DNA of 64,000 bases, from the NCBI RefSeq assembly GCF_009914755.1, contig NC_060947.1; one strand, given 5' to 3'. Source of the stretch: the human T2T-CHM13v2.0 reference genome, Homo sapiens. How positions within the stretch are numbered: the first letter of the stretch is position 1; each line of letters starts with the position of its first letter. The notes under the pieces are model-generated. The model was not told the DNA's origin, made no database searches, and saw only the letters and a list, made by a program, of their open reading frames with translations. Position numbers and translations under genes: made by a program. Of the stretch, positions 1-64,000 are shown one piece after another.

Positions 1-6
1 ACACAC

Positions 7-54
7 ATGAGATTCTTCAGGCTCACTTTCAAGTGCTTCGTGGACTGCTTCTGA
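7..54 (+). CDS. Upstream ORF in the SLC6A8 5' leader, 15 aa MRFFRLTFKCFVDCF*
   Basis: ATG 7-9, TGA 52-54; 22/48 GC inside an otherwise extremely GC-rich leader; ends 185 nt before the SLC6A8 ATG. Translation cannot be shown from sequence. Confidence 0.7.
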   Translation: MRFFRLTFKCFVDCF

Positions 55-182
55 CTGCGCCGCCCGCGCCCCGCACCCCGCCGCCCGCCCGCCGCCCCGT
101 CCCCCGGCCCGGCCGCCCCCCGGCCCCCGGCCGGCCCGCGCCCTCGGGGCCCTCCCCGGTGCCGCCGGTGCCCCCCGCCTGA

Positions 183-6881
<6,699 letters not shown>

Positions 6882-7050
6882 CAACTCAGCTCACATCACC
6901 AGCTCACCTCTGGTAGCCATAGCAGCCCCTGCTTCAGCCCCACCGCACCCCTCCAGGGGGCCTGCCTTTCCCTGACACTTTTGGGGTCTGCCTGGGGGAG
7001 GAGGGGAGAAAGCACCATGAGTGCTCACTAAAACAACTTTTTCCATTTTT

Positions 7051-7056
7051 AATAAA
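7051..7056 (+). terminator. Proximal polyadenylation signal of SLC6A8
   Basis: AATAAA 170 nt after the stop, with a U-rich upstream stretch. Confidence 0.55.
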
Positions 7057-8231
7057 ACGCCAAAAATATCACAACCCACCAAAAATAGATGCCTCTCCCC
7101 CTCCAGCCCTAGCCGAGCTGGTCCTAGGCCCCGCCTAGTGCCCCACCCCCACCCACAGTGCTGCACTCCTCCTGCCCCTGCCACGCCCACCCCCTGCCCA
7201 CCTCTCCAGGCTCTGCTCTGCAGCACACCCGTGGGTGACCCCTCACCCCAGAAGCAGCAGTGGCAGCTTGGGAAATGTGAGGAAGGGAAGGAGGGAGAGA
7301 CGGGAGGGAGGAGAGAGAGGAGAAGGGAGGCAGGGGAGGGGCAGCAGAACCAAGGCAAATATTTCAGCTGGGCTATACCCCTCTCCCCATCCCTGTTATA
7401 GAAGCTTAGAGAGCCAGCCAGCAATGGAACCTTCTGGTTCCTGCGCCAATCGCCACCAGTATCAATTGTGTGAGCTTGGGTGCGAGTGCACGCGTGCGTG
7501 AGTACGGAGAGTATATATAGATCTCTATCTCTTAGCAAAGGTGAATGCCAGATGTAAATGGCGCCTCTGGGCAAAGGAGGCTTGTATTTTGCACATTTTA
7601 TAAAAACTTGAGAGAATGAGATTTCTGCTTGTATATTTCTAAAAAGAGGAAGGAGCCCAAACCATCCTCTCCTTACCACTCCCATCCCTGTGAGCCCTAC
7701 CTTACCCCTCTGCCCCTAGCCAAGGAGTGTGAATTTATAGATCTAACTTTCATAGGCAAAACAAAAGCTTCGAGCTGTTGCGTGTGTGAGTCTGTTGTGT
7801 GGATGTGCGTGTGTGGTCCCCAGCCCCAGACTGGATTGGAAAAGTGCATGGTGGGGGCCTCGGGGCTGTCCCCACGCTGTCCCTTTGCCACAAGTCTGTG
7901 GGGCAAGAGGCTGCAATATTCCGTCCTGGGTGTCTGGGCTGCTAACCTGGCCTGCTCAGGCTTCCCACCCTGTGCGGGGCACACCCCCAGGAAGGGACCC
8001 TGGACACGGCTCCCACGTCCAGGCTTAAGGTGGATGCACTTCCCGCACCTCCAGTCTTCTGTGTAGCAGCTTTAACCCACGTTTGTCTGTCACGTCCAGT
8101 CCCGAGACGGCTGAGTGACCCCAAGAAAGGCTTCCCCGACACCCAGACAGAGGCTGCAGGGCTGGGGCTGGGTGAGGGTGGCGGGCCTGCGGGGACATTC
8201 TACTGTGCTAAAAAGCCACTGCAGACATAGC

Positions 8232-8237
8232 AATAAA
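8232..8237 (+). terminator. Distal polyadenylation signal of SLC6A8
   Basis: AATAAA giving a 3' UTR of about 1.37 kb. Confidence 0.8.
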
Positions 8238-9299
8238 AACATGTCATTTTCCAAAGCAGGCTCCTGCTTCCGCCTCTGCTGCTCTAAGGAAGGGGTCGGG
8301 GTACAGGAGGCAGGGGGAACCTCCTCCAGCTGGAGCTGCTGCCGTGAGCAAGGCTCTGCTCTGGAGGCCTCTGCGGCCGGCACCCTTCTGGGGACTGGGA
8401 AGGGGCAGGGAAGGCAGCAGCCCAGGGGAAGGCCTTGTCCCCCTGGAGCCGAGGCAGTTGGGGAGAGCAGGACGAGAGTGAGCTGGAGAGCAGCCACACC
8501 CGCGGGGAAGGGTGGGCGTAAAGCCATGGGTGCTGAAATTTTCAAAATGTTACCCCAAGAATTTGTCACTGAACAGGTGCCTTGTGTCACTTGGGCCAGG
8601 CTGGTAGCAGCAGAGGGGATAACTCTGCATCAGGGATCAATTTTGAAAGTGGAGCCAATAGGGGTTGTGCATGACCAGGATGCAGGGCTCAAAGAGGAGT
8701 TAAGGACAACAGATTTGGCCTGAGCAAGAGGAAAGATGGAGCTGCCAGGTCCTGCAATGGGGAGGCAAGGAGAGAATGGTCTGGAGTCAGCCTTGGGTGT
8801 GTCATGCAGGAAGTGTCATCCAAGTGGAGATGTCTAGTTGGCAGGTGGACACAGGAGTTCCAGAAAGTACTGGAGATGGAACTGTGCAAGTTCTTACCAC
8901 ATAGAGATGACACTGAAAGCCCTGAGCCTGAGTGAGCTCACAGGGACGCCGCAAGCCCCGGAACACAATGAGAGGGGCAGAGCGAAGACGTGGCAGTGAT
9001 AGGGGAGGACGCCTGAGAGTTCCTGGTGGGGTCCTGCAACCTGAGCCAGTGAGGACCCCTCACAGGTCAGGGAGGAGCAGTGGCTGGCTCCATCTGTCCA
9101 GTGCTGCTGCTGGTGAAGGACAGTGACCTGCAAATGCTCACTGAGTCTGGCAAGGGTCACGGGGGCCTGGCGAGGGTGGCTTGCATGAGCGGGTGCGTGT
9201 GAAAGGCTGGGTGGTGTGCGACTGAGAAAAGGAGTGGCGGCAGCGCAGTGTCATCTGCAGACGAAGGGAGAGACAACAACGTAGTTCACCCAGACAAGG

Positions 9300-9655
9300 A
9301 AATATGAGCCAGCCTGGAAAGGGAAGGCATTCCAACACACGACACAACATGGCTGACCCTGGAGGGCATTTCTGTGAAATGAGCCATCATAAAGGGATAC
9401 TTGCTATAGGGTTCTGCTCCTGTGAGAGAGACAGGGCCTTACATGAGAGGAGGGAGATCCACAGAGACAGAGGGCAAGGGTGGGTGCCAGGGGCTGGGGA
9501 CAGGGTGGGGAGTGTTGAGTGGGGACAGAGTGTCAGTTTGAGAAAATAAATTCTAGAGGTGGATGGAAGTGGTGGCTGCGCAACACTGTGACTGCACTTA
9601 ATGCCACTGAATTGCACATTTAACGATGGTGAAAATGGCTCATTACATATACACT
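9300..9655 (+). mobile_element. Old L1 (L1M-type) 3' end fragment
   Basis: Typical L1M 3' UTR text: ttctagaggtggatggaagtggtggctgcgcaacactgtgactgcacttaatgccactgaattgcacatttaa. Confidence 0.75.
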
Positions 9656-12179
9656 GATGACACTATATATATGTATGATATATATGCGTTTTACCATGAG
9701 AAGAGGTGGAGAGGAATTGGAGACACTGAGTACAGACAGGTCCTTCAACGGGCGGGACCCCGTGCACAAGATGAGCATGTGGCACCCCACCCTCAAAGGG
9801 CTGGGCACCATGGCAGGGCACAGCAGGCAATGCAGTGGGCGGCTCAGGCAAGCACAGAGAGCATCAGAGATTGGAGCCTGTGAAGGGGGAGCAGGTGACC
9901 CCTCAGAGCAAAGTGACAGCTTGGGCTGCTCCCTTTGCGTCCTGCCCAGGACTGCTATCGTGCTATGGGAGAACCCCCAGAGGCCCTGCTCCTCAGCAGG
10001 CAGCACCCCCTATGGAGGGGCTTTACCCCTAAACTTCTGGAGCCAGGGGAGGGACCTGGCTTGGAATACGGCCAACCAAGAGCCTGGGTGAGAAATACAC
10101 GGACCAGACAGGGAGCAGAGAAAGGAGTGGCAGTGCAGTCCCACCCTAGCTCAGCCAGGGGCTCTGGAGCCTGTCCTGCAGTCCCTGGCCCCCATCTCTT
10201 CAGCAACCGCTGTTTCCAGTTTTCTTTTTCTCCCTGAGAAGCCTGTCCTCTCACCATGCCTGCGCCTTCAAGAACCCCGCCTGCTGGCAGCTCCCACATC
10301 TCCGGCCTGGCCCTCCTTAGCTGCAAAGGTGCTTCCCAACATCAGCAAGACCTCTCCCCAGGGTGCCCCAGGCCCTCACACAGCCCCTGTCCCCAACCGA
10401 CTCCAACTGTCCTGCAGCCCACAGTCACCCTCAGGACCCCTGAGCTCAGGCCAACTGCTTTATACACTGTCAGCCAAGTCTCTGCCTGGATGACAATCAC
10501 CCTCTGCTAATTGTTCTCCGCACCTCCAGGCCAAATGCCCTCCAAGCCACCTCATGCACCACGATGACACTAAACACACAGAAAAAAGACATTGAAAAAA
10601 GGAAACTTCACAGAGGCCTGTCACTTAAAGAGGGTCCTGAAATAGAGACACCATTTCCTCAGGACTTAGCTCCTGCATCAGGGGTTAGGACACAGAGATC
10701 AACAAGCAGCAGGCTTTGCCCTCAAGCAGCTCGCAGTCTAGTGGAAGATGGGTAAGAAAACAGATCAGGACGCCCACGGGTGCAGATGCCCTGGAACAGA
10801 AGCTGATCCAGGAAGGCGCGAGCCTGCAGGCCGCCCTCCAGTCTAGGCTGGGCAAGCACCTCAATTTTCATCTCTAAGAGCCTGTGCCCACACCCCCTGC
10901 CCCGTTGTTGTTCCATCACTCCACTAGAAAGGGCGCTCCAGAAGCTGGCCTCGTGCAGCTTTCTGTCTGCTGCTGGCCTAGGCAGAACAGCGGAAGAAGC
11001 CATCAGGGCTGGTGAGGGAAGCACCCGTTTGGACTTTAGCCTTTCAAAGCTCAGAGAAGGGTGAGCTCAGGGAGGTCCAAGGTAGCTGAGAGCACTTCCT
11101 GGAAAAGTGGGATCAGCCTTCGGCCTTGGCACAGCAACCAGAGGGTATCGCCCACGTGTCCCCTACTCCCTCAGACACCACCTCTCAGACCGCCTGGAAA
11201 GGGACAGAACTCGTCATGAGGCGGCTGTGCTCTGAGCACAAGGGAAGGGCGACAGGATGCTAGAGAAGGGAACCACTGGCCTGGGCCCGGACAGGGCAGG
11301 CAGAAGCGAGCATGCACAGCAGGCCGTCAGCTACCCTGCCAGCATCAACATCCTTCAGGGGTCCCCCCAGTTCCAGGAGACACACCTCTAACCTGCTCCC
11401 CTGACCCTTCCGCCCAGTCCTCATGCAGACACCAGGCATGGCAGAGGCCCTGCAGGGTGGAAGCACTGTGCTGCGGGCGGGGGCTGCCTTCCTCATGTGC
11501 TACTGGAGAGTAGCACAGTGCAGGGGCCTGGGCACTGGTGCCAGGCAGGAAGCCCCGGTACTGGCCTGGCTTGCTGTGGGCCTGGAAGACACAGCTCTGA
11601 GGGAGCCACGGGAGGGACACCCTGGAGCCAGCACAGCGCTCTGGTGGCAGGCACACACCCAGCACGTTCTCAGGGCCAAGGGCCCCAGCCCATTCCCAGC
11701 CCCTTTCTGCCTAGCTCTGCCCTGGGCCAGCTCCAGGTCACTGCCAAGGACAAGTCTCCTCTCCCAGCTGGCATTAGTCAGAGGTCATCCTGCAAACCTT
11801 CGGGGGGGGGGGCAGGGAGTGACTAGTGGCGTTCTGCCACGTTCTGTCTGTCCCAAATGTGACGAACAGGAACCCAGAGAAGGCAAGCGAGTCCTCTACC
11901 CGGAAGCCCCGCCGGTTTACTGAGCCTCCCAAGCTGCCCACACCCAGGGAGGCAGACAGGACACACACTCGGCGGGTGGCCCTGAAGCGAGGCCTGGCCC
12001 AGCCCGGGGAGCAGGAGGACAGAGAGGGCAAGGCCTTCGAGAACAGGTGTGAGCCTGGCCTTCAGTGGGGGAAACAGGTTGAAGGGCTGTGGCCGCTTGG
12101 GGGCTCCAGGCAGGAGAGAAAGCAGAGCCCTCCCCACAGCTGCAGTCACACACCGCACCACGTACACACCATGACAACT

Positions 12180-12185
12180 TTTATT
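12180..12185 (-). terminator. Polyadenylation signal of BCAP31
   Basis: TTTATT on + (AATAAA on -), about 420 nt past the stop, followed on - by a GU-rich tract. Confidence 0.85.
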
Positions 12186-12602
12186 GCCCTCAAGAGAAAC
12201 TCCAGTCCACCTGCTCCACCCACCCTCCTGCGGGACCAAAGAAAACACCCAGAGGGCAAAACAAAAAGGGGCTCAAACCAACAGGAAGTCAGCCCCACCG
12301 CAAGCCGGACTACAACTAACTCGTGCTCTCCACGCTCAGGCGTGGAAGCCAAGGCTGTGCCAGGCCTGGCCAGGCCAAGCAGGATGACAGCAAACGCATT
12401 CTGAACGTGTAGCAATCAGGTCCCCTGTAATGTGCTTGGAGAGTGTGGACAAGGGCCGAGATGACGAGCTATGAGCTGTGGAAGGGAATGGGGGAAGCAG
12501 AAGGGCACAAACAGAAGTACTGGAGGGAGAGGCCGGGCTCTCAGGAAGCAGCAGGCACGTGCCAGGTGGAAGCCAGCTGCAGGCAGGGGAGGAAGGAGGC
12601 CC

Positions 12603-34907
<22,305 letters not shown>

Positions 34908-35170
34908 CCTGTTGCTAGAAGGTTTCCCACAGGAAGATGTGAGCTTGTTTCCTGGCAGGGCACAAAAGGTACGGGACTTGTAAGCGCTGGGCAGCCAAGA
35001 ACATCCAGTTCAGTTACCCTGCGAGGCTGGGGCCGCCACTCTCCACCCTGACCCCCTGCACTTTGCTTCAAAGTCTCTGATGCGCTGGCGGAAGCAGGGC
35101 TCCACTCGGCAGGGCCTCTTGGCCAGCAGCGTTCACAGGCCCCACAAACTTCCGTTCGCTGGTCAATTAC

Positions 35171-35327
35171 CTGCCCCCTCCAGCACGTGTGTCAACACGT
35201 CCAGAGCGGCCTCTCCCGACGATCCCTGCCCCAGGAAGCCCGAGATTTCCGACGCCCGTTTAACTGAAAGGCGTTCTTCGGGAAGAGCAGTGCCAGGGCA
35301 CCAAGAGGAGGACGCCTCGGCACCCAT
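35171..35327 (-). CDS. BCAP31: Alternative upstream coding exon of BCAP31 (67-aa N-terminal extension, 313-aa isoform)
   Basis: ATG at 35327, MGAEASSSWCPGTALPEERLSVKRASEISGFLGQGSSGEAALDVLTHVLEGA; donor G/gtaatt; 157+44 nt = 67 codons in frame with the main ATG. Confidence 0.8.
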
Positions 35328-35996
35328 CGGGCGCTCCCTTCCCCGCCAGGCAGAACTCAGCCGCAGAGGCGGGCGCTCTGCGGGCCCAAATCCCCGCTAC
35401 CAGGCAGGCCCAAGGCCGCACCTAGTCCAAGCGCTGCCGACGCCCCCGCCTCCCACCGTCCCCACGGCGCCCGCGGAGAGAAACCGGCACCTCCCTCGAG
35501 GATCCAGCGGCCTTCCGCCCGGGGCCGCTTCGCCTCCGGTGGGCTGGAGGCCCGCAAGAGCGACTCCTAGAGGGCAGGATTCGGGACCAAGCGCAAAGGC
35601 AGGTCTCGACCAAGCACCTCAAGGCCCCATACGGAGAAAGTTCTAGACGCAGTATCCTCAGAAGCCAGGGGTCCTTACAGTAGCCCTCGCGGGCCCCAGC
35701 GCCCACCCAGAGCGAGGGGCCTCCGACTTGGCCCCGGCCTGGCACACCGTCCCGGAGGCCCATCCCGGCCGCTCCTCCAGGTGGGGCTTCACCGCCCCCC
35801 GCCCCGCCCCCGAGACCAGCTTCTAGAGGCGCCGCCCGGTTTCCCCTCGCCCCTGCCTCTCACACGCAGGTAGGCTGCGGGCCCCGAGATTCCCCGGCCC
35901 CCGGGCCTCCCCGCGCCGCTCGCCTCTCTCCCTCGTCGATGGGCCGGGGAGCCTCCGCGGTCCCGGAGCCCAGCCCGGCGCGCGGAGCCCGCTCAC

Positions 35997-36095
35997 CGAG
36001 TTTCCCACAGTCAACGTGCAGGCCCCGCCGCAGCAACCGAACTCTCCCACAGCAGCCCCGGCCCCGCCCCTCATACCGCGGCCGGAAACCGGAAG
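35997..36095 (-). other. BCAP31: Probable first (5' leader) exon of BCAP31
   Basis: Good donor TCG/gtgagc at 35997/35996 inside the CpG island; 5' end is approximate. Confidence 0.7.
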
Positions 36096-36827
36096 CGCCC
36101 GCCGGGCACCGCCCACCAGCCCTCGCGAGGCCCCGGAGGCTCCGCCCACCTCCGCTTCCCACCCCGCCCCGGAGCGGAGGGCCGGCGCTCCGAGCGGGAG
36201 AGGAAGAGGCGCCTCGGGCTCCGGGCGAGCAGGGCGGGGTGGAGCGAGCACGCGGGCGGGGCGGGGCGGGGCTTTGTCGGGCCGGCGAGGGCCGCTTCTC
36301 TAGTCCGCGCGGCCGTCCCACGTCTCTGTGGTGCGGGAGGGGCCCCGCCGAGGGGCGAGAACGGGAGGTGGGGGTGTGGGCGGGCCCCGCCGAGGGGCGA
36401 GAACAGGGTGGGGCTCCCGCGCCCGGACTCCGCCCCTCGCCCCTCCTCCGCCTCCTCCCCTTCCCCCGACTCGCCCCTGGGGAAGAGTGGGTGGGGATTC
36501 TGGGCCGGTGGAGGAGTCACTGTCGCTTCAGCCAGGCTGCGGAGCGGACGGACGCGCCTGGTGCCCCGGGGAGGGGCGCCACCGGGGGAGGAGGAGGAGG
36601 AGAAGGTGGAGAGGAAGAGACGCCCCCTCTGCCCGAGACCTCTCAAGGCCCTGACCTCAGGGGCCAGGGCACTGACAGGACAGGAGAGCCAAGTTCCTCC
36701 ACTTGGGCTGCCCGAAGAGGCCGCGACCCTGGAGGGCCCTGAGCCCACCGCACCAGGGGCCCCAGCACCACCCCGGGGGCCTAAAGCGACAGTCTCAGGG
36801 GCCATCGCAAGGTTTCCAGTTGCCTAG

Positions 36828-55399
<18,572 letters not shown>

Positions 55400-56385
55400 C
55401 ACAACCCTCCCCGGCCCCTGCCCCGCCCCCAAGCTCGGATCACATGAAGGAGACAGCAGCACCCACCCATGCACGCACCCCGCCCCTGCATGCCTGGCCC
55501 CTCCTCCTAGAAAACCCTTCCCGCCCTCGGGAAAGTAGATGTGGAGGGTGGCGCCCTGCGTAACCCTCGCCCTGTCCCTCCCACTCCCTGGGGGCGCTGT
55601 TCCACAGTGACTGGGCCCTGTCCAGGGCAGTGAGTCCTCTACTTTGCTCCGTGGAGGAAGCTGGGGTACAAGGGGCCCAGTGCTGGCCACACAGCAGCGC
55701 AGCCGAGCCCCAGGAGCCCGTCAGGCCACAGCCCCTGGCACTGCAGGTGGCCTCCCTCCAGAGACTCGAGTCCCCATGATTCCCTCCTCGTCAGTCTCTC
55801 AAAGACCCCATGGTCCATCCCCTGAGGGTGGTCAGCCAAGGCTCCCGTTCCGTGGGATGCCATAAAAGCCGCCCAGTGGGACCCACAGTCACACAGAGCG
55901 CCTCACCTGCATCCTCTCCCCCACAAGAGCCCCAAAGATCCCACGGGAGAGGGGAGAGGGACGCACAGCACTGCCTGCCAAGCGAGAATGCAGGCCCCGC
56001 CCCCTCGGCCCCTCACCACCTCTTTCTACAGCCTAATTTATTGGATTCCCTATTCGTAGCCATCTCCGTGGCCAATGTGACTACCGTGCCAGCAGCGGGG
56101 GCGGCCCAGCCTCTGAGTCCCGTGGGGCCCCGGCTCCCACCGGTGCCAAACCCAGCCCCTGCGGCCGTCACCCCGCCAGCCTACACTGCCAGCCGCCACC
56201 GGGGCACACGGGCCTCTGCTTGCCAGCCAGGAGTGCGGACACCATGTTCCCAGCTCAGTGCCAAAGAGGGGTCACTAGGGGGAGCTGTCTGCAGAGCCAG
56301 CGCCTGCCCGAGAGAGACCCCACCGCCACCGTGTGCCTTTCCCGGGCCCTCAGCCCTCGGGCCGGGCACCACCCCCAGTCCCCCC

Positions 56386-56391
56386 AGTAAA
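56386..56391 (+). terminator. Probable non-canonical polyadenylation signal of ABCD1 (AGTAAA)
   Basis: No AATAAA seen in the region after the stop; AGTAAA about 990 nt downstream is followed by a GU-rich tract at 56431-56457. Confidence 0.6.
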
Positions 56392-57079
56392 AGCCTCCAC
56401 TGGCAAATGCAGTCCTTCCTCCCTGCCTCAGAGTCTGGTGGTGTCTGCTGTGGGTCTCGAGGAGAGATGGAGGAGAAGGAGTGGGTTGCCTGTGGGGGAA
56501 AGAGTGAGTTTGGGAAAGGAGTGGGCCTGACCCCCAAGCCCCTCCGAGGGGGAAAGTCACCAGAAGACATGGTCCAGCATGCCCTCCGCCGAGCCTCACG
56601 CCAATGCTCTTAGGATTCCTGTGACGGTGGCGGGGCGGAACCTGCAACAACATTGCACAGAAATACTGGCTGAGCCCAAATAGGACTAGGGGAAGGGATC
56701 ATGCTGGTCCCTGTGGGAGGAGCACGAAGGCAAGAGAAGGGATGTCTAAGCTGCCACACAGGGTGCTGCTGGCCCTTCTAGGGAGAGGCGGCCACTTGTG
56801 CAGGGGCCTGGGGGGAACCGGGAGCACAGCGCAGGGTGTTCGTGCTGCATGCAGGGGAAGGGAGGGCAGGGGAAGGGAGGGCTGCGGCCGGCGGGCCTTT
56901 GAGGCCACACTACAGAGACAGGACTTAGCCCAGAGGCCACCGAGGAGCTTTCAGCAACAGGGAAGCAGTGTCGAGTACTGCAGGCCACGTGGCTGCATGT
57001 GAGGGTGGCTGGTGGGAATAGGGTGCGGCAGCCCATCTGGCCTCAGAGGCACGAGAACTGAGAACAGCTGTGCGGCCAT

Positions 57080-57770
57080 ACCTTTATGCATGGATGGCCA
57101 CAGCCTCCCAAAGGTGGGGCAGCCTGAGTGTTCATCAACAGACAAATGGACAAACAGCCTGTCCATAAGGCACAGTGCCATTCTGCCATAACACGACAGA
57201 TAGACCTCAAAGAGTTCGTGCTGGGTGAAAGAAGCCAGACACAAATGTCCAGAATAGGCTCATCGGGACAGAAAGCAGACAAGTGGGTGTCAGGGGCTGG
57301 GGCAGGGGAAGGAAAATGTGGCGGGGGGAGTCCTTTTTAAAAAATTTTGTATTTATTTTTTATTTTTTAATGAGACAGACAGGGTCTCACCCTGTCACCC
57401 AGGCTGGAGTGCAGTGGCGCAGTCATAACTCACTGCAGCCTTGATCTCCCGGGCTCAAGCAATCCTGCCCCAGCCTCCTGAGTAGCTGGAACCACAGGCG
57501 TGTGCCACCATACCCTGCTAATTTTGTGATTTTTTTTTTTTGGAGACAGGATCTCACTATGTTGCCCAGGCTGGTCTCAAACTGCTGAACTCAAGCGATC
57601 GTCCTGCCTCAGCCTCCCACAGTGCTGGATTACAGGCATGAGCCACCACACCCAGCCTCGGGTTTCTTTTTATTTCGAAGAAAATGTTCTCGAACTATAG
57701 AGCATACTAAATGCCACTGAATTATGCACTTTAAAGGGATTGATTGTATATTTTGTGAATATCGCCTCAA
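57080..57770 (+). mobile_element. L1M 3' end fragment interrupted by an Alu
   Basis: gtgttcatcaacagacaaatggacaaac...gtgaaagaagccagacacaaa; resumes after the Alu with aatgccactgaattatgcactttaaa. Confidence 0.75.
57345..57657 (-). mobile_element. Alu (J-type)
   Basis: Reverse-complement dimeric Alu. Confidence 0.93.
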
Positions 57771-57774
57771 AAAC

Positions 57775-58275
57775 AGATGATTGATGGATAAATTGATACA
57801 TAGATATATAGATATATAGACATGATTGATATAGATGATTGATTGATAGATGATGGATGATTCATAGGTGATAAGTGATAGATAAAATACATGATAGATA
57901 CATGGATAGACAGATGAATAGAGAGAGATGATAGATGGTTTTAAAAGTTTTTTTAGAGACAAGATCTCACTATCTTGCCCAGTCTGGACTCGATCTGCTA
58001 GCATCAAGCAGCCCTCCTACCTCAGCCTCCTGAGCTACTGGGACTACAGGCACATGCTACTGTGCCTGGTGATAGATAAATGATTGAAAGATAGACATGA
58101 TAGAGGCATAAATGATAGATAGATGGATAGACATGATAAAAGGAAGATACATGGGATAGATCAATGATTGATTATATAAGTAAATGATATAAATTGATAG
58201 ATTATTGATTATAGATTAATAGGCGGATAGTTGATTGATAGATGATTGATCGATTGATTGATTGATTGATGGAGA
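57775..58275 (+). repeat. Degenerate (GATA/GATT/TAGA)n simple repeat, split by an Alu monomer
   Basis: Long gata/gatt-rich low-complexity tract. Confidence 0.85.
57948..58069 (-). mobile_element. Alu monomer (FLAM/FAM-like)
   Basis: Single diverged monomer inside the GATA tract. Confidence 0.8.
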
Positions 58276-59045
58276 GAGACAGAGAAGCAAGCACAGCCAT
58301 TGCAGCCACCCAGACAAGACATGCTGAGGCCTGAAGTTCCAGAAGGTTCGAGCAGTTGGAAGAACTCAACAGGCATGGGGGCAGCTTCTTCAGGGAGTGG
58401 AGGGGGCAGCAAGGTACCACTGGGTTCTGGCTTGGAAGGTTAGGTGAGCGACAGCACCCTTGGTGGACAGAGGCAGCTCCAAAGGAGGGGCAGGCCTGGG
58501 GAGCAGGTGCAGCCCGAGGGGATGGTGTGTAGGCAGTTGGTTCAGAGCTTGGGGCTCCTCAGTGGGACGTGGGTCAGCAGGGAGGCCAGTGGTCATTGAA
58601 GTTTGGATGGAGACAGCCTGGCTGAGGGGAGGGGCATGCTTGGCATCTCATTTAGGGGACAAGAGGTAGACTGTTTACCTGCATTTTGAGATTAGGATTT
58701 ATTCCTGATCCCAGGAGGTGGCCGATTCGGAGGGCTGAGAGTTGTTCCTCCATTTCTTTTGACGATTGTGTAAGTCGCCCATGCTTGATCATAAACCCCG
58801 TTTGTTTATTTCTGACACATAGCTGGAATGGCTCTAATTACTACAGATAGAAGGAGACACATCTGGCAAAGACCATCCAAAAGGAAGCTAGTGGAGAGAA
58901 GCTCATATTGCACAAATAGGCTCCAGGGCAAAATCATTATTAGGATTAAAAGTGGTTGCAGCATACTGATAAGTATTCATTCCAAAGCATTCACTGGCGG
59001 GGGAGGGGTGGGGGAAAAAGAATAAATACATAAATAAGTTAATTA

Positions 59046-59827
<782 letters not shown>

Positions 59828-60059
59828 TATGGAAAAGTTGAACAAACTTGATTTAGTGGACACCCAAAAACTACAGACCACACATTGTTTTCAAGTTCAC
59901 CTTGGACATTTACTAACACCATGTCCTAGGCTGCAAAGCAAGACTCAACAAATAGCAAAAGAACTTGCATCACACCAGCCATGTTCTTGATGCAACAGAA
60001 TAAAGGCATAAATTGGCAACCAAACTAAAATTAAGGGCTCCCCTATGTTTGGAAATTTA

Positions 60060-60237
<178 letters not shown>

Positions 60238-60274
60238 ATGCACTGGTCCGAGAAGAATTAGAATGAAAATCTAA

Positions 60275-60666
<392 letters not shown>

Positions 60667-60939
60667 TGTAAAAAATAAAAATAATATTATGAAGTACAGA
60701 GGGATCTCCCTGCAGGCACCACTGAGAGCTGAAACATCGGGGCACCTGGGGGCGAAAGACATGAGTGGGAACAACTTCAGCTAAAAGGAATGCAAAGGGA
60801 TTGCAGATGTAAAAGGGAGAGTTCACAGCAGAGAGTGAGAGGAGCGCCTGCCAGGAACATCACAGAAGCTGGAAAACAAGTGGGGGAGTGATAACTGATT
60901 CAAGGGATCAGCGTGAACTTGGAAAAAAGTGGTGGGAGG

Positions 60940-61070
60940 CACCAAGGGCACGTGCCCACAGAGGAAAGGCCACATGAGGCCACCACCCAGATGAGAGGCC
61001 TTGGAAGAAACCAACCCTGCTGGCACCGTGATCCTGGGCTTCCAGCCTGCAGGGCTGTCAGACCATTACG
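60940..61070 (+). mobile_element. MaLR LTR fragment
   Basis: cacagaggaaaggccacatgagg...gaagaaaccaaccctgctggcaccgtgatcctgggcttccagcct. Confidence 0.7.
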
Positions 61071-62616
61071 GTGTTGGACCGACACTGTAAAGAAAGAAGC
61101 AGTGATAGCACACATGGTTGTCTCGCTCCAGTTCTAAAAGCGGGAAGGATGCTGGGCGCGGTGGTCTCCAGAAGGCCCCTCCATGTTTCTCTGTGGCACC
61201 CGCAGCACCTGGATGTCAGCACTGGGAGAAACCGCCTCCACATTCATCTGTAAAATCCGAGCATCAGTGAGCTCAACTCTCCCGCTTTCTCAGCTCTCTG
61301 TTTCCATTAGGTTTGGTTGATCTGGGCCAGGGCCAGCATCAGAGGCAAACCCAAAGCTGTTCTCTGTGGGCTGACCTCTTCTGCCTTCTCTTACGTGTCT
61401 GCCATGTCCACTAGCCTGTGAGCTTCAGGAGACAAAGGAGCATGTTTCTTCTTCCTGATACCCCCGAAACTTGCACAGTACATGCTATCAAATGCAGATT
61501 CAATGAGGGCTCTTTGCATTACAATTTTGAAAAAGAATCATGCACTATGATTTAGCGTCTCTTCCCATCAAAACCCAGGCCCATAGAGCAATTGCCTTTG
61601 CCTGTGATGCACACCTCCTACCTGTTCTCCCCCCAACCCGGCATCTCTGTCTTGCAGACCAAACACAAAACTCATTGCCATCCCTCTTCAACCTGGCTTC
61701 CTTTCTGACTTCCCTTCAGGTTCCCCAGGCAGAACCATGGGGATCATCTGACCCTCTGTCTCCCTCATCCTTCCCTAACCCACCAGCCCGTGTCCTACTG
61801 ACTCAGTCCCCAAAGTCCCTCTCGCTCCCCACTGGATCCTCAGTGTCTGGTAGTACAGTGCCTGACGTGGGAGGTACACAGCGACCACTAGGTGAATACA
61901 AGAATGATGTGATTGAGGGTGTTTTCGGTCTCATATGCTGCCCATGCTCGGTGATGCAGTAAATCATCATCTGTTTGGAACGGTCTAAGTCTCCAGCCAG
62001 AAAGGAGGGAGAAGGCACCATGTGACCCTGCATCTCCCTTGCCAGTGCTCTGATTTGACGTTCTAGAAGAGTAGTCTTTATGCCGGGGCACATGCTCCCC
62101 TGAGGATTATGAAGCCTGTCCAGGAGGGGCTCAGCATGGATGGTCCCAAGGAGCCAATGTCCCGCCTCAGCTTGCACAGGGGCTCTAACCTAACCTGCCT
62201 TTCCCAGAAACCTGACCCCAGTTGACAAGAGCAGGATGTTGCACCATGATACGTCGTGGGGTCAAAGGCTACCAGGCACCAGGAAAAGAAGCCATTTGAA
62301 ATACCGCCTCCTTTCACCAACCTGACATCTCCACCTCTGCATTTCAGGAAAAGAAATACATCCAAAAGAATTTTCCCTTCACATTTAATAATTACAAAAA
62401 TTGTGTTATTTTCCTCAATTACATGCTAGGAAAACTTGTAGGAATTTTGCCATCTCGAATAAATGTTTTAACACTTAGGGGAAAAAAAGTAGTGGGAGGC
62501 AGCCAGTGGCAAAGTTGGGTTTGCACAAGAATCGGAGGCACCAGATAACTCAGAAACAATGTGTGTGTATGTGTTGGGGAGTGCAGAACAAGATGATTTA
62601 TTGGAAGTCTCTATAA

Positions 62617-63630
<1,014 letters not shown>

Positions 63631-63644
63631 ACAACACTCTAGAC

Positions 63645-63961
63645 CAGGGGTCCCCAACCCCAGGCCACTGACCAGTACTAGTCTGTGGCCTGTTAGGAAC
63701 CGGGCTGCAGAGCAGGAGGTGACTGGTGGGCAAGTGAGCATTCCCGCCTGAGCTCCATCTCCTGGCAGATCAGCAGCGGCATCAGATTCTCATAGGAGCA
63801 CGAACCCTATCATGAACTGCGAATGTGTGGGATCGAGGTTGTGCCTGATGATCTGAGGTGGAACAGTTTCATCCTGAAACCATACCCCCCAACCCTCCAT
63901 CCATGGAAAAATTATCTTCCACGAAACTGGTCCTTGGTGCCAAAAAGATTGGGGACCACTG
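63645..63961 (+). mobile_element. MER1-type hAT-Charlie non-autonomous DNA transposon (MER1B-like)
   Basis: Terminal inverted repeats caggggtccccaa / ttggggaccactg; 8-bp TSD ctctagac / ctctagag. Confidence 0.92.
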
Positions 63962-64000
63962 CTCTAGAGCAAATGGACCTAGCAGACATACACAGAACAT

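What the first reader, a model, noticed from the sequence alone, without database searches (positions are those of the whole stretch)
7..54. Phe/Cys-rich 15-aa uORF in the creatine transporter leader: candidate metabolite-sensing arrest peptide
Seen in sequence: ATG7...TGA54 encodes MRFFRLTFKCFVDCF*. It has 5 Phe (all TTC) and 2 Cys (both TGC), and ends in a repeated CF-VD-CF motif abutting the stop. The 48 nt are 46% GC and switch abruptly to a leader of almost pure G/C, which suggests coding constraint. Its start context is weak (cacATGa), whereas the main start 185 nt downstream is optimal (gccATGg), a leaky-scanning layout. Established: short uORF peptides stall ribosomes in response to a metabolite (AMD1 MAGDIS with polyamines; fungal arginine attenuator peptide), and creatine uptake is known to fall under creatine loading. 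I recall SLC6A8 appearing in conserved-peptide uORF surveys but cannot verify that here, so existence may be reported while mechanism is open. Inference: a nascent-peptide sensor for creatine/phosphocreatine (or Phe/Cys tRNA charging or redox) giving feedback control of transporter synthesis. It would also be a place to look for non-coding creatine-deficiency variants.
Basis: partly seen in the sequence, partly recalled or inferred. Interest (0 to 1): 0.85.

Follow-up and report, generated by a model that had tools for sequence, protein, structure and literature searches.

The report
Known conserved uORF in SLC6A8 leader
The 15-codon upstream reading frame in the creatine transporter mRNA leader is real and shows signs of coding constraint, but it is already published as a conserved, peptide-dependent brake on translation, and whether it senses creatine is still untested.

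Summary
ATG7..TGA54 encodes MRFFRLTFKCFVDCF*, with a weak start context; the main ATG at 240 is strong.

An open 15-codon frame is not beyond chance (P about 0.55), but two features are.
- The only strong AT-rich island in an 86-93% GC leader is window 1..56, which matches the uORF.
- G+C by codon position is 3/14, 5/14 and 12/14 (p about 0.0005-0.0008). This is a coding-constraint signature.

The element is already in print.
- Mackowiak 2015 reports a 15-aa SLC6A8 uORF conserved across vertebrates.
- Takahashi 2020 shows that a frameshift relieves reporter repression in HEK293T. Its discussion already proposes creatine feedback or bypass by leaky scanning.
- Martinez 2022 lists the mouse uORF among Ribo-seq-annotated smORFs and says the peptide is identical in several species.

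I found no test of creatine dependence. Known creatine feedback on uptake runs through new protein synthesis and Txnip, which weighs against the sensor idea.

A new detail: all three chr16 paralogues carry AGG in place of the uATG.

Verdict: already known; the mechanism is partly open.

The parts
7..54 (+). 15-codon upstream ORF (MRFFRLTFKCFVDCF*) in exon 1 / 5'UTR of SLC6A8
   Evidence: Sequence and translation. It is one of only 2 upstream ATGs in the RefSeq leader -409..239 and the only one giving 15 aa. G+C by codon position is 3/14, 5/14, 12/14.
1..10 (+). uORF start codon (7-9) in weak initiation context acacacATGa (C at -3, A at +4)
   Evidence: In all three chr16 paralogues, position 8 is G, so ATG becomes AGG.
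52..55 (+). uORF stop TGA followed by C
   Evidence: That UGA-C is a poor termination context in mammals is recalled knowledge, not from a call. The frame stays open for 47 more codons if the stop is read through.
1..56 (+). AT-rich island (about 46% G+C) inside an 86-93% G+C leader, matching the uORF plus 6 nt of start context and 2 nt after the stop
   Evidence: Maximal-segment scan and sliding 48-nt windows.
55..239 (+). 185-nt spacer between uORF stop and main start: 93% G+C (112 C, 60 G, 9 T, 4 A), no ATG
   Evidence: No fold better than shuffled controls. No Rfam match.
240..501 (+). Start of the SLC6A8 main coding sequence (coding part of exon 1), ATG in strong context ggggccATGg
   Evidence: plus the hub annotation. 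G+C by codon position is 0.62, 0.54, 0.97.

Best explanation
This is the already published conserved-peptide uORF of the creatine transporter mRNA. It acts in cis as a peptide-sequence-dependent brake on translation of the SLC6A8 main ORF.

Proposed course of events:
1. Scanning 43S complexes cross a very G+C-rich leader and meet a uAUG in weak context, so only a fraction initiates.
2. Those ribosomes make a 15-residue peptide. It is still wholly inside the exit tunnel when the UGA enters the A site.
3. The peptide, most likely its conserved C-terminal part, slows the last elongation steps or termination.
4. The stalled ribosome cuts re-initiation and blocks ribosomes that scanned past the uAUG.
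5. Without the stall, the short uORF and the 185-nt ATG-free spacer would allow efficient re-initiation. This fits the higher reporter output of the frameshift mutant.

Inferred: that the repression is a ribosome stall, where it occurs, and that the human uAUG is used in vivo.
Open: whether any ligand or stress tunes it.
For: Sequence layout:
- uORF, weak uAUG context, strong main AUG, ATG-free 185-nt spacer.
- The RefSeq leader has only two uATGs, and the other gives 6 aa. The published 15-aa SLC6A8 uORF must therefore be this one.

Coding constraint seen in the sequence alone:
- The AT-rich island at 1..56 matches the uORF.
- G+C is 3/14, 5/14, 12/14 by codon position, p about 0.0005-0.0008. 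Main exon 1 shows the same pattern.

Print:
- PMC4568590, one passage: 'a 15 aa uORF in ... SLC6A8 conserved across vertebrates'.
- PMC7530721, section 6 with the Figure 2 legend, read whole, plus discussion passages. SLC6A8 is one of 8 of 17 tested human CPuORFs in which a frameshift that changes the conserved residues significantly raised reporter expression in HEK293T.
- bioRxiv 10.1101/2022.03.12.484025, two passages. The Slc6a8 uORF is among smORFs annotated from mouse adipocyte Ribo-seq, and its peptide is identical in several species.

No RNA-level explanation:
- The fold is no better than shuffles: z = +1.54, and 93 of 100 shuffles fold at least as well.
- 0 Rfam matches at E up to 1.
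Against: - I could not align any other vertebrate leader, so cross-species conservation rests on print only.
- The supplement of PMC7530721, which gives the exact position and sequence of the tested uORF, could not be opened. Its identity with window 7-54 is inferred, not seen.
- No toeprint, disome or Ribo-seq pause for this uORF was found in any paper I could search, so 'stall' is inference.
- The size of the reporter effect is only in a figure that I could not see.
- I found no human ribosome-profiling or CAGE evidence. Transcription starting upstream of position 7 rests on the RefSeq model (hub annotation: exon 1 from -409).
- The weak uAUG context means that few ribosomes may translate the uORF.
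- The mouse paper's legend says 14 amino acids, against 15 codons here. This is unresolved.
- A frameshift also changes the codons, so a codon-level effect rather than a peptide-level effect is not strictly excluded.
Confidence: 0.8

Rival explanations
1. Creatine-sensing arrest peptide. The nascent peptide in the tunnel stalls the ribosome more strongly when intracellular creatine or phosphocreatine is high. This would give direct feedback on transporter synthesis.
For: - The element sits in the transporter's own leader, is reported as conserved across vertebrates, and represses in a peptide-dependent way.
- The same hypothesis is raised in the discussion of PMC7530721.
- PMC10725494 (passages) infers an unidentified intracellular creatine sensor working in the millimolar range for AGAT. 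Its authors 'can imagine' post-transcriptional control through the ribosome.
- Known precedents are the AMD1 MAGDIS peptide and the fungal arginine attenuator peptide (recalled, not from a call).
Against: - No experiment on creatine dependence was found. The searches were made, in a library limited to CC-licensed PMC papers and bioRxiv.
- Repression was seen in HEK293T with no creatine treatment mentioned in the passages and sections I read.
- In PMC3725544, substrate down-regulation of uptake occurred with a rabbit transporter cDNA transgene and was relieved by cycloheximide. It needed Txnip and came with lower transporter mRNA. That route needs new protein synthesis, the opposite of arrested transporter synthesis.
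- No copy of the peptide's C-terminal 8 residues was found elsewhere in the genome. Exact matches were the X copy and its 3 chr16 duplicates only (4 of 4). The 13 two-mismatch hits compare with 7 hits for the reversed control pattern.
Confidence: 0.12
2. Stress-bypass uORF of the CHOP/GADD34 type. The uORF is a constitutive inhibitory barrier. When eIF2-alpha is phosphorylated or energy is short, more ribosomes scan past the weak uAUG, so transporter synthesis is kept up or raised.
For: - There is a single inhibitory uORF with C at -3 and A at +4, upstream of a strong main AUG.
- Inhibition is peptide-dependent.
- The discussion of PMC7530721 names this alternative: bypass by leaky scanning under ATP deficiency.
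- The CHOP layout it resembles is recalled, not from a call.
Against: - I found no data on SLC6A8 translation under stress.
- The one stress paper holding both terms (PMC10897314, passages) reports only an ATF4-dependent rise in Slc6a8 mRNA in brown fat. It does not link this to the uORF.
Confidence: 0.15
3. Trans-acting microprotein. The conserved 15-residue hydrophobic, Cys-containing peptide is released and has a function of its own. Repression of the main ORF would then be a by-product. This does not exclude the cis role.
For: - The mouse adipocyte study lists it among conserved microproteins likely to be functional.
- Selection acts at the amino-acid level.
Against: - The only functional data are in cis.
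- No detection of the peptide was found. A search for the peptide string returned 0 papers.
- A 15-residue peptide made from a weak start is likely to be scarce and short-lived (inference).
Confidence: 0.1
4. Not a peptide-level element. It could be an ordinary chance uORF that merely captures ribosomes, or a conserved DNA or RNA motif (promoter-proximal site or structure) that happens to be open.
For: - A 15-codon open frame after an ATG is expected about half the time at this composition.
- The region lies in a CpG-island promoter close to the PNCK start on the other strand (hub annotation).
Against: - G+C periodicity is specific to the uORF frame.
- The island edges match the ORF edges.
- A frameshift that keeps almost all nucleotides relieves repression.
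- There is no special fold and no Rfam family.
Confidence: 0.05

Closest known systems
The published SLC6A8 conserved-peptide uORF (Mackowiak et al. 2015, PMC4568590; Takahashi et al. 2020, PMC7530721; Martinez et al. 2022, bioRxiv 10.1101/2022.03.12.484025)
   Same: Same gene and same leader. The length of 15 aa agrees with Mackowiak. It is the only 15-aa ATG uORF in the RefSeq leader. Conservation, translation in mouse and frame-dependent repression are all reported for it.
   Different: Nothing known differs. The exact coordinates and sequence used in those papers are in supplements or figures that I could not open, so identity is inferred. The mouse legend says 14 aa.
AMD1 (S-adenosylmethionine decarboxylase) MAGDIS uORF: polyamine-dependent stall at termination (recalled, not from a call)
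   Same: A short uORF in the leader of a gene of the sensed pathway. Its repression depends on the peptide sequence, and the peptide is still in the tunnel at termination.
   Different: It is 6 residues against 15, with no sequence likeness. Its ligand and stall site are shown, and neither is shown here.
Fungal arginine attenuator peptide (arg-2 / CPA1 uORF) (recalled, not from a call)
   Same: A weak uAUG with leaky scanning to a strong main AUG. A ribosome stalled at the uORF stop blocks the scanning ribosomes behind it.
   Different: It is 24-25 residues and fungal. The arginine response has been shown in vitro. There is no sequence likeness.
DDIT3/CHOP uORF: inhibitory peptide-dependent uORF with weak start, bypassed under eIF2-alpha phosphorylation (recalled, not from a call)
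   Same: A single inhibitory uORF, a weak start context and peptide-dependent inhibition.
   Different: The stress response of SLC6A8 translation is untested. The CHOP uORF is longer and its stall motif is different.

Membership tests
Conserved-peptide uORF (CPuORF) | AUG-started ORF lying wholly in the 5' leader of an annotated mRNA, ending before the main start | tested here: met
   ATG7..TGA54, with the main ATG at 240. RefSeq exon 1 is -409..501 (hub annotation).
Conserved-peptide uORF (CPuORF) | Amino-acid sequence conserved across distant taxa | not testable with these tools
   No vertebrate genome other than this one is held. Reported in print as conserved across vertebrates, as selected for a well-conserved C-terminal region, and as identical in several species.
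Conserved-peptide uORF (CPuORF) | Signature of selection on the encoded residues rather than on the nucleotides | tested here: met
   G+C is 3/14, 5/14, 12/14 by codon position, with Fisher p 0.0008 and permutation p 0.00046. The island at 1..56 matches the ORF. This comes from a single sequence, so it is indirect.
Conserved-peptide uORF (CPuORF) | Translated in vivo (ribosome footprints) | not testable with these tools
   The uORF is listed among smORFs annotated from mouse adipocyte Ribo-seq. No human profiling report was found. Both papers holding SLC6A8 and Ribo-seq were examined, and neither gives human footprints for it.
Sequence-dependent regulatory uORF | Changing the peptide by frameshift relieves repression of the downstream ORF | not testable with these tools
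   Reported for the SLC6A8 CPuORF in HEK293T dual-luciferase assays, as one of 8 of 17 tested. Effect size not seen.
Metabolite-responsive ribosome arrest peptide (MAGDIS / arginine attenuator type) | Ribosome stall mapped to a defined codon of the uORF | not testable with these tools
   No report was found.
Metabolite-responsive ribosome arrest peptide (MAGDIS / arginine attenuator type) | Stall or repression varies with the concentration of a small molecule | not testable with these tools
   No report was found. It appears only as speculation in the discussion of PMC7530721. The known feedback route runs through Txnip and new protein synthesis.
Stress-bypass uORF (CHOP/GADD34 type) | Weak uAUG context upstream of a strong main AUG | tested here: met
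   acacacATGa against ggggccATGg.
Stress-bypass uORF (CHOP/GADD34 type) | Main-ORF translation kept up or raised under eIF2-alpha phosphorylation | not testable with these tools
   No data found. PMC10897314 reports an mRNA change only.

The most novel reading that the evidence does not exclude
The SLC6A8 uORF peptide, held in the ribosomal exit tunnel, is a direct low-affinity (millimolar) sensor of intracellular creatine or phosphocreatine. It would set the rate of transporter synthesis. This would be the first molecular creatine sensor, of the kind inferred but not identified for AGAT regulation. It would also be the first vertebrate-wide metabolite-sensing arrest peptide outside polyamine metabolism. 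The idea is already voiced in print as speculation, so only its proof would be new.
Probability: 0.1. Interest if true: 0.75.

Novelty: already known. Interest (0 to 1): 0.3.

Why it matters
SLC6A8 loss causes X-linked creatine transporter deficiency, for which the paper read says there is still no efficient treatment. How cells set their creatine content is also only partly understood.

A conserved, peptide-dependent translational brake in the leader matters in three ways.
- It is a plausible control point for transporter abundance.
- It is a place to look for non-coding patient variants. Changes that strengthen the uAUG context or add upstream ATGs should lower transporter output.
- It is in principle a handle for raising translation from hypomorphic alleles by hiding the uAUG (inference).

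None of this is new to the field. The element, its conservation, its repressive action and the creatine-feedback hypothesis are all in print. The open and directly testable question is whether any ligand or stress tunes it.

Tried and rejected
1. Cross-species alignment was not possible. The collections on hand hold no other vertebrate genome, so conservation rests on three papers.
After that I read main texts only.
4. I looked for ancient paralogues of the peptide in other genes. A back-translated pattern for the last 8 residues plus the stop, run over the whole genome, gave 4 exact matches: the X copy and 3 chr16 duplicates. It also gave 13 AT-rich two-mismatch hits, against 7 hits for the reversed control pattern. 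I read the two-mismatch hits as chance.
5. I used the chr16 paralogues as a test of constraint. There was 1 substitution in 48 uORF sites against 27 of 345 (two copies) or 29 of 345 (third copy) in flanking leader sites. Fisher p was 0.23 and 0.15, so not significant. The test is also confounded by CpG content: 1 CpG in the uORF against 34 in 166 nt and 36 in 185 nt in the flanks.
6. RNA structure: L001 1440-1760 folds at -144.1 kcal/mol, but shuffles average -151.3. The z-score is +1.54 and 93 of 100 shuffles fold at least as well. There is no evidence of a selected structure.
7. Rfam gave 0 matches at E up to 1 over L001 1000-2100.
8. N-terminally extended forms look unlikely. The frame is open for 47 codons upstream, to a stop at -137, but the only in-frame near-cognate codon is AGG at -77.
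9. The Phe/Cys tRNA-charging and redox ideas have no evidence for or against them. I did not pursue them.
10. One search failed on a mistyped reference and was corrected.

Full report
**Observation.** Window 7-54 on the + strand reads ATG AGA TTC TTC AGG CTC ACT TTC AAG TGC TTC GTG GAC TGC TTC TGA, which is MRFFRLTFKCFVDCF*. All five Phe are TTC and both Cys are TGC. The start context is acacacATGa, with C at -3 and A at +4. The main SLC6A8 start at 240 is ggggccATGg. The stop is followed by 185 nt of 93% G+C with no ATG.

**The rest of the leader.** The window begins inside exon 1, so I fetched the flank from the window's own genome. L001 position equals window position plus 1500. By the hub annotation the RefSeq leader runs from -409 to 239, which is 649 nt. 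It holds only two upstream ATGs.
- One is at -155 and gives MSPAPR*.
- The other is the 15-codon uORF at 7.
- Both have C at -3.
- The uORF frame is open for 47 codons upstream, to a stop at -137. The only in-frame near-cognate codon there is AGG at -77, so an extended form is unlikely.

**Is it more than chance?** An open frame of this length is not. At the local composition, 14 sense codons stay open with P about 0.55. Two other features are beyond chance.
1. The leader is 85.6% G+C upstream and 93% downstream, and the 50 nt before position 1 are 100% G+C. The uORF itself is 45.8%. A maximal-segment scan places the best AT-rich segment at window 1..56. That is the uORF plus its 6-nt start context and 2 nt after the stop. 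The second-best segment is the first 56 nt of the main coding sequence. The lowest 48-nt windows all sit on the uORF, and 500 non-overlapping windows never fall below 0.69.
2. G+C by codon position in codons 2-15 is 3/14, 5/14 and 12/14. Fisher p is 0.0008 and the permutation p is 0.00046. Main coding exon 1 shows the same pattern: 0.62, 0.54 and 0.97 over 87 codons.

In a region where unconstrained sites have drifted to almost pure G/C, first and second positions held at A/T while third positions follow the drift is what selection on the encoded residues produces. It is the best evidence a single sequence can give.

**What is in print.** The element is already described.
- *Mackowiak et al. 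[quoted passage not shown] Only one ATG uORF of 15 aa exists in the leader, so this is the same element.
- *Takahashi et al. 2020* (PMC7530721; section 6 with the Figure 2 legend read whole, discussion and methods passages) chose 17 human conserved-peptide uORFs. Sixteen of them were picked for well-conserved C-terminal regions. They placed the uORFs before luciferase and compared the wild-type peptide with a double frameshift that alters the conserved residues. In 8 of 17, SLC6A8 included, the frameshift significantly raised expression in HEK293T. [quoted passage not shown] As an alternative, it suggests the uORF could be bypassed by leaky scanning under ATP deficiency.
- *Martinez et al. 2022* (bioRxiv 10.1101/2022.03.12.484025; two passages) list the mouse Slc6a8 uORF among smORFs annotated from adipocyte Ribo-seq. 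They say the peptide is identical in several species. Their legend says 14 amino acids, which I cannot reconcile with 15 codons because figures are not held.

The supplement of PMC7530721, with the exact construct and taxonomic range, could not be opened.

**Is creatine sensing tested anywhere?** I found no such test. The library holds only CC-licensed PMC papers and bioRxiv, so work in subscription journals could be missed.

| Search | Papers holding the terms |
|---|---|
| SLC6A8 + uORF | 6 (5 listed) |
| creatine transporter + upstream open reading frame | 3 (2 listed) |
| the peptide string | 0 |
| six-term search, at least 3 terms | 493 (25 listed; only PMC7530721 held both SLC6A8 and uORF) |
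| SLC6A8 + Ribo-seq | 2 |
| SLC6A8 + microprotein | 3 |
| GATM/creatine/uORF set, at least 3 terms | 265 (15 listed, none relevant beyond PMC7530721) |
| SLC6A8 + CPuORF | 2 (1 listed) |

Two papers bear on plausibility.
- *Tropak et al. 2023* (PMC10725494; passages) infer an unidentified intracellular creatine sensor, working in the millimolar range, that controls AGAT. They 'can imagine' control through the ribosome. That leaves room for a ribosomal sensor.
- *Zervou et al. 2013* (PMC3725544; abstract and passages) point the other way. High creatine lowers uptake in fibroblasts that express the transporter from a rabbit cDNA transgene. The fall is relieved by cycloheximide, needs Txnip, and comes with lower transporter mRNA. 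This feedback requires synthesis of a new protein, which is not what arrested transporter synthesis predicts.

Their text also cites the older cycloheximide result in muscle cells. I saw this only as their summary of that earlier paper.

**Other checks.**
- The leader segment L001 1440-1760 folds at -144.1 kcal/mol, which is no better than shuffles (mean -151.3, z = +1.54; 93 of 100 fold at least as well).
- No Rfam family matches.
- A whole-genome search with a back-translated pattern for the last eight residues and the stop found exact matches only at the X locus and three chr16 duplicates. The 13 two-mismatch hits compare with 7 for the reversed control. No other gene carries a recognisable copy of the peptide.

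**The chr16 paralogues.** Three copies on contig C16 (L002-L004) are 94-95% identical over the first 300 nt. In all three the uATG is AGG (T to G at window 8), and the ATG of the mini-uORF at -155 is ATA (G to A at -153). The other 47 nt of the uORF are unchanged.
- The uORF shows 1 substitution in 48 sites. The flanking leader shows 27 of 345 in two copies and 29 of 345 in the third.
- This difference is not significant (p 0.23 and 0.15), and CpG content confounds it.
- All three copies share both losses. I infer that the losses came before the chr16 copies multiplied.
- The AGG variant is a natural start-codon knockout that could serve as a reporter control.

**Mechanism.** I commit to the following, and mark what is shown and what is inferred.
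- *Shown here:* the layout, and a coding-constraint signature.
- *Shown in print:* conservation, mouse Ribo-seq annotation and frame-dependent repression.
- *Inferred:* a 15-residue chain cannot leave the exit tunnel before termination. The tunnel length is general knowledge, not from a call. A peptide-dependent cis effect must therefore arise inside the ribosome, most simply as slowed final elongation or termination. The stop is TGA followed by C, which I recall as a poor termination context in mammals. A ribosome held there would lower re-initiation and block ribosomes that leaked past the weak uAUG. Without the hold, a short uORF followed by 185 ATG-free nt should allow re-initiation, and this fits the derepressed frameshift mutant.
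- *Open:* whether the hold is tuned by creatine, by stress, or by nothing.

I put the published peptide-dependent cis brake at 0.8. Elaborations and rivals are creatine tuning at about 0.12, stress bypass at about 0.15, a trans-acting peptide at about 0.1, and a non-peptide explanation at about 0.05.

**Verdict.** The finding rediscovers a published conserved-peptide uORF, and its central hypothesis is already stated in print.
- the frame-specific G+C periodicity and the matching island edges as single-sequence evidence;
- the loss of both upstream ATGs in the chr16 paralogues;
- the practical warning that lysates regenerated with creatine phosphate would mask a creatine-dependent stall.

Novelty: already known. 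Interest: 0.3.

Noticed in passing
L002, L003, L004 positions about 1341-1760 (chr16 copies); corresponds to window -160..260: The genome holds three chr16 paralogues of the SLC6A8 5' end, 94-95% identical over 300 nt. PMC10725494 speaks of two pseudogene copies. In all three, the 15-codon uORF start is AGG instead of ATG and the upstream mini-uORF start is ATA. The main ATG and its context are intact. They also carry a 6-nt deletion in a GCC repeat.
   Followed up: partly
L001 1345-1365 (window -155..-135, outside the window): A second, 6-codon upstream ORF (MSPAPR*) with a weak context (gcgccgATGt) lies in the same frame as the 15-codon uORF and ends at the TAG at -137. It has no AT-rich island around it, and I found no report of it.
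   Followed up: partly
L001 1197-1242, 1390-1410, 1436-1480 (window about -303..-258, -110..-90, -64..-20): GCC/CCG trinucleotide runs of 7 to 16 copies lie in the leader upstream of the uORF. One of them differs in length between the X gene and the chr16 copies. Such runs are often length-polymorphic; I did not examine this further.
   Followed up: no
window 1176-1264: The hub annotation lists an alternative first exon here. Transcripts starting there would lack exon 1, and so would lack both the uORF and the first 87 codons, and would escape this control. I did not examine the sequence.
   Followed up: no
window 55-195: If the TGA at 52-54 were read through, the frame stays open for 47 more codons of Pro/Arg/Ala-rich sequence, up to a TGA at about 196-198. 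The stop is followed by C. No evidence of read-through was sought.
   Followed up: no
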